Origin: Myxococcota bacterium
GTDB taxonomy: Bacteria; Myxococcota_A; Polyangia; Nannocystales; Nannocystaceae
Direction of reading: 5' to 3'
NCBI GenBank assembly: GCA_039028615.1
Contig: JBCCHT010000007.1
Coordinates: 160,001-224,000 of the forward strand
DNA: 64,000 nucleotides
The notes beneath the pieces were generated by a model, which was not told the origin of the DNA, did no database searches, and saw only the letters and a list, made by a program, of their open reading frames with translations. A program made the translations under genes and the position numbers. Positions 1 through 64,000 of the stretch are shown here, piece by piece; the first letter of the stretch is position 1; every line of letters begins with the position of its first letter.

Positions 1-1231
1 AGCCCGAGCGCAGCGTGGCCTTGGTCCGCTCGGCGATGGTGTCGACCAGCTTGCGATACAGGGTGTTGGTGCCCGGATCCCCGAACTGCGAGGCGATGGT
101 GCCGTAGACCGGCATCTGCTCCTCGGATTCCTCCCAGCGCTGGCGGTTACGCTTGACCTGCTTGCGCACGTCACGGAGCGCATCGAGCGAGCCCCGCTTG
201 TCGAACTTGTTGATCGCGATGACGTCGGCGAAGTCGAGCATGTCGATCTTCTCGAGCTGCGTGGCCGCGCCGTACTCGGCGGTCATCACGTAGAGCGAGA
301 CGTCGCTGTGGTCGGCGATCTCCGTGTCGGACTGGCCGATGCCCGAGGTCTCGACGACCACCAGGTCGTAGCCCGCGGCCCGACAGATATCGATGGACTC
401 GCGGACGTAGCGGGACAGCGCCAGGTTGCTCTGCCGGGTGGCGAGCGAGCGCATATAGACCCGCGAGTTCGAGATGGCGTTCATGCGGATGCGATCGCCC
501 AGCAGCGCCCCGCCCGTGCGGCGCTTGGAAGGATCGACGGAGATGATGGCGATCGACTCCTCCTCGAAATCGGTGAGGAAACGACGCACGAGCTCGTCGA
601 CCAGCGAGGACTTGCCCGAGCCACCCGGTCCGGTGATGCCCAGCACGGGGATCGCCTCGGATTTTTCGGGCAGGTGCTTCACGAGGTCGGCGTAGGCATC
701 GGGCTGATTTTCCGCCGTGGAGATCAGCTTGCCGATGACCTGAGGGTCACGCTCCTGCAGCGACTTCACCTGCTCGACCGAAGGCGCGGTGGTAGCGAAA
801 TCGCACTGCCGCAGCAGATCGTCGATCATCCCCTGCAGGCCCATCTGCCGCCCGTCGTCCGGGGAGTAGATCCGCGTGATGCCGTAGTCGTGCAGCTCCT
901 GGATCTCGGTGGGGAGGATGGTGCCGCCGCCTCCGCCGAAGATCTTCGTCTTGGCGCCCGCCTCCTTCAGGAGGTCGTGCATGTACTTGAAGAACTCGAC
1001 GTGTCCGCCCTGGTACGAGGTGATCGCGATGCCCTGCACGTCCTCTTGGATTGCGCAGCGCACGATCTCCGCGACGGAGCGGTTGTGGCCCAGGTGGATC
1101 ACCTCCGCGCCCGAAGACTGGAGGATCCGTCGCATCACGTTGATGGCGGCGTCGTGACCGTCGAAGAGCGAGGCCGCCGTGACGAGGCGAATGTGATTTT
1201 CGGGGCGATACGGAGTCGGGAGTCCATCCAC
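1..1231 (-). CDS. icmF: Fused isobutyryl-CoA mutase/MeaB-like GTPase, 5' part only (runs off the window start)
   Basis: Manual translation from GTG 1231 gives [38 protein letters not shown] (B12-binding DxH motif), followed by P-loop [18 protein letters not shown] upstream. Not in the ORF track. Confidence 0.9.
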
Positions 1232-1419
1232 GGCCTCTCGGGGATACCCCACGGTCCGGGGGGCGTCCACGAGGCGCCACACAGGCGCCGCTTGGGCCCG
1301 GGCGAAGAGGATTTCACGCCTCTGGGCCGCTCCCTGGCCCCATGCATGCCCCGGGGGTGCATGACCGCGCGGTTTTCCGGCCGGCCCCGTCCGGCCTCGG
1401 GCCGCGGCCCCGGCCGCCG

Positions 1420-3672
1420 CTAGCGCTTGACCGTGTAGTCGACGACCAGCATCGTCGCGTCGCCGCCGTCCTCGTCGTCGTAGTGACGCAGGTAGACGTA
1501 GGGCGAGAACGAGTAGCGGTACTGCGAGTACTCATCGTTCGGAGTCTCCGGGTCGTCGAGCAGCGGCGGCGCATCACCGTTGATGGTGGTGCTGGTCTCC
1601 AGCCGGGTCGAGTAGCCGCGGTTGACCCCCACGCTCGCGCCGCCCTCGAACTGGAAGCCCGCCGCGCTGATGCCGGCCGAGGCTTCGAGCGACAGGCCCT
1701 GCATCGAGGAGACCTGCTCCGACTCGGACATCGTCATGCGGAAGTTGGCGCGGGCGACATCGGATGCCCACAGGTCGAGCGTGGGCGGGAAGAGCATGTC
1801 GTCGGCGGCGATGGGGCTGCCGTCGGGCAACATGGGCTCGCCGTCGTAGGTGCTGGGATCGCCGACGTCGTGATGGTGGTTGTCGGCGTAGGGCCCGTAA
1901 CCCAGCGCATCGATGACCGCGTCGTAGCGATGCGACGACCACACCGTGGTGCCGCCGCCCACGGGGACCGCGACCAGGAAGCTCTCGTCGCGAGCCTCGG
2001 GCTCGGCGAGCCCGGCCGGGTCGTCGACGACGTACTCGAAGCCCTCGTAGCAGCCCCAGGCGAGCACCACCGCGCTGGCCTGCGGGCCCTGGACCTTGGG
2101 ATCGGCCTGGGCGAGGAAGCCGGACTCGACGGTGGTCGACTCCGACGTCTCGAATGCAGAGCTGGTGGTGGCCGCGATGGTGGCCTTGACGCTGCCGCCG
2201 CTGCCGAACAGGCCGCCGCTATAGCCGACCGAGCCGTGCACCCCGAAGGAGACCCCGGTGGTGTTGCTCTCGGACATGGTGGTCGCCGTGCCGAAGCCGA
2301 CGATCGAGCCGTCGGGCGAGTAGCGCCGGTCGTAGGGCGGGTAGTTGAGCACCGCGATGGGAGCCACGCGCCCGGTCATGGGCTTGGGCCCGCTGACGAG
2401 CTCGGCCATGGTCGCGTCGCCGTTGGTGTCGGCCAGCGCCAGGCGGATCGGGTAGTTGTCGTTCCCCGAGGGCTGCCAGGGACCACCCACGAACGAGCCG
2501 CCCCCGTTCCAGTCGATGACCTCGAGCTCGGCGTCGTCGGTCAGACCGATGAGCTGCGCCGGGCCGCCGTCCTCGAGCAGGCCCGCCTCGATGTCGATCA
2601 TCTCGTGGTCCCCCGTGCCCCCCGAGCCCAGCGCGATGATGTCCTCGCCGTCGAGCGCATAGGCGGTGAACCAGTCATCGAGCGCATCGAGCACGCCCGC
2701 GTCGTACATGGTGACCACCTCGGCCAGCTCGTCGCCGTCGAAGTCCCCCACCGCCACGCGCCACGCCGCATACTCGGTCTGCACCTGGATCTGAGCCGGC
2801 TCCGCGTAGCCGTGGCTGACCAGGTTGACGATGACCAGCGTGCCGTAGCCCTGCGCGTCGGTCCCGGTGATGACCAGCTCCGCCCGACCGTCGCCGTCGA
2901 CGTCCCCCGCCGCCGCGTCGTAGACGGTGACCCCCGGGATCGAGCCGCTCATGCACTGCGTCGTGGGCACATGGCACGACGTCCAGTTGCCCTCGGCGCT
3001 CACCGCCAGCACGTCGTCGAGGCTGTTGCCGTCGACGTCCCCCGTGGCCAGGGCGACCGGCACCAACCCCATGTCGAGCGTCGTCTCCTGCGTGGGGTGG
3101 ATGACCCGCACCAGGTGCGACTGCTCGTGTGCCACCGCGACCGCGGCCGGCCGCACGCCCATCATGTAGCCCCCCGCGACGTCGACCGGCGTGTTGCTCC
3201 CCACCGCCGTCGTGTCCTCGAGGCTCACCCCGCCCCCGTTCACGTCGAAGCTCCACAGGTGGTGCTGGCCCCCGTTTTGCCAGTAGTCGATCATCACCAC
3301 TTCGCCGTCGTCGACGAGCGGAATGAGCTGCCCCAATGGAGGATCGGCCCCCACCTGCCCCTGGCAGCGCTCGACCTGGCACACCCCGTCCTCGCAGACC
3401 TCCCCCGACAGGCAGTCCGCGGTCGAATCACACGTCACGTCCTCGAGCTCGTCCTCGGCATCGTCCGCGTCCGGGTCGGGCGGGATCTCGCCGCCGTTGT
3501 CCGGCTCGGTGCCTTGGGGTCCGCCATCGTCGACGCCCCCGTCCGCCGCTCCGTCGGGGCCGAGACCAGCTCCGCCTCCCCGGCCATTCGCACCGTTGCA
3601 GCCCAGCGCAAAGGTCAGCGCCAGCAGGGTCAGAGGAGTCGAGCGGAGGAGGGCTTCGGTGGGTGCGGCCAT
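1420..3672 (-). CDS. Lipoprotein with FG-GAP/VCBS repeats and a Ser/Thr-rich beta-strand C-terminal region
   Basis: Lipobox FALGC; repeats [39 protein letters not shown]. Start moved to ATG 3672. Confidence 0.75.
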
Positions 3673-3951
3673 GGGAGAACGTAGGAGGCATACCCACTGA
3701 CGGCGTTTCCATTCATGATGAAACATGAGCGGAGTCACGACTTTGCCCCGGGCACGAAAATGTCCTTGGAGATCAAAGCGTTGGCCGCCGATTTTTGATC
3801 GAAAAAACGTTCGAATGCGGATGAAAGGGCCCTCGCCAGGGACCTCCTCTGGAGTGAAGCGAGCGCGCAAAACGACGCCCCCAACGACGAAGCGGCGAGC
3901 CTCTCGTCGAGGACTCGCCGCCTTCGCTGGAGCCAGAAAACGCTGGCTGAT

Positions 3952-4980
3952 TTACGGGCGCTCAGCCGCGCGGGTCGCCGCGTGGGCACCCACCGCCGCT
4001 GCAGCCGGACCACCCCACAGGATGTTGCCGCGGAAGCCCACGTAGAACATGCCGCTGGAGACCACGCGGAACTCCTCGGGGACTTCTTCGCGGGCGAGCG
4101 GGCTGTCGTATTGGCCGCCCAGCACGATGGCTCCGAAGCCGCCGAGGCCGAAGCCGACGTCGGCCGAGAAACCGACCGGGCCGCGCTGCAGACGGAAGCG
4201 CTCCGCTTCGACATCGTTGCCCACGCGGGTGGCGAGCTTGAACGACAGCGCCGAGGTCACCTCGATGTTGGGTGCCCATCGACCGCGGCCGAGCCAGTAG
4301 CGCATGGCCAGGCCGACGTTGCCCCACAGGTCACCGCCGTCGCTGAAGACGACGCCGCCCTTGGGGCCCATGCTCATGCGGGTGAAGCGAGTCTTGCCAA
4401 CGTCCTCGAACAACGCGGGCAGCGAGACCCAGACGTCGTACTGCGCCCGGGCGCTGTTCCAGCGATCGACGTTGCCTTCGCTGACGTCACCCTGCCGTGC
4501 ACGCAAGGCGTAGGCCCCCATCGCTTGCAGCTCGACGCTGTGGCGGCACGTGGGATCGGCAATGAGACAGCGCCAGCGCGCGCCCTCGGGAGCGGGCGGG
4601 GACTCGGGCTCGAGCCCATGGCGGGCACGGAGCTTCTCGAGATCGGCCTCGGTGTAATAGGGAGGGCCGGAGCGCTCGGTGGCCACGCGCAAGGTGCCGG
4701 AGTCGTCGCCCTCGGCAGCGGCCGTCTCGGCCTCGGTGGTGACCGCTTCTTCGACGGGCTCGGGCTCGGGCTCGGGCTCAGGCTCGGCGACGGGCTCGGA
4801 AGGCGCGACCTCGGCCGTCGCCTCTACCGCAGGCTCGGTCGGCGCGGCTTCGGCCACGGGCTCGGCTTCGGGGGTGGCCGGAGCGGGCGCGACCTCGCCG
4901 GGACGCTGGATCTGCGGTGCCTCGCCGGGCGGGGCCCACACGGACGCCAGGGCCAACAACGTGGGGATGGCGATGCTCAC
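3952..4980 (-). CDS. Secreted/outer-membrane hypothetical protein (Pro/Glu linker plus beta-rich domain)
   Basis: Signal peptide IAIPTLLALASVWA, PEPEPE linker, amphipathic beta strands; GTGA overlap with the upstream gene. Confidence 0.65.
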   Translation of the reverse strand: MSIAIPTLLALASVWAPPGEAPQIQRPGEVAPAPATPEAEPVAEAAPTEPAVEATAEVAPSEPVAEPEPEPEPEPVEEAVTTEAETAAAEGDDSGTLRVATERSGPPYYTEADLEKLRARHGLEPESPPAPEGARWRCLIADPTCRHSVELQAMGAYALRARQGDVSEGNVDRWNSARAQYDVWVSLPALFEDVGKTRFTRMSMGPKGGVVFSDGGDLWGNVGLAMRYWLGRGRWAPNIEVTSALSFKLATRVGNDVEAERFRLQRGPVGFSADVGFGLGGFGAIVLGGQYDSPLAREEVPEEFRVVSSGMFYVGFRGNILWGGPAAAAVGAHAATRAAERP

Positions 4981-5765
4981 AGCGCACCTCCCAGGGCCGC
5001 ACCCAGCACGGCGAGTGCGATGAGCGGACCCGCGGCGACGCCGTGGGCTCGGAAGCCGAAGCTCACCCGAGTGTCTTGGTCGAGGAAGTCACCGGAGGCG
5101 AACAACGCCCCCCAGCCTCCCCAGCCGAAGGCGACCTCGGCGTGCGTGCCGATGAGCGGCACCCCGGAGGTCAGCACCGGGCTGCGAACGCCACCGAGGC
5201 TGAAGTCGATGTGCATCGCATGCGGCCGCTGCGAGAGCCAGATCTGGTTGACCAGCGCGAAGCGGGTCGCGGGCGTGCGCTCGGACTCGGCCGAAGCCAG
5301 GCCGTCGTCGCTCGCCTCCACGGCGACCGCCCCGGTGCCCAGCGTCCAGCTGCCCACGATGCCGATGCCCCACGGATGCCACGCGTGACGCTTGAACATC
5401 AGCGGACGCATGACCATGCCGCCGCGGAAGCCGAAGTGCGCGTAGGGCATGTCGGGCCCTTTGTTGCTGGCAGGCGCTCGCATGCCGGCCGCGACCGCAG
5501 CATCGGCGATCAGCGAGACCTTGCAGTGCGAGCCGTCGACGAAACAAAACGCGCCGCTGCCCAGCGAGAGCACGGGAGTTTTGCGCTTGCGCGCGACGGT
5601 GGAATACGACGAGTCGGACGGAGCGTCGGCCTCGAAGAAGGGACCGAAGTCTCCGTCTTCGTCCGCCGCCTTGGCCACGACCTCGTCGTCGTGTACCGCG
5701 TCGGCCGGAGCAGCCTCGGCCTCCGGCGCCATCACGAACAAGAATGAAGCGAGCAGAGGGGTCAC
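4977..5765 (-). CDS. Secreted/outer-membrane hypothetical protein, probable distant paralog of 3952..4980
   Basis: Hydrophobic N-terminus from GTG 5765, CX6C motif, alternating beta strands, hydrophobic C-tail. Confidence 0.6.
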   Translation of the reverse strand: MTPLLASFLFVMAPEAEAAPADAVHDDEVVAKAADEDGDFGPFFEADAPSDSSYSTVARKRKTPVLSLGSGAFCFVDGSHCKVSLIADAAVAAGMRAPASNKGPDMPYAHFGFRGGMVMRPLMFKRHAWHPWGIGIVGSWTLGTGAVAVEASDDGLASAESERTPATRFALVNQIWLSQRPHAMHIDFSLGGVRSPVLTSGVPLIGTHAEVAFGWGGWGALFASGDFLDQDTRVSFGFRAHGVAAGPLIALAVLGAALGGAL

Positions 5766-6075
5766 GATGAGCCGTTGGGCGGGGTGTATCGGGGACCAGG
5801 GTACACCCAGGCCCGCAGCTCGACGAAACCGCCAGTCTCGTCGTTGCAGCCGAACGGCTCCGTGTGCGCCCAACGGGGATGGATCATCCCGCTTACGCCT
5901 CACAGGCCAAAAAACGCCGACGCGGAAGGGCCGCCGAGCTCGGCCAAGACACGGACCCCAGCCCCTACGGAGCCCGGAAGCCGCCTTCGAACCGAGGTAG
6001 CTTTATGAGTCTTTGCTCACGATCGCGCTAGGAATGCCGTCCTAGGGCCGATAAAATGACCTGCGCCCCTGCGGC

Positions 6076-7113
6076 GTGGACCGAATGCCACGGCCGTCGA
6101 ACATCACGGCGATGAACCCGCCGCCCCCCGACCAAGGTCTGGACTCCATCTCGCGAGATCACACGGCGATCGCTCCGAGTCCAATAGCGGCGCCCGCCCC
6201 GAAGCGCGGTTCGATTCGCGCGATCTCGACGATCGGGCGCTGGGCTTCGGGCGGGGCCCTGGCCGCCGTCGCTTGCGGTCCCGGCACCGCCGCGCCGACC
6301 CGCGCCGATGGATCGAGCACGGGCGCGGCCATGACCCCGTCGAGTTCGACCGGGAGCGCCGACCCGGCCGCCACCACTGCGACCAGCGTAGACGGGACCG
6401 GCTTGGACGAGACCGACTTCGGTGGGTTCGTCGACGACCCCGACATCGCGGTCGGCTTCGAGTGCGACATCTTCCTTCAGGACTGCCCGTCCGGGCACAA
6501 GTGCATTCCGTACGACGACCGGGGAGGCGGGTACCCGACCACGTGGGGATGCGTGCCGCTCGGACCCGAACCGGTCGACCTGGATGAGCCGTGCTCGTGG
6601 GACGGCGCCCCGTTTGCCAGCAGCGACGACTGCGGGGTCGGAGCGCTGTGCTTCGATCACGAACAGACGGACGATCCCTCGGACGACCGCTGCCTTCCGA
6701 TGTGCGAGCGAGAGGGTCCGAGCGAAGTCAGCTGCCGCGACCCGGAGCTGTTCTGCAACTTCACGGGCAACAGCGCCTGGTTCGTCTGTGCTCGACGCTG
6801 CCATCCGCTGCTCGACGACTGCCCCGCGGCAGAAGTCTGCGCCAACAACCCGAACGGGTTGTTCTGCCAAGACAGCCCTCCCGACCCGGCCGGACTCGGC
6901 GAGCCCTGCGACTCCGTCGCGGGGTGCGAAGTAGGCTCGTACTGCATCGGTCCCGCGGCCACCGTCGACTGCGGCGGAGTCGGGTGCTGCACGCCGTGGT
7001 GCATCATCGGCGACGACACCTGCCCTCCCGACCACACCTGTCAGCCTTACTACACCGATGGGAGCGCGCCGCAGGGGCACGAAGGCCTGGGGGTCTGTGC
7101 GTTGCCGCCCTGA
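6076..7113 (+). CDS. Cys-rich myxobacterial-type lipoprotein
   Basis: Lipobox-like AAVAC, S/T linker, CDIFLQDCPSGHKCIPY and CHPLLDDC repeats, GCCTPWC. Start uncertain. Confidence 0.7.
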   Translation: MDRMPRPSNITAMNPPPPDQGLDSISRDHTAIAPSPIAAPAPKRGSIRAISTIGRWASGGALAAVACGPGTAAPTRADGSSTGAAMTPSSSTGSADPAATTATSVDGTGLDETDFGGFVDDPDIAVGFECDIFLQDCPSGHKCIPYDDRGGGYPTTWGCVPLGPEPVDLDEPCSWDGAPFASSDDCGVGALCFDHEQTDDPSDDRCLPMCEREGPSEVSCRDPELFCNFTGNSAWFVCARRCHPLLDDCPAAEVCANNPNGLFCQDSPPDPAGLGEPCDSVAGCEVGSYCIGPAATVDCGGVGCCTPWCIIGDDTCPPDHTCQPYYTDGSAPQGHEGLGVCALPP

Positions 7114-7118
7114 GCCGC

Positions 7119-7865
7119 CTACGAGTGGATGCCGAACAAGACGGTCAGCGCCGTCCGGTCCCAGCACGACCAGTCGACGCTGTTGCTCACGAACGGGTTC
7201 ATGATCGAGTTGGGGTCCTGGTCCGGCGTCAGATCGACCTTGATCCCCTCGTTCGTCCCGGTATGTGCCAAGCCCATCGAGTGGCCGACCTCGTGCATCA
7301 CCGTATGCACGACCTCGGGGTCGGACATCGTCAGCAGGCGCGTCGCCAACGTGATGGGCGAGCCGGGATCGACATAGGTCCGACCGTTTTGGACATACTC
7401 GATCTCCGGTTCCGTCCCCACGCCGAGATCATCGACGTTGATGATGTCGTGGTCGGGGTTGTGCGTGTCCTGGATCTTGATGTCGATGGAGTGTGCGCGG
7501 CCCCATGGATCCGCGGGACAGTCGCGGTAGTCGTCTTCGACCACGAATCGATAGCGGAGCAGCAGGTGCTCGTCGCTCCATTTCTGAGCGGCTCGAACGA
7601 TGTTGTTGCGCAGCGAGGTGTACTGAGTCTGGGTAATGTCGCCGATGTCTCGGGCCGCGATGACGTCGTTGAGGCCGAGGCAGAGCACCATCTTCGCGCC
7701 GCCCGATAGCCGCGGCAGGTCGACGAACGGCGAATACCGCCGCTGTCGAAAAGTAGAATCCTCGGACACCGCAGCCTCGTCGCAGCCGACGCCCGAGATT
7801 GCGATCAAAGAGGTCAACAGGAGCGCCCGGCGGCGCGATCGCGATCGGCTCGGTTCGATGGTCAT
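7119..7865 (-). CDS. Metzincin zinc metalloprotease lipoprotein (M10/M57-like)
   Basis: HEVGHSMGLAH zinc motif, NSIM Met-turn, lipobox-like SGVGC. Confidence 0.8.
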   Translation of the reverse strand: MTIEPSRSRSRRRALLLTSLIAISGVGCDEAAVSEDSTFRQRRYSPFVDLPRLSGGAKMVLCLGLNDVIAARDIGDITQTQYTSLRNNIVRAAQKWSDEHLLLRYRFVVEDDYRDCPADPWGRAHSIDIKIQDTHNPDHDIINVDDLGVGTEPEIEYVQNGRTYVDPGSPITLATRLLTMSDPEVVHTVMHEVGHSMGLAHTGTNEGIKVDLTPDQDPNSIMNPFVSNSVDWSCWDRTALTVLFGIHS

Positions 7866-7975
7866 GAAGTCTCCCCATCGACGTCGCACCATCGACGCCC
7901 GAGGGTCGGCCACTCGTCGTTCCCTCGGGCGGGGCGCGACCGTCGTGTCCTTGGAGTCACCCCGCGCGCCGGGAC

Positions 7976-9457
7976 TTATTCAGTGCGCTCGTCCAGGTGC
8001 GGCACGATGGCGATGAGCAGCATGCTGGGAATCGTGACCACGAAGGTGAGCGCGAAGTAGGGGCCGTAGCCGAGCGCCTCGGCCAGGGTTCCGCTGGCGA
8101 GCCCCGCCAGGAAGAACCCGATGCTCATCAGCGCGGTGAGCAAGGCCATGTGGGCCGCCTTATGGTCGGGATTGCAGCACCGCATGATGTAGACCATGAA
8201 CACCGCCGTCCCCAGGCCCGCGCCGAAGTGCTCGATGGTGATGATGACGGTGATCGTGCCCAGGCCGATCTGCTCTGGCTGCGGCCAGAAGGCGAGCCCG
8301 GCGTAGAGCAGGTTCAGCACGTTCTGGGCGATCACGAAGGGCCAGATCCACCGCCGTAGGCCGTGCTTGGCGATGAGATAGCCGCCCAGCAGGGTCGCGA
8401 CGAAGGTCGACACCATGCCCACCGTGCCGTTGGCGAAGCCATAGGTGGCCAGGCTGACGTCGAGCTCGCGGTGCAGGAAGGGCCAGCGCATCTTCTGGAG
8501 GAAGGACTCGCCCGTCCGAAACAGGAGGACGAAGGCCAGCAGCGCTCGCACCCGCGGCTGGGCGAGGAACACGACGAAGGAGCGCGCGTACTCGGAGTCG
8601 TGGCGGTCGAGCCAGCGCTGCACCCGGGACAGCACGGCCAGCACCGCGAGCATGATGATCAGCAAGCCCAGGCCGATGATGCCGGGCAGGGTCCGAGCGC
8701 TGAGGAAGCCGTCAGACCCCTCCGCCGCGAGCCCCCACCACTCGGTGCCGTAGCCCCACAGGCCCAGCGCCACCGCGATGCCCACGACGAGCAATGCCCG
8801 GGGACTCACCATGCGTCGCAGCAGCTCGGAGATCGGCTTGCCCCGGGCCTCGGGCGCGGGCAAGGCCCACGCGTGGTAGGCCGTCATCGCGATCATGACC
8901 CCCAGCGAGACGAGCCAGGCGATGCGCCACCCCTGGAGATCGGCGAGCACCAGCAGCGGGCCGTTGATGGCCAGCATCGCCAGCCGATACGCGGCCGCCC
9001 GATAGCCGACGTAGCGCGACTGGTCCTCGGGCTCGAGCGCCTCGAGGTAGTAGCCGTCGACCGCGATGTCGTGCGTGGCCGAGCCCATCGCGATGACCAT
9101 GAACACCGCCGCGACGATCCACGCGGGCGTGTCGACGTCGCCGACCGCGGTGAGCACCGCGAGCAGCACGCAGAGGATGACCTCGAAGCCCACCAGCCAG
9201 CGCCGCTTGGTCTCGTACTGATCGACGAAGGGGCCCCACAGAAACTTGAGGTTCCAGGGCAGGTGCAGGATCGCGGTGAGGCCGAGGCTCGACAGGCTCA
9301 GGCCCATCACCGTGAACAAGGCGTCGGCCGCCGAGTTGACGATGGTGTACGGAAAGCCTTCGCCGAAGTACGTGGTCGTGACCCAGGCCCAGGGGCGCTG
9401 CCACCAGCCACCCGGAGTGGGCGCGGGGCTCGGCGAGGACGGGGTCGAAGAAGACAC
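7976..9457 (-). CDS. AmpG-like MFS permease
   Basis: WVTTTYFGEGFPY, LPWNLKFLWGPFVD and SATHDIAVDG motifs; many TM helices. Start set at GTG 9457. Confidence 0.85.
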   Translation of the reverse strand: MSSSTPSSPSPAPTPGGWWQRPWAWVTTTYFGEGFPYTIVNSAADALFTVMGLSLSSLGLTAILHLPWNLKFLWGPFVDQYETKRRWLVGFEVILCVLLAVLTAVGDVDTPAWIVAAVFMVIAMGSATHDIAVDGYYLEALEPEDQSRYVGYRAAAYRLAMLAINGPLLVLADLQGWRIAWLVSLGVMIAMTAYHAWALPAPEARGKPISELLRRMVSPRALLVVGIAVALGLWGYGTEWWGLAAEGSDGFLSARTLPGIIGLGLLIIMLAVLAVLSRVQRWLDRHDSEYARSFVVFLAQPRVRALLAFVLLFRTGESFLQKMRWPFLHRELDVSLATYGFANGTVGMVSTFVATLLGGYLIAKHGLRRWIWPFVIAQNVLNLLYAGLAFWPQPEQIGLGTITVIITIEHFGAGLGTAVFMVYIMRCCNPDHKAAHMALLTALMSIGFFLAGLASGTLAEALGYGPYFALTFVVTIPSMLLIAIVPHLDERTE

Positions 9458-9504
9458 GCGGGTCGATGATGCCCCAAACCGCGAATTCGCCAAGAAACTG
9501 GCGT

Positions 9505-10806
9505 TCAGCCCCAGGTCGGCAGCGTATGCGACCAGCTGAGCCACGCCGACACCAGCGCGAGCACGACCAGCGCCGCGGCCACCCAGCGCGCGCTCTTCGA
9601 GCCCTGGGCCCAGCGCTGCCACGCCAGCCCCAGGCCGACCGCGAGCAGGGGCATCAGCGGCACCAGGTAGCGGTGGTCCTCGCCCGCTCCGCCGGTCGGC
9701 GTGCGGTGCATGGCCAGCAACACGATCCAGGGCAGCGCGCCCAGCAGCCAGCGTCGCTCGGCGTGCGCGGCGAGCCCGAGCACGCCCACCAGCATCACCG
9801 GGGCCAGCGCGAGCACGCCGGCTCCCTGCCCCAGGCCCCACAGCGACCACGCCCCACCGAGGGCATTGCCCGAGAAGGTGCTGCTGCGCTCGCGGGCGAA
9901 CTCGAAGTTGGCGTGGTGGTCGTAGCCGATGCTCAGCGGCGAGCCGAAGGCTGCATCGTGATAGGCGAAGGTCGCGGCGAGGATCGGCAGCGCCCCGAGC
10001 ACGACCCAGGGCGCCGCGGCGAGCCAGCGCTTGGGGGGCACCGCGCACAGCCCCACGCCGAGCACGAGCAGCCCCACGAGATAGTCGACCGAGCTGGCCC
10101 AGCCTGCGGCGAGGCCCGCCCCGAGCAGCGGCCAGCGATGTACCGCGGGCCAGCTGCCGTCTTCGGCGATGCGCCCGATCCCCGCCTCGAGCCCGAGCAC
10201 CGCCCATACCGCCAGGGCTCCCGCGCTGACATGCGAGAACAGCACGATCGAGTAGGGCCCCCACAGACAGCCCACGCCCAGGGTCATCCCGGCGAACACC
10301 TGAGCGGGTACGGAGAGTTCGCGGCGCCGGAGCAGCAGCACGACCCCCATCACGCCGAAGACGCCCATCGCCGCGCAGTGCACGGCCAGCATCAGCGCCG
10401 TCCCCTGCAAGGTGACCAGGGGCGGCGCGCGTCGGCGCATCCGCTGCACCCGCGCCATGTACGTCTGCACGTAGCGCGGCGCGGCCGGCTGCACCATGAC
10501 CTCTTTTGCCTCGCGGCTGGCCTCGAACAACGCGGGGTCGAGCGCCGATCCGAGGGCGACCGCGGGCGCGGCCAACAACGCCGTGCCGGGCGGGCGATCG
10601 GAGTAGTCCACGCCCGAAAGCCGAGAGCGATCGACCCACAGCGTCAACGCCACGTCTTCACCCAACGCCGTCTCGCCGCGGAGCAGGGCCCGCGACAGCG
10701 CCAGGTGACTGCCGTCGTTGCTGCTCACCAGGCCGGGCGCCGCCCAAAACCACAACACTCCCAGCAGTCCCAGGCACAGCCCCAGGATTCGCCGCGAGTC
10801 GCTCAT
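9505..10806 (-). CDS. Polytopic membrane protein, possibly GT-C-type glycosyltransferase
   Basis: About 10 TM segments; SNDGSH after TM1; YSDRPPG loop; RYLVPLMP near the C-terminus. Confidence 0.6.
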   Translation of the reverse strand: MSDSRRILGLCLGLLGVLWFWAAPGLVSSNDGSHLALSRALLRGETALGEDVALTLWVDRSRLSGVDYSDRPPGTALLAAPAVALGSALDPALFEASREAKEVMVQPAAPRYVQTYMARVQRMRRRAPPLVTLQGTALMLAVHCAAMGVFGVMGVVLLLRRRELSVPAQVFAGMTLGVGCLWGPYSIVLFSHVSAGALAVWAVLGLEAGIGRIAEDGSWPAVHRWPLLGAGLAAGWASSVDYLVGLLVLGVGLCAVPPKRWLAAAPWVVLGALPILAATFAYHDAAFGSPLSIGYDHHANFEFARERSSTFSGNALGGAWSLWGLGQGAGVLALAPVMLVGVLGLAAHAERRWLLGALPWIVLLAMHRTPTGGAGEDHRYLVPLMPLLAVGLGLAWQRWAQGSKSARWVAAALVVLALVSAWLSWSHTLPTWG

Positions 10807-10916
10807 CGTGGATCACGGTATCCCGAATCGATCGGCGCGCAAAGCGGACTCGCGAGCGGTCGTCATCGCGCCCGGCCTGCGCTCCCCGTTCCCGAATTGG
10901 GGTATGGTCCTCCGCC

Positions 10917-11699
10917 GTGCCCGGACCCGACGACGCGATCGTACTCGAACACGTCAGCAAGGCCTTTGGCAGCCACACGGTGCTCGACGACATCAGCCTC
11001 ACGGTGAAAAAGGGCTCCATCACCGTGCTGCTGGGGCCCTCGGGCACGGGCAAGTCGGTGCTGCTGCGCATCCTGGTCGGGCTTTTGCGCCCCGACAGCG
11101 GCCGGGTGTTCGTGGGCGACCAGGACATCGCCGCCCTCGACGAGAGCCGCCATCGCGACCGCAAGAAGCTGTTCCAGGTGCGTCGCAAGTTCGGGATGCT
11201 CTTTCAAGACGGCGCGCTCTTCGACGACATGAACGTCGCGGACAACGTCGCCTTCCCGATGCGCATGCACACCAAGATGCGCGAGGCGGAGATCCAGGCC
11301 AAGGTCGCCGACAAGCTGGCGCGGGTCGGCCTGCCCGGCTCCGAGCACAAGTTCCCCTCCGAGCTTTCGGGCGGCATGCGCAAGCGCGTGGCCTTCGCCC
11401 GGGCCATCGCGCTCGAGCCCGAGATCGTGCTGTGCGACGAGCCCAGCTCCGGCCTCGACCCGGTGATGTCCGCCACCCTCGACGAGCTCATCATGGAGAT
11501 GCACCGCACCCTGGGCATCTCCTTCATCGTCATCTCTCACGACACCGCGGAAGCCCGCACCATCGCCGATACCATCGGGATGCTGGCGGGGGGCAAGCTC
11601 GTGGCCTACGGGCCCAAGGATCAGCTCGAGCACGACTGCCACCCCGCGCTACGCCAATTCTTCGACCGGGCCACCGAAGGTCCGATCCAGGTCGTCTGA
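10917..11699 (+). CDS. mlaF: ABC ATPase, MlaF/Mkl family
   Basis: GPSGTGKS, GMLFQDGALFD, PSELSGGMRKRVAFARA, DEPSSGLDP; directly upstream of an MCE gene. Confidence 0.88.
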   Translation: MPGPDDAIVLEHVSKAFGSHTVLDDISLTVKKGSITVLLGPSGTGKSVLLRILVGLLRPDSGRVFVGDQDIAALDESRHRDRKKLFQVRRKFGMLFQDGALFDDMNVADNVAFPMRMHTKMREAEIQAKVADKLARVGLPGSEHKFPSELSGGMRKRVAFARAIALEPEIVLCDEPSSGLDPVMSATLDELIMEMHRTLGISFIVISHDTAEARTIADTIGMLAGGKLVAYGPKDQLEHDCHPALRQFFDRATEGPIQVV

Positions 11700-11700
11700 T

Positions 11701-12735
11701 ATGAACCGCACCCACATCGGGCTGGGCATCTTCGTGCTCGGCACTCTCGGCTTGCTCATCTGGCTCGCGCAGGGCATCGGCGCCCTCGGCAGCGGCGACG
11801 GCGTGCGCTACGAGGTTCGCCTGGAGCACGCGGCCGGCCTGGTCACCAACAACGCGGTCAAGATCGCGGGCGTCGAGGTCGGCAAGATCGAGAAGATCGG
11901 CATCGACCACGACATCGCCGTGCTCACCCTCAAGGTGGACGAAGAGATCGTGCTGCACGACGACGCGGTCGCGATCGTGCGGGCCAAGAGCCTGCTGGGT
12001 GAGAAGTACCTGCAGCTGGAGCCCGGCGACCGCCAGAGCCCCGTGCTGGAGCCCGGCTCCGAGATCGTCAACATCAAGACTCACTTCGAGATCGACCAGG
12101 TGCTCAACGCCCTGCAGCCCCTGCTGGGCGGCGACGAGTCCATCGCCGGGGTGCTGGGGCCGCTGGCGGAGCGCATGGCCAAGCTCATGGACGACGCCAC
12201 GGGGGAGAACGGCAAGCCGCCCATCATCACCCGCGCCGACATCGATCAGCTCGTCGACGACGTGAAGACCACATCGGCCAGCGTCCGTCGCATGACGACC
12301 GAGAACGAGGAAGACCTGCGGGCCATCGTCAAGCGGACCCGTCGGCTCACCGAAGACCCTCGCATCGATCGCATGCTGACCCGCGGGGCGAGCCTCACCG
12401 TCACCCTCGACGATCGACTGCCCGACCTGCTCGATCGCGTCGACCGCTCGCTGGCCAAGCTGGAGAAGCTCGCCGACGTGGTCGACGAAGATCGGGCCGC
12501 GAAGATCGGCACCATCATCGACGACGCCACCGTGGCCATGGCCAACCTGCGCACGCTGTCCAAGGACTTGCAGGGGCTGGGCTCGACCATCGAGCCGCTC
12601 GTCGAAGACATCGCCGCGCTGACCAAGCGCGCCCTGTCGCTCGACGGTCCGACCATCCGCCAGTTCATGCAGAAGGAAGGCGTGAAGGTCTACTTCGGCA
12701 CCAAGGGCGAAGCGGCCAAGGCCATGCGCCCGTGA
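11701..12735 (+). CDS. mlaD: MCE/MlaD family protein with long helical C-terminus
   Basis: N-terminal TM; AAGLVTNNAVKIAGVEVGKI and SLLGEKYLQLEPG MCE motifs. Confidence 0.85.
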   Translation: MNRTHIGLGIFVLGTLGLLIWLAQGIGALGSGDGVRYEVRLEHAAGLVTNNAVKIAGVEVGKIEKIGIDHDIAVLTLKVDEEIVLHDDAVAIVRAKSLLGEKYLQLEPGDRQSPVLEPGSEIVNIKTHFEIDQVLNALQPLLGGDESIAGVLGPLAERMAKLMDDATGENGKPPIITRADIDQLVDDVKTTSASVRRMTTENEEDLRAIVKRTRRLTEDPRIDRMLTRGASLTVTLDDRLPDLLDRVDRSLAKLEKLADVVDEDRAAKIGTIIDDATVAMANLRTLSKDLQGLGSTIEPLVEDIAALTKRALSLDGPTIRQFMQKEGVKVYFGTKGEAAKAMRP

Positions 12736-12902
12736 GCGCTTCGCCGCGCGAGTACTGACAGTTCGAAGTACTCGAGCGCGCCGATGAGCGCAGCGGCGAG
12801 CGGCTTCGCGACCGGTCCAGCGGCCGGCCATCGTTCCTCAGGGAAACCCTGTCCCAAAGCCGCTCCATGCGGTAACTCGCGGCCTTTTGGTCATTGTTAT
12901 CA

Positions 12903-12925
12903 GTGTTTTCTGTTTCTCAAAACAC
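12903..12925. promoter_or_regulatory. Inverted repeat GTGTTTT-N9-AAAACAC, candidate operator
   Basis: Perfect 7-bp arms in an AT-rich intergenic patch upstream of 13110. Confidence 0.4.
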
Positions 12926-13109
12926 AACGAGTGCAGTAGGTTGACGGCCAACGAACGCGGACATTGGGTCCCGTTCGACTCGGGTCGGCCTTCCCGATCT
13001 CGACCTCGATCCCGGCGATCGAGGTCGCGCACGGAGGGCCATGCGGAGCGTCGCGCCCACCGATCGAACCCATGGGGGAAGGGTCGCGACGGTCGAAAGA
13101 AGTGTGTCG

Positions 13110-15293
13110 ATGAAGCTACGTAGCCACCCAACCATCCGACTCGGTACTGCCCTGATGAGCCTGTCGCTCGCGCTCGCGTGCTCGGCCGACGGCACGGGCG
13201 AAGAGCTCGAGCTGCTGCAGGACGAGGGCAGCTCGGACGGTGCTCGACCGGAGGGTCCCGACACGCTGACCGCCGACCCCGATGCCGTCAAGCGAGTCGC
13301 GGGCTTCGACGTGACCATCGCCGAGGCGGGTGCGGACATCAGCCTCAGCTGGGGTGGCCTGGGCGCGGGCTTCGACTACGACGTGTGGCGTTCGACCAGC
13401 CCCTACTTCTCGCCGGGAGATCCGGGGTCGACGATGCTCGCGGGCGCCCTGGTGGGCACCGCCTACACCGATGTGGGCGGCAACGACACCACGAGCTACT
13501 ACTACCGCGTCGAGGCCAGCGACGGCACCAACGACTACCAATCGACGCTGGTGGGCAAGTTCGTGCAACCGATGGTCGCGAGCGGGTGGACGCTGCTCGG
13601 CTTCCCCTTGCTGACCAACACCACCCTCGACGCGTCCACGTTGGTGGGCAGCATTCCGGGCGCCACCGAGGCGCTGCGCTGGTACCCCTTCGCCAACTAC
13701 GATCCCACCGACACGTTCCCCAACAACTTCGATTGGGACGCAGGCGAGGCGGTGGCCGTCAACGCGGGCGCGACCGGTCCGAGCACCTTCACCCAGGTCG
13801 GCTACGTCCCCGAGGACACCGACGTCGACCTGGTCTTGGACCCCAACGTGGCCCCGGGCTTCGACGCCAACGTCGTCACCGCCCCGCTTTCGATGGCGGC
13901 CATGACCACCACCGACCTGTTCGCGGCCGAGCCGACGATCTCGCGAATTCGCCAGTGGAACACCGCTACGCAGAGCTTCGACGACATCTACGCCAGCGGC
14001 TGGAGCCCGACGGGCAGCGTCCCCTTCACCATCGATCCGGGCCAGGGCGTGTGGCTGTACACCACCGCCGATACGGTCTGGCCGCTGTGCGAGAACGACC
14101 CCGCCTGGGGTGACCTGCTGTCGGTGGGCCCGACCACCGCGACCGCCCCGGGTGGCTTCTCGACGCTTCCCCCGGCGATGGCGATGGCCGAGGACGGCAG
14201 CTACGTCATCGCGTGGACCGACGAGACCGACTTCCGCGTCTGGGCGCAGCGCTTCGGAGCCGACGGCCTGCCGCTGGCCCCCGCCGCTGCGATGTCCGAC
14301 GTGGGGCAGTTCGTCAACGAGGGGCCGGCCGTCGCGATGGCGGCCGACGGCAGCTTCGTCGTCGCCTGGACGCCCACCAACCAGGGCACCTTTGCCACCT
14401 ACGCGCGGGTCTTCGATCCGGCCGGCGTCGCGACCACGCCCACCATCACCGCCAGCCCGCTGGGCACTCACTTCGTGACCGGCACGCCCTCGGTGGCGAT
14501 GGACGACGACGGTGACTTCGTCGTCACCTGGACCAAGGTGGGCACCTCGCCCTTCGCTCCCTTCTCGCAGCGCTTCGCCGCCGACGGTACGCCGCAGGGC
14601 ACCTTCTTCCAGGTCTCCGATCCCTCGGACTTCGTGACCGGCCAGACCGCCACCGCGATGGACGAAAACGGCGACTTCGTCGTCGCCTGGACCTCGGTGG
14701 GCGTGCCTCCCTTCGCCCCCTTCGTGCGGGTCTACGCCGCCGACGGCACCCCGCTCACCGGCCCCGTGCAGGTCAGCGACGTGGGCACCTTCTCCACCGA
14801 CGGCGCGGCGGTGGACATGGCCGCCGACGGCAGCTTCGTGGTCGGGTGGCGAGACGGCTCGGACTTCTTGATCCGTGCCCGCACCTACGACGCCACGGGC
14901 ACGGCCACCAGCCTGCCGATCCCCGTCAACCCGGTGGGGACCTTCGCGGGCGAGGACTTCGACGTCTTCGGCGACGGAGCACGGCCGAGCCAAGGCGTGG
15001 CGATGTTCGACGACGGCACCTTTGCCGTCACCTATCGCGCCTTCGACAACGGCGACGAGGATGCGTACCTGGCCCGCTTCGCTGCCAACGGCATACCGTT
15101 CATGGCCCCCGAGAACATCTCGCCCGTACCCGGTCAGTACTACTCGATCCCGCGCGTCGCGGCCGAGGGCTGCCGGGGCGACTTCGTCGTGGGCTGGGCG
15201 AACTGGCAGGCCCCCTTCGCTCCGCAGCACCTGCTCCAGCTGTCCGACGACGACTCCGACGGCACCGCGGATCAGTGCTGCTCGCTGCCCTAG
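13110..15293 (+). CDS. Large surface lipoprotein: Fn3-like N-terminus plus about 6 tandem ~55-aa repeats (probable beta-propeller)
   Basis: Lipobox LALAC; LSW...YDVWRS...YTD...YYYRV; repeats P.VAM..DG.FVV.W. Confidence 0.75.
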   Translation: MKLRSHPTIRLGTALMSLSLALACSADGTGEELELLQDEGSSDGARPEGPDTLTADPDAVKRVAGFDVTIAEAGADISLSWGGLGAGFDYDVWRSTSPYFSPGDPGSTMLAGALVGTAYTDVGGNDTTSYYYRVEASDGTNDYQSTLVGKFVQPMVASGWTLLGFPLLTNTTLDASTLVGSIPGATEALRWYPFANYDPTDTFPNNFDWDAGEAVAVNAGATGPSTFTQVGYVPEDTDVDLVLDPNVAPGFDANVVTAPLSMAAMTTTDLFAAEPTISRIRQWNTATQSFDDIYASGWSPTGSVPFTIDPGQGVWLYTTADTVWPLCENDPAWGDLLSVGPTTATAPGGFSTLPPAMAMAEDGSYVIAWTDETDFRVWAQRFGADGLPLAPAAAMSDVGQFVNEGPAVAMAADGSFVVAWTPTNQGTFATYARVFDPAGVATTPTITASPLGTHFVTGTPSVAMDDDGDFVVTWTKVGTSPFAPFSQRFAADGTPQGTFFQVSDPSDFVTGQTATAMDENGDFVVAWTSVGVPPFAPFVRVYAADGTPLTGPVQVSDVGTFSTDGAAVDMAADGSFVVGWRDGSDFLIRARTYDATGTATSLPIPVNPVGTFAGEDFDVFGDGARPSQGVAMFDDGTFAVTYRAFDNGDEDAYLARFAANGIPFMAPENISPVPGQYYSIPRVAAEGCRGDFVVGWANWQAPFAPQHLLQLSDDDSDGTADQCCSLP

Positions 15294-15355
15294 GCCGCGG
15301 CTCGTAGACACCGAAGCCTCGCCCATCGCTCGCCCAGTCGGGATAGACTGCGGGG

Positions 15356-18154
15356 GTGGGCGGGGATTCGCAGAGCAATGACGACATCACGCGGGTCCTG
15401 GGAGATTCCGCCCCCGCCCTCCTCGCGACCGAGCTCCCCCAAGGGGCGACCTTCGGTCGCTATGTCGTGGTTCGCAAGCTCGGGGCCGGGGGGATGGGCG
15501 TCGTCTACCTCGCCTACGATCCCAACCTCGACCGCGCCGTCGCCCTGAAGGTGTTGCACGCGGGCGGCAGCCGAGGCGACCGGGGCGCGGCGCAGCAGCG
15601 GTTGCTGCGAGAGGCCCAAGTGATGGCTCAGCTGTCGCACCCGAACCTCGTGCCCGTCTACGACGTCGGTACCTTGGACGAGCACGTGTTCGTCGCGATG
15701 GAATTCATCGAGGGTGGCACCTTGTCGCAGTGGTCGCGCACCGAGACGCGGCCCTGGGCGCAGGTCCTCGAGATCTTCATCGGGGCGGGGCAAGGGCTGG
15801 CCGCGGCCCACGACGCGGGCGTGATTCACCGCGACTTCAAGCCCGACAACGTGATGGTCGACCGCAAGGAGCGGGCCCGGGTCATGGACTTCGGGCTCGC
15901 GCGCGCGACGGAGCCCGGCTCGCCGAGCGACGACGCCGCCACGGGTCGCATGGTGCGGCCAGACTCCGACTCGAGCGACTCGCTGGCGAGCATCTCGGTG
16001 TCCACCGCGGACTCGCTGACCAAGACGGGCATCGTGCTCGGGACCCCGGCCTATATGGCACCCGAGCAACACATGGGCGAACCACTCGACTTCGCCGCCG
16101 ACCAGTTCAGCTTCAGCGTCGCGCTGTACGAAGCGCTCTACGGTGAGCGGCCCTTCGCGGGCAACACCGCCGCCAAGCTGTGCCGCGCGATCCTCGACGA
16201 GCAGCTCCAGCCGCCGCCCGCCGGCCGGGAGGTTCCCAAGGGTCTACGTCAGATCATCGTGCGGGGCCTGGCCCCGAACCCCGCCCACCGCTGGCCTTCG
16301 ATGACCGCGATGCTCGACGCTCTGGTCCAGCGCCAGCAACGGGCTCGTCGGCTCCGCAGCAACCTTCCCGCCGTGGTCTTGCTGGGGGGTCTCGCCGGAG
16401 GGAGCGTGTGGTGGCAGGCCCAGCGGGAGCAGCCCTGCCAAGGCAGCGAAGCTGCGCTGGCCGAGCTATGGAACGATCAGGAGCGCCAGCGACTTCGGTC
16501 CGCGTTCGAGGCGACCGAGGTCCCCTACGCGCCCCAGGCGGCCGAGCGCACCACCGCGCGCATCGATCGATGGGGCGAGCAATGGGTCACCCACCGTCGC
16601 GACGCATGCGAAGCCACGCACGTCCGCCACGAGCAATCGGATACCGCCCTCGACCTTCGCATGCACTGCCTCGCCGGACGCAAGCGAGCGCTCGAGGGGC
16701 TGCTGAGCGTGCTGCACTCGGCCGAGGCCGGCACGGTCGAGCATGCGATCTCCATCGTCGAGCAGCTGCCCGGCCCCGAGCACTGCGACGACCTCGAAGC
16801 GCTTCGATCCGAGCTGCCTCCCCCCGAAGATCTCGAGCTGCGCGAGCGGGTGAACCGAAGCCTCGTCGAGCTGGGAGAGGTCGGCGCGCTGATCGGCGCC
16901 GCGCGATACCCCGAGGCCCGGACCGCCATCGACGAGCTCGATCGCAAGGTCGCCGACATCGACTATCCCCCGCTGAGGGTCGCCCTCGGGATGGAGCAGG
17001 GCATCCTGCTGCACTCCGAAGGCGAGAGCGAGAAGGCGATCGAGCTGTTCCGGGACACGCTGTGGGCCGCCGAGGCCGGGGGCATGGACCGCACGGTGGC
17101 CGAGCTCGCGCTCAAGCTCGTGCTCGTGCTGGGTCACGAGCGCGACGAGTTCGACCGCGCCGAGAGCTGGGTGACGATGGCTCGAGCCAAGCTCGAGCGC
17201 ATCGGCAATCCCCCCAAGATTCTCGCTCGGCTCGACCGCATGCTGGGCAATCTCGCGGACGCGAAGGGCGACTACGAAGTGGCGGCCACCCACTTCGAGG
17301 CCGCCCTCGCCTACTGGCAGAGCCTCGACCCTCCCAGCGTGCTCCGAGCGCGAGCGCTGGGCGACTACGGCAAGGTGCACTTCAGAGCGGGGCGCATGAA
17401 GGAGGCCGCCGCGACCTTCGAGCGCGCGGCCGAGCTCATGGCGGAGGTGCTGGGCCCCGAACACCCCGACGTGGGGAAGACCCTGTCCAATGCCGCCGTC
17501 GCCCACCATCGAATGGGCGACTACGACCGGGCTCGGGCCACCTTCGAGCGCACCATCGAGGTCCTGCAGGCCGCCCAGGGCCCCGACCACATCTCGTTGG
17601 CCGGCATCTACACCAACCTCGCGGGCGTGCACTATCGGCTCGAGAACTACCAAGAGGCCATCGATGCGGGGCGTCGCTCCGTCGCGATCAAGCGCGCTCG
17701 GCTCGGGCCCGAGCACCCCAAGATCGGGCTGAGCGTCAACAACATCGCCTTGGCCCAGAGCAAGCTCGGCGACCACGAGTCGGCGCTCGCCAGCTACCGC
17801 GAAGCCTCGGCCTTGCTCGCCAGGCTCGGCCCCGAGCACGTCTCTCTCATCGAGCCGCTCATCGGTGAAGGCGAAGAACTCCTCCACCTGGGCCGGGCCC
17901 ACGACGCGATCGCGCCGCTCGAGAAGGCCTTTGCGCTGCAGCAGACCAACGACCACGAGCCCGTCCGCCTCGCCCTGCCCGCCTACATGCTGGCGCGCGC
18001 GCTATGGGACGGCGGCGGTGACCAGGCTCGAGCCGTGGCCGTCGCTCGTCGGGCCGCGGAAGCCTCCCGCGACGCGACGATGCCCGAAGATCGCCGCCTC
18101 GCCGAGCGCATCGAGACCTGGCTCGGCGAGAAGGCACCCGCGGACTCGCCGTAG
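15356..18154 (+). CDS. Hanks-type Ser/Thr kinase with TM helix and C-terminal TPR array
   Basis: LGAGGMGVVY, VALK, HRDFKPDN, DFG, GTPAYMAPE; TM near LPAVVLLGGLAGGSVWW; repeats LGPEHPDV/GPDHI/LGPEHPKI. Confidence 0.93.
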   Translation: MGGDSQSNDDITRVLGDSAPALLATELPQGATFGRYVVVRKLGAGGMGVVYLAYDPNLDRAVALKVLHAGGSRGDRGAAQQRLLREAQVMAQLSHPNLVPVYDVGTLDEHVFVAMEFIEGGTLSQWSRTETRPWAQVLEIFIGAGQGLAAAHDAGVIHRDFKPDNVMVDRKERARVMDFGLARATEPGSPSDDAATGRMVRPDSDSSDSLASISVSTADSLTKTGIVLGTPAYMAPEQHMGEPLDFAADQFSFSVALYEALYGERPFAGNTAAKLCRAILDEQLQPPPAGREVPKGLRQIIVRGLAPNPAHRWPSMTAMLDALVQRQQRARRLRSNLPAVVLLGGLAGGSVWWQAQREQPCQGSEAALAELWNDQERQRLRSAFEATEVPYAPQAAERTTARIDRWGEQWVTHRRDACEATHVRHEQSDTALDLRMHCLAGRKRALEGLLSVLHSAEAGTVEHAISIVEQLPGPEHCDDLEALRSELPPPEDLELRERVNRSLVELGEVGALIGAARYPEARTAIDELDRKVADIDYPPLRVALGMEQGILLHSEGESEKAIELFRDTLWAAEAGGMDRTVAELALKLVLVLGHERDEFDRAESWVTMARAKLERIGNPPKILARLDRMLGNLADAKGDYEVAATHFEAALAYWQSLDPPSVLRARALGDYGKVHFRAGRMKEAAATFERAAELMAEVLGPEHPDVGKTLSNAAVAHHRMGDYDRARATFERTIEVLQAAQGPDHISLAGIYTNLAGVHYRLENYQEAIDAGRRSVAIKRARLGPEHPKIGLSVNNIALAQSKLGDHESALASYREASALLARLGPEHVSLIEPLIGEGEELLHLGRAHDAIAPLEKAFALQQTNDHEPVRLALPAYMLARALWDGGGDQARAVAVARRAAEASRDATMPEDRRLAERIETWLGEKAPADSP

Positions 18155-19711
18155 TCAGCGAGCGTAGGGCGGGCCGGGTGGCGGCCCGAGCCCACCGGGC
18201 GGCGGCATGCCGGGCGGAGCCACGCCGGGCGGCGGTCCGAGGCCCCCGGGCGGAGGCATGCCGACTGCGCCGGGCACCCCCGCGGGCTGGCGCCGCGGTC
18301 CTCCGCGGTCGTCCTCGGCCTGCTGCCGCATGATGGCCGCGACCAAGCCCGCCAACGCCCCCGCGTACACGAAGGGCAGCTTCGTGAACGACGAGTTGGG
18401 TAACAGATCGGCCGCGTTGATCGCCGCGGTGAGAGCCATCGCCCCCATGAGGATTCGGTCCGTCGGATCACGCACCTTCCCCAGCTTCCGCCATGCGGCC
18501 AAGATCGAGAACGACGCCATCCAGAACCAACCAATGACGCCCAGGCCACCGCGCATGCTGTAGTGGATGGCCCACTCTCCGTCGGTCACCGAGATGTCCT
18601 TGCCAGAGTCGGGGTCGTACTTGCGGTTGCGCCCGTACGACCCCCAGCCCCATATCGGCTTTTCCCGGGTGTGTTCGATGAGGATGTCTTCGTTCTCGAA
18701 GCGGAACGCGAGCGAACCCGCCCGGTCCTCGCTGTAGCTCTCCGCCAGCTCGATGATGTCGTCCACGGGGAACCACCCCTGGGCGCGAGTGAGCGGGAAC
18801 GACAAGAAGATCATCGCCAGCACGAACGCAGCGCGCATCATCATCTTGGCCGAAGTGAACAGGAACACGGGGATGACCCCGGCCGCATAGACGACCACGG
18901 CCACGTTCCGTGAGACGGACAGCGCGAACAGAATGATCCCGGTAGCCATCGCCCCGGAGATCTGGGGTGTGATCTTCTCCTTGATGCGGTGCATGGTCAT
19001 CGCGCCGCACAGTCCGATGAATTCGAACATGGCGACGCCCAGACCGCTCTGCATGAACACGGTGGGCTTGTAGCCGTCGCCTCGCATGTTATGGGCGAAG
19101 CCGGTGGCGTGATAGCCGTACAGCTGCCGATGCAGCTGGGGACTCATGATCCCTTCCCACAACATCGCCGGCACGTAGACCAGGCAGCCGATCACGAAAC
19201 CACGGAGGAACAAAATGGCCTCCTCGCGGCTCTGGATCAGCATCTGCCCCACGGCAAAGGGCGCCACGAAGGTGATGAAGTCGGTGATCGACATCGCGAT
19301 CATCTCCTTCTGCGGCAGCGGCGGGACGATGACGATGGGATAGACCGGACCCCCGGGCCACGCCTCCTTGCCTCCCCACATGAAGCTCTCGGGGTTGGTC
19401 AGCGCGGTACCGAAATTGCCTACGACCAATATGAAGAAGAACGATTGGATGCCCCGTAGAAGGCGCATCTTCTCGAAGCGACTCTTGGCCGTCATGTACA
19501 GCCCCACGAACGCGCACGCGGGCGCGATCAGGTGCTTGTCCATGGCCGGGAGGATCGGCGGGTCGAAGGCCGCCTTCTCGGGCAGCAGCATCGTCCCCCA
19601 GATGACGACGATGAACGCCGCCTTCCGAGGCTTGTGCTGCGCAAAAATTATCGCCGTGATCGGTATGAACAGGAACAGGATGAAATGCGCAAATGGTCCT
19701 GGGATCCGCAC
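18155..19711 (-). CDS. O-antigen ligase/Wzy-like polysaccharide polymerase with Pro/Gly-rich tail
   Basis: About 11 TMs; large loop RAGSLAFRFENE...KPIWGWGSYGR...TDGEW resembling Wzy_C. Start GTG 19711 or TTG 19738. Confidence 0.72.
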   Translation of the reverse strand: MRIPGPFAHFILFLFIPITAIIFAQHKPRKAAFIVVIWGTMLLPEKAAFDPPILPAMDKHLIAPACAFVGLYMTAKSRFEKMRLLRGIQSFFFILVVGNFGTALTNPESFMWGGKEAWPGGPVYPIVIVPPLPQKEMIAMSITDFITFVAPFAVGQMLIQSREEAILFLRGFVIGCLVYVPAMLWEGIMSPQLHRQLYGYHATGFAHNMRGDGYKPTVFMQSGLGVAMFEFIGLCGAMTMHRIKEKITPQISGAMATGIILFALSVSRNVAVVVYAAGVIPVFLFTSAKMMMRAAFVLAMIFLSFPLTRAQGWFPVDDIIELAESYSEDRAGSLAFRFENEDILIEHTREKPIWGWGSYGRNRKYDPDSGKDISVTDGEWAIHYSMRGGLGVIGWFWMASFSILAAWRKLGKVRDPTDRILMGAMALTAAINAADLLPNSSFTKLPFVYAGALAGLVAAIMRQQAEDDRGGPRRQPAGVPGAVGMPPPGGLGPPPGVAPPGMPPPGGLGPPPGPPYAR

Positions 19712-19802
19712 GGTGCGACCAACCCCATCATAGTCCAAGCGCTGCGAGACGACGAGGCCCGCGAACGCTGCGCCGCCTCGTGGCCCGACGGAGCCGCTTG
19801 GC

Positions 19803-20645
19803 TCAGCTCTTGCGGAAGATGAGGATATTGCCCATCGCGGGGCCGGCGAGGCCGACCTTGTCGAGCCACATCTCGTTACCGACCTGAATGGCCCGCTTGG
19901 CCGCGTCGACGGGCACCGAGGTGTAAAGCTCGGTCAGCTGCCCGGCAAAGCGCTCCTCCAGCGTCATGCCCTGCTCGGCCATGAACCGTGTCAGGAAATC
20001 CATGTCGGTCATGCGGACCAACATCTCGCCACCGGGTTTTTGATACCAGCTCTCGATGCCCCGGGCGGTGCGCTTGCGGGTCGGAACCTGCCGGCCGAGC
20101 ACCGTCTTGATCAGGCGTAGCATGGGCTCCCACACCTGGACATGCAGGGACTGCATGTTGTTCTCCATGATGACGAGCTTGCCCCCGGGCGCGGTGACCC
20201 GAGCGAGTTCCCGCAGCGCCTGCTCGAGGTTGGGGATGTGCATGAGCACGCCCCAGCAGCTGACGTAGTCCCACGAGCCGTCTTCGAAGGACAGATCGAG
20301 CAGGTTGCCCTGGCGGAGTTCGATCTCCCCGGCCATGCCCTGCTTGGCGAGATAGTCGCGGGCTTGCGCCAGCGCGGACTCGGAGAAGTCGACGCCGGTC
20401 ACATTGAAGCCGCGACGAGCCAGGCGCACCGCGTGAAAGCAGTAGCCGCAGCCGGCGTCGAGGAGTCGAGCGCCCCGCGGGGCATGCAGACGCCGAACGA
20501 TCTCGTCGTAGGCGCGATCGTAGAAGCGATCCATTTGAGGCGAGAGGTACTGGCCCTCCCACTCCTCGTGGATCTCGTCGCGGTGCAATACGGTGTCCGA
20601 GACCGCCTCCGTGCTCACGCGCCCCTTGTTCTCGCCGTCTGACAT
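19803..20645 (-). CDS. Class I SAM-dependent methyltransferase
   Basis: LLDAGCGYC, VTGVDFS, VLMHI, RVTAPGG. Start ATG 20645. Confidence 0.88.
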   Translation of the reverse strand: MSDGENKGRVSTEAVSDTVLHRDEIHEEWEGQYLSPQMDRFYDRAYDEIVRRLHAPRGARLLDAGCGYCFHAVRLARRGFNVTGVDFSESALAQARDYLAKQGMAGEIELRQGNLLDLSFEDGSWDYVSCWGVLMHIPNLEQALRELARVTAPGGKLVIMENNMQSLHVQVWEPMLRLIKTVLGRQVPTRKRTARGIESWYQKPGGEMLVRMTDMDFLTRFMAEQGMTLEERFAGQLTELYTSVPVDAAKRAIQVGNEMWLDKVGLAGPAMGNILIFRKS

Positions 20646-20852
20646 CGCGGCAAGCATAGGCGAATTGGCTCCGAGTGTCCGCGCCCGCAGTCGTCCCGAA
20701 ACGAGGGTCTCCGTGCCCGTGATTCGCGGCGAAATCTGCCCGGCTCGGGTGCAATCGCGCTGGCGCTGCGACAACACCGCGCTCGGGATGAAATCGAAAC
20801 TCCGTTCGCCGAGCAAACGGGTATCGTGGGCGCCGAGGATGCGAGCCTTCTC

Positions 20853-21920
20853 ATGATCGACTCTCGGCGTCACCGTTTCGAGCCCGGCGCAGGACGGGCG
20901 CGACTGTGGTCCGCGGTCGCCCTCGGCGGCCTGGTGGGCGTGGGCTCCGGCGCCTGCCGAAACACGCCGCCGACCACCGCGGGCGGCAGCGGTAGCACCA
21001 CCGTCGGCGGCTCCACGGCCCCGAGCGCGACCGCCACGGCGAGCTCCGACGCCGATTCCTGGGGCGGAGGCATGGGCGGCACCACGACGCCGGTCGGCAG
21101 CTCGAGCGACGGGGCGTCGACGACCGACCGCGGCACGACCGGAGACCCCGCGTGCACACGCAACGTCGTGCTCATGGGCTACTGGCCGCCGACCAACGAG
21201 ATGCTCCGCCCCTGGAGCACCAACGCGACGCAGAACCCGGGCGGCTGGGTCGGCGAGAACTGGGGCGGTCACGGCTACGACGTGTACTCGTTCTTCCCCG
21301 AGTTCCCGCCCGATGGCGACCCCACCAACGACTCCATCGGTGACGACGGAGCGGTGGGCTCCCCTCGCTTCGATCTACGCGTGGACTACCAGGCCACCTC
21401 CGAGGATTTCTGGCGGATCATCGACACGCACCAGCCGGTCATCTTGATCACCACCAGCCGAGGCGGACAGATCGGCTGGGAGCTCGAGGCCATCGAGGGC
21501 GGTCACGGCCAGGGCAACCCGGGCGGACCCGCGCAGGATTGGTCTTCGGATCAACACGGCGCGGTGCAGCTGCCGACCGAGACCAGCATCGAGCCGCGAT
21601 CGTGGGATGCCATCTCGATGTACCGGCAAGGCGACACGCTGCCCAGCCAGCTCCCCCTCGACGCCATTGTCAACGCGACCGAACCGCTCGGCGTGACGTC
21701 GGTCGAGATCGATCCCAACACCAGCGGTAACTTCCTCAGCGGCTTCTTGGGGCTCCACGGTCTGTACTACCAGTCAATTGCTCCCCATGCGGTGGCCGCC
21801 GGGCACATCCACGTGGGCTTCGGACTTCCGGTGGCGGATGCCGCGGTGCTGATCGAACAGACCCTGCAGACGGTCTTGGAACAACACCCCGCTCGGTCGG
21901 TGCCCTGCTCGCCGCGATGA
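20853..21920 (+). CDS. Lipoprotein with pyroglutamyl-peptidase I (C15)-like domain
   Basis: VLMGYWPP, LRVDY, ELE, SQLP, SGNFLS, GHIHV occur in Pcp motif order; lipobox-like GSGAC plus S/T/G linker. Confidence 0.6.
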   Translation: MIDSRRHRFEPGAGRARLWSAVALGGLVGVGSGACRNTPPTTAGGSGSTTVGGSTAPSATATASSDADSWGGGMGGTTTPVGSSSDGASTTDRGTTGDPACTRNVVLMGYWPPTNEMLRPWSTNATQNPGGWVGENWGGHGYDVYSFFPEFPPDGDPTNDSIGDDGAVGSPRFDLRVDYQATSEDFWRIIDTHQPVILITTSRGGQIGWELEAIEGGHGQGNPGGPAQDWSSDQHGAVQLPTETSIEPRSWDAISMYRQGDTLPSQLPLDAIVNATEPLGVTSVEIDPNTSGNFLSGFLGLHGLYYQSIAPHAVAAGHIHVGFGLPVADAAVLIEQTLQTVLEQHPARSVPCSPR

Positions 21921-21979
21921 CGCCACGCGCTTGAGCTTTCGCCGCGCCCGTGGTCCCCTTGCCCTCGGGGGACGACTGG

Positions 21980-22978
21980 ATGAAGAGCACGAAGCTTGGG
22001 CTGTGGATATCGGCATTGGCCGCCGTCGCATGTGGGACGCAGGCCGAAGATGAACCGCCAGCGCAGACCAGCGCGGCCAGCTCGGGGCTGACCGCGGCCG
22101 GCGAAGGCACCTCGGGCACCGCTGCGGGCGAGGGCTCCGAGGTGGAGACCGGAGCCGGCGAGGGCAACACCAGCGGCGTCCCGCCGATGTCGACCACCGA
22201 CTCGGGTGACGACGAGGACAGCGGCGGCGGACCCCTATTCGACCTGGGGATCATTCCCGACACCCCCGCCGACGACAGCTGCCAGCAGGCGATCGACATC
22301 GTGTTCACGATGGACGTGTCGACCACCATGAGCAGCTTCATCCAGATCCTCTCCGACGAGATCCTCGCGGTGGATGCCGCCATCGCCGAGCTCGACATTC
22401 CCGAGGCGCCCCACTACGGCCTCGCCGTGTTCGTGGACGATGCGCTGCTCGTCAACGGGGGCGCCCCCTATGTCGACGCCACCGCGCTGCAGGCCGACTT
22501 CGACATGTGGGCCGCGTTCACGGCGAGCAACCAGCAGGTCGGGGGCGGCGGCTCCAACAGTACCTGGGAGGAAAACAGCCTCGACGCCCTGTACTTCGCG
22601 GCCGACGAGTTCCAGTGGCGACCGGCGGAGAGCACCATTCGCATGGTGATCCACGTGACGGACGACACCTTCTGGGACGGGCCCACGGTCGGCAACGGCG
22701 TGATGATCCAGCACGGCTACGGCGAGACGGTGCAGCGCCTCCAGGACCAGATGGTCCGCACCTACGCGTTTTCCGACGACATCGGCGGCTCGTGCAATTG
22801 CGACGACGTGACCCCCGGCTGGTCCTCTCCTTATATGGGCGCGCTGCCGATCCCCGAGGCGACCGACGGCAGCAACTACCCCATCGCCGAGGTGCTCGGC
22901 GGAACCGTGTCGCTCAGCGATGCGATCACCGAGGCCGTCGAAGAGAGCTTCTGCGACATCTACACCCCGCAGGGCTGA
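21980..22978 (+). CDS. VWA-domain lipoprotein
   Basis: Lipobox AAVAC; DIVFTMDVSTTM (MIDAS-like DxSxT); ENSLDAL; IHVTDD. Confidence 0.78.
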   Translation: MKSTKLGLWISALAAVACGTQAEDEPPAQTSAASSGLTAAGEGTSGTAAGEGSEVETGAGEGNTSGVPPMSTTDSGDDEDSGGGPLFDLGIIPDTPADDSCQQAIDIVFTMDVSTTMSSFIQILSDEILAVDAAIAELDIPEAPHYGLAVFVDDALLVNGGAPYVDATALQADFDMWAAFTASNQQVGGGGSNSTWEENSLDALYFAADEFQWRPAESTIRMVIHVTDDTFWDGPTVGNGVMIQHGYGETVQRLQDQMVRTYAFSDDIGGSCNCDDVTPGWSSPYMGALPIPEATDGSNYPIAEVLGGTVSLSDAITEAVEESFCDIYTPQG

Positions 22979-22997
22979 GCGACTCGGTCGTCACGCG

Positions 22998-23750
22998 TCA
23001 GCAGGGGCTGCAGGGCGGACGCAGGGGATCGTTGTGCACCTCGTCGAAGACCGTGTCCGCCACCGCTTCGAGCACGTAGGTCGACAACGTCCCGTCGCTG
23101 CCCCAGATCCCCGGCGGCCAAGCGGTGAGCGAGACTCCACCGGGCGCGGGGTCGAGATCCGCCTCCGGCAGGCCCGTGCCCACTTCGACCGACGGCGGCT
23201 CGGCGCCGGGCTCGAACACCGCGAGCGCAAGGGTGTCGCCCGAGACCGCGTAGCCATAGCACTGGCAATACCACTCGGTATTCTGGGGATCGAGCCGGCA
23301 AGGGCTGCTGGCGGGAGTATCGAGCGCGGACTGGGCACACATCGCCGTCTGCAGCACGCCCGCCTCCGCATCGACGTGCACGAGGAATGCGTCGCGCCGC
23401 GCCGTCTCGTTGATCGCCACCAGCGAGCCTCCGTCCAGCGCATACTGGACCAGCGAGTACGTGCCTGCGTCGAGCGGCACTTCACCGACGGTGTCGTCCG
23501 CCCCCTCGTCCGAGCTCGAAGAGGACGCCGTCCCGGTGCTCGAGTCCTCCGGCGAGGACGTGACGGCGCCGGTCGAGGTGGACTCCGCCGCATGCTCAGA
23601 GGACATCGCCGCCGTCTCCATGGCGCCTCCCTGCGTGGTCGAGTCGCCGCTCGCTCCCCCTTCGTCGACGGGCGTGCCGGTCGAATCACCACATCCTGCC
23701 AACGGCCACGACACTCCAATCAAGATCAATCTCCAATAAGTCAACTGCAT
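22998..23750 (-). CDS. Hypothetical lipoprotein
   Basis: Lipobox LAGC, S/T-rich linker, small Cys-containing domain. Confidence 0.65.
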   Translation of the reverse strand: MQLTYWRLILIGVSWPLAGCGDSTGTPVDEGGASGDSTTQGGAMETAAMSSEHAAESTSTGAVTSSPEDSSTGTASSSSSDEGADDTVGEVPLDAGTYSLVQYALDGGSLVAINETARRDAFLVHVDAEAGVLQTAMCAQSALDTPASSPCRLDPQNTEWYCQCYGYAVSGDTLALAVFEPGAEPPSVEVGTGLPEADLDPAPGGVSLTAWPPGIWGSDGTLSTYVLEAVADTVFDEVHNDPLRPPCSPC

Positions 23751-24022
23751 GAGATCAGGCCTACCACGAACGTCCCCGGTGCGCCCATCTCATGACGCGC
23801 GCCAGCCGGCCGTGATCCTCCCGACCCGAGCCTCTTCGTTTTCTATTTGTGCCGAATACGAATTTGGATTGCCACGTCACTCAAATATCTCGGGTGCTTC
23901 GCCCCGCGATCTCGGACGCGCGATAAAAGACGGGGCGCGACGCCACAGACAGCCGCGGTCGCCGCGCAAACGAGCCAGCCTGCCCTCCGAACCCATTTCA
24001 TGCGAGATTGAGACAGACGTCG

Positions 24023-24652
24023 ATGCCGACTGCCGATGGCCCAACCGATGTGGAGCTCCTGGTCGCCTGGCGCGAGGGAGACAGAAAAGCGGGAGACCGG
24101 CTCTTCGAGCGGCACTATCGGCACCTGACCCGGTTCTTTCAGAACAAGGTCAGCGAGCCCGCCGACCTGATCCAGCGCACCTTCCTCGCGTGCGTCGAGG
24201 CGACGGGGCGGTTCCGTGAGGACGGCAACTTTCGTTCCTACCTGCTGGGCATCGCGGTCAACGTGCTCCGCGAGCACTACCGCAAGGTCTCCGACCCACG
24301 GCGACATCACCAGCTCGGGGAGATGTCGGTCGAGAGCCTGGGCCAGTCACCGAGCGACGCGATGGTGCAGAACCACGAGGAGCGACTGCTGCTGTTCGGG
24401 TTGCGGCGCCTCCCGGCCGAGCTCCAGCTCGTGCTCGAGCTCTACTACTGGGAGAAGATGAAGATCCAGGAGCTCGCCAAGATCCTCGAGCTCCCCGAGG
24501 GCACGGTCAAAGACCGGCTCCGCCGCGGCCGCAAGAAGCTCAAGGAAGAGATGGCGATCCTCGAGGCCTCGGATCAGCCGCTCAAAGAGACGCTCACCCG
24601 GCTCGATCAGTGGGCCGAGCGCCTACGCATGGACATGCTCAAGGGGCGCTAG
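24023..24652 (+). CDS. ECF sigma-70 factor
   Basis: ADLIQRTFL, FRSYLLGIA (sigma2); LPEGTVKDRLRRGR (sigma4). Confidence 0.9.
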   Translation: MPTADGPTDVELLVAWREGDRKAGDRLFERHYRHLTRFFQNKVSEPADLIQRTFLACVEATGRFREDGNFRSYLLGIAVNVLREHYRKVSDPRRHHQLGEMSVESLGQSPSDAMVQNHEERLLLFGLRRLPAELQLVLELYYWEKMKIQELAKILELPEGTVKDRLRRGRKKLKEEMAILEASDQPLKETLTRLDQWAERLRMDMLKGR

Positions 24653-24670
24653 CCTCTGCGGCGGGAGAAC

Positions 24671-25510
24671 TCAGCGCGACGTGTCGTCGCGTTCCCACTG
24701 CTTTTGCTGCTGGCGGCTGAGCTTCCGATGCGCGCGGAGCTTGGCGTAGAGCATCACGCCCAGGTAGACGGGCGCATGCCGCCACAGGTCCGGCCTCGCG
24801 GCGATGATCCGCAGCGAGCGACCGGAGCTGGTCGTCTCGTTGTCGTACATCTCGGGGAACTTCTCGCGAAGCTCGTAGGCCCCCGCCCGCACCCGCACCA
24901 TGATGTTGGCCATGGCCTTGATGGTGGCGGGCGGACGAATGGTGAAGGAGTGGGTCTTGGCGATGCCGCGCTCGTGCGGCTCGGCCACCAGCCGGGCGAA
25001 CCCGTCGTCGGCGATGATGTCGGGGAACTTGCCGAAGCGCTCCCGCCCCTTGCGAGACAGCGCGTAAAAGCCCGCCCCGATGACCCCCTCCGAGAAGTAG
25101 GGCAGGCTGGTCCAGACCTTCACGAAGGACTTGACCAGCGGGGGGCGGTCTTCGTAGGCGATGACCGCCCGCGGAGCCGCGACCAAGATCGGCGAGTCGT
25201 CGTGCAGCAGCTCGGCCACCTCGCGCAGCGCCGCCGTCGACACCACGATGTCGGCGTCGATGTACATCCGCGGGTAGCCGGAGGCGTGCTCGTCCCCCAG
25301 GTTCAGCGCGCCGATCTTGTTGCCGACCGGCGTCTCCACGACCTTCACCGGGTCGCCGTAGGCACGGGCCTTGTCCGCCGTGTCGTCCTTGCAGCCGTTG
25401 GGCACGACGATGATCTCGAACTCGCCCGGCTCGTAGTCCTCGAGCATGGCCTCGAGGCAACGATCGATGACGGAGGACTCGTTGTAGGCAGGGATTACGA
25501 TCGAGAACAT
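24671..25510 (-). CDS. Glycosyltransferase family 2
   Basis: SIVIPAYNE, NGCKDDT, YIDAD (DxD), IADD. Confidence 0.9.
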   Translation of the reverse strand: MFSIVIPAYNESSVIDRCLEAMLEDYEPGEFEIIVVPNGCKDDTADKARAYGDPVKVVETPVGNKIGALNLGDEHASGYPRMYIDADIVVSTAALREVAELLHDDSPILVAAPRAVIAYEDRPPLVKSFVKVWTSLPYFSEGVIGAGFYALSRKGRERFGKFPDIIADDGFARLVAEPHERGIAKTHSFTIRPPATIKAMANIMVRVRAGAYELREKFPEMYDNETTSSGRSLRIIAARPDLWRHAPVYLGVMLYAKLRAHRKLSRQQQKQWERDDTSR

Positions 25511-25521
25511 CGTGCTGCTTC

Positions 25522-26736
25522 TCAGCCGCGCTCGGAGACGACGCGTCGGATTTGGTCGACGAGCTTGGAGGTCTCGGTCGGCGTGTAGTGCTGAGCCTTG
25601 ACCGCCTCACACCCCTTGCGCCCCATCTCGTTGAGCTGCTCGATCGGCGCCTTCATCATGCGCTCGATGCCCTCGCGGATGCGGTCGGCGGAGCCCGACG
25701 CGATGAGCCAGCCGTTCTCGCCGTCGACCACCAGCTCGGGGATGCCCGCGATGTAGGTGGTGAGCACGGGACGCTGGAGAGCGAACGCCTCCATGATGAC
25801 CATGGGCAGGCCCTCGGCGAAGCTCGGCAGGGCCAGGGCCCGCGCCGCGAGCAGCTCCTCGCGAACCTCTTGGCCGCTGATCCACCCGGTGATGCGCACG
25901 CGATCGCCCACGCCTCGCTTGGCGATATAGGACTCGATCTCCCCGCGCATGTCGCCGTCGCCCACGAGCACCAGCTCGGCGTCGACCCCGTTGTCGATGG
26001 CATCGGCGAAGCCCTCGACCAGCAGCAGCTGGCCCTTCTGCGCGGACAGGCGGCCCACGCAGACCAGGGACTTGCTCTTGGGATCGATGGGGCGGGCCTG
26101 CGCGAAGAACTCGTCGCCGACCGTGCAGTGCACGACCTTGATCTTGTGCCAATGGTCGTGCCCCACCCAGCGGCGCAGCTGACCTGCACAGAAGTCGGTG
26201 ATGGCGACCACGAAGGCCGAGTCGGCGATCTTGGGCCCGAGCGAGAAGCCCTTGGGGGCGTCGAGCTCGTCGGGACCGTGCACGGTGAACGAGTAGCTGG
26301 GGCCGCCCATCTCGTGCATGAGCTGGGCGACGGCGGCCGGGTTGGTGCCGAAGTGCACGTGCACGTGGTCGATGCCGCGGCGCTTCATCTCCTCGAGCAG
26401 CACCATCGCCTCGGCCACGTACACGACGTGCGTCGCCATGCCGCGCTCGCTACGGAAGCCCATCTTGAGCGCCTTGCGCATCGCCTTGGCGGCGCCGATG
26501 GGATTTTTGAGTCCCTCGCCGACCAGGGCCCGAGCCCAGCGCGCGACCGGCTGCTTGAGCACCCGGAAGGTCTTGGCGTCCTCGCGCTGATCGTCGGGAT
26601 CGACGATGTCGTAGGGCGAGTCGCGAATCGCGAATCGAGCCACTTCACCCGTCTGACGCTCGAGCTCGCAGAGCTCGCGGCGAATGAAGGTGTGGCTGAC
26701 CGAAGGATAAGCAGTGGTCAGGTACGCGACCCGCAT
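25522..26736 (-). CDS. Glycosyltransferase family 4 (WcaL-like)
   Basis: YPSVSHTFIRRE, HVHFG, VGRLSAQKG, EGLPMVIMEA (EX7E). Confidence 0.92.
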   Translation of the reverse strand: MRVAYLTTAYPSVSHTFIRRELCELERQTGEVARFAIRDSPYDIVDPDDQREDAKTFRVLKQPVARWARALVGEGLKNPIGAAKAMRKALKMGFRSERGMATHVVYVAEAMVLLEEMKRRGIDHVHVHFGTNPAAVAQLMHEMGGPSYSFTVHGPDELDAPKGFSLGPKIADSAFVVAITDFCAGQLRRWVGHDHWHKIKVVHCTVGDEFFAQARPIDPKSKSLVCVGRLSAQKGQLLLVEGFADAIDNGVDAELVLVGDGDMRGEIESYIAKRGVGDRVRITGWISGQEVREELLAARALALPSFAEGLPMVIMEAFALQRPVLTTYIAGIPELVVDGENGWLIASGSADRIREGIERMMKAPIEQLNEMGRKGCEAVKAQHYTPTETSKLVDQIRRVVSERG

Positions 26737-26986
26737 CTTCGTTCGGTTGTACCCCGGCCTTGCCCAGGGGCAAACCCGAGTTGCGACCCTGTGACCGCGT
26801 GACCACACGTCGGGCCTCCGATCGCCGTGTACTCGCTGTTTTGGGCGATCCCGCCCGCGCGTCATCGCCCGGCTCGAACATGTGAGAAAAGCGCGCATGT
26901 TCGGGATGGCCCTCGCTGGGCCTGCGGACTGCTAAGGTGCCGGGCCTGCCGTCGACCCCACCGTCCAACTGAAGGGACCGACCCAG

Positions 26987-27964
26987 ATGAACGACACCAC
27001 ATACGAAAAAGAGCTCGAGGTAGCCACCCAGGCGGTCGTCCAGGCGGCGGGAATCTGTAGCTCGATCCAGGGCAAGATCGGCGAGGGCATGCTGGAGAAG
27101 AAGGACCGCAGCCCGGTGACGGTGGCCGACTATTGCAGTCAGGCGCTGGTCTGCCGCGCGCTGTCGCAGTCGCTGCCCGACGATCCGGTCGTCGCCGAAG
27201 AGGACACCAAGGACCTGCGCACTCCCGAGCATGCCTCGGTGCTCGAGCGCATGATCACCGAGCTGTCCGCGGTGGGCGTGAGCGACACCGACGAGATCCT
27301 GCGGCTGGTCGACCTGGGCAACGCGCCCGCGACCTCCTCGCGGTTTTGGACCCTCGACCCCATCGACGGCACCAAGGGCTTCCTTCGCGGGCAGCAGTAC
27401 GCGATCGCGCTGGGCCTTTTGGTCGACGGCAAGGTGGTGCTGGGCGCGTTGGCGTGCCCGAACCTGTCCATCGGCGAAGAAAAGGGCGTGGTGCTCACCG
27501 CGGTGCGGGGCCAGGGCGCCTACGCAGCGCCCATCTCCAACCCGAGCGCGCGCACCAAGATCACGGTGAGCCCCACCGACGACCCGAGCCAGGCGCGAAC
27601 CTGCGAGTCGGTCGAGTCGGGCCACAGCGCCCACGACGTCTCCGCCCAGGTCGTGCAGCGCCTCGGCATCGCGGTCGACCCCGTGCGCCTCGACAGCCAG
27701 GCCAAGTACGCGGTGGTCGCCCAGGGCCAGGCGGAAATCTACCTGCGCCTGCCCACCCGCAAGGACTACCAGGAGAAGATCTGGGACCACGCGGCGGGCA
27801 GCATCGTGGTCGAGGAAGCGGGCGGACGCGTCACCGACGTGCTCGGCCAGCCCCTCGACTTCTCGCAGGGACGCACGCTCGCGAACAACCGCGGCGTGGT
27901 GGCCAGCAACGCGGCGGTCCATGACCGCTTCCTCCAGACTCTGCGCGATCTCGACGTAAAATGA
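26987..27964 (+). CDS. 3'(2'),5'-bisphosphate nucleotidase, HAL2/SAL1-type PAP phosphatase
   Basis: SPVTVADY, AEED, DPIDGTKGFLRG, ACPNL, ESVESGHS, DSQAKY, EKIWDHAAG. Confidence 0.92.
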   Translation: MNDTTYEKELEVATQAVVQAAGICSSIQGKIGEGMLEKKDRSPVTVADYCSQALVCRALSQSLPDDPVVAEEDTKDLRTPEHASVLERMITELSAVGVSDTDEILRLVDLGNAPATSSRFWTLDPIDGTKGFLRGQQYAIALGLLVDGKVVLGALACPNLSIGEEKGVVLTAVRGQGAYAAPISNPSARTKITVSPTDDPSQARTCESVESGHSAHDVSAQVVQRLGIAVDPVRLDSQAKYAVVAQGQAEIYLRLPTRKDYQEKIWDHAAGSIVVEEAGGRVTDVLGQPLDFSQGRTLANNRGVVASNAAVHDRFLQTLRDLDVK

Positions 27965-29730
27965 GCTGGGAGCTCGTTGCGACGTTCGGCGTCCTGGCGG
28001 CGATCATCGTAGCGTTGCTGCTGACCATGGTGGCGCCGGACATGGTCCTCCTCGGAGGACTGACGGTGCTGCTCGCGCTCGGCGTGGTGGAACCCGAGCA
28101 GGCCCTGTCCGGGTTCTCGAACGAGGGCGTGGCGACCATCGCCGCGCTGTTCGTGGTGGCCGAGGGCCTGCGCCAGACGGGCGGGCTGACCTTCATCGGC
28201 AATAGCGTCCTGGGCAAGCCCCGCACCACCGTCGGGGCCCAGCTGCGGGTCATGGCGCCCGTCTCGGCCTTCAGCGCCTTCGTCAACAACACCCCGGTGG
28301 TCGCGATGCTCATGCCGATCGTGATCGACTGGGCCCGGCGGCTGCGATTGCCGGTCGCACAGATCCTGCTGCCGCTGAGCTACGCCTCGATCCTCGGCGG
28401 GCTCATCACCGTGGTCGGCACGAGCAGCACGCTGATCGTCAACGGCATGCTCATCGACCAACCGGGGCAGCGCGGGCTCACCATGTTCGAGCTGGCCTGG
28501 GTGGGCATCCCCGCGGCGCTCGCCGGCCTGGTGTTCGTGCCCATCGCCAGCCGCTGGGTGCTGGCCGGGCGCGAGACCTCCAAGAACCCCGAGCAGCAGG
28601 CGCGCGAGTACACGACCGAGATGGTCGTGAACCCCAACAGCCCCGTCGTCGGCCAGACCATCGAGAAGGCCGGCCTGCGCAACCTCCCGGGCGTGTACCT
28701 CATGGGCGTGCTGCGCGGCTCGGATGCGCTCACCGCCGTGCCGCCCACCACCCGTATCGAGGCCAACGACCGCCTGCTCTTCGTGGGCGCCGTGGACTCG
28801 ATCATCGACCTCCAGAAGATTCCCGGCCTCGTGCCCGCGGCGGAGCAGCTGTTCCGCTTGGGCGAGCCCCGGTCGCACCGCTGCCTGGTCGAGGCCGTGG
28901 TGTCCTCGAGCTTCCGATTCCGCGGCAAGACGATCCGCGAGTCGGGCTTCCGCACCATCTACAACGCGGTGGTGGTCGCGGTGTCGCGCAACGGCGAGCG
29001 TCTCGACAATCGCATCGGTGACATTCGGCTCCTGGCCGGCGACACCCTGCTGCTCGAGACCCACCCCAGCTTCATCGATGCCCAGCGCGACTCCCACGAC
29101 TTCTACCTGGTGAGCCGGGTCGAGAACTCCGCCCCGCTCCGCCACGAGCGAGCCTGGGTCGCACGGCTGTTGCTGCTCGCCATGGTCCTGTTGGTGGTCA
29201 CCGAGACCACCAGCCTGTTCCTCGGCGCCTGCGTGGTGGGGACGGCCATGGTCGCCACCCGCTGCCTGCGGGTCTCCCAGGCCAAGCAAGCCATCGACTG
29301 GGGCGTGCTGGTGGGCATCGCGGCGGGCATCGGCATCGGCCATGCCCTGTCGGCCAGCGGCGCCGACACGCTGCTTGGCGACCAGATGCTGCGCCTCACC
29401 GGGCGCGACCCCATGCTGACGCTGGTCCTGCTCTACCTGCTGGTCCTCGTGCTCGGCAACCTCATCACCTCCAAGGCGGCGGCGGTGTTGACCTTTCCGC
29501 TGGCGGTGTCGATGTCGGCCAGCCTCGGGCTCAACCTCATGCCCTTTGCCGTCACGCTGATCGTGGCCGCCGCGTCGACCTACGCCACGCCGATGGGCTA
29601 CCCCACCAACCTCATGGTGTTCGGCCCCGGGCGCTATCGCAGCTCGGATTTCTTGCTGCTCGGCGGCCCGCTGTCGCTGATCGTGGGGGTGATCGCGCTG
29701 CTCATCATCCCCCACGTGTGGCCGCTGTAG
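27961..29730 (+). CDS. SLC13/DASS permease with TrkA-C domains (probable sulfate or dicarboxylate uptake)
   Basis: SAFVNNTPVV, GTSSTL, TPMGYPTNLMV; central soluble domains; ATGA overlap with the PAP phosphatase. Confidence 0.88.
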   Translation: MSWELVATFGVLAAIIVALLLTMVAPDMVLLGGLTVLLALGVVEPEQALSGFSNEGVATIAALFVVAEGLRQTGGLTFIGNSVLGKPRTTVGAQLRVMAPVSAFSAFVNNTPVVAMLMPIVIDWARRLRLPVAQILLPLSYASILGGLITVVGTSSTLIVNGMLIDQPGQRGLTMFELAWVGIPAALAGLVFVPIASRWVLAGRETSKNPEQQAREYTTEMVVNPNSPVVGQTIEKAGLRNLPGVYLMGVLRGSDALTAVPPTTRIEANDRLLFVGAVDSIIDLQKIPGLVPAAEQLFRLGEPRSHRCLVEAVVSSSFRFRGKTIRESGFRTIYNAVVVAVSRNGERLDNRIGDIRLLAGDTLLLETHPSFIDAQRDSHDFYLVSRVENSAPLRHERAWVARLLLLAMVLLVVTETTSLFLGACVVGTAMVATRCLRVSQAKQAIDWGVLVGIAAGIGIGHALSASGADTLLGDQMLRLTGRDPMLTLVLLYLLVLVLGNLITSKAAAVLTFPLAVSMSASLGLNLMPFAVTLIVAAASTYATPMGYPTNLMVFGPGRYRSSDFLLLGGPLSLIVGVIALLIIPHVWPL

Positions 29731-29736
29731 CGGGCT

Positions 29737-30573
29737 TCAGGTCTCTTCGCCCCCACGCAGGACCGGCTCCTCGGGGGCGAAGCGCAGCAGCTTGGGTCTG
29801 CCGCGGCGCAAGGTGGCAACGTCGGCCACGAAGTCGCCGTTGCGTTCCTTGCCTTCGCGGTGAAACTGATGGGCCGAGCGCGGCAGCAGCTCGCGGAGCT
29901 GTGGGTAGTTGTTGTCGAGCCCGGGTAGCGGCACGAGCCCGCGCGCTTCGTCTTCGAGGCCGAAGATCACCCGGTGGTCACGATGCACTTTGGACTCGAG
30001 GCGAGGCAGCCGGCCGTCGTGGGCGTCGAGCCCCGGAGCGAAGAGCTTGTCGGGGAACATCGGCTCGTACCACCACAGCAGCGGATCGGCGACGAAGGAG
30101 GCCTGCTCGTAGCAGCACAAGGCGAGGGCCCAGCCGGGAAAGAGCCGCTCGTAGTATCCGAGGAAGTACGGAGGAACCTCGGGTCGTCGGTTCGTGGGAA
30201 CTTGCTCGAGCGCCGCCGCGGCGGCGGCTCCCGAGGTCGACAGCACCACCGTGTACATCCCCTTGTCGAAGACCTGGGCCGCGGCCTGCGGCTTGGAGCG
30301 AAGACTCCGCGGCTCGTCCCGACTCCGGGTGCGCGGCCGCGTCATCCGCTCGAGGTCTTTGAGGACCGACGGACACTTCGACCCATCGATCATGTTGTCC
30401 GGGCCCATCGCTGCCGCCGAGGGGATGTGCAAGATCATGCAGTTGGGCCCCTCGGCCTGGTTCTCGGCGTGGTTCTGGTAGCCCATCACGTGGACCGGGC
30501 GACCCTCCCGATGACCGCGACCGGCATAGACGATGGTGCTACTGAAGCGGGCGGGCTCGACCGAGACACACAC
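29737..30573 (-). CDS. Hypothetical protein
   Basis: 278-aa ORF with globular composition, filling the gap between flanking genes; no family assigned. Confidence 0.65.
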   Translation of the reverse strand: MCVSVEPARFSSTIVYAGRGHREGRPVHVMGYQNHAENQAEGPNCMILHIPSAAAMGPDNMIDGSKCPSVLKDLERMTRPRTRSRDEPRSLRSKPQAAAQVFDKGMYTVVLSTSGAAAAAALEQVPTNRRPEVPPYFLGYYERLFPGWALALCCYEQASFVADPLLWWYEPMFPDKLFAPGLDAHDGRLPRLESKVHRDHRVIFGLEDEARGLVPLPGLDNNYPQLRELLPRSAHQFHREGKERNGDFVADVATLRRGRPKLLRFAPEEPVLRGGEET

Positions 30574-30783
30574 GTCCGCAGTAGACGCGATCTTGCGTTC
30601 GAAGTCGCACGAAAACGAACGCGCCCACGTGCGCAGATGTGGGCCAGACAGTCGCCCCGACGAATCCGCGTGATGTCACGTTCGCTCTGTGAAGCGCAGG
30701 TACGGCATTTCTCGGGGCTCAGTCCTCGGTTCGTCGGTCGGCCTGGGCATGGTCAATCGCTGTGCTAGCCTGCGCGCGCAGCG

Positions 30784-31755
30784 ATGGGCGACGCCAAAGA
30801 AAATCCCACCAACGCCGTCGGAGGCCTACCTTTTTGGGCCCGGGACCGGGACGGCAACGTCCTCTTCTCCAACGTCCCGATCCGCCCCTCCGGGCAAAAG
30901 CCGAGCTTCATCCTCATTGGCGCGGCCAAGTCGGCCACGACCTCGCTGCACCAGTACCTCCAGCAGCACCCGGAGGTCTTCATGGCCGAGCCGAAGGAGC
31001 CGCACTTCTTCTCGACCGACGCGATCTACGAGCGCGGCATCGAGTGGTACGAGGGTCTGTTCGCCGACGCCAAAGAGGGCCAGATCTGCGGCGAGGCATC
31101 GACCTCCTATACCCGGCACCCCTACACGAGCGAGACGCCCAAGCGCATCCACGAGCACATCCCGGATGCCAAGCTCATCTACGTCGTTCGCGAGCCCGTC
31201 GCCCGCAGCGTGTCGGCCTGCATGTTCGCCTACAAGCGCGAGCGCTACTCGCTGAGCGAGGACAAGCTGCCCAAGTCGGTCGACGAGTTCATCGAGGAGT
31301 ACCAGATCATCTGGCGCACCAGCGAGTACATCCTGCAGATCCAGGAGTACTTGAAGTACTTCGATCGCGACAAACTGCTGGTCATCCTGCAAGACGACAT
31401 CGCCAAGAAGCCGGCCGAGACCCTGCGCCAGGTGTTCGAGTTCGTGGGGGCCGACCCCGACATCGCCATCGACACCTCGCGCCAGCACAACACCACCAAG
31501 GACTTCGTGCAGGGGGTCAAGAACGAGCGCGCGGGCGCCCTGGCCAACAAGATCCCCGGCTACTCCGTGCTCAAGCGCTTCATCCCCAAGACCGTGATTC
31601 AGCAGGTCAAGGGCATCGTGACCCGGCGCATCGACGCCGACGAGATGTTCACGCCGATGAGCGACGAGATGCGCGAGAAGCTGCGCCAGCACTTCATCCC
31701 GTTCAACGCGCAGCTCCGCGAGTTCCTCGGCCGCGACCTGCCCGGCTGGGACTGA
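30784..31755 (+). CDS. PAPS-dependent sulfotransferase
   Basis: 5'-PSB IGAAKSATTSL, KEPHFF, GEASTSY, 3'-PB VREPVARSVS. Confidence 0.92.
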   Translation: MGDAKENPTNAVGGLPFWARDRDGNVLFSNVPIRPSGQKPSFILIGAAKSATTSLHQYLQQHPEVFMAEPKEPHFFSTDAIYERGIEWYEGLFADAKEGQICGEASTSYTRHPYTSETPKRIHEHIPDAKLIYVVREPVARSVSACMFAYKRERYSLSEDKLPKSVDEFIEEYQIIWRTSEYILQIQEYLKYFDRDKLLVILQDDIAKKPAETLRQVFEFVGADPDIAIDTSRQHNTTKDFVQGVKNERAGALANKIPGYSVLKRFIPKTVIQQVKGIVTRRIDADEMFTPMSDEMREKLRQHFIPFNAQLREFLGRDLPGWD

Positions 31756-31887
31756 GCGGCCGAAGCGGCCCGCGGCCACGTGCCGGGCAAACCCACTCGC
31801 GCACGCGTCGTCGAACCATGCGTGGTTCGACACCGCGCGCGCTTTCGCGAACGTGCAATCATGCACGGATGAGGTGCTGGCCCTGCT

Positions 31888-33471
31888 TTGGTCTTGCGGT
31901 CGTGGCCGACGCCCGCGGCGAGTTCGTCGGGCCCATCGCTCTCGGGCACGGGGGTCGTCACCGCGACCGACGGCGGCTCGACGGGTCGCGAGGGCAGCGA
32001 GTCCAGCGGGGCGGTCGATTCAACCGGGGACGAATCCACGGGCCGGCCGATCGACGACTGCGGTGCGGGTGACGAGCCCGACCTGCGGGGCCTCGATACC
32101 GACGGCGATGGCATCGACGGCTCCGTGCCGTGCTCGGTGTTCGTCGACAGCAGCACGGGCGACGACACCAACGACGGGCTCACAATGGACACGCCGGTCG
32201 CCACCCTTAGCCGAGGCATCGAGCTCGCAGCCGACTCGGGCTCGTTCCTGGCGGTCCTGGTCACGGCCGGAACCTACGAGGAGTCGGTGAGCCTCGCGTC
32301 CGGCGTCGGCGTGTATGGAGGCTACGCGTCGGGCACGTGGACCCGCGACTTCGACCCCACGATCATCCAGAGCAACGAATCTCCCACCGTCGCCGCGTCC
32401 GCCCTCACCCTCCCCACGCGCCTCCAGGCGCTGACCATTCGCGGGCCGAACTTGGAGTCGGGCGGGCAGGCCTCGATCGCGGTGCTGGCCGTGGACATCG
32501 ATGAAGGCATGCTGTCCGTGGACGCCTGCACGATCGAAGGTGGCCAGGGAGGCGACGGAGAGGATGGGTTCGACGGCGCCGCCGGAGGCGACGGCAGCCT
32601 CGGAGGAGACTCGGCCTGCGGCATCATCGGCGGCAACCGAGGTACCGGCAACGTCTGCCCCAGCACCCCGGGTGACCCGAGCACGGATGGAGGACCGCTG
32701 GCCTCGGGAGGCCTCGGAGGAGCGCCGGGCATCAGCCACTGCGACGACGAGTGCAATGACGTCGGCACCGACGGCACCGAAGGCTCGCCCGGCACCGACG
32801 GCCCCCACGGCGTCGGCGGGACCGCGCCCGACGACTCGCTCGGGGCCTTCGATGTCGACGCGGCGTGGCTCGGCCCGCTGGGCAATCCGGCCACGGTCGG
32901 CGGCCACGGCGGGGGTGGTGGAGGCGGAGGCGCGGGAGGTCACGACGACGACCTCGACTTCGGCTGTGCCACCGTCGGCTTCAAGGTCGCGTTTGGTGGC
33001 CCGGGCGGCATCGGAGGTGGAGGCGGCTGCGGAGGCGAAGCAGAAACCTCCGGTACGCCGGGTGGCGCATCGATAGGGCTCGTGGCCGTGCGCTCGTTCG
33101 TCATCGTCGACGGCAGCTCGATCGTGCTCGGCACCGGAGGCGCGGGAGGCCACGGCGGTCACGGAGGCCACGGAGGCGTGGGCGGCAACGGAAGTCCGGG
33201 GGCGTCGGGCTTCAACGACGGTGGTGATGGGGCCGACGGCGGTGATGGAGGCGTCGGCGGAGGCGCGGGAGGCTGCGGCGGTGCGGCCATCGGCTTCGCC
33301 CGCGTCGGCTTCTCTAGCGTGATGGACATCGGCACCGACCTATCGGGCGGAACGACGGGCGCCCCCGGGCTCGGAGGCTCGGGCGGCACCGCGGGCGATG
33401 GCCAAACGACCGCGCCCGCGGGGGCCGATGGTTGCCCGGGCCTGGTCGAAGAACAGGCGGCCTATCCCTGA
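31888..33471 (+). CDS. DUF1565/beta-helix-like protein with Gly-rich (PGRS-like) C-terminus; N-terminus possibly frameshifted
   Basis: VFVDSSTGDDTNDG...PVATLSRGI...AGTYEE...GVGVYGGY; GGxGGxG repeats. Confidence 0.7.
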   Translation: MVLRSWPTPAASSSGPSLSGTGVVTATDGGSTGREGSESSGAVDSTGDESTGRPIDDCGAGDEPDLRGLDTDGDGIDGSVPCSVFVDSSTGDDTNDGLTMDTPVATLSRGIELAADSGSFLAVLVTAGTYEESVSLASGVGVYGGYASGTWTRDFDPTIIQSNESPTVAASALTLPTRLQALTIRGPNLESGGQASIAVLAVDIDEGMLSVDACTIEGGQGGDGEDGFDGAAGGDGSLGGDSACGIIGGNRGTGNVCPSTPGDPSTDGGPLASGGLGGAPGISHCDDECNDVGTDGTEGSPGTDGPHGVGGTAPDDSLGAFDVDAAWLGPLGNPATVGGHGGGGGGGGAGGHDDDLDFGCATVGFKVAFGGPGGIGGGGGCGGEAETSGTPGGASIGLVAVRSFVIVDGSSIVLGTGGAGGHGGHGGHGGVGGNGSPGASGFNDGGDGADGGDGGVGGGAGGCGGAAIGFARVGFSSVMDIGTDLSGGTTGAPGLGGSGGTAGDGQTTAPAGADGCPGLVEEQAAYP

Positions 33472-33508
33472 CCCGACCGCCGCCTGTCCTGCGTGCTAGC
33501 CTCGTCCA

Positions 33509-34762
33509 ATGGCTTATCGTTGGATTGTCGTAGGGCTCGGGCTGGTGTGCGGAGGTGGGTGTGGCAGCTCTGCGCCTCCGCTGGACTCGGGTGGTAGTGG
33601 AGGCACGGAAAGCGACACCGGGGACCCTGGGGCCACGCTGGCCGACGAAACGGGCGACGACGACGGCGACGCCGAACCAGGCCCCCCGCGGCCCGTTTGC
33701 CAGCTCGAGAGCAGCTGGCACGAGACGGCACCGATGGTCGCGCCCCAAGTCAGCCCCGCGTTGATCGGCTGGCCGGAGGGCGGCGTGCTCGCGACGGGGG
33801 GTCACGGAGACACGTGCGACTCCCTCGACGAGGTCCCCACCGCCGCGGTGCAGCACTACGACCCCACGACCGACACCTGGTCCGCAATGCCCGAGCTGCT
33901 CGGTCCGCGAGTCCGTCACGCGGTCGTCGACGTCGAGGGTGTGATCATGGTGCTTGGAGGCTTCGATGGCCGTGGCTCCGCGCTGGCGACGACGGAGCGA
34001 CTCGACCCCGTCGCCGACGCGTGGGTGGCCGGTACCCCGCTGCCCCTCGCGATCGAGCATCCCGTCGCGCTGGCCATCGACGCGCGCGTGCTGGTGATCG
34101 GTCGCTCGGTCGACGACGGCTACGTCGCCTTTCGCTCGTCCGACGGGGGCGAATCGTGGCAGCCGGCCGCATCGGCACACAGCTTTGCCGCGCGGCTACT
34201 GCCGTGGGCCGACACGATGATCCTCGTCGGGACCTCCGTGGGTACCCGAGCCAAGATCTACGACTGGTCCGCGGATGCCTGGGAGGACGCGCCTCCCGAT
34301 GTAGTGCCGCACTCCCAGTGGGACACGGGCGCCAGCAACGTCCTCAACGCATCCGCGCTCATCGACACCGACCAGCTATTCGTCCTGGGCACGACGGGCG
34401 GCTCGCACCCGGAGATCGGACAGCAAGGCTACGCCGCGTTGCTCGAGCCCCCATCGAAGGCGTGGGTGGGCGGCGCCGAGGGCCCGTTCCTCGGCGATAG
34501 CAACTTCGCGACGGGGATCGGCTTCGCGCCGGGCTGGGTGCTCGTCCACCGCGGCAGCGACTGGACGTGGGCCGACGTCTACAGCCGCGATGACGATGCG
34601 TGGTGCGGCACGGCGAGCAACGAATCGCCCCTGCGTCGCCACCGGGGCATCGCATTGGGCGATGGTGCGGTGCTCTTCGCCGGAGGGCGGCAAGTCGATT
34701 CCAACTGTGCCTCCGACCGCGCTTTCGTGTGGACGCCGATGCTCGAGACGACTAGCGAGTGA
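33509..34762 (+). CDS. Kelch-repeat lipoprotein
   Basis: VLATGG...YDPTTDTW, MVLGG...LDPVADAW, VLFAGG repeats; signal peptide ending in Cys. Confidence 0.8.
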   Translation: MAYRWIVVGLGLVCGGGCGSSAPPLDSGGSGGTESDTGDPGATLADETGDDDGDAEPGPPRPVCQLESSWHETAPMVAPQVSPALIGWPEGGVLATGGHGDTCDSLDEVPTAAVQHYDPTTDTWSAMPELLGPRVRHAVVDVEGVIMVLGGFDGRGSALATTERLDPVADAWVAGTPLPLAIEHPVALAIDARVLVIGRSVDDGYVAFRSSDGGESWQPAASAHSFAARLLPWADTMILVGTSVGTRAKIYDWSADAWEDAPPDVVPHSQWDTGASNVLNASALIDTDQLFVLGTTGGSHPEIGQQGYAALLEPPSKAWVGGAEGPFLGDSNFATGIGFAPGWVLVHRGSDWTWADVYSRDDDAWCGTASNESPLRRHRGIALGDGAVLFAGGRQVDSNCASDRAFVWTPMLETTSE

Positions 34763-35924
34763 TCGGCTCGCGCGAGCAATCGCCTTCGCTCCACACGATC
34801 GGTGTCCCCGTGTCGATCACCTCGAAATCCGTCCACGACAGCGCCTTGAGGTCGTGAGGGCCGAACTCCACCTCTGCCCAGCTCGCGGTGGTGAAGTCGT
34901 CCGAGGCCGCGGTGAATGTGATGTTGCCGGCATCCGCCAACACGATGCCGTAGCGCTGCATCGCCTCGGCCACCACCGTCGCCGCAGGAGACAGCCCGGA
35001 CAGATCGGCATCCGCGCGGAGGCGCAGCCGGGCCGAGTAGGGTGGAGCCTCGGCCGGACCCGAGGTCGCGGGGGTGGAGTGCGTCCCCGGGCGTACGTAG
35101 ATGTCGTCGCGGATGTTCGCGTTGGGCACGATGAAACGAATCGCGTGGGCGATCTCGCCGCTGGCCACCTCGTCGGCGGTGAAGGTCAGCGCGGCGATGG
35201 GCAGGCCCGATGCGTCGGCGCTGGTGCAGTAGTCACCGCGCAGCGTCTCGTCGTAGTCGCGATCGAGGTCCCACACCGCCAGGCATCCGCCCTGGTACGC
35301 ACCCGAGCCCGCAAAGTCGGCCCGCCACTGCTCGTAGAGCCGACACTCTTCGCGGTCGATCACGATGAGGTGGCAGTCGCCGCCGCCATCGCAGGTGTAG
35401 CCCTTCTCCCCCTCGAGGTGCCCGCCCTCGGGTACGGGGACCGGGGCGGGGTCGCAATCTGGGCTGAAGAAGTCCCCCGTGGGCGTGAACATCTCGCGCG
35501 GGGTCTCGGAGTCCGCCTCCTGGATGGTGAGCGAGAAGTCGACCTGAAACCCCACGTCGGGATCGATGTTGGCCTCCAGGTAGTTCACCACCGCCTCGGA
35601 ATCCGCGGCGACCGGAGCCTCGGTGATGTCCGTGTTCCACGGCATCGACGGCCCGAACAGCTGCCCCGGCGCATTGCCGCATGCATCTCCCGGGACATCC
35701 GTGTCCGTGCCTTCGTCGGAGGTGGCGGGCTCGGTGCCCTGGGAGGTCGAGGTGTCGTCGGCCACATCGGAGGTGGACGCGGTGCTCGAATCTGTGGACA
35801 CGGGCTCGGTCCCGTCGGTGGCCGTGGAAGAGCCGCCCGCGGTCGTGCCATCGCCCTCGGTACCGCCTCCGCATCCGAACGAAACCACGACCACGCACAC
35901 TACGGTGTATCGACGCCAAGCCAT
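34752..35924 (-). CDS. Hypothetical lipoprotein with globular domain
   Basis: Lipobox VSFGC, S/T linker; GDCHLIVID, SADASGLP, HAIRF motifs. Confidence 0.7.
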   Translation of the reverse strand: MAWRRYTVVCVVVVSFGCGGGTEGDGTTAGGSSTATDGTEPVSTDSSTASTSDVADDTSTSQGTEPATSDEGTDTDVPGDACGNAPGQLFGPSMPWNTDITEAPVAADSEAVVNYLEANIDPDVGFQVDFSLTIQEADSETPREMFTPTGDFFSPDCDPAPVPVPEGGHLEGEKGYTCDGGGDCHLIVIDREECRLYEQWRADFAGSGAYQGGCLAVWDLDRDYDETLRGDYCTSADASGLPIAALTFTADEVASGEIAHAIRFIVPNANIRDDIYVRPGTHSTPATSGPAEAPPYSARLRLRADADLSGLSPAATVVAEAMQRYGIVLADAGNITFTAASDDFTTASWAEVEFGPHDLKALSWTDFEVIDTGTPIVWSEGDCSREPITR

Positions 35925-35957
35925 GCGCCCATCGTAGCGCGTCCTCGCGGCGTCGAC

Positions 35958-37109
35958 CTACGGTTCGGGGCGCTGGAACCAGTCGACGCCGCACGCGATC
36001 GCATGGCGCTCGAGCGCCACGTCCAGCGCATCGACATCGAGCTGGCGATCGTCCTGACGCCAGATGCGGTCGATGACCAGGCCTCCGTCGCGCACGCGCC
36101 CCTCGAGCCGCCCCACCAACTGCCCGCGATGGAGCAAGGGACACACGTACCAGCCCCACCGACGCTTGGCCGCGGGCTTGTAGACCTCCCAGATGTACTC
36201 GAAGCCGAAGACCTGAGCGACGAGTTTTCGGTCCCACAGCACGGGGTCCAGCGGCCCCAGGATGCGCATGCGCCCGTCGTCGCGCCGACGCGGACGATCG
36301 AAGGACCCCTGCGGGGCGAGGTAGGTACGGCGCGACCCCGCGACCTGCACCCACTCGAGCTTCCCTTGCTCGATCAACCGATCGGGCAACGAGGACTTGA
36401 AGACCGGCTCGAGCATCGACCAACACGGCCCGGTGGCGCGCGCGAGTAGGCCCGCCGCCTCGACGCGCTCCATCAACGCCCACTCCCCGAACGACTGCGT
36501 CGCCTCGCGGGTGGCCTCGGCGGGCAAGCACCGCGAGGGCAGGTCGTAGCGCTTGGTCCCGCCGCTACGCTCGACCACCACCACCCGGCAGCGATTGCAC
36601 AAGATCTCCAGCGCCATCGAGGTCATGGAGGAAGTGCCCTTCCACCCCGACCAGTCGTTGGGGATCACCGTGCCGTGGTCGCTGAGCTCAGCCGACGTGC
36701 TGGGACCGCGCTGTTCGATCTCGGCCACGATCGCGTCCAGCACCTGCGGTGGGACCTGTCGCGTCTTTCGGCTGAGTCTCCACCAGGGGTTCGCGGCCGC
36801 TTCCTCGCGATAAAACGGAAACGCGCTCGCGGGGAGCAAGCAGCGCTCCTTAGCGAAGTGCTCGAACCCGTGGCCACTCAGGCACGCCCGGTAGACGTCA
36901 CCTCGTTCGATGTCGTCCACTCGCGCCAAGGCGACGAGATCGGCGTTGGTCCCCATGGGGTCGAGCGGATCGAGCTGAATACAGCGCAGGGACTTCAGCA
37001 CCGCACGAATGCCCGCCAGACCACGCCGCGCGTTCATGCGGCGCAGGCCCAGCTGCGTCAGCAAGAAGACACGGGCCTGCTCGGGGCTGATGACGCGAGG
37101 CTTCGACAC
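35958..37109 (-). CDS. YcaQ/AlkZ-family (HTH_42) crosslink-repair DNA glycosylase
   Basis: IQLDP (QxD), LGPLDPVLWDR, FGFEYIWEVYKPAAKRRWGWY. Confidence 0.88.
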   Translation of the reverse strand: MSKPRVISPEQARVFLLTQLGLRRMNARRGLAGIRAVLKSLRCIQLDPLDPMGTNADLVALARVDDIERGDVYRACLSGHGFEHFAKERCLLPASAFPFYREEAAANPWWRLSRKTRQVPPQVLDAIVAEIEQRGPSTSAELSDHGTVIPNDWSGWKGTSSMTSMALEILCNRCRVVVVERSGGTKRYDLPSRCLPAEATREATQSFGEWALMERVEAAGLLARATGPCWSMLEPVFKSSLPDRLIEQGKLEWVQVAGSRRTYLAPQGSFDRPRRRDDGRMRILGPLDPVLWDRKLVAQVFGFEYIWEVYKPAAKRRWGWYVCPLLHRGQLVGRLEGRVRDGGLVIDRIWRQDDRQLDVDALDVALERHAIACGVDWFQRPEP

Positions 37110-37116
37110 GAGGGAC

Positions 37117-39084
37117 TCAGTCGGTGGCTTCGGCTTCGCCTTCGCCATCGGCTTCGGCCTCGGCCTTCGGTGCCTCGCCCCAGTCGTTGCGCAGGGTCTC
37201 GGCGTCGACGGTCATCGGGTAGCGGCGCAGGTTCTCGGCCTCGTAGATGGCATGGCTCTCGGGGCCGCCCACGAACGCGATCTTGTCGGCGAGGTCGGGT
37301 CGGTTGTTGGCCACCCAGTTGAACAAGCGCTCGGGATCGCCATCCTCGGGCAAGATCGCGAGCACCAGGTGCACCGAGGCGCCGCCGCCCAGGTGTTGGC
37401 CGGCCACGCCCTGGCCCATGGTCTCGGCGTGACCCAGAGCCCCCGCCGCCTCGAGCACGGGCAGGGCCGCATCCTGCGCGGGGCCGTCGGCCACGATGAC
37501 CACGTCGATCACGGTCTCGGTTGCGCGCCCCCGCAGCTTGTTGGTGATGGCTTCGAACAGCACGCCCATCTGCGAGCGATCGTCGGCGGTGAGGAACACC
37601 CGCCACGCGACGAAACCGAGCACGCCGATGAAGGGCGTGCCCCACAGGACGATGTCGAACAGCGCCCCGTAGCGCGACATCTCGGCGGCACCGTCCTCGG
37701 CCCCGAGCATCTGGCGAGCGGAGTAGATGGCCCCGCCCAGCGTGGCAATGATCCCCATGAGCCAGGGGATCCGCGTGCCTCGGAGATATTCGCCCCAGGT
37801 CATGCCCGCAAAGCGGAAATACGCCCACAGGTACCAGAAGGTACTGAGCGTCTGAGAGACGAGGCGCGAGTAGATGAGGCCCGCGAAGCCGTAGGCGGGC
37901 CCCAACGGGATGACCATCAGCACGAGGATGCCCGTGTTGATCATCGCCCGCGTGAACTCGAGGCCGACCTTGCCCTGCGAGCGTAGGCTCGAGGAGACGA
38001 TGGAGGTCAGCAGGACGACGGCATCGCCGAAGGCCATGGTGCGCAGGGCCCAGGCGGCATCGGGCACGCTCTCGCCCGTCCACACCAGCAGCGCCTCGGG
38101 GGCAAAGAGCGCGAGGAAGGCGAACGAGGTGCCGCCCATGAACGCGTCGGCCTTGGAGCCCTTGAGGAACAGCATGCGCTCGCGCAAGCGCTCGCCGCCC
38201 GCCCGCAGGCTGGCGAACGCGGGCAGCAGCGGCGCGATGACGGCCTCGGATGCGGTCTTGCCCAGGCGGATCAGCTTGTCGGCGAGTTCGTAGATGCCCA
38301 CCCACTCCACGCCCATCAGCCAGGACAGCAGCAGCTTGATGCTCTGCAGCACCACGGTGTTGACCACCGAGAGCATCTGGAAGCGCCCGCCGACCGAGAT
38401 GATCTTGCGCAGACCGTCGCGCGAGATGTAGCGCGGCGAGATGTGTACCTGCGGCAGGCGGCGGCGCACCATCGAGTAGGCCGCGATGTTGATCACCACC
38501 TGGCCCACCCCCACGCCCACCGCGAGGCCGAGCAGGCCGTGGCCCATCAGCAGCAGCGGGAGCGAGACCGCGAACTCGACCATCGAGGCGAGCACGTAGA
38601 GGCGGTAGGTGAGGTCGATGCGCTGGAGCCCGGCGAGCACCTCGAGGGTGCAGCCGACCGTCATGCGGAGCAGGACGGTAAAGATGATCACCACCAGAGC
38701 GATCGCGGCATCCGGGGCGAGCTCGGCCGGGACTCGCAGCGCGAGCAGTAGCGCTTCGCCCCACCACCAGGCGACCCCGAGGCCGATCACCCCAATGGGT
38801 GTGACGAGGGCGATCCCCGATCCGATGATGTGGGTCAGCTCGTCGTAAGTGCCCTTACGGACGCACTCGGCCGTGAACTTCGTGTACGCGAGCCCGAGGC
38901 TTGCGTTCGACATTTGAACGTAAGCCGCAACGCTGAAGACGAGCGTCCAGACACCGTAGCCCGGCAGCCCGATCGCTCCGATGATCACCGGGGTCAGGAT
39001 GAAGCGCGACAAAATGCGCCACAGCTGGGCGGCGCCACCCGTGAGCGAGCTTCGAGCCAGGGTCTTGATGTTGATCGCGGTCAC
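37117..39084 (-). CDS. Wzx-type oligosaccharide flippase with extra C-terminal alpha/beta domain
   Basis: TPVII..IG..GYGVW, LG.AYTKF, VGIYELA; about 14 TMs; ~130-aa soluble tail. Confidence 0.85.
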   Translation of the reverse strand: MTAINIKTLARSSLTGGAAQLWRILSRFILTPVIIGAIGLPGYGVWTLVFSVAAYVQMSNASLGLAYTKFTAECVRKGTYDELTHIIGSGIALVTPIGVIGLGVAWWWGEALLLALRVPAELAPDAAIALVVIIFTVLLRMTVGCTLEVLAGLQRIDLTYRLYVLASMVEFAVSLPLLLMGHGLLGLAVGVGVGQVVINIAAYSMVRRRLPQVHISPRYISRDGLRKIISVGGRFQMLSVVNTVVLQSIKLLLSWLMGVEWVGIYELADKLIRLGKTASEAVIAPLLPAFASLRAGGERLRERMLFLKGSKADAFMGGTSFAFLALFAPEALLVWTGESVPDAAWALRTMAFGDAVVLLTSIVSSSLRSQGKVGLEFTRAMINTGILVLMVIPLGPAYGFAGLIYSRLVSQTLSTFWYLWAYFRFAGMTWGEYLRGTRIPWLMGIIATLGGAIYSARQMLGAEDGAAEMSRYGALFDIVLWGTPFIGVLGFVAWRVFLTADDRSQMGVLFEAITNKLRGRATETVIDVVIVADGPAQDAALPVLEAAGALGHAETMGQGVAGQHLGGGASVHLVLAILPEDGDPERLFNWVANNRPDLADKIAFVGGPESHAIYEAENLRRYPMTVDAETLRNDWGEAPKAEAEADGEGEAEATD

Positions 39085-39324
39085 GGGTGCACGACGAGAG
39101 TCCCGGGCCTGACGAAGGTCGTCAAGTCGACTCGCGTTTTACCCTTTCAGTGCCAACGAACGCGCGAGTCCTCGCACACGGAAGAGACCCCCTCAGTTGC
39201 CGCAACCGCGTCGTGACACCTCACGTGAAACCGGCTCGCGAAGACGCAGGTCGATGCTGCATCTGTCGGTCCTCATGCTAGGACGTGCGCCTCGGAGCGG
39301 GGGACTCCACCAGAAAGATCCACG

Positions 39325-40434
39325 ATGAAACTGCGTCTGTTTGCGTTCTTGATCCCGGGCCTGATCTCCGTCGGCTGTGCGACCGAAGAGGTCGACAACG
39401 AGCGGCTCGAAAACCGCGCGGCTGCGTTCGGAAGCTGCGTGCCCGATGACTGCGGCGGCCAATCGACCAGCGGCTCCTGCTACTGCGACTCCCTGTGCAG
39501 CTTCTATGGTGACTGCTGCGGCAACTACGAGGCCACCTGCGACGGCGACGATCCGCTGCCCGAGCCCGAGCCCGAGCCCGAGTTGTGCCTGCAGGACGAC
39601 GCCTGCGACGCGGGCGAGGTCTGTGACATGAGCGTCTGCCTGTCCAACTGCCCCGACGGCGGAATCTGCCCGGCGGTGTGCTGGGGCCAGTGCCTCGAGT
39701 CCGACGCCCAGTTCTGCGGCGGCTTCGCGGGCATCGAGTGCCCCGAGGGTCAGGTTTGCGTCGACAACCCCAACGACGACTGCGATCCCGCCAACGGCGG
39801 AGCCGACTGCGGTGGCTTCTGCGAGGACGCCCCCGTGCTCGACCTGTGCCTGCAGGACAGCGGCTGCGAGGCGGGCGAGGTCTGCGACATGAGCGTCTGC
39901 CACTCCAACTGCCCCGACGGCATGATCTGCCCCGCGGTGTGCTGGGGTGAGTGCGTCGAGTCCGACGCTCAGTTCTGTGGCGGCTTCGCGGGCATCGAGT
40001 GCCCCGAGGGCCAGGTCTGCGTCGACAACCCCAACGACGACTGCGATCCCGCCAACGGCGGAGCCGACTGCGGTGGCTTCTGCGAGGACGCCCCCGAGCC
40101 CGCCCCCAACAGCTGCGAGGGTAGCTGTGGCGAGCAGGCGGCCGGCGGCTGCTGGTGCGACGACCTGTGCACCACCTACGGCGACTGCTGCGACGACGTC
40201 GAGGTCGCGTGCAACGGCGGCACCGAGTGTGGCGACGAGGTCTGCAGCGCGAACGAGACCTGCGTGACCAACTACACCCAGCTCGGCCCCAACCGCAGCT
40301 GCGAGACCATCGACGCTTCGTGCGACGGCACCGCGAGCTGCGACTGCATGGGCGACGCCTGCGTGGCGCCGTTCGACACCTGCAGCACCGACGAGCAGAC
40401 GGGCGGCCTCGCCTGCTACTGCATCGCCTGCTAG
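39325..40434 (+). CDS. Cys-rich lipoprotein with two somatomedin-B-like modules and an internal 87-aa duplication
   Basis: Lipobox ISVGC; CYCDSLCSFYGDCCGNY and CWCDDLCTTYGDCCDD. Confidence 0.82.
   Translation: MKLRLFAFLIPGLISVGCATEEVDNERLENRAAAFGSCVPDDCGGQSTSGSCYCDSLCSFYGDCCGNYEATCDGDDPLPEPEPEPELCLQDDACDAGEVCDMSVCLSNCPDGGICPAVCWGQCLESDAQFCGGFAGIECPEGQVCVDNPNDDCDPANGGADCGGFCEDAPVLDLCLQDSGCEAGEVCDMSVCHSNCPDGMICPAVCWGECVESDAQFCGGFAGIECPEGQVCVDNPNDDCDPANGGADCGGFCEDAPEPAPNSCEGSCGEQAAGGCWCDDLCTTYGDCCDDVEVACNGGTECGDEVCSANETCVTNYTQLGPNRSCETIDASCDGTASCDCMGDACVAPFDTCSTDEQTGGLACYCIAC
39583..40095 (+). repeat. Tandem direct repeat, period 261 bp, two copies
   Basis: 39583-39834 and 39844-40095 both encode LCLQD..C.AGEVCDMSVC...GGADCGGFCEDAP with high DNA identity. 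Confidence 0.92.
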
Positions 40435-40449
40435 TGCGATGAACGACGC

Positions 40450-40517
40450 GGGCCTCGGGCATCGCCTGCCCGAGGCCCTCGGATGCCCCGCGCGGTCTTC
40501 GGACCGCTCGGGGTTTT
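40450..40517 (+). terminator. Double hairpin; the second has a C(UUCG)G loop and U-tract (intrinsic terminator)
   Basis: gggcctcgggca-tcgcc-tgcccgaggccc, then ccccgcgcggtc-ttcg-gaccgctcgggg-tttt, between convergent genes. Confidence 0.75.
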
Positions 40518-40536
40518 CACGTTTCGAAGGCGGCTG

Positions 40537-41133
40537 CTACTGCCCCGACTGCAGGAAGGCCTCGCGCACGCCAGCCATGTAGTGGACCTCGCGCAGGGGA
40601 ATGAGCACGCGGCCCTCGGCATCGAGGATGTTCACGCTCAGCTCGGCCTCGTCGAGGGTGTCGGGGCGCAGCGAAGATCCGCCGTCCTTGGACTCCACCA
40701 CGGGCGCGACCTCGTCGATGACCGCGAAGGAGAAGTAGGACTGCCCGTTGTCGGCGATCTCTTCGCTGTCGAACTCGGTGCGGCGGTAAAAGCCCGGCGC
40801 ATCGAGGATGACGTTGACGTTGCCGAGCTTGTCGCCGTCGGCCGCCTCGGCGAGGAAGTCGTGAATCGAGTGGGCAATGACGAGCACGCGGATCTCGTTG
40901 CCGGTCAGCTCCCAGACCACGCACAGCGGGCAGTCGGCATCGTTGCCGCCCAAGATCGGGCGCACGGACACCGCCGTGGTCGCCTCGTCGTCGTCGGCCT
41001 CGCCAGCGTCGCCGCTGCTGGCTCCCTCGAGGGGATCGAGCATGGTCTCGGCCTCGGGAGCACATCCCGCGTAACCGAGGGCCGTGGTGAACAGCGCAAC
41101 CGCGCAACTGCGTGCAAGTCGAGTCTGGGGCAT
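40537..41133 (-). CDS. Hypothetical acidic lipoprotein, last gene of the sigma/CHAT module
   Basis: Lipobox YAGC; CPLC motif; beta-rich. Confidence 0.7.
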   Translation of the reverse strand: MPQTRLARSCAVALFTTALGYAGCAPEAETMLDPLEGASSGDAGEADDDEATTAVSVRPILGGNDADCPLCVVWELTGNEIRVLVIAHSIHDFLAEAADGDKLGNVNVILDAPGFYRRTEFDSEEIADNGQSYFSFAVIDEVAPVVESKDGGSSLRPDTLDEAELSVNILDAEGRVLIPLREVHYMAGVREAFLQSGQ

Positions 41134-41159
41134 TCGTGTCTCGAAGATCAGTGGGGGGC

Positions 41160-41196
41160 TACAGATCAGTTGGCACTCGGTCGGCTCGATTTGACG
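41160..41196 (-). promoter_or_regulatory. Candidate ECF promoter, copy 1: CGTCAAAT-N14-GCCAA-N7-GTA
   Basis: Same elements and spacing as 45349-45385; ends 26 nt upstream of ATG 41133. Confidence 0.65.
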
Positions 41197-41199
41197 CAG

Positions 41200-43878
41200 T
41201 CAGCGGGACCAAACTCGAAATTCATACCAGGGGGGCTCGGAACGGCCACGATCGCGAGCTTCACGCCAGATCAAATGCAGGGCTTGGGCCGCATCCAGGC
41301 CGTTCTCGGCCATTTGTTGCACCATGGCGGGGCCGAAGCTCGCCCCGACCCCGCTGCCGATGTCCGTGGGTGCCGCCACCACGTCGGCCGAGCCTGCGAG
41401 CAGCAGGGCCTGGACCAGGTTGAGCCCCCCCGTGGAGGACAGCAGGTCGGGGTTGGCCAGCTCGCAGCCGACGAGCAGGACGTGCCGAGGCACCGACGGC
41501 AGGGCCAAGACCTCGTGCGGACCGAGATAGCCGCCCTCGCCCAGATCGAGTGCGGTGGTGGCCAGCGCCCGCCGTGGCCCCTCGATGCGCGCGACCGGTT
41601 CGGAGCCCTCGCCTCCCATCGCAGAGATCTGAGCGCCGTGCCCAAAGTAATAGAAGAGGTCGAGGCCAGCCAGGCTCGACTCCAGGGGACCGCGGGCGAG
41701 CTGCTGCGGCGTCTCGGCCCGGGTCACCGCCCAGCCCGAGCGTCGTAGCGTCGCGTCGAGCTCCGAGACGTGCTCCGCCCACAGGTCGAGCCGTCGCAGG
41801 CGGTCGACGTTGGCAAAGGCCAGCAACCCGCGAGGCGCCTGCTCGCCGCGAGGTCGCGCAACGGCCGGGAGATCGAGCGAGTACGAGACGGGAAGTCGGG
41901 CGATGAGCGGTTTGCCATCGATGCGACCGCGATGGAGATCGAGGTCGAGCACGGCGGGCGTGGGCAGGATTCGCACCCGCTCGGCCACGGCCAGGGGCGC
42001 CGCCACGGGCTGCACGAGCGCATCGACGACGCCGGGGTCCGCCGACGCCAGCGGCACCCGAACCCCGGTGGACGTGGCCTCGGCCCGGCCGTCGGCATCG
42101 AGCGTCAGGGCCCATAGCTCGCCGCCGATGGGGGTGAACGCCAACCAGACTTCGCCCGCCGCCAGCGTCGCGCCCTGCTCACAGCTCGCCCCCAGATCCC
42201 CGGGGCTCGAGCCGAAGGCGTGCCGCATCATCGGACGTCGATTGGCGCGGCGAAGGGCACACAGCGCGTCTTCGACCCGGCCCTGCTCGACCAGCAGCGC
42301 CGCGAGACCATCGACGGCCGCGCGATGCATGTATGCGATGCGATCGAGGCGAGTCCCAGCGGAGCCCTCGGCGAGCTGGTCGAGCTGAGCCTCGGCTTCC
42401 CGATAGGCGGCTTCCGCCTCGGCCTCGTGCCCTCGCGCGTGCTCAATGCGCGCGAGCAGGACCTGCACCGCCCACTGACGCTCGGGGATGCGACGCGCGG
42501 CGGTGGCCCGGGCCGCCGAGGCGTGCTCGAAGGCTTCGTCGTGCCGCCCCTGCGAAAGCGCGAGACGGGCCAGCAGCTCCCGACGCTGGGTCTCGTACTT
42601 GGTGGTCGCGATGACCTCCGCATCGAGTTCCTCGAGGTGCGTCCGCGCGCGCTCGAGGTTCCCGTCGACGAGCGCGGCATGGGCCAGCTTGATCTGCAGG
42701 TGCGCGCGCTCGACCGGCTGAGCGGACCCACAGGGCGATGCGACTGCGCGCTGGAGCACCGCGGTCGGGTCTCCGAGGTCCAGCCCCCCGTACTCCGCGG
42801 CGAGGAGGCGGAAGTACCCCTCGTCGGACCAGCGGCGAAACGCGTCGCAGTCGTCGGTGGGCTCGGGGAGCGTGCTCATGATGCGCTCCATCTCTCCCCA
42901 GCGACCGCTCAGCGCCATCACCTCGGCCAGGCGGCGCTCGGCCGGGGCCAGGTGGGGATCGCGGGTCTGCGCCGCTCGGGCGATCACGGCGCGAAGCCGG
43001 CTCTCCGCGTGCCCATATCGACCCCGCCGCAGCGCATCGACGCCCGAGTAGTAGTCGAACATCGCATGAGGAGCGCGATCGTTGCAGCGGGCACGCCAGT
43101 CTTCGTGCAGGACCGGCGAAGCCTCTTCGGCGAACGACTGGTAGCCGAGCCAGATGTCGATCGAGACCGCGGTGCACAGCGCCGACCACCGCTCCAACTT
43201 CGCGGCCAAGGGGATCAATCGCTGGATGACGGGGCGGACGAGCGCGAGGCGGCGTTCGGCGGAGCGTCCCGCCTGCCGCGACCGAAGCTTGCGCAAAAGC
43301 TCCAGCGCGGCCACCTGCTCGGACTCCGCGAGGCCACCGAGACCCGCCTCGACCCGGTCGGCCAGCGTGCCGTGCTCGGCCGGATCGAAGCCCAGAGCCT
43401 TGGCCTCGGCCCGCCATGCCGCGACCGCGGTCGATCCCGCCGTCCACCGGATCTCGCCCGACCATCGGATCTCGGACCCCACACGCAGCTCGAGGATTTC
43501 CATCGAGCCCACCCGGGCCGTCGAGACCGGCACGCCGAGGTCATGGTGAGTCCCGCCCGCGACGAGGGCCGAGACCGCTCCCACCGAGCCACCACCACGG
43601 GCCAGGTCCCACTCGCCCTCGGTCGTATCCCCCTCGATCCAGACATCGAGGCCATGGACGTCGCCCTCGGAGGCATCGGGGGACACCACGATCTCGCAGA
43701 CGCCGTCGTCGTCGATGGTCGTGCAGCGCAAGGGCCGAGCCTCGCTGCGTCGCTCGACCAGGGTCTCCCACGTGCGACGGCGCGAGCTCGACTCGGGCTC
43801 GTCGCACGCAATCAGCCCGCAGGTCAGCGCGACGAGGCCGAGCCATCTACAGCGCTTCGGCACCTGCAACCTCGACAT
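41200..43878 (-). CDS. Lipoprotein with TPR-like helical region and C-terminal CHAT (caspase-like) protease domain
   Basis: Lipobox GLIAC; ILPTPAVLDLDLH, FYYFGHG (His), LLVGCE (Cys), ALLLAGS..VVA. Confidence 0.85.
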   Translation of the reverse strand: MSRLQVPKRCRWLGLVALTCGLIACDEPESSSRRRTWETLVERRSEARPLRCTTIDDDGVCEIVVSPDASEGDVHGLDVWIEGDTTEGEWDLARGGGSVGAVSALVAGGTHHDLGVPVSTARVGSMEILELRVGSEIRWSGEIRWTAGSTAVAAWRAEAKALGFDPAEHGTLADRVEAGLGGLAESEQVAALELLRKLRSRQAGRSAERRLALVRPVIQRLIPLAAKLERWSALCTAVSIDIWLGYQSFAEEASPVLHEDWRARCNDRAPHAMFDYYSGVDALRRGRYGHAESRLRAVIARAAQTRDPHLAPAERRLAEVMALSGRWGEMERIMSTLPEPTDDCDAFRRWSDEGYFRLLAAEYGGLDLGDPTAVLQRAVASPCGSAQPVERAHLQIKLAHAALVDGNLERARTHLEELDAEVIATTKYETQRRELLARLALSQGRHDEAFEHASAARATAARRIPERQWAVQVLLARIEHARGHEAEAEAAYREAEAQLDQLAEGSAGTRLDRIAYMHRAAVDGLAALLVEQGRVEDALCALRRANRRPMMRHAFGSSPGDLGASCEQGATLAAGEVWLAFTPIGGELWALTLDADGRAEATSTGVRVPLASADPGVVDALVQPVAAPLAVAERVRILPTPAVLDLDLHRGRIDGKPLIARLPVSYSLDLPAVARPRGEQAPRGLLAFANVDRLRRLDLWAEHVSELDATLRRSGWAVTRAETPQQLARGPLESSLAGLDLFYYFGHGAQISAMGGEGSEPVARIEGPRRALATTALDLGEGGYLGPHEVLALPSVPRHVLLVGCELANPDLLSSTGGLNLVQALLLAGSADVVAAPTDIGSGVGASFGPAMVQQMAENGLDAAQALHLIWREARDRGRSEPPWYEFRVWSR

Positions 43879-44632
43879 GCACCCGCCGCCGCAGGCAGGG
43901 ACCGGACCCCGCACAGGCGCCCGGTTGCCCGATCTGCACCACGAGTTCCCACCGCCCGATGCTGAGCTGGTCGGCGATCTTGGTGCTCAGCTCGAACGCG
44001 CGTGCGGACTTGCGCTGTGCCGAACCGAGGCCGATCACGCTCATCTCGGACTTCGTGTCGGTTCGCGTGGCCTCCACCGTCGCCACCACGTCCTTCGGCA
44101 GGTCCATGTCGGCATCGATGAACAGCACCAGCTCGTATCCCGGCCGATACACCCGCGTGCGCTCGCCGAGACCCAGTCGATCGGCCGTGCCTCCCACTTG
44201 CACCTCGACCCCCGCCGCGGTCGACAGGGGTGTCGATGCGATCGGCGATGGCGACTGGGCCTGCCAGGTCAACGCCACCCCCGCGGCGGCCGCCGCCACG
44301 ACCCCGTGGGTCAGCACTCGAGCCCCACGCCGTCGCCACGGAACGACCTTGGCCACCGTCGCGGGCGCGGGCGCAGACGCGGGTTCCATCGCCGCTGCCA
44401 CGGCCATGCGCTCGATCTCTGCCATCCGCTGCGTGCTCGGGGGCGCGAACAATTCCGCGTCGAGTTCGACGCCTTCGTCGTCGGCCTGCTGCGCCCGCGC
44501 CTGCTCGACACTGCTGTGACCCTCGAGCACCCGCTGCCACGGCTCGGGGCACTCGGCCTCGGCCTGGTCGATTCGATCGGCCACCGCCAGCGCTTCGAGC
44601 ACCTGCTCGGGGCTCGGCTTCGACTCGCTCAT
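43847..44632 (-). CDS. Putative single-TM anti-sigma factor
   Basis: Acidic helical N-terminus, KVVPWRRR followed by a TM, beta-rich C-domain; ATGA overlap with the sigma gene. Confidence 0.65.
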   Translation of the reverse strand: MSESKPSPEQVLEALAVADRIDQAEAECPEPWQRVLEGHSSVEQARAQQADDEGVELDAELFAPPSTQRMAEIERMAVAAAMEPASAPAPATVAKVVPWRRRGARVLTHGVVAAAAAGVALTWQAQSPSPIASTPLSTAAGVEVQVGGTADRLGLGERTRVYRPGYELVLFIDADMDLPKDVVATVEATRTDTKSEMSVIGLGSAQRKSARAFELSTKIADQLSIGRWELVVQIGQPGACAGSGPCLRRRVHVEVAGAEAL

Positions 44633-45273
44633 GCCTCGCCTCCGCCGCGCGGCGCCTCGACCCGCTCCACGATCCCCGCGATGCGCTTTTTGAGCCGAGC
44701 CACCCACTGGTACACCGCATCGCGGCTCATCGAGTGCTCGTCGGCCACCTGCTGCACCGGCTTCTCGTCGACGTATAGCGACCAGTAAAGCTCCCGGTCA
44801 CGGGACGAGAAGGTGGCAAACAGCTCCTTGCGGACCTTCTCCACGTACCAGTGATCGAGCACGTCGAGCGACTGTTGAGGCCGCCCCTCGAACCAATCGG
44901 TGCCGGGCAGCCACGTCTGCGAGGGGTCGTTGTTCTTCTTGGACAAGTCGCGCCGACAGATTCGATAGGTGATGACGGCCAAGTACCCGCTGAGGCTCGC
45001 GCCCCGCTGCGGGTCCCACTGCCGGAGCACGCGCCCCTGGTCTTTGAATAGCTCGAGCATCACGAGTTGGATGAGGTCGTCTCGGAGTTCAGCGATGCTC
45101 CCCGCCGACCGCCGAGGCCAGCGACGCAAGCACTTGGCCACATGGCCACGCACGATGCCCCCCACCCGCTTCGCGAGCCGCTCGAGATCGCGACCACCAT
45201 CACGCAGCGCCGCCCGGATCCACGAAGGAGTCGGGGTGTCGCCGTCGCCGGGAGGTTGTCGCTCGTCGGTCAC
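44629..45273 (-). CDS. ECF sigma-70 factor
   Basis: DDLIQLVMLELF, WDPQRGASLSGYLAVI, VQQVADEHSMSRDAVYQWVARLKK. Start GTG 45273. Confidence 0.85.
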   Translation of the reverse strand: MTDERQPPGDGDTPTPSWIRAALRDGGRDLERLAKRVGGIVRGHVAKCLRRWPRRSAGSIAELRDDLIQLVMLELFKDQGRVLRQWDPQRGASLSGYLAVITYRICRRDLSKKNNDPSQTWLPGTDWFEGRPQQSLDVLDHWYVEKVRKELFATFSSRDRELYWSLYVDEKPVQQVADEHSMSRDAVYQWVARLKKRIAGIVERVEAPRGGGEA

Positions 45274-45348
45274 TACACGCAGATGCGAACAATGATTGAG
45301 CGAGAAGACCGCGAATGGGTAGGGCCGTTGCTCAGGGCATGCGCTGCA

Positions 45349-45385
45349 TACCCAGGGATTGGCGCCCACCTTCCGAAATTTGACG
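45349..45385 (-). promoter_or_regulatory. Candidate ECF promoter, copy 2 (autoregulatory)
   Basis: CGTCAAAT-N14-GCCAA-N7-GTA upstream of the sigma gene. Confidence 0.65.
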
Positions 45386-45439
45386 AACCCGGGGATTCTT
45401 TTTTCGCCGCGAGTCCGCGCCCATGGCGCCTTGGCCGCG

Positions 45440-46195
45440 CTACCCGAACTTGGCCAGGGCCCGGGCCTTGGCCAGGCGCAACAAGAAGTGCGGGTTGCCC
45501 AGCAGGTAGCGCTTGGCCTTGTGGGGCTGGCGGACCAACAAGTGCAGCCACTCGTAGCCGAGCCCACGCACCCAGGCCGGCGCCCGCTCGAGGTCCCCCG
45601 ACCAATAGTCGAACAGGCCACCCACGGCGACGGCCAGCGGCACCTTCAGCTGGTCCTGGTGACGATCGATCCACCGCTCCTGCAGGGGGTTGCCCATCCC
45701 CACCAGCAGCATGTGCGGCTTCTTGTCGTTGATGTCCGCGATGACCTCGGCACTGGACTGCGCGTCTTGGACGTAGCCGTGGTGGTAGCCCACCTGCTCC
45801 CAGCCCGAGAACATCTGCCGCGCCCGCTCGGCCGAGCGCCCGATCGAATCCTCGCGGGTACCGAGCAGGTAGTAGCGGTAGCCCTTGCCCCCCGTCTCCG
45901 AGAAGAACAGCGGGGTCAGGTCCGTGCCGTTGACGTTGTCCTGCAGGCGCTCGCCGTACAGGAACCGCGTGGCCCAACGCACGCCGGTCCCGTCTCCGAA
46001 CACGTAGTCGGCCCGCTTCAGCACGCTGCGATAGTCGGCGTCCTCGGTCGCGGTGTTGAGCGTGTGCGTGTTGACGAAGTAGATGCTGCGGCAGCGCTCG
46101 CCCGACTCGTTGATGAGCCGCTCGAGCAGCGCCACCGCGTCGCCCATGGTCAGGTCAGTGACCTCGACGTCGAGGACCGAAAACGTACGTAGCAT
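45440..46195 (-). CDS. WecG/TagA/CpsF (GT26) glycosyltransferase
   Basis: VNTH, DGTGV, VNGTDL, HHGY, LVGMGNPLQERW, VGGLFD, RAP.W...G.EW. Confidence 0.93.
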   Translation of the reverse strand: MLRTFSVLDVEVTDLTMGDAVALLERLINESGERCRSIYFVNTHTLNTATEDADYRSVLKRADYVFGDGTGVRWATRFLYGERLQDNVNGTDLTPLFFSETGGKGYRYYLLGTREDSIGRSAERARQMFSGWEQVGYHHGYVQDAQSSAEVIADINDKKPHMLLVGMGNPLQERWIDRHQDQLKVPLAVAVGGLFDYWSGDLERAPAWVRGLGYEWLHLLVRQPHKAKRYLLGNPHFLLRLAKARALAKFG

Positions 46196-46385
46196 GGGCA
46201 AATCCCGCTCGGATGCATATAGCAGCGGGCATTGAAAGTCCAGGCGAGCGGCCGCCGACCACCGTTACGCGCCCACCTCATCGCGCCCGCGCAGCATCCG
46301 CGATCGGGAGTGCATTCGCCCCGCTCGACCTCGCCCGCCCGCCGCTTGCTCGGCCCCCGGTCGGCGCGCATCATGAGCCCGCGAC

Positions 46386-47273
46386 ATGAGCCGCACGCCC
46401 GACTTCATCATCATCGGCGCCATGAAGAGCGCGACCTCGACGTTGCATGACCAGCTCGCCATGCAGCCGGGCATCGTCATGTCGGACCCCAAGGAGCCCA
46501 ACTTCTTCAGCGACGAAGAAAACTGGGCCAAGGGCATGGGCTGGTACACAGGCCTGTTCGCCTCCGCGAAGCCGGGCGACCTGTGCGGGGAATCCTCCAC
46601 GCACTACTCCAAGCTGCCCCGCCACCCCAAGGTCACCGAGCGCCTCCAAGAGCACGTGCCCGACGCCAAGTTCGTGTACGTGATGCGGCACCCCATCGAC
46701 CGCTTGGTGTCTCACTATATCCACGAGTGGACCATGCGTGTGCTCGAGATGCCGCTGTCGCGGGCGCTCGACGAGCACCAGGCGCTGCACGACTTCAGCC
46801 GCTACACCATGCAGCTGCGCCCCTACTTCGAGGCCTTCGGCCGCGAGCGCGTGCTGCCCGTGTTCTTCGACCACGTGCTCAAACACTCCCAGGCGGAGCT
46901 CGAGCGGGTCTGCGAGTTCATCGGCTACGAGGGCAAACCCCAGTGGAAGGACATGCGGGCGAGCAACGTCTCCTCCGAGCGCATGCGGGTCAGCCCCTTG
47001 CGCGACCTCATCGTCAACGCGCCCGGGCTGACCTACATCCGCAAGCGCTTCGTGCCGCAGAGCGTCCGCGATCGCATCAAGAAGCTGTGGACCATGCGCA
47101 ACCGGCCGCAGCTCACCGATGCCGAGCGCACCCGCCTCGCCAAGGCCTTCGACGAAGACCTCGCCGAGCTCGGCCGCTGGCTGGGCATCGACGACCTCAA
47201 CTGCGCCAACTTCAAAGAGCACACCCGCGACCACACCTGGAACTGGGTCGAGGGCAAAGACGCCGCGGGCTGA
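46386..47273 (+). CDS. PAPS-dependent sulfotransferase (second paralog)
   Basis: PDFIIIGAMKSATSTL, KEPNFF, GESSTHY, MRHPIDRLVSHY. Confidence 0.93.
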   Translation: MSRTPDFIIIGAMKSATSTLHDQLAMQPGIVMSDPKEPNFFSDEENWAKGMGWYTGLFASAKPGDLCGESSTHYSKLPRHPKVTERLQEHVPDAKFVYVMRHPIDRLVSHYIHEWTMRVLEMPLSRALDEHQALHDFSRYTMQLRPYFEAFGRERVLPVFFDHVLKHSQAELERVCEFIGYEGKPQWKDMRASNVSSERMRVSPLRDLIVNAPGLTYIRKRFVPQSVRDRIKKLWTMRNRPQLTDAERTRLAKAFDEDLAELGRWLGIDDLNCANFKEHTRDHTWNWVEGKDAAG

Positions 47274-47327
47274 TCCCCGAGCCCGCCGGGGTTGCGCCAC
47301 CCCCCGGTCGTGGCCGAGACTCGAACG

Positions 47328-48596
47328 ATGTCTCGTTGGCTTGTGACGTCGTTTGTTGGATTGGGTCTCGTCGCGTGTGGACCCTCGACCTCCCCGACCA
47401 CGGGGGATGGCAGCGGGACGACGGCGACCGATGGGGGCTCGACCCAGTCGGTGCCGGCCTCGGGCTCGGGAGAGTCGCAGCCGGCGACCTCGACCTCCGC
47501 GGCCACCGACACGACGTCTCCCACCACGGCGGCCGACGGCGCTTCGTCCGAGAGCACAGACACCGAGGGGGAGGTTGGCCTCGGCGAGGAGTGCACCTAT
47601 CACTTTCCCAACTGCGCCGATGGTCTCAAGTGCGTGCTCGTCCCCGCCGCCGAGAATCCGATGGCGGTCTGCGTCGAGGTGGTCGACGACCCCGTGCCCT
47701 CGGGAGGCGCCTGCGAGCTGGACCCGAAGACGGGGCAAGACAACTGCGACGCCACCTCGTTCTGCTCCACGTTCATCTTCAACGAGACGGGCTACTGCAC
47801 CGACTTCTGCGAGCCGGGCGACGAAGACGCTGGATGTGCCGACGAGACCAGGGAGTGCACCTCGTCGTCGAACGGCAACTACGGCTGCCTGCCGCGCTGC
47901 AACCCGCCCGATGAGCTGTGCCCCGACGGCCATGCGTGCGTCCTGTTTCCCCTATCGGGCAGCTATATCTGCACGGTCACCAATCCCGTGACCGAGGGGC
48001 AATCCGGGGACGTTTGCTATGCGCCGAGCGAGGCCTGCTCGGGGCAGTGCTATCAGTGCGCCGACGGGACCGCGTGCCTCGACGACCTCGACTATGGCCC
48101 CGGCTGCGACGAGGACCTCGGCTGCTGCGCCGAGTACTGCGACGTGACGGTGGGCGGGTGCAGCAACCCGCTGCACGAATGCATCCCCGTGCCCGGTGTC
48201 GACACGGACTTGCATCCCAACACCGGGCAGTGCGCTCTCCCGGAAGACTTCGACTGGTGTGACGGCACCGTCGAGAACCCTCCGCCCGGCCAGTGCCCGC
48301 CCGACGACGCCGAGCCGAACTACCCCTGGTGCTCCTCCTTCGACACGAGCGCTTGCACCGAAGGCCAGGTAATCCTGGGGGGCGGTGAGTGTGGGCACTG
48401 TTGGTGTAACGACTCCTGCGCCGCCGTGGACGAGTGCCCCGTACCTGCGACGGGCGTGGCCGAAGTGGTCTGCGACCCCGCCGTGGGCTGCTCGTTGCTC
48501 TGTAACGACGACGTCGACTGCCCCAACGGCATGGATTGCCGCTTTCACTCCGGCGAGCTGCGCTGCCTGTGGCAGCCCGACTCCTGCGCGTCGTAG
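47328..48596 (+). CDS. Cys-rich myxobacterial-type lipoprotein
   Basis: Lipobox LVAC, S/T linker, many Cys modules, GCCAEYCD; similar style to 6076..7113. Confidence 0.78.
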   Translation: MSRWLVTSFVGLGLVACGPSTSPTTGDGSGTTATDGGSTQSVPASGSGESQPATSTSAATDTTSPTTAADGASSESTDTEGEVGLGEECTYHFPNCADGLKCVLVPAAENPMAVCVEVVDDPVPSGGACELDPKTGQDNCDATSFCSTFIFNETGYCTDFCEPGDEDAGCADETRECTSSSNGNYGCLPRCNPPDELCPDGHACVLFPLSGSYICTVTNPVTEGQSGDVCYAPSEACSGQCYQCADGTACLDDLDYGPGCDEDLGCCAEYCDVTVGGCSNPLHECIPVPGVDTDLHPNTGQCALPEDFDWCDGTVENPPPGQCPPDDAEPNYPWCSSFDTSACTEGQVILGGGECGHCWCNDSCAAVDECPVPATGVAEVVCDPAVGCSLLCNDDVDCPNGMDCRFHSGELRCLWQPDSCAS

Positions 48597-48619
48597 CGAA
48601 CGGACGCCGAAAGCGCCGC

Positions 48620-48662
48620 TTGACAGGAGGGCTGCGTTCACTAAGTTCTGTTTTGCAACTCA
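48620..48662 (+). promoter_or_regulatory. Sigma70-type promoter TTGACA-N16-TAAGTT with overlapping palindrome AGTT-N9-AACT
   Basis: TTGACA 48620-25, TAAGTT 48642-47, AGTT 48644-47 and AACT 48657-60. Confidence 0.65.
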
Positions 48663-48680
48663 CTGACTTCGGACGCGACA

Positions 48681-49922
48681 ATGCCAGACTCCGAGACCAT
48701 CGCCCAAACCCTGGCCCAGCCGTTCACGCTGTCCAATGGCCAGGTCATCCGCAACCGGATCGTCAAGTCGGCGATGAGCGAGACGCTGGCCCCGGCCAAC
48801 AATCGGGTGCCCCCCACCATCCCCACCCTCTACGAGCGCTGGGCCCGGGGCGGCATCGGGCTGGCCGTGACCGGCAACGTGATGGTCGACCGCGCCGCGC
48901 TGGGCGAGCCGGGCAACGTCGCCGTCGAAGACGAGCGTGATCTCGAGCTGCTGCAGCGCTGGGCGCAGGCGGGGCAGACCGACGGCGCCCGCATCTACAT
49001 GCAGCTCAACCACCCCGGGCGCCAGGTCCCGCGCTTTCTCAACGAGGAATCGGTCGCTCCATCGGCGGTGCCCTTCGCCCCGCAGATGCAGAGCTTCTTC
49101 GCCACGCCGCGCGCCCTCACCGAAGCGGAGATCGAGGGCATCATCGAGCGCTTTGCCACCACCGCTCGCATCGCCGAGAAGGCGGGCTTCGACGGGGTCC
49201 AGATCCACGGCGCGCACGGCTACCTGGTCAGCCAGTTCCTCTCCCCGCACACCAACCAACGCGAGGACCGCTGGGGCGGCAGCCCGGACAACCGCCGCCG
49301 CTTCGCCCTCGAGGTCTACCGGGCAATCCGGGCCGCGACCGGCAGCGGGTTCGGGGTCGCGATCAAGATCAACTCGGCCGACTTCCAAAAGGGCGGCATC
49401 TCCGACGACGAGTCGAGCGGCACCATCACCGCGCTGGCGGAAGCGGGCATGGACTTCGTGGAGATCTCGGGCGGCAACTACGAGTCCCCCGCGATGATGG
49501 GCGCCAAGGCCAGCACGCGCCGCCGCGAGGCCTACTTCCTCGAGTTCGCCGAGCGCCTGCGCCAGCAGCTCGACTGCCCGCTCGTCGTGACCGGTGGGTT
49601 TCGCTCGGGCGCAGCCATGGCCGAGGCCATCGACAGCGGCGCGGTCGACCTGGTGGGCCTGGCTCGCACGCTGGCCATCGACCCCGACTTCCCAGGGCGG
49701 CTGGTCACCGAAGGAGACATCCGCGTCGACATCACCCCGCGCAAGACGGGCATCAAGCCCATCGACAAGCTGGGGATGCTCGAGCTGACCTGGTACGAGC
49801 GCCAGCTGCATCGCATGGCCCGCGGCAAGGAGCCCCAGCCCGACGCCAACCCGCTGCTGTCCGCCGTGGCGCACTCGTTCACCCACGGGTTCCGGGCCTT
49901 CCGAACCCGCCGCGCCCGCTAG
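48681..49922 (+). CDS. NADH:flavin oxidoreductase (Old Yellow Enzyme family)
   Basis: NRIVKSAMSE, QLNHPGRQ, GFDGVQIHGAHGYLVSQFLSP, EISGGNYE. Confidence 0.93.
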   Translation: MPDSETIAQTLAQPFTLSNGQVIRNRIVKSAMSETLAPANNRVPPTIPTLYERWARGGIGLAVTGNVMVDRAALGEPGNVAVEDERDLELLQRWAQAGQTDGARIYMQLNHPGRQVPRFLNEESVAPSAVPFAPQMQSFFATPRALTEAEIEGIIERFATTARIAEKAGFDGVQIHGAHGYLVSQFLSPHTNQREDRWGGSPDNRRRFALEVYRAIRAATGSGFGVAIKINSADFQKGGISDDESSGTITALAEAGMDFVEISGGNYESPAMMGAKASTRRREAYFLEFAERLRQQLDCPLVVTGGFRSGAAMAEAIDSGAVDLVGLARTLAIDPDFPGRLVTEGDIRVDITPRKTGIKPIDKLGMLELTWYERQLHRMARGKEPQPDANPLLSAVAHSFTHGFRAFRTRRAR

Positions 49923-49933
49923 GGCTGCCCGCC

Positions 49934-50365
49934 ATGATCGTCTGCATCATCCCCGAAGGCTCGGTGTCCGAGCCCCATCAGCGTACCCTCGAGTCTTCGT
50001 TACCCGCCATCGTGGCCGAGCACCTGGGCCCGAAGGTGCGACCGGTGGTGGTCTGGAACCCGGTGGCCGCGGGCAACGGCTACACGGGCGGGCAGGCGCG
50101 GCACTGCTCGCTGTGCCACGTCCAGGTCCCCGCCGACACCTCGCTTCCGCAACGGGCCGCGCTGATGCGAGCCGTCTGCGAGCAGTGGTGCGAGACCACG
50201 GGCATGAGCCGCTACGAGCTGATGGTCACCACCCCCGACAAGGCCACCGTGCGGGGCACTCTGCGGGCTTTGCTCGCGCCGATGCGGCCGGGGGCCAAGG
50301 CCTCGTATCTCGGCCGCCTCGCGACCCAAGCCGCCCGCCAGCGCTGGCAACGACGAGGAGCCTGA
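49934..50365 (+). CDS. Tautomerase-fold-like hypothetical protein lacking Pro1
   Basis: Two beta-alpha-beta-like units; operonic with the tautomerase gene. Confidence 0.5.
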   Translation: MIVCIIPEGSVSEPHQRTLESSLPAIVAEHLGPKVRPVVVWNPVAAGNGYTGGQARHCSLCHVQVPADTSLPQRAALMRAVCEQWCETTGMSRYELMVTTPDKATVRGTLRALLAPMRPGAKASYLGRLATQAARQRWQRRGA

Positions 50366-50367
50366 GC

Positions 50368-50784
50368 ATGCCCGTCTACAACTTCGTCGTGGCCCCGGAC
50401 CTCGACGCCGACACCCGACACGCGCTCGCGCTGTGCATCACCGAGGCCCACTGCTCCACCACCGGGGCCCCGCCCGAGTTCGTGCACGTGTTCTTCCACG
50501 ACGGCCGCCGCGCCCGAACAGATGCCGTCGTCGACCTGCGCATCGCGGCCAGCGTCCGTGCGGGGCGCCCCGACTCCGTCAACCGAGCGATCGAGCAGCT
50601 CTTCATCGAAGGGGCCCGTCGTACCCTGCCCGATCAAAACATCGAGGCTCGCTTCACCTTTCGCGACACCCCGGCCGCCTGGGTGATGGAGGGCGGCGCC
50701 GTGCTGCCCGAACCCGGCGACGAAGCGGCGTGGATGCAGACGCACTGGAAACGAGAGCACCATGAAGTGGACTCAGGTCGATAG
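50368..50784 (+). CDS. Tautomerase superfamily protein, cis-CaaD-like
   Basis: MPVY (Pro1), ITEAHC.TTGAP..FVHVFF, RAGR, MEGG.VLPEPG.E..W; GAGGAG RBS. Confidence 0.8.
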   Translation: MPVYNFVVAPDLDADTRHALALCITEAHCSTTGAPPEFVHVFFHDGRRARTDAVVDLRIAASVRAGRPDSVNRAIEQLFIEGARRTLPDQNIEARFTFRDTPAAWVMEGGAVLPEPGDEAAWMQTHWKREHHEVDSGR

Positions 50785-51217
50785 CCAGTACTGCTCGGTG
50801 GCCCGCAGCCTCGCTGAGGTCGGTGAGCGCTGGACCCTGCTCGTGGTGCGCGATGCGTTCCTGGGCGCGCGACGCTTCAGCGAGTTCGTGGCCGGCAGCG
50901 GGGCCGCCCGCAACATCGTGGCCTCGCGCCTCGAAAAGCTAGTCGAGGCCGGGGTGCTCCGCAAGTCGCAATACCAACAGCGGCCCGCTCGCTACGAGTA
51001 CCGGCTCACCCGCAAGGGCGTCGAACTGTGGCCGGTCATCATGGCGCTGGTGCAGTGGGGCGACCAATGGCACGACGGCGGCGCGGGTCGACCGATGGAG
51101 CACGTCCACGAGGGCTGCGGCCAAGCCTTCCACCTCGAGTATCACTGCTCGGCGTGTCACGAGCCCGTGCGCCCCAACGAGACCCGCGTTCGCCCTGGGC
51201 CCGGCTCCCCGAAGTAA
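50762..51217 (+). CDS. HxlR-family winged-helix regulator
   Basis: CSVARSL..VGERWTLLVVRD, RFSEF, PARYEYRLT.KG, QWGD. Confidence 0.92.
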   Translation: MKWTQVDSQYCSVARSLAEVGERWTLLVVRDAFLGARRFSEFVAGSGAARNIVASRLEKLVEAGVLRKSQYQQRPARYEYRLTRKGVELWPVIMALVQWGDQWHDGGAGRPMEHVHEGCGQAFHLEYHCSACHEPVRPNETRVRPGPGSPK

Positions 51218-51236
51218 CGAGCCCCCCAAACGAGCA

Positions 51237-51273
51237 GCACCGCCCCGGGATTGCTCCCGACGCGGCGCCTTTT
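51237..51273. terminator. Hairpin between convergent hxlR-like and cysNC genes
   Basis: Minus-strand stem gcgccgcgtcggga-GCAA-tcccggggcggtgc (GNRA loop); tttt follows on the plus strand. Confidence 0.55.
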
Positions 51274-51297
51274 CGAGCCGGAACGCTCGCGCGTCGA

Positions 51298-53226
51298 CTA
51301 GATGATCTCGCGGGCGCGCAGCAGTTCGACGATGGCGTCCACGCTCTGCTGCACGGAGACCTCGGCCGTCTTCAGCGTCAGGTCGGCGTCCTCGGGCGCT
51401 TCGTAGGGGAACGAGACCCCCGGGAAGTTCTGGATGCGCCCCTCATCGGCCGCACCGTACAGCGCCTGCGCCCGCTCGCGGCAGACGTCGATCGGCGTGT
51501 CGAGGTGGACGACGATGAAGTTGTCCTTGCCGACCACGCTCGCCGCCTTCTGGCGGATCTCCTCGGAGGGAGAGACCAGCGCGCAGATGCACAGCAGGCC
51601 AGCGTCGTTGACCACCCGCGCCAGCTCGGAAGCGCGACGCAGGTTCTCGGAGCGCTCCTCGGAGGTGAAGCCCAGGTCCCGGCTGATGCCGCGGCGCAGG
51701 TTCGACCCGTCGAGCACGTTGACCGCCCGGCCCTCCTCGAAGAGGCGACGCTCGAGGGCGTAGGCCACCGTGGACTTGCCCGAGCCCGAAAGCCCGGTGA
51801 GCAAGATGGTGGTGGGAGTCTGGCCGAAGCGAGCCTTCCGCTCCTCGACCGTGACCCGGCTGTCGAGCGTCTCGAGGCTCTCGGCCGGCTCGACGTCCCA
51901 CTTGTCCGCGCGCTCGCCCGAGTCCTTGCGGTCGGTGATCATGCCCGCCGCCACCGTGCCGTTGGTGATGCGGTCGATGACGATGAACGCCCCCGTGGAG
52001 CGGTTGCGCGTGTACGGGTCGTAGGGCACGGGCGCGCTCAGCTTGATGCTGACGCGGCCGATCTCGTTGAGCTCGAGCGTCGGCGCATCCGTGCGGTGCA
52101 GGGTGTTGACGTCGACGCGGTGCCGCAGCGTGGTCACCGAGCCGGTCACCTGCTTGGGGCCGAGCTTGAACATGTACTCGCGGCCGGGAACCATGCCCTG
52201 CTCGCTCATCCACACCATGGTGGCGTCGAAGCGCTCGCCGCTCTCCGGCACGTTGCCCACGCGAGTGAGCATGTCGCCGCGGCTGACGTCGATCTCGTCC
52301 TCGAGAGTGAGCGTGACCGCCTGCGGGGGGAAGGCCTCGTCGAGCTCGCCGTCCTGAGTCACGATGGAGGCGACCTTGCTCGTCTTGCGCGACGGGAAGG
52401 CCATGACCTCGTCGCCCTTGCGGACGATGCCCGAGGCCACCGTGCCCGCGAAGCCACGGAAGTCGAGGTTCGGGCGGAGGACGAACTGCACCGGGAACCG
52501 GAAGTCCCGCAGGTTGCGGTCGGCCCCGATGTACACGGTCTCGAGGAAGCGCATCAGCGTGCGCCCCTCGTACCAGGGCATCTTGTCCGAGGGCTCGACG
52601 ACGTTGTCGCCCTTGAGGGCGGACAGCGGGATGAACTCGAGGTCCTTGACGTCGAGCCGGGTCGCGAACGCCTTGTAGTCGGCGACGATCTCGTCGTAGC
52701 GCTCCTGGCTGAAGTCGACCAGGTCCATCTTGTTGATGGCGACGAGCACGTGCTGGATGCCCAGCAGCGACACGATGAAGCTGTGCCGCTTGGTCTGGGT
52801 GAGCACGCCGTGGCGGGCATCGATGAGGATGACCGCCAGGTCGCAGTTGCTGGCCCCGGTGGCCATGTTGCGGGTGTACTGCTCGTGACCCGGGGTGTCC
52901 GCGATGATGAACTTGCGCTTCTCGGTCGAGAAATAGCGATAGGCGACATCGATGGTGATGCCCTGCTCGCGCTCGGCCTTGAGCCCGTCGGTCAGCAGGG
53001 CGGGGTCGAAGTCCCCGTCCACGCTGCCGTGGGTCGCGGACTCCTGCTTGATGGCGGCAAGCTGGTCTTCGTAGACCATCTTGGCGTCGTAGAGCAGGCG
53101 CCCGATGAGAGTGCTCTTGCCGTCGTCGACCGAGCCGCAGGTCAAGAAGCGAAGCAGCTCCTTGCGCTCGTGCTGGTCGAGGTAGGCCTGAATATCGGTG
53201 GCGATGAGATCCGACTGGTGAGACAT
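51298..53226 (-). CDS. cysN: Sulfate adenylyltransferase subunit 1 fused to APS-kinase domain (CysNC)
   Basis: [48 protein letters not shown]-terminal [10 protein letters not shown]. Confidence 0.96.
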
Positions 53227-53244
53227 GGCCGGTTCCTCGAGCTA

Positions 53245-54156
53245 CTAGAAGTAGCCTTCCTTCTTTTTCTCTTCCATGGAGCCCGCGGAGTCGAAGTCGA
53301 TGACTCGACCTTCGCGCTCGGACTTCGTAGCGAGGAGCATCTCTTGGATGACCTCGGGCAGCGTGGTCGCGTCGGACTCGACGGCGCCCGTGAGGGGGTA
53401 GCAGCCGAGGGTCCGAAAGCGGACCATCTTCATCTCGGGCTTCTCGCCCTCCTCGAGCGGCATGCGGTCGTCGTCGACCATGATGAGCACGCCGTCGCGC
53501 TCGACCACCGGTCGCTTCGCGGACAGGTACAGCGGCACGACCGGAATCTTCTCGAGGTGGATGTACTGCCACACGTCGAGCTCGGTCCAGTTGGACAGCG
53601 GGAACACCCGGATGCTCTCGCCCTTGTGGACGCGAGCGTTGTAGATGTTCCACAGCTCGGGGCGCTGGTTCTTGGGGTCCCAGCGGTGGTTCTTGTCGCG
53701 GAACGAGAACACGCGCTCCTTGGCGCGGGACTTCTCCTCGTCGCGTCGGGCCCCGCCGAACGCCGCGTCGAAGCGGTGCTTGTTCAGCGCCTGGCGCAGA
53801 GCCTGGGTCTTCATCACATCGGTGTGCACCGCACTACCGTGGGTGAAGGGACCGATGCCCTGCTCCACGCCGTCCTGGTTGATGTGAACGATGAGCTCGA
53901 GCCCCAGCTCTTTGCGAGTCCAGCTGTCCCGGAACTCGATCATCTGCTTGAACTTCCACGTCGTGTCGATGTGCATCAACGGGAAGGGCGGCTTGGCCGG
54001 ATAGAAGGCCTTCATCGCCAGGTGAACCATCACCTGGGAGTCCTTGCCGATCGAGTAGAGCATCACCGGGTTGTCGAACTCGGCGGCGACCTCTCGAATG
54101 ATGTGGATGCTCTCCGCCTCGAGCTGCTTGAGGTGGGTGAGGTTGTATGCCGTCAT
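53245..54156 (-). CDS. cysD: Sulfate adenylyltransferase subunit 2
   Basis: [49 protein letters not shown]. Confidence 0.97.
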
Positions 54157-54347
54157 GCGCTGGCCTCGGTTGGCGCTCCCAGGCTTCGTTCCGGGCCCGA
54201 AAACGAGCGGGCGGTCCCGGCAAATGCGGTCGCCCGATCTCGCGCGAGAGAGGCGGGCGAAAAGGGTTGGGAGCGCTGCCGAGGCATACCATGCCCGGCC
54301 GTGCGCGGGTGGCAGGGGTGGGGGCCCTGATCTATGCTCACGACCTC

Positions 54348-55295
54348 GTGAAGGTCGTCTCCATCACCGTCAACTTCCGTACCGCCGATCTCGCGCTACG
54401 GGCGCTAGAAAAGGTCAGGGCGGACATCGTGCCCATGGGTGGCCGCTGCATCGTGGTGGACAACGACTCCGGCGACGGCTCCTACGAGAAGATTCTCTCG
54501 ACGGTGCGCGAGCGCGGCTGGGAGGACGACGTCGACGTCATCGCCATGCCGCGCAATGCGGGTTTTGGGGCCGGCAACAACGTTGCATTCCGCCATGCGA
54601 TGGCGTGGGACGACCCCCCCGAGTACTTCTACCTGCTCAATCCCGACGCCTATCCCGATCCGGGCACCGTGGCTCACATGGTCGAGTTCATGGACTCCAA
54701 CCCGCGGGTGGGCCTGGGCGGGACGAAAGTGCGCCATCCGGGGGGTGAAATCCGACGCTCGGCCTTTCGCTTCCCCTCGGTCCTGTCCGAGCTCGAGCTG
54801 GCCATTCGCGTGGGCGTGGTCACTCGGCTGCTCGACAACCACCGGGTCGCCCAGCCTCCGCCCGAGCACACGGGCGAGGTCGACTGGGTCTCGGGGGCCA
54901 GCGTCATGATCCGTAAGGCCATGATCGACGAGATCGGCATGTTCGACGAGAACTTCTTCCTCTACTTCGAGGAGACCGACCTGTGCATGCGCGCGAAGCG
55001 GGCGGGCTGGACCACCAACTACGTGCTCGAGGTCGAAGCCGAGCACATCGGTCAGGTCTCGACCGGCATCAAGAGCAAGCAGAAGCGTCGCCCCAAGTAC
55101 TGGTTCGAGTCGCGCTCCTACTACCTCCGCAAAAACCACGGCGCGCTGGGTCTTTTCGCCGCCAACTCGGTCTTTGCCAGCGCGTACTTCCTCCGCGAGC
55201 TGCGGAAGCGCTACGCCGGGCTGCAAGACGAAGATCCGCCCCACTTCTTCCGGGACTTCGTCGACTTCAACTTCCGCGGTCGTCTCGAAGACTGA
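54348..55295 (+). CDS. Glycosyltransferase family 2 (rhamnosyltransferase-like)
   Basis: [46 protein letters not shown]. Start GTG 54348. Confidence 0.92.
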
Positions 55296-55328
55296 GCGGA
55301 CCGGCTCCGGGCTGACCGCGGGTGCGGC

Positions 55329-56330
55329 TCAGCCCCAGCGAGCGAGGTTCTCGCGCCAGAACGCGGCCGGCTCGTTCTCCGGGAACAAGCGCTTGATCTC
55401 GTTCAGCCCGTTCTCGGCCAGCTTCGTCCGAAGCTGAAGATCTTCGAGCTCCACCAGGCACTTGGCGGCCTCGGCCGGGGTGTCGCCGATCATCGCGGTA
55501 TCACGGTGACGCATGCCGAAGTTCGCCCCGCGGGCGTTCTTGCCGACCACGATCATGCCCGAGGCCATGGACTCCTGCGGCGGCAGAGCACAGCCCTCGA
55601 TGTCGGCCGAAGCCAGCATGGCCTGGGGCCGCGAGAACGACTGGGCCAGCTCGTGCAGCGTGAGCCCGTCGACCAGCTCGAAGCGCCAGAACTTGCCGCC
55701 GAGCTTGCGATACTCCTCTTCCGTCTGGGCGATGTAGTCCTTGCCCTTGCGGGGGAACGCGAAGATCAGCCCCTCTTCGCGATCCTCCTGCGGGATGAAG
55801 GGGAAGACCTTGTTGTCGATGACGTTGGGGACGATGGGGATGTCCTTGCCCGGATAGACGTCGTGACAAAGGTCGAGCATGAACGGCGAGTCGGTCCAGA
55901 TCGTGACCCGGTCGGAGCGCCAGTTGAAGTCGTCGTAGATCCGGGTGGGGTTCTGCTCGTAGGCCACCGCGGGGCCCTTCACCTGGTCGATGTAGTGCGT
56001 GCCGATGTCGGGCAGGATGCACACGTCGTCCGGGCGTCGGTCCTTCCAGCGAATGAAGGGCAGGTCGTGGATCCGCAGGTCGCCGTAGTCGTCGCGACCC
56101 CACAGCGTCGACATCACCGCCTCGGCGCCCACCGAACGCGCCACCCAGCAGTGGCGCATGATGTTGAGGCTACCGCCCGAGATCGTCTTGGCCGCGAACA
56201 TCAACGGCGGCCGAATCATGCGACTGAGGAGCTTGCTGTGAAGCAACCGACCGCGCCCATGCCATTCCCGCATGAGCCTGGCCTTGACCGGGGAGGCGAG
56301 AAAATCCGGGATGAGAAAGACGAATCGCAT
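55329..56330 (-). CDS. GT-B fold glycosyltransferase (GT4-like, divergent)
   Basis: SGG, FPRKG, EGCALPPQESMASG (EX7E). Confidence 0.78.
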   Translation of the reverse strand: MRFVFLIPDFLASPVKARLMREWHGRGRLLHSKLLSRMIRPPLMFAAKTISGGSLNIMRHCWVARSVGAEAVMSTLWGRDDYGDLRIHDLPFIRWKDRRPDDVCILPDIGTHYIDQVKGPAVAYEQNPTRIYDDFNWRSDRVTIWTDSPFMLDLCHDVYPGKDIPIVPNVIDNKVFPFIPQEDREEGLIFAFPRKGKDYIAQTEEEYRKLGGKFWRFELVDGLTLHELAQSFSRPQAMLASADIEGCALPPQESMASGMIVVGKNARGANFGMRHRDTAMIGDTPAEAAKCLVELEDLQLRTKLAENGLNEIKRLFPENEPAAFWRENLARWG

Positions 56331-56485
56331 GGACGAGTGGGCTCCGTTGAAAGCCAGTGAGGTTGCACACCCGTGGTGCAACCGAGGCCGTCTTTAGTAC
56401 CACGAAATTCGTGCCGTGGACCGGGCCCGACGCGGGCCCATGGCATCTCGTGCGGCGACGCGAGTGGGGTACGGTGCCCACCGCG

Positions 56486-57286
56486 ATGAACGGCAAGATC
56501 GGCGGAATGCGGGCCCTCGTCACGGGAGCGAGCAGCGGGATCGGAGCGGAACTGGCCAAGGTCCTCGCCGAGCACGGCACCCACCTCGTGCTCGTGGCTC
56601 GACGCGAGGAACGACTTCGCGCGCTGGCCGAGGAACTCGAGGAGCGTTTTGGCATCGAGACGCGAGTGGAGGCCTGTGACCTCGCCGACGCAGCGGCCAC
56701 CGAAGCATTGCTCGAGCGCTTGGGCGACCTGCCCATCGACATCGTGGTGAACAACGCGGGGCTGGGCCGCTACGAGACCTTCGTGGACACGGAGTGGGCC
56801 GAGCTTCAGACCCAGATCGCGGTGAACCTGGTGTCCCTGACCCGGCTCACCCACCACTTCGTGCCGAAGATGATCGAGCGCGGCCGCGGCCACGTGATGA
56901 ACGTGGCCTCCATCGGGGCCTACACGCCCATCCCCAACTTCACCGTCTACGCGGCGACCAAGGCCTACGTCCGCCACCTCACCGAGTCCCTCGACCACGA
57001 GCTGAGCGGTACGGGCGTGCGAGCCATCTGCGTGAACCCGGGCGGCACCAAAACGGAGTTCGTCAACCACGCCCAGCAGGTGCTCAAGCAGTCCGGTGAG
57101 AAATTCATGATGAGCGCGGAGGAGTGCGCCCGCATTTCGGTGCAGAAGATGATCGCGGGCCGCCGCAACGTGGTGACCGGCCGGATGAACGCGCTGGGGA
57201 TGTGGTTGCTGCGATTTTTGCCCCGCAGCGTCTATCCAAAGCTCGCCGCCAAGGCGATGAGCTCGTCGGTCGCCAAGGCGAGCTGA
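56486..57286 (+). CDS. Short-chain dehydrogenase/reductase
   Basis: TGASSGIG, NNAG, YAATK. Confidence 0.93.
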   Translation: MNGKIGGMRALVTGASSGIGAELAKVLAEHGTHLVLVARREERLRALAEELEERFGIETRVEACDLADAAATEALLERLGDLPIDIVVNNAGLGRYETFVDTEWAELQTQIAVNLVSLTRLTHHFVPKMIERGRGHVMNVASIGAYTPIPNFTVYAATKAYVRHLTESLDHELSGTGVRAICVNPGGTKTEFVNHAQQVLKQSGEKFMMSAEECARISVQKMIAGRRNVVTGRMNALGMWLLRFLPRSVYPKLAAKAMSSSVAKAS

Positions 57287-57380
57287 ACGAAACGTCACCC
57301 TCCGGCCGCGCAGACCGCGAATTGTCGGCCGAATCCGAGGTCCCCCGCTTGCCAGGCCCCCGCCTCGCCTGCGAGCCTGC

Positions 57381-58025
57381 GTGCTCCCCGAGCGAAGAGC
57401 GTTCGCCTTGGCCCGCCGTAGCTTCGAGTTCTCCTCCAATCACGCCTACTGGCTCGTGGTCTTCGCCCTGACTGCGTGCACGGTGTTCTTCGCGAGCAAC
57501 GTGCAGCAGCGCCGCAAGGAGCTGCGCTCCGATCGCTCCGTGCAGATCGAGAGCGGAGCCACCGTCGAGCTGGTGCGGATCATCGACGGCGACGAGGTCT
57601 CCGTGCGCGGCGAAGGGGGCGGGACCTTCGTGGTGCGGCTTTTGGGGGTCAAGGGCTTCTCCACCGCCGTCAACGAGCCGGGGCTGTCCGGGCTCGGCCA
57701 GATCGCGGTGCAGGCCATGGAAGGGATCGTCGAGGACAAGGAGATCCACGTGGTCTTCGACGAGCTGAAGTTCGATCGCTCCGGTCGATTGCTGGCGTAC
57801 CTCGAAGCCGAGGATCACGACATCGGCGAGCTGATGATCCGGCGCGGGCACCTGGTGGCGTATATCCGCTACCCCTTCTCCCGCGAGGAGCTGTACCTGG
57901 GCGCGCAGGCCGAGGCCAAGACGAGCAAGAAGGGCCTGTGGGGTAACTACAAGGCCGTCTCGCGGGTGCAGGGCTGGCAGGACACCTGGAAGAACGCACG
58001 GCAGCAGGGAGGTGCGGGCCAATGA
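57381..58025 (+). CDS. Membrane-anchored thermonuclease (SNase)-fold protein
   Basis: TM, IIDGDE, VRLLGV, DRSGRLLAY, AK..KKGLW. Start uncertain (57381 or slightly downstream). Confidence 0.8.
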   Translation: MLPERRAFALARRSFEFSSNHAYWLVVFALTACTVFFASNVQQRRKELRSDRSVQIESGATVELVRIIDGDEVSVRGEGGGTFVVRLLGVKGFSTAVNEPGLSGLGQIAVQAMEGIVEDKEIHVVFDELKFDRSGRLLAYLEAEDHDIGELMIRRGHLVAYIRYPFSREELYLGAQAEAKTSKKGLWGNYKAVSRVQGWQDTWKNARQQGGAGQ

Positions 58026-59074
58026 TTCGGCTCTTGCTCGTCCTGTTCCGGCGCGTGGTGGTGCAGCGCCGCAACGAGCTGCTCAAGGTCGCCCTGCTCA
58101 CCCTGGTGCTGGTGGCGTTCTCCTCGTCGGGCTTCATGTACTTCGAGCTCGCCGACAAGCCGGACCTCATCTGGGCCGACGCGGTGTGGTGGTCGATCGT
58201 CACGATGACCACCGTCGGCTACGGCGACTTCTTCCCCACCACCCCCGGCGGCCGCTACATCATCGGCTTCCCCACGATGCTCTTCGGCATCAGCATCCTG
58301 GGTTACCTGCTGTCGACCCTGGCGACCTTTCTCATCGAAGAACGCTCGAAGGAACTCAAGGGCATGAGCGAGAGCAAGCGAAGCGACCACATCCTGCTCA
58401 TCCACTATCCGGGGCTCGCGCGGGTGCAGGGCGTCCTCACCGAGCTTCGCACCGACGAGAAGACCGCCGGCTGCCCGGTGGTGATCGTCGATGCCTACCT
58501 CGACGAGCTCCCCAAGGCCCTGGCCGCCCAAGGGGTCGAGTTCGTCAAGGGCGACGCCTCCAAGGAGAGCACGCTGGACCGGGCGCACTTCCACGAGGCT
58601 CGCTTCGCGATCATTCTGTCGCAGGACCCCAACGATCCGGGCAGCGACAACGCCAACCTGGCCGCCGCGCTGACCCTCGAGCACCTGCACCCCGGCATCT
58701 TCACCGTCTCCGAGTGCATCGACCCCGAGCGCATCGAGCTCTTGTACAAGGCCGGCTGCGACGCGGTGGTGTGTCTGACCGCGCTGGCCACCAACCTGGT
58801 GGTGCACGAGCTGCTCGACCCCGGCGTCCAGAAGGTGATCGGCGAGGCCACCAACAACCTCTCCGGGCAGAACATCTACATGGTCGACGTCACGGCCGGC
58901 GACGGCTCGACCTACGTGAGCGCCCGCGATGCCATGGAAAACCGCGGCTGCGCCGCGATGGGGCTCGAGCGTCAGGGCAAGGTGATCCTCAACCCCGACG
59001 CCGAGACCGAGCTGAGCGAAGGCGACCGGCTGATCTGCATCGCCCCCTCGCGGCCCGAGTCGCTGCGCCTTTGA
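58022..59074 (+). CDS. 2-TM potassium channel with RCK domain
   Basis: Selectivity filter TTVGYGD; VKGDAS...LDRA; ATGA overlap with the SNase-like gene. Confidence 0.92.
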   Translation: MIRLLLVLFRRVVVQRRNELLKVALLTLVLVAFSSSGFMYFELADKPDLIWADAVWWSIVTMTTVGYGDFFPTTPGGRYIIGFPTMLFGISILGYLLSTLATFLIEERSKELKGMSESKRSDHILLIHYPGLARVQGVLTELRTDEKTAGCPVVIVDAYLDELPKALAAQGVEFVKGDASKESTLDRAHFHEARFAIILSQDPNDPGSDNANLAAALTLEHLHPGIFTVSECIDPERIELLYKAGCDAVVCLTALATNLVVHELLDPGVQKVIGEATNNLSGQNIYMVDVTAGDGSTYVSARDAMENRGCAAMGLERQGKVILNPDAETELSEGDRLICIAPSRPESLRL

Positions 59075-59149
59075 GCCGGGGCTGGCCCCTGGCTGCGAAA
59101 AACTTGCCCGATCCTGCGCTCGAGTACGAAAGCGTGCTCCGAGTGCGGT

Positions 59150-60139
59150 ATGCCCAGTGACATGGGTCCTGCCCCGCCGACCGAGCTGCCCCGCTGGGAC
59201 GAGCTGCGCGCGCTCGTGCTGCGACTGGCGCCGGCCGAGGGCCTCAACCAGACCGCGCTGCCGGGCGTTCGAATCTCCCGCTTCGATCGCCCGCAGAGCT
59301 GGCAGTTCTTCTCGACCCCCGGGCTCGCGATCGGGGTGGTGGTGCAGGGCCGTAAGCAGACCCGCGCGGCCGATCAGGTGCTGTGCTACCACCCCCCGCA
59401 GTTCCTCGTGCTGACGGGCGAGCAGGACTTCCAGTCCGAGATCCTGCAGGCGAGCCCCGAGTCTCCCTATCTGTCGGTGGGGATCTTCATGCCGGCCGAG
59501 GTGGTCGCCGAGACCATGATCGAGCTGGGTAAGGTCGACGATGCGCCGACGGGACGGGCCGAGCCGGGCCCGAACGCCTTCGTCTCCACCGTGGACGAGC
59601 GCCTGCTCGGGACCGTCATCCGCCTGCTCGCCACCGCCGAGGACCCCGCCGAGCGACGAGTCCTGGCGCCGCTGGTCACCCGCGAGCTGGTGTTCCGGGT
59701 ACTGCGCTCCGACGCCGCCGCCTCGCTGCGCCACGCGGTGGGCCGCGACGGCAACGAGCACCGCATTCAGCAGGCCATGGCGTTCATTCGCGAGCACGCC
59801 GAGCAGCCACTCTCGGTCGAGACGCTCGCCCGTCGGGTCGCCATGAGCCCCTCGCATTTTGCCCATCGCTTCGCCGCCATCGCCCGGACCTCTCCGATGC
59901 GCTACCTCAAGCAGGTCCGGCTCCACCGCGCCCGCGCGCTGCTGGTCGACGGCTCGGTACGGGCGAGCGAAGCGGGCGAGCGCGTGGGCTACTCGAGCCC
60001 CTCGCACTTCTCCCGCGACTTCAAAGGCCTGTTCGGCGTCCCGCCCGGCACCTTCGCCAGACGGGCGCGCTCCAACTTCGCAGGATCGGACAAGACTCCA
60101 GCAGCGACCGCCCTGGGGCATGCCTCCGACTCCTCCTAA
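59150..60139 (+). CDS. AraC-family regulator
   Basis: VVQGRK, ASPESPYL, MSPSHF, SPMRYLKQVRL, VGYSSPSHFSRDFK. Confidence 0.92.
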   Translation: MPSDMGPAPPTELPRWDELRALVLRLAPAEGLNQTALPGVRISRFDRPQSWQFFSTPGLAIGVVVQGRKQTRAADQVLCYHPPQFLVLTGEQDFQSEILQASPESPYLSVGIFMPAEVVAETMIELGKVDDAPTGRAEPGPNAFVSTVDERLLGTVIRLLATAEDPAERRVLAPLVTRELVFRVLRSDAAASLRHAVGRDGNEHRIQQAMAFIREHAEQPLSVETLARRVAMSPSHFAHRFAAIARTSPMRYLKQVRLHRARALLVDGSVRASEAGERVGYSSPSHFSRDFKGLFGVPPGTFARRARSNFAGSDKTPAATALGHASDSS

Positions 60140-60148
60140 GTTGAGCGC

Positions 60149-61141
60149 ATGGACAACACCACGCTTGGAACCCGCGGCCCCGCAGTCTTCCCCATCGGCC
60201 TCGGGTGCATGGGGATGTCGGAATTCTACGGCGAGAGCGACGACGCGCGCTCGATCGGGGTCATCCACCGCATGCTCGAGCGCCTGCCTGGGCGGGCCCT
60301 GCTCGACACCGCAGACATGTACGGCAGCGGCCACAACGAGAGCCTGATCGGCCGGGCGATCGCCGATCGGCGCGACCGGGCGGTCATCGCCACCAAGTTC
60401 GCGATCCTGCGCGGCGAAGGGGGCTCGTTCGCGGGCATCTCCGGTCGGCCCGAGTATGTCGCCCCCGCCTGCGACGCGAGCCTCAAGCGCCTGGGCATCG
60501 AGACCATCGATCTGTACTACCAACATCGCGTCGACCCGCAGGTCCCCATCGAAGACACGGTGGGAGCGATGGCAACGCTGGTCGAGGCGGGCAAGGTGCG
60601 GCACCTGGGCCTGTCCGAGGCCGCCCCCGCCACGGTCCGCCGGGCGCATGCGGTGCATCCCATCGCGGCGGTGCAGACGGAGTACTCGCTGTGGAGTCGT
60701 GACCCCGAGGGCGAGCTGCTCGAGACTTGCAAGGAGTTGGGCATCGCGCTGGTCGGCTACTCGCCGCTGGGCCGCGGCTTCCTCAGCGGCACCATCCGCA
60801 GCGTGGACGATCTGGCGGCCGACGACTTCCGTCGGGGGATGCCGCGCTTTTCCGCGGACAACCTCCCTCGCAACCTGGCGCTGGCCGACGCCGTCCAGCA
60901 GCTCGCCCGAGCCAAGGGGTGCACGCCCGCTCAGCTCGCGCTCGCTTGGTTGCTGGCGCGGGACGAGTCGGTGATCGCCATTCCGGGTACGCGCTCGATC
61001 GCCCGGCTCGAAGAGAACCTCGATGCGGTGAAGGTCGAGCTGAGCACCGAAGACCGGGCGCGAATCGATGGCGCCCTGCCCCACGGCGCAGCGGCGGGCG
61101 ACCGCTACTCCGCCGCCCAGATGGCCGCCGTCAACGGATAG
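60149..61141 (+). CDS. Aldo/keto reductase
   Basis: [43 protein letters not shown]. Confidence 0.95.
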
Positions 61142-61144
61142 CGG

Positions 61145-61759
61145 TCACGCGGGGGCGGCCGCGGGCTTCGGGCGCGACCGCTGGGGGCTCGGGGATCCGG
61201 CCACGGGTTTGTTGAAGGTCGGCGAAGACCCCGGGCTCGCGCCCTGCTCGGGGACCTTCGCGGCCGGCTCGGACTCGGCGACCTCGGCCCGCGGGGTCCC
61301 CATGTGGCAACGACCTTCGAGAATTCCTCCTTCGTCGATCACCACCGCCGTGGCCGTGACGTCCCCGTCGACGCTGCCGCTGGTGCTGATCATCAGCTTG
61401 GTCGCCTCGACGTCGCCACGGATCGAACCCTCCACGACGACCTCGGTGCCCTGTACGGCGCCGACGATCGTGGCGCTGCTCCCGAGGGTCAGCTCGTCGA
61501 CTTCGACGTCGCCTTCGATCGATCCGGCCAGCTCGAGTCCACTGGTGCTCGACAACGAGCCGCGGATCGTCATGTCGTGGCCGATGACGTTGACCGGAGC
61601 GCGCGGGGGTTCGGGTGCGGGTGCGGGTACCGGTGTGGGTTCAGGGGCGCGTGGTCGTTCGGAGGCGGCTTCGAGAGCACGCCTGGGCGCGGGCTCCGCG
61701 GAGACTTCGGGTTCGTCGACCTCGACCTGACGACCCAACAAACGCTGAAAGAAGCCCAC
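61145..61759 (-). CDS. Bactofilin (polymer-forming cytoskeletal protein)
   Basis: VIGHDMTIRGSL...GSIEGDV...VVEGSIRGDV...IDEGGILEGRCHM; amphipathic N-terminus MGFFQRLLG; GAGG RBS. Confidence 0.9.
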   Translation of the reverse strand: MGFFQRLLGRQVEVDEPEVSAEPAPRRALEAASERPRAPEPTPVPAPAPEPPRAPVNVIGHDMTIRGSLSSTSGLELAGSIEGDVEVDELTLGSSATIVGAVQGTEVVVEGSIRGDVEATKLMISTSGSVDGDVTATAVVIDEGGILEGRCHMGTPRAEVAESEPAAKVPEQGASPGSSPTFNKPVAGSPSPQRSRPKPAAAPA

Positions 61760-61870
61760 ACCTCATCTTCCCATGAAGCCCGTGCGCGATTCGTCGAAAC
61801 ACCGGCCAGATCTGGGCCTTGGAATTGGCGTTACAAACGTCGCTCGGAGTCCACAAAATGGTGTGGGGGA

Positions 61871-63400
61871 GTGGTTTCCGATTCTCAGCTCGAGTGTGCC
61901 ATCCATGGCCGCCTCGTCGGCGACGCCACGGGCGATACCGTGCTGTCGATCGGCCCCGCCGGACATGTCGTCGGCAATGTCAGCGCACCGATCCTGATCG
62001 TCGCGGGCACCATCCGCGGCAATGTGCGGGCGCGGTTGTTGCTCGTTCGAGCGACGGGGGTCATCGAGGGCGACGTCGCCTACGAACGGATCAGCGTGGA
62101 CGATGGCGCATCGATCATCGGACGCGTCGGTAGGCCTTCCCTCGATGACTTGCCCGTCGTGCCGCGACCGGCCGAGCTCACGCCGCCCCTTCGGCACACG
62201 CCTGCGCCGACGGCCCGGGCCCGCCCGCAGCCCGTCGACGTCACCCCCCCGACTGGGCCCACGCCGTCGCCAACGCCGGAGCTCCGTCCGCCGCCATCGC
62301 AGCACCCCGCGTCCGAGTCGGCCGAAGTCTTCGTACTCGAGCCCGGTCGCCGCCGCCCCCCGTCGCGCGCCACGGGCCGCCGTTCCGTCCGCATGGGCAA
62401 GCAGTGGTTCGTGGCCGCGGCCGCTTCGATGCTCACCGTCACCCCGTTGCACGCCGATGGCCCCAAGGCCAAGGCCGCCAAGGCGGACGTCGAGGTCGTC
62501 GAGTCCAGCTCCGCCAGCCCTTCCCTGCTGGCCCTGCCGAGCATTCCGTTCCTGCGCCCGCCGACCGACGACTCCGAGGTGGTCGAGGCCAGCCCCGCCA
62601 TGGACGTGGCGTGGACCCTCGACAAGGCCGCCAACCTCCGCATGATGTCGTTCCGCTGGGGGCTGCCCGAGTCCGAGCTCGCCCAGCTCAACCCTCAGCT
62701 CGAGCGTCGCACGATGTACCCGGCGGGCACCGAGGTCTGGGTGTTCCGCAGCGACCCCGAGGCCATCACGCGCTCGCTCGGCTATCCGAACCGGGGCTCG
62801 CTGGTGCATGGCATTCCCATGCCGCAGAGCGAGCACTGGACGATGCGAGGCGGCCGACGACGGGTGTACGGCACCGCCACCACCATCGCGACGCTCTCCA
62901 ACGCGTTCGCGGCGTATGCCGCTCAGTTCCCCGATGCGGACCCGATCCGCCTCGGAGACATCTCCGCCCGACGCGGCAAGCACATCAGCCCCCACCAGTC
63001 ACACCAAAGCGGCCGCGACGTGGATATCGCCTACGTGCGGCTGGCCCCGCCGACCGGCAAGCGGCGCGGCATGTGGCAGACCGCGGTCGAGAACCTCGAT
63101 GCCACCCGCACCTGGTTTTTGGTGCGCACGCTGATCGACTCCGGCGTCGTACAGTCGATCTTCGTCAACCAAGAGGTCCAACGCCCGATCCGCGAGGCCG
63201 CGCTGGCCGATCTGCCGGCCGCGGAAGTCGACGAGTACATGGAGTTCCTCTCCCACGAGGATGGCCACAAGGGCCACATGCACGTCCGTTTCCTCTGCGA
63301 GCACGGCAACCTGCAATGCCGCCCGCACTCCCTCCCCACCCCCACCACGAGCCGCGCCGCCCAGTCTCCCGAAGCGGGCCTGGCCGACGACGGTGACTGA
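61871..63400 (+). CDS. Bactofilin / Pro-rich linker / hydrophobic segment / LysM-like / MepA (M74) murein endopeptidase fusion
   Basis: IGPAGHVVGNV...GTIRGNV...GVIEGDV...VDDGASIIGR; SLGYPNRGSL, GDIS, HQSHQSGRDVD, HKGHMHVR; one uninterrupted frame. Confidence 0.85.
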   Translation: MVSDSQLECAIHGRLVGDATGDTVLSIGPAGHVVGNVSAPILIVAGTIRGNVRARLLLVRATGVIEGDVAYERISVDDGASIIGRVGRPSLDDLPVVPRPAELTPPLRHTPAPTARARPQPVDVTPPTGPTPSPTPELRPPPSQHPASESAEVFVLEPGRRRPPSRATGRRSVRMGKQWFVAAAASMLTVTPLHADGPKAKAAKADVEVVESSSASPSLLALPSIPFLRPPTDDSEVVEASPAMDVAWTLDKAANLRMMSFRWGLPESELAQLNPQLERRTMYPAGTEVWVFRSDPEAITRSLGYPNRGSLVHGIPMPQSEHWTMRGGRRRVYGTATTIATLSNAFAAYAAQFPDADPIRLGDISARRGKHISPHQSHQSGRDVDIAYVRLAPPTGKRRGMWQTAVENLDATRTWFLVRTLIDSGVVQSIFVNQEVQRPIREAALADLPAAEVDEYMEFLSHEDGHKGHMHVRFLCEHGNLQCRPHSLPTPTTSRAAQSPEAGLADDGD

Positions 63401-63430
63401 ACCAACCCCCGTAGCCTTGGAGCGAAAGCC

Positions 63431-63850
63431 ATGCCCGAGTCCAGCAACTTCATCACCGAAGACACGACCGTCAACGGCGACATCACCACCGCGTCCTCCC
63501 TGACCATCGCCGGCACCGTCAACGGCGACATCGAGGCGGAGCAAGACGTCACCATCCTCAGCACGGCCACCGTGACCGGCAACGTGTCGGGCCCCGGGAT
63601 TCAGGTGCAGGGCAAGGTCAAGGGCAAGGTCGCCGCCAGCGGCCGCCTGGTCATCGGAGCGACGGGCGGCGTGTGGGGCGACATCTCCGTGCGGGCGCTC
63701 CTCATCGAAGAAGGCGGCGTCCTCGAGGGTCAGTGCAGCATGCGGAGTGCGGAAGCCGAGGCCCCCGCGCCGAGTCCCGAGGTCCCGCGCCCGAACCTTC
63801 GGCCACCGCTCAAGCCCCCGGGTGGTGGCGACGCGCGGCCTTCGGCGTAG
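63431..63850 (+). CDS. Bactofilin
   Basis: ITEDTTVNGDI...GTVNGDI...QGKVKGKV...IEEGGVLEGQCSM; GGAG RBS. Confidence 0.92.
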   Translation: MPESSNFITEDTTVNGDITTASSLTIAGTVNGDIEAEQDVTILSTATVTGNVSGPGIQVQGKVKGKVAASGRLVIGATGGVWGDISVRALLIEEGGVLEGQCSMRSAEAEAPAPSPEVPRPNLRPPLKPPGGGDARPSA

Positions 63851-63856
63851 ACGGGC

Positions 63857-64000
63857 TCAGGATCGCGAGGCATCGCGCGGCGGCGCGGCACAGGGCTGCC
63901 CCGTCGCCCACGTGTATACGACGCTGGTCACCGCGCCTCCGTGGAAGTCCTCGGGCTCGCGTTCGGCGAGTACGCCTCCGCGGGCTTCGTAGAACGAGCA
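63857..64000 (-). CDS. 3' end of a probable GNAT acetyltransferase (partial)
   Basis: Manual translation CSFYEARGG...VTSVVYTW...stop; FYE..GG resembles a GNAT C-terminal motif. Confidence 0.5.
   Translation of the reverse strand, partial: CSFYEARGGVLAEREPEDFHGGAVTSVVYTWATGQPCAAPPRDASRS

Follow-up and report, generated by a model that had tools for sequence, protein, structure and literature searches.

A bactofilin domain and an M74 peptidase in one reading frame of a marine myxobacterium: a candidate cytoskeleton-guided wall hydrolase

Introduction

How bactofilin scaffolds hold the enzymes that remodel the cell wall is described as poorly understood (PMC12448750). Two such clients, LmdC and PbpC, are reported to bind bactofilin by N-terminal cytoplasmic tails (PMC10945521, PMC12448750), and PbpC's N-terminal peptide is reported to be both required and sufficient for recruitment to BacA (PMC12448750). 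In the bactofilin-LmdC systems of Hyphomonas neptunium and Rhodospirillum rubrum, and in the CcmA-Csd1 system of Helicobacter pylori, the bactofilin gene adjoins that of a peptidoglycan endopeptidase which crosses the membrane once and has its cytoplasmic N-terminus at the scaffold (PMC10945521). Bactofilin domains on membrane-spanning chains have also been described, in Proteus CcmA and Haloferax HalB (PMC12448750, PMC11459167). Filament formation is reported to require both end faces of the bactofilin domain (10.1101/617639).

The locus that we describe lies in a window of 64,000 nucleotides from a marine myxobacterium, and its enzyme belongs to a different family, M74. One member, MepA, is a soluble enzyme of the periplasm and consists of a single domain. 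In Escherichia coli it is reported to cut 4-3 and 3-3 cross-links alike, and the H113A mutation to inactivate it (10.1101/2021.02.12.430937). In our locus, one gene encodes a bactofilin domain and an M74 peptidase, with a stand-alone bactofilin gene on either side (X downstream, Y upstream). The arrangement is like that of LmdC and Csd1 in that a bactofilin gene adjoins a predicted single-pass endopeptidase. Unlike LmdC, which is an M23 peptidase on a separate chain and docks by a beta-hairpin (PMC10945521), the fusion combines M74, a LysM-like domain and its own bactofilin domain; no M23 match was found among the scanned proteins. The fusion would work like the LmdC and PbpC modules but is not a member of them, because its enzyme is M74 and fused. 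It also differs from Proteus CcmA, in which the helices are N-terminal, and from HalB, whose bactofilin domain is extracellular; no enzyme is described on either in the available parts of these reports (PMC12448750, PMC11459167). The earlier statement that no bactofilin-M74 fusion is known holds for the titles and abstracts of openly accessible papers, where we found neither a fusion nor a pairing (subscription papers and supplements were outside this scope); the "M74" in the available text of one review is part of a DOI string (PMC12288465).

Our preferred reading, which we put at roughly 55%, is that the product is a single-pass inner-membrane chain, with its bactofilin domain docked on the filament of its neighbours and its peptidase cutting the wall outside.

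Results

Domain architecture of the fusion

The frame runs uninterrupted from GTG 61871 to TGA 63398-63400 (509 codons), in the order bactofilin, Pro-rich linker, hydrophobic segment, acidic spacer, LysM-like domain and M74 peptidase (Table 1). Among solved structures, BacA (2n3d), MepA (1tzp) and TtBac (6ria) are nearest to it in sequence. An AlphaFold model built on an eight-row alignment has a mean pLDDT of 61.7, and its top fold matches are MepA (1tzp first, E 1.2e-7), Hedgehog, which has the LAS fold too, and bactofilin filaments.

Table 1. Features of the fusion locus, in window coordinates
Feature	Position	Strand	Basis
Stand-alone bactofilin Y, divergent (head-to-head) to the fusion	61145..61759	-	PF04519 E 2.1e-20, full length
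GGAG and ATG 61858, well-spaced start context, out of frame with the fusion	61846..61860	+	Duplex energy
Fusion gene, 509 aa	61871..63400	+	Open frame, Pfam, architecture common to P0011, P0012 and P0013
Bactofilin domain without first beta-helix winding (about five windings)	61871..62128	+	PF04519, model, 6ria match
Pro-rich linker, predicted disordered, Arg-rich patch at end, internal ATG 62393	62129..62404	+	pLDDT, composition
Ala-rich hydrophobic segment, signal-anchor or signal-peptide-like, LHA at end	62405..62455	+	Hydropathy
LysM-like domain	62606..62746	+	Strand-helix-helix-strand in model; profile alignment to LysM-repeat protein
Peptidase M74 (MepA-type, LAS fold), HxxHxxxxxxD and HxxHxH, two C-terminal cysteines	62777..63337	+	PF03411, 1tzp
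Stand-alone bactofilin X, 30 bases downstream of the fusion	63431..63850	+	PF04519 E 7e-24, full length

The C-terminal domain matches PF03411 at E 1.4e-17 (64.5 bits against a cut-off of 25), and E. coli MepA (1tzp/1u10) is its best match by both sequence and fold. Both zinc motifs named in the sequence-only reading, HQSHQSGRDVD (62993-63025) and HKGHMH (63266-63283), were found, and they are conserved in all four fusions described below. When the domain is aligned to 1tzp, the LAS zinc ligands and the catalytic histidine are present. The domain is not a MepA equivalog, since it is only about 20% identical to MepA and scores 65.1 bits, far under the NCBIfam cut-off of 272 (PRK09429).

The LysM-like assignment, also made earlier, is tentative and draws on weak matches in relatives, a profile alignment to a LysM-repeat protein and a fold element. 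In the model, a strand-helix-helix-strand element occupies residues 249-295 and is followed by an alpha/beta domain. No Pfam LysM match (PF01476) was obtained in the fusion protein at E<=1. Weak matches occur in three of eight relatives (E 0.023-0.11), and LysM structures appear among the fold matches of the model only at E 0.08-0.16.

The bactofilin domain is recognized by PF04519 at E 8.7e-15 (55.2 bits against a cut-off of 27.9), and both of these Pfam matches, bactofilin and M74, lie in one frame as the sequence-only reading had claimed. In the other three fusions the bactofilin model scores 49-62 bits. The modelled beta-helix spans residues 11-90 (pLDDT 74-90) and superposes on 6ria with an rmsd of 0.9 over 70 columns. 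Its fold and glycine pattern are those of the canonical bactofilins, namely C. crescentus BacA (2n3d), Thermus TtBac (6ria/6rib) and Myxococcus xanthus BacM and BacNOP. Unlike these, the fusion has no N-terminal membrane peptide, carries a putative C-terminal membrane segment and an enzyme, and has about five windings in place of six with both end faces. The match covers model positions 16-97 of 98, so that the domain claimed earlier is present without roughly its first 15 positions. The number of windings is tied to the uncertain start codon.

The first winding is absent also in the fusion P0013, whose bactofilin domain is 40% identical to that of the window protein; the last is absent in P0012, and the P0011 domain is whole. 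At the C-terminal polymerisation column (F130 of BacA, F105 of TtBac), the window fusion has Ile, P0013 and P0011 have Val, and the region is absent from P0012; the neighbouring bactofilins X and Y have Leu. With the first winding missing in the window domain and in P0013, such a domain probably attaches to a filament, or caps it, through the C-terminal face and would not polymerise alone. The missing winding could otherwise mean decay.

Recurrence of the fusion

An 88-codon linker stays open by chance with a probability of about 25% at the local GC content, so the single frame is by itself weak proof of a fusion. Contig X1 spans this region at a depth of 18.5 and shows 0 differences and 0 gaps, though it may be the source sample itself; contigs X2 and X3 do not reach across. 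An assembly artefact, or a stop codon lost by chance in one genome, would gain from the open linker and from this sole covering contig. The same contig, by spanning the stretch cleanly, also argues against it, and the same domain order recurs in three other sequences, which excludes a lost stop codon as the cause. We give this explanation almost no weight.

Both domains lie in one frame in three of 73 Nannocystaceae genomes (20-21 candidates scored per genome): the window genome (G000), G024 and G009. When 1.84 billion representatives were searched with a profile, the best 150 matches included four of full length, of which P0013, from a metagenome assembly, was new. Four fusion proteins are thus known in all, and the other three are 35-38% identical to the window protein. 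Compared pair by pair, the four are 45-55% identical in the M74 domain, 26-40% in the bactofilin domain and 18-31% in the linker. None of the four is split into two separate genes, the outcome in relatives that the sequence-only reading had named as speaking against it, and unfused M74 relatives share their clade. The fusion is real, and its recurrence in the other three proteins is the decisive evidence.

It is also rare. Shallow searches of 80 metagenome loci and of 400 other genomes of the phylum yielded no more fusions; in these genomes only three candidates were scored per genome, and a bactofilin match was absent from all 29 loci fetched. Word-index protein searches added none; they are weak, as they missed the known three fusions too. 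Two weak bactofilin matches (G024:C110 and G009:C176) are not M74 fusions. One locus on the former contig (L083, 2452-2706, minus strand) encodes weak repeats of bactofilin type with several hydrophobic helices behind them and, by eye, recalls the halofilin HalB type.

The four fused bactofilin domains cluster together (94/95 for three of them; SH-aLRT 93 for all four), on long branches, and the M74 domain of P0013 pairs with the unfused P0014 (87/86). The trees neither reject nor establish that the fusion arose only once (p-AU 0.476).

The start codon and the N-terminal part

The true start codon of the gene is uncertain. GTG 61871 lacks a well-spaced Shine-Dalgarno site in front of it, and the duplex energy is -3.0 there against -6.1 at the site of ATG 61858. 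That ATG opens a frame of 91 codons which ends at 62133, and a run of five G lies between it and the GTG. Contig X1, which again may be the source, carries identical letters here. A frameshift concealing the first winding was considered, because the other frame, upstream of the G run, resembles a first strand by eye, and was rejected: that frame has no bactofilin HMM score and a codon score of -0.76. Neither frame upstream of GTG 61871 looks coding. The out-of-frame ATG 61858 with its good site stays unexplained.

These features bear on the possibility of a passenger or decaying bactofilin part, in which an upstream bactofilin gene ran into the gene of an ordinary secreted LysM-M74 protein and that the working product starts at about ATG 62393. 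The start context of the long frame is poor and a good one lies out of frame. The fused domains are truncated and long-branched, and the codon score (synonymous codons) is low upstream, at 0.10 for the bactofilin domain and 0.03 for the linker against 0.27 for the M74 part. From 62393 onward the sequence resembles a complete signal peptide, and with 16 M74-like frames in the genome a loss would be tolerable. However, the frame and the glycine pattern are kept in four proteins at 45-55% M74 identity, and the window protein and P0013 are truncated alike even though their domains are only 40% identical. Moreover, ATG 62393 lacks a Shine-Dalgarno-like site, and G024 and G009 offer no start codon that would leave an n-region ahead of the hydrophobic segment. 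We regard the passenger explanation as unlikely, and the second isoform that had been proposed from ATG 62393 finds no support. A sigma-70-like site at 62619-62646 was rejected as its promoter, since it sits downstream of that ATG.

The hydrophobic segment

Residues 98-246 of the model have pLDDT below 50. Near the end of the linker, five of the 15 residues before the hydrophobic segment are Lys or Arg. The segment that the sequence-only reading took to be membrane-spanning is 18 uncharged residues long, but its hydropathy is low for a membrane helix (best Kyte-Doolittle KD19 0.94, KD13 1.64). In the other three fusions it has 16-24 uncharged residues and KD19 of 1.2-2.0.

The segment is weak and resembles signal peptides in unfused relatives, so cleavage after LHA is possible, at a site judged by eye. 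In that case the full chain would be made and signal peptidase I would free a soluble periplasmic LysM-M74 protein, while the bactofilin part would set the site of export or stay tethered to the membrane. The segment is short and Ala-rich and is followed by Pro and a small-residue site, and similar features can be seen in the other fusions and in P0014 and P0016, unfused relatives with signal peptides. In addition, Proteus CcmA is reported to occur in two forms through processing (PMC12448750). Against this, the helices of a tailed sister group (see below) are strong and of the uncleaved type (KD19 2.25-2.63 in P0018 and P0025), which suggests anchoring as the habit of the clade. We hold cleavage to be doubtful, though it deserves attention, and favor the anchored chain.

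Flanking bactofilins in a variable slot

X is likely to be co-transcribed with the fusion gene, and no terminator-like site was found within 61100-64000. The N-terminus of Y (MGFFQRLL), by eye, is like the membrane-targeting peptide in the available text of PMC12448750. The window genome has seven bactofilin matches; its congeners G004 and G005 have four each, and these group with four that are located elsewhere in G000. Close homologs of X (E<=1e-22) occur in 26 of 73 family genomes and in none of five congeners.

The flanks at 59070 and 64514 are retained in G004 and G002, where they enclose about 4.3 and 3.5 kb of other DNA. Y, the fusion and X were thus gained or lost together. An AraC-type regulator and an aldo-keto reductase (59150-61141, Pfam) lie in the same variable slot and are absent at the syntenic site in these two genomes. 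A bactofilin gene is adjacent to the hydrolase gene on both sides at the window locus. The fusion and the X-like gene sit on separate contigs in G024 and G009, and the 15 kb fetched around each fusion contain no other bactofilin.

The M74 clade and its SGWxW tail

A tree of 98 LysM-M74 domains places the fusions within one group of 30. A tree of 36 chosen rows gives a clade of 18 (support 97/96), made up of the four fusions, nine tailed members and five with neither feature. The tailed members are unfused and begin with about ten residues, after which come an invariant SGWxW, a Pro/Arg-rich stretch and the strong membrane helix noted above. SGWxW or SSWxW occurs in 20 of the 98 rows, every one inside the clade. 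The tail has the layout of that of Caulobacter crescentus PbpC, with a conserved N-terminal peptide, a Pro-rich stretch, basic residues and a membrane helix; the likeness is one of layout, and PbpC differs in being a wall synthase and unfused (PMC12448750).

A tailed LysM-M74 gene (E<1e-90) was found in 20 of 73 family genomes, at L192:2894-4141 of G014 and 19 further loci. In G014 it stands head-to-head with a Y-type bactofilin, as the fusion does in the window; this is the only one of the 20 loci with a bactofilin nearby. No genome has both tail and fusion (0 of 73). With weaker X matches dropped and the three fusion genomes added to the 20, X and a tailed or fused M74 occur together in 22 genomes, X alone in four (G042, G047, G051 and G052, 72-87% complete), M74 alone in one (G001, 72% complete) and neither in 46. 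The cut-offs were set after the scores were known, and about six related lineages account for all positives, which makes the co-occurrence no more than a hint.

The chain could also be anchored and active while its bactofilin domain self-polymerises or has a partner other than X or Y, the co-occurrence then reflecting shared ancestry only. The whole domain of P0011 would fit this, as would the unlinked fusion and X genes of G024 and G009 and the four genomes with X and no detected clade member. But the window domain lacks one polymerisation face, and filaments are reported to need both (10.1101/617639); at the window locus, moreover, the three genes stand together in a variable slot. We judge this possibility to be very unlikely.

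Discussion

The domain order, the zinc motifs, the four diverged proteins, the flanking bactofilins and the co-occurrence of the clade with X point to a third type of module that pairs a bactofilin with a wall enzyme, in addition to those of LmdC and PbpC, here fused into one chain. We suggest the following working order for it. The basic residues before the hydrophobic segment and the acidic ones after it would place the N-terminus inside and the C-terminus outside. The fused bactofilin domain would then dock by end-to-end beta-stacking on a filament of X and Y, which is probably held at the membrane by the N-terminal peptide of Y. On the outer side, the LysM-like domain may bind glycan, and the M74 domain, acting as a D,D-endopeptidase, would cut cross-links near the filament and so remodel the wall locally. 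It is in this sense that we infer "cytoskeleton-guided" wall cutting. The sequence-only reading made the same proposal but overlooked the pair of neighbouring bactofilins, the absent first winding and the sister group with the peptide tail. In the unfused relatives, the conserved SGWxW cytoplasmic peptide probably docks in the manner of the N-terminal tails of LmdC and PbpC.

Several findings count against the anchored and docked reading. The segment is weak, the fused domains are diverged, three of the four lack one end, and codon bias is low upstream. No other bactofilin lies within the 15 kb fetched around the fusions of G024 and G009, only one of the 20 tailed loci has one nearby, and five of the 18 clade rows have neither tail nor bactofilin domain.

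A broader proposal is possible, and we advance it tentatively. The LysM-M74 clade may be a third class of bactofilin client, in which most members dock on a dedicated extra bactofilin via SGWxW and a few have swapped this peptide for a one-faced capping domain. The enzyme would then limit the filament and cut the wall at its tips, and the three-gene cassette would move between lineages.

A natural fusion is a Rosetta-stone clue, here to M74 peptidases as bactofilin clients besides M23 peptidases and PbpC. It also supplies SGWxW as a short candidate docking peptide and the X and Y types as candidate partner bactofilins, and a one-faced bactofilin domain, if true, would be a natural filament cap. 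The scope of these ideas is set by the rarity of the fusion and by its carriers, which are genome bins as far as seen.

Some further observations concern the M74 family in these bacteria. The only congener copy of the tailed gene (L216, G001:C624) groups with genera g15 and g9 and represents either transfer or contamination, the genome being 72% complete in 1520 contigs. One genome, G044, has two near-alike tailed copies (C5:2219-3403 and C17:26245-27429), through either duplication or a binning effect. E. coli has the M74 family once; the sixteen M74-like frames of G000 are a large expansion, and many matches occur in its relatives also. Finally, P0115 and P0095 combine an L,D-transpeptidase (YkuD), a LysM-like domain and M74 in one chain, uniting a maker and a cutter of cross-links; YkuD was matched by Pfam in P0115 (E 4.5e-21) and assigned by eye in P0095.
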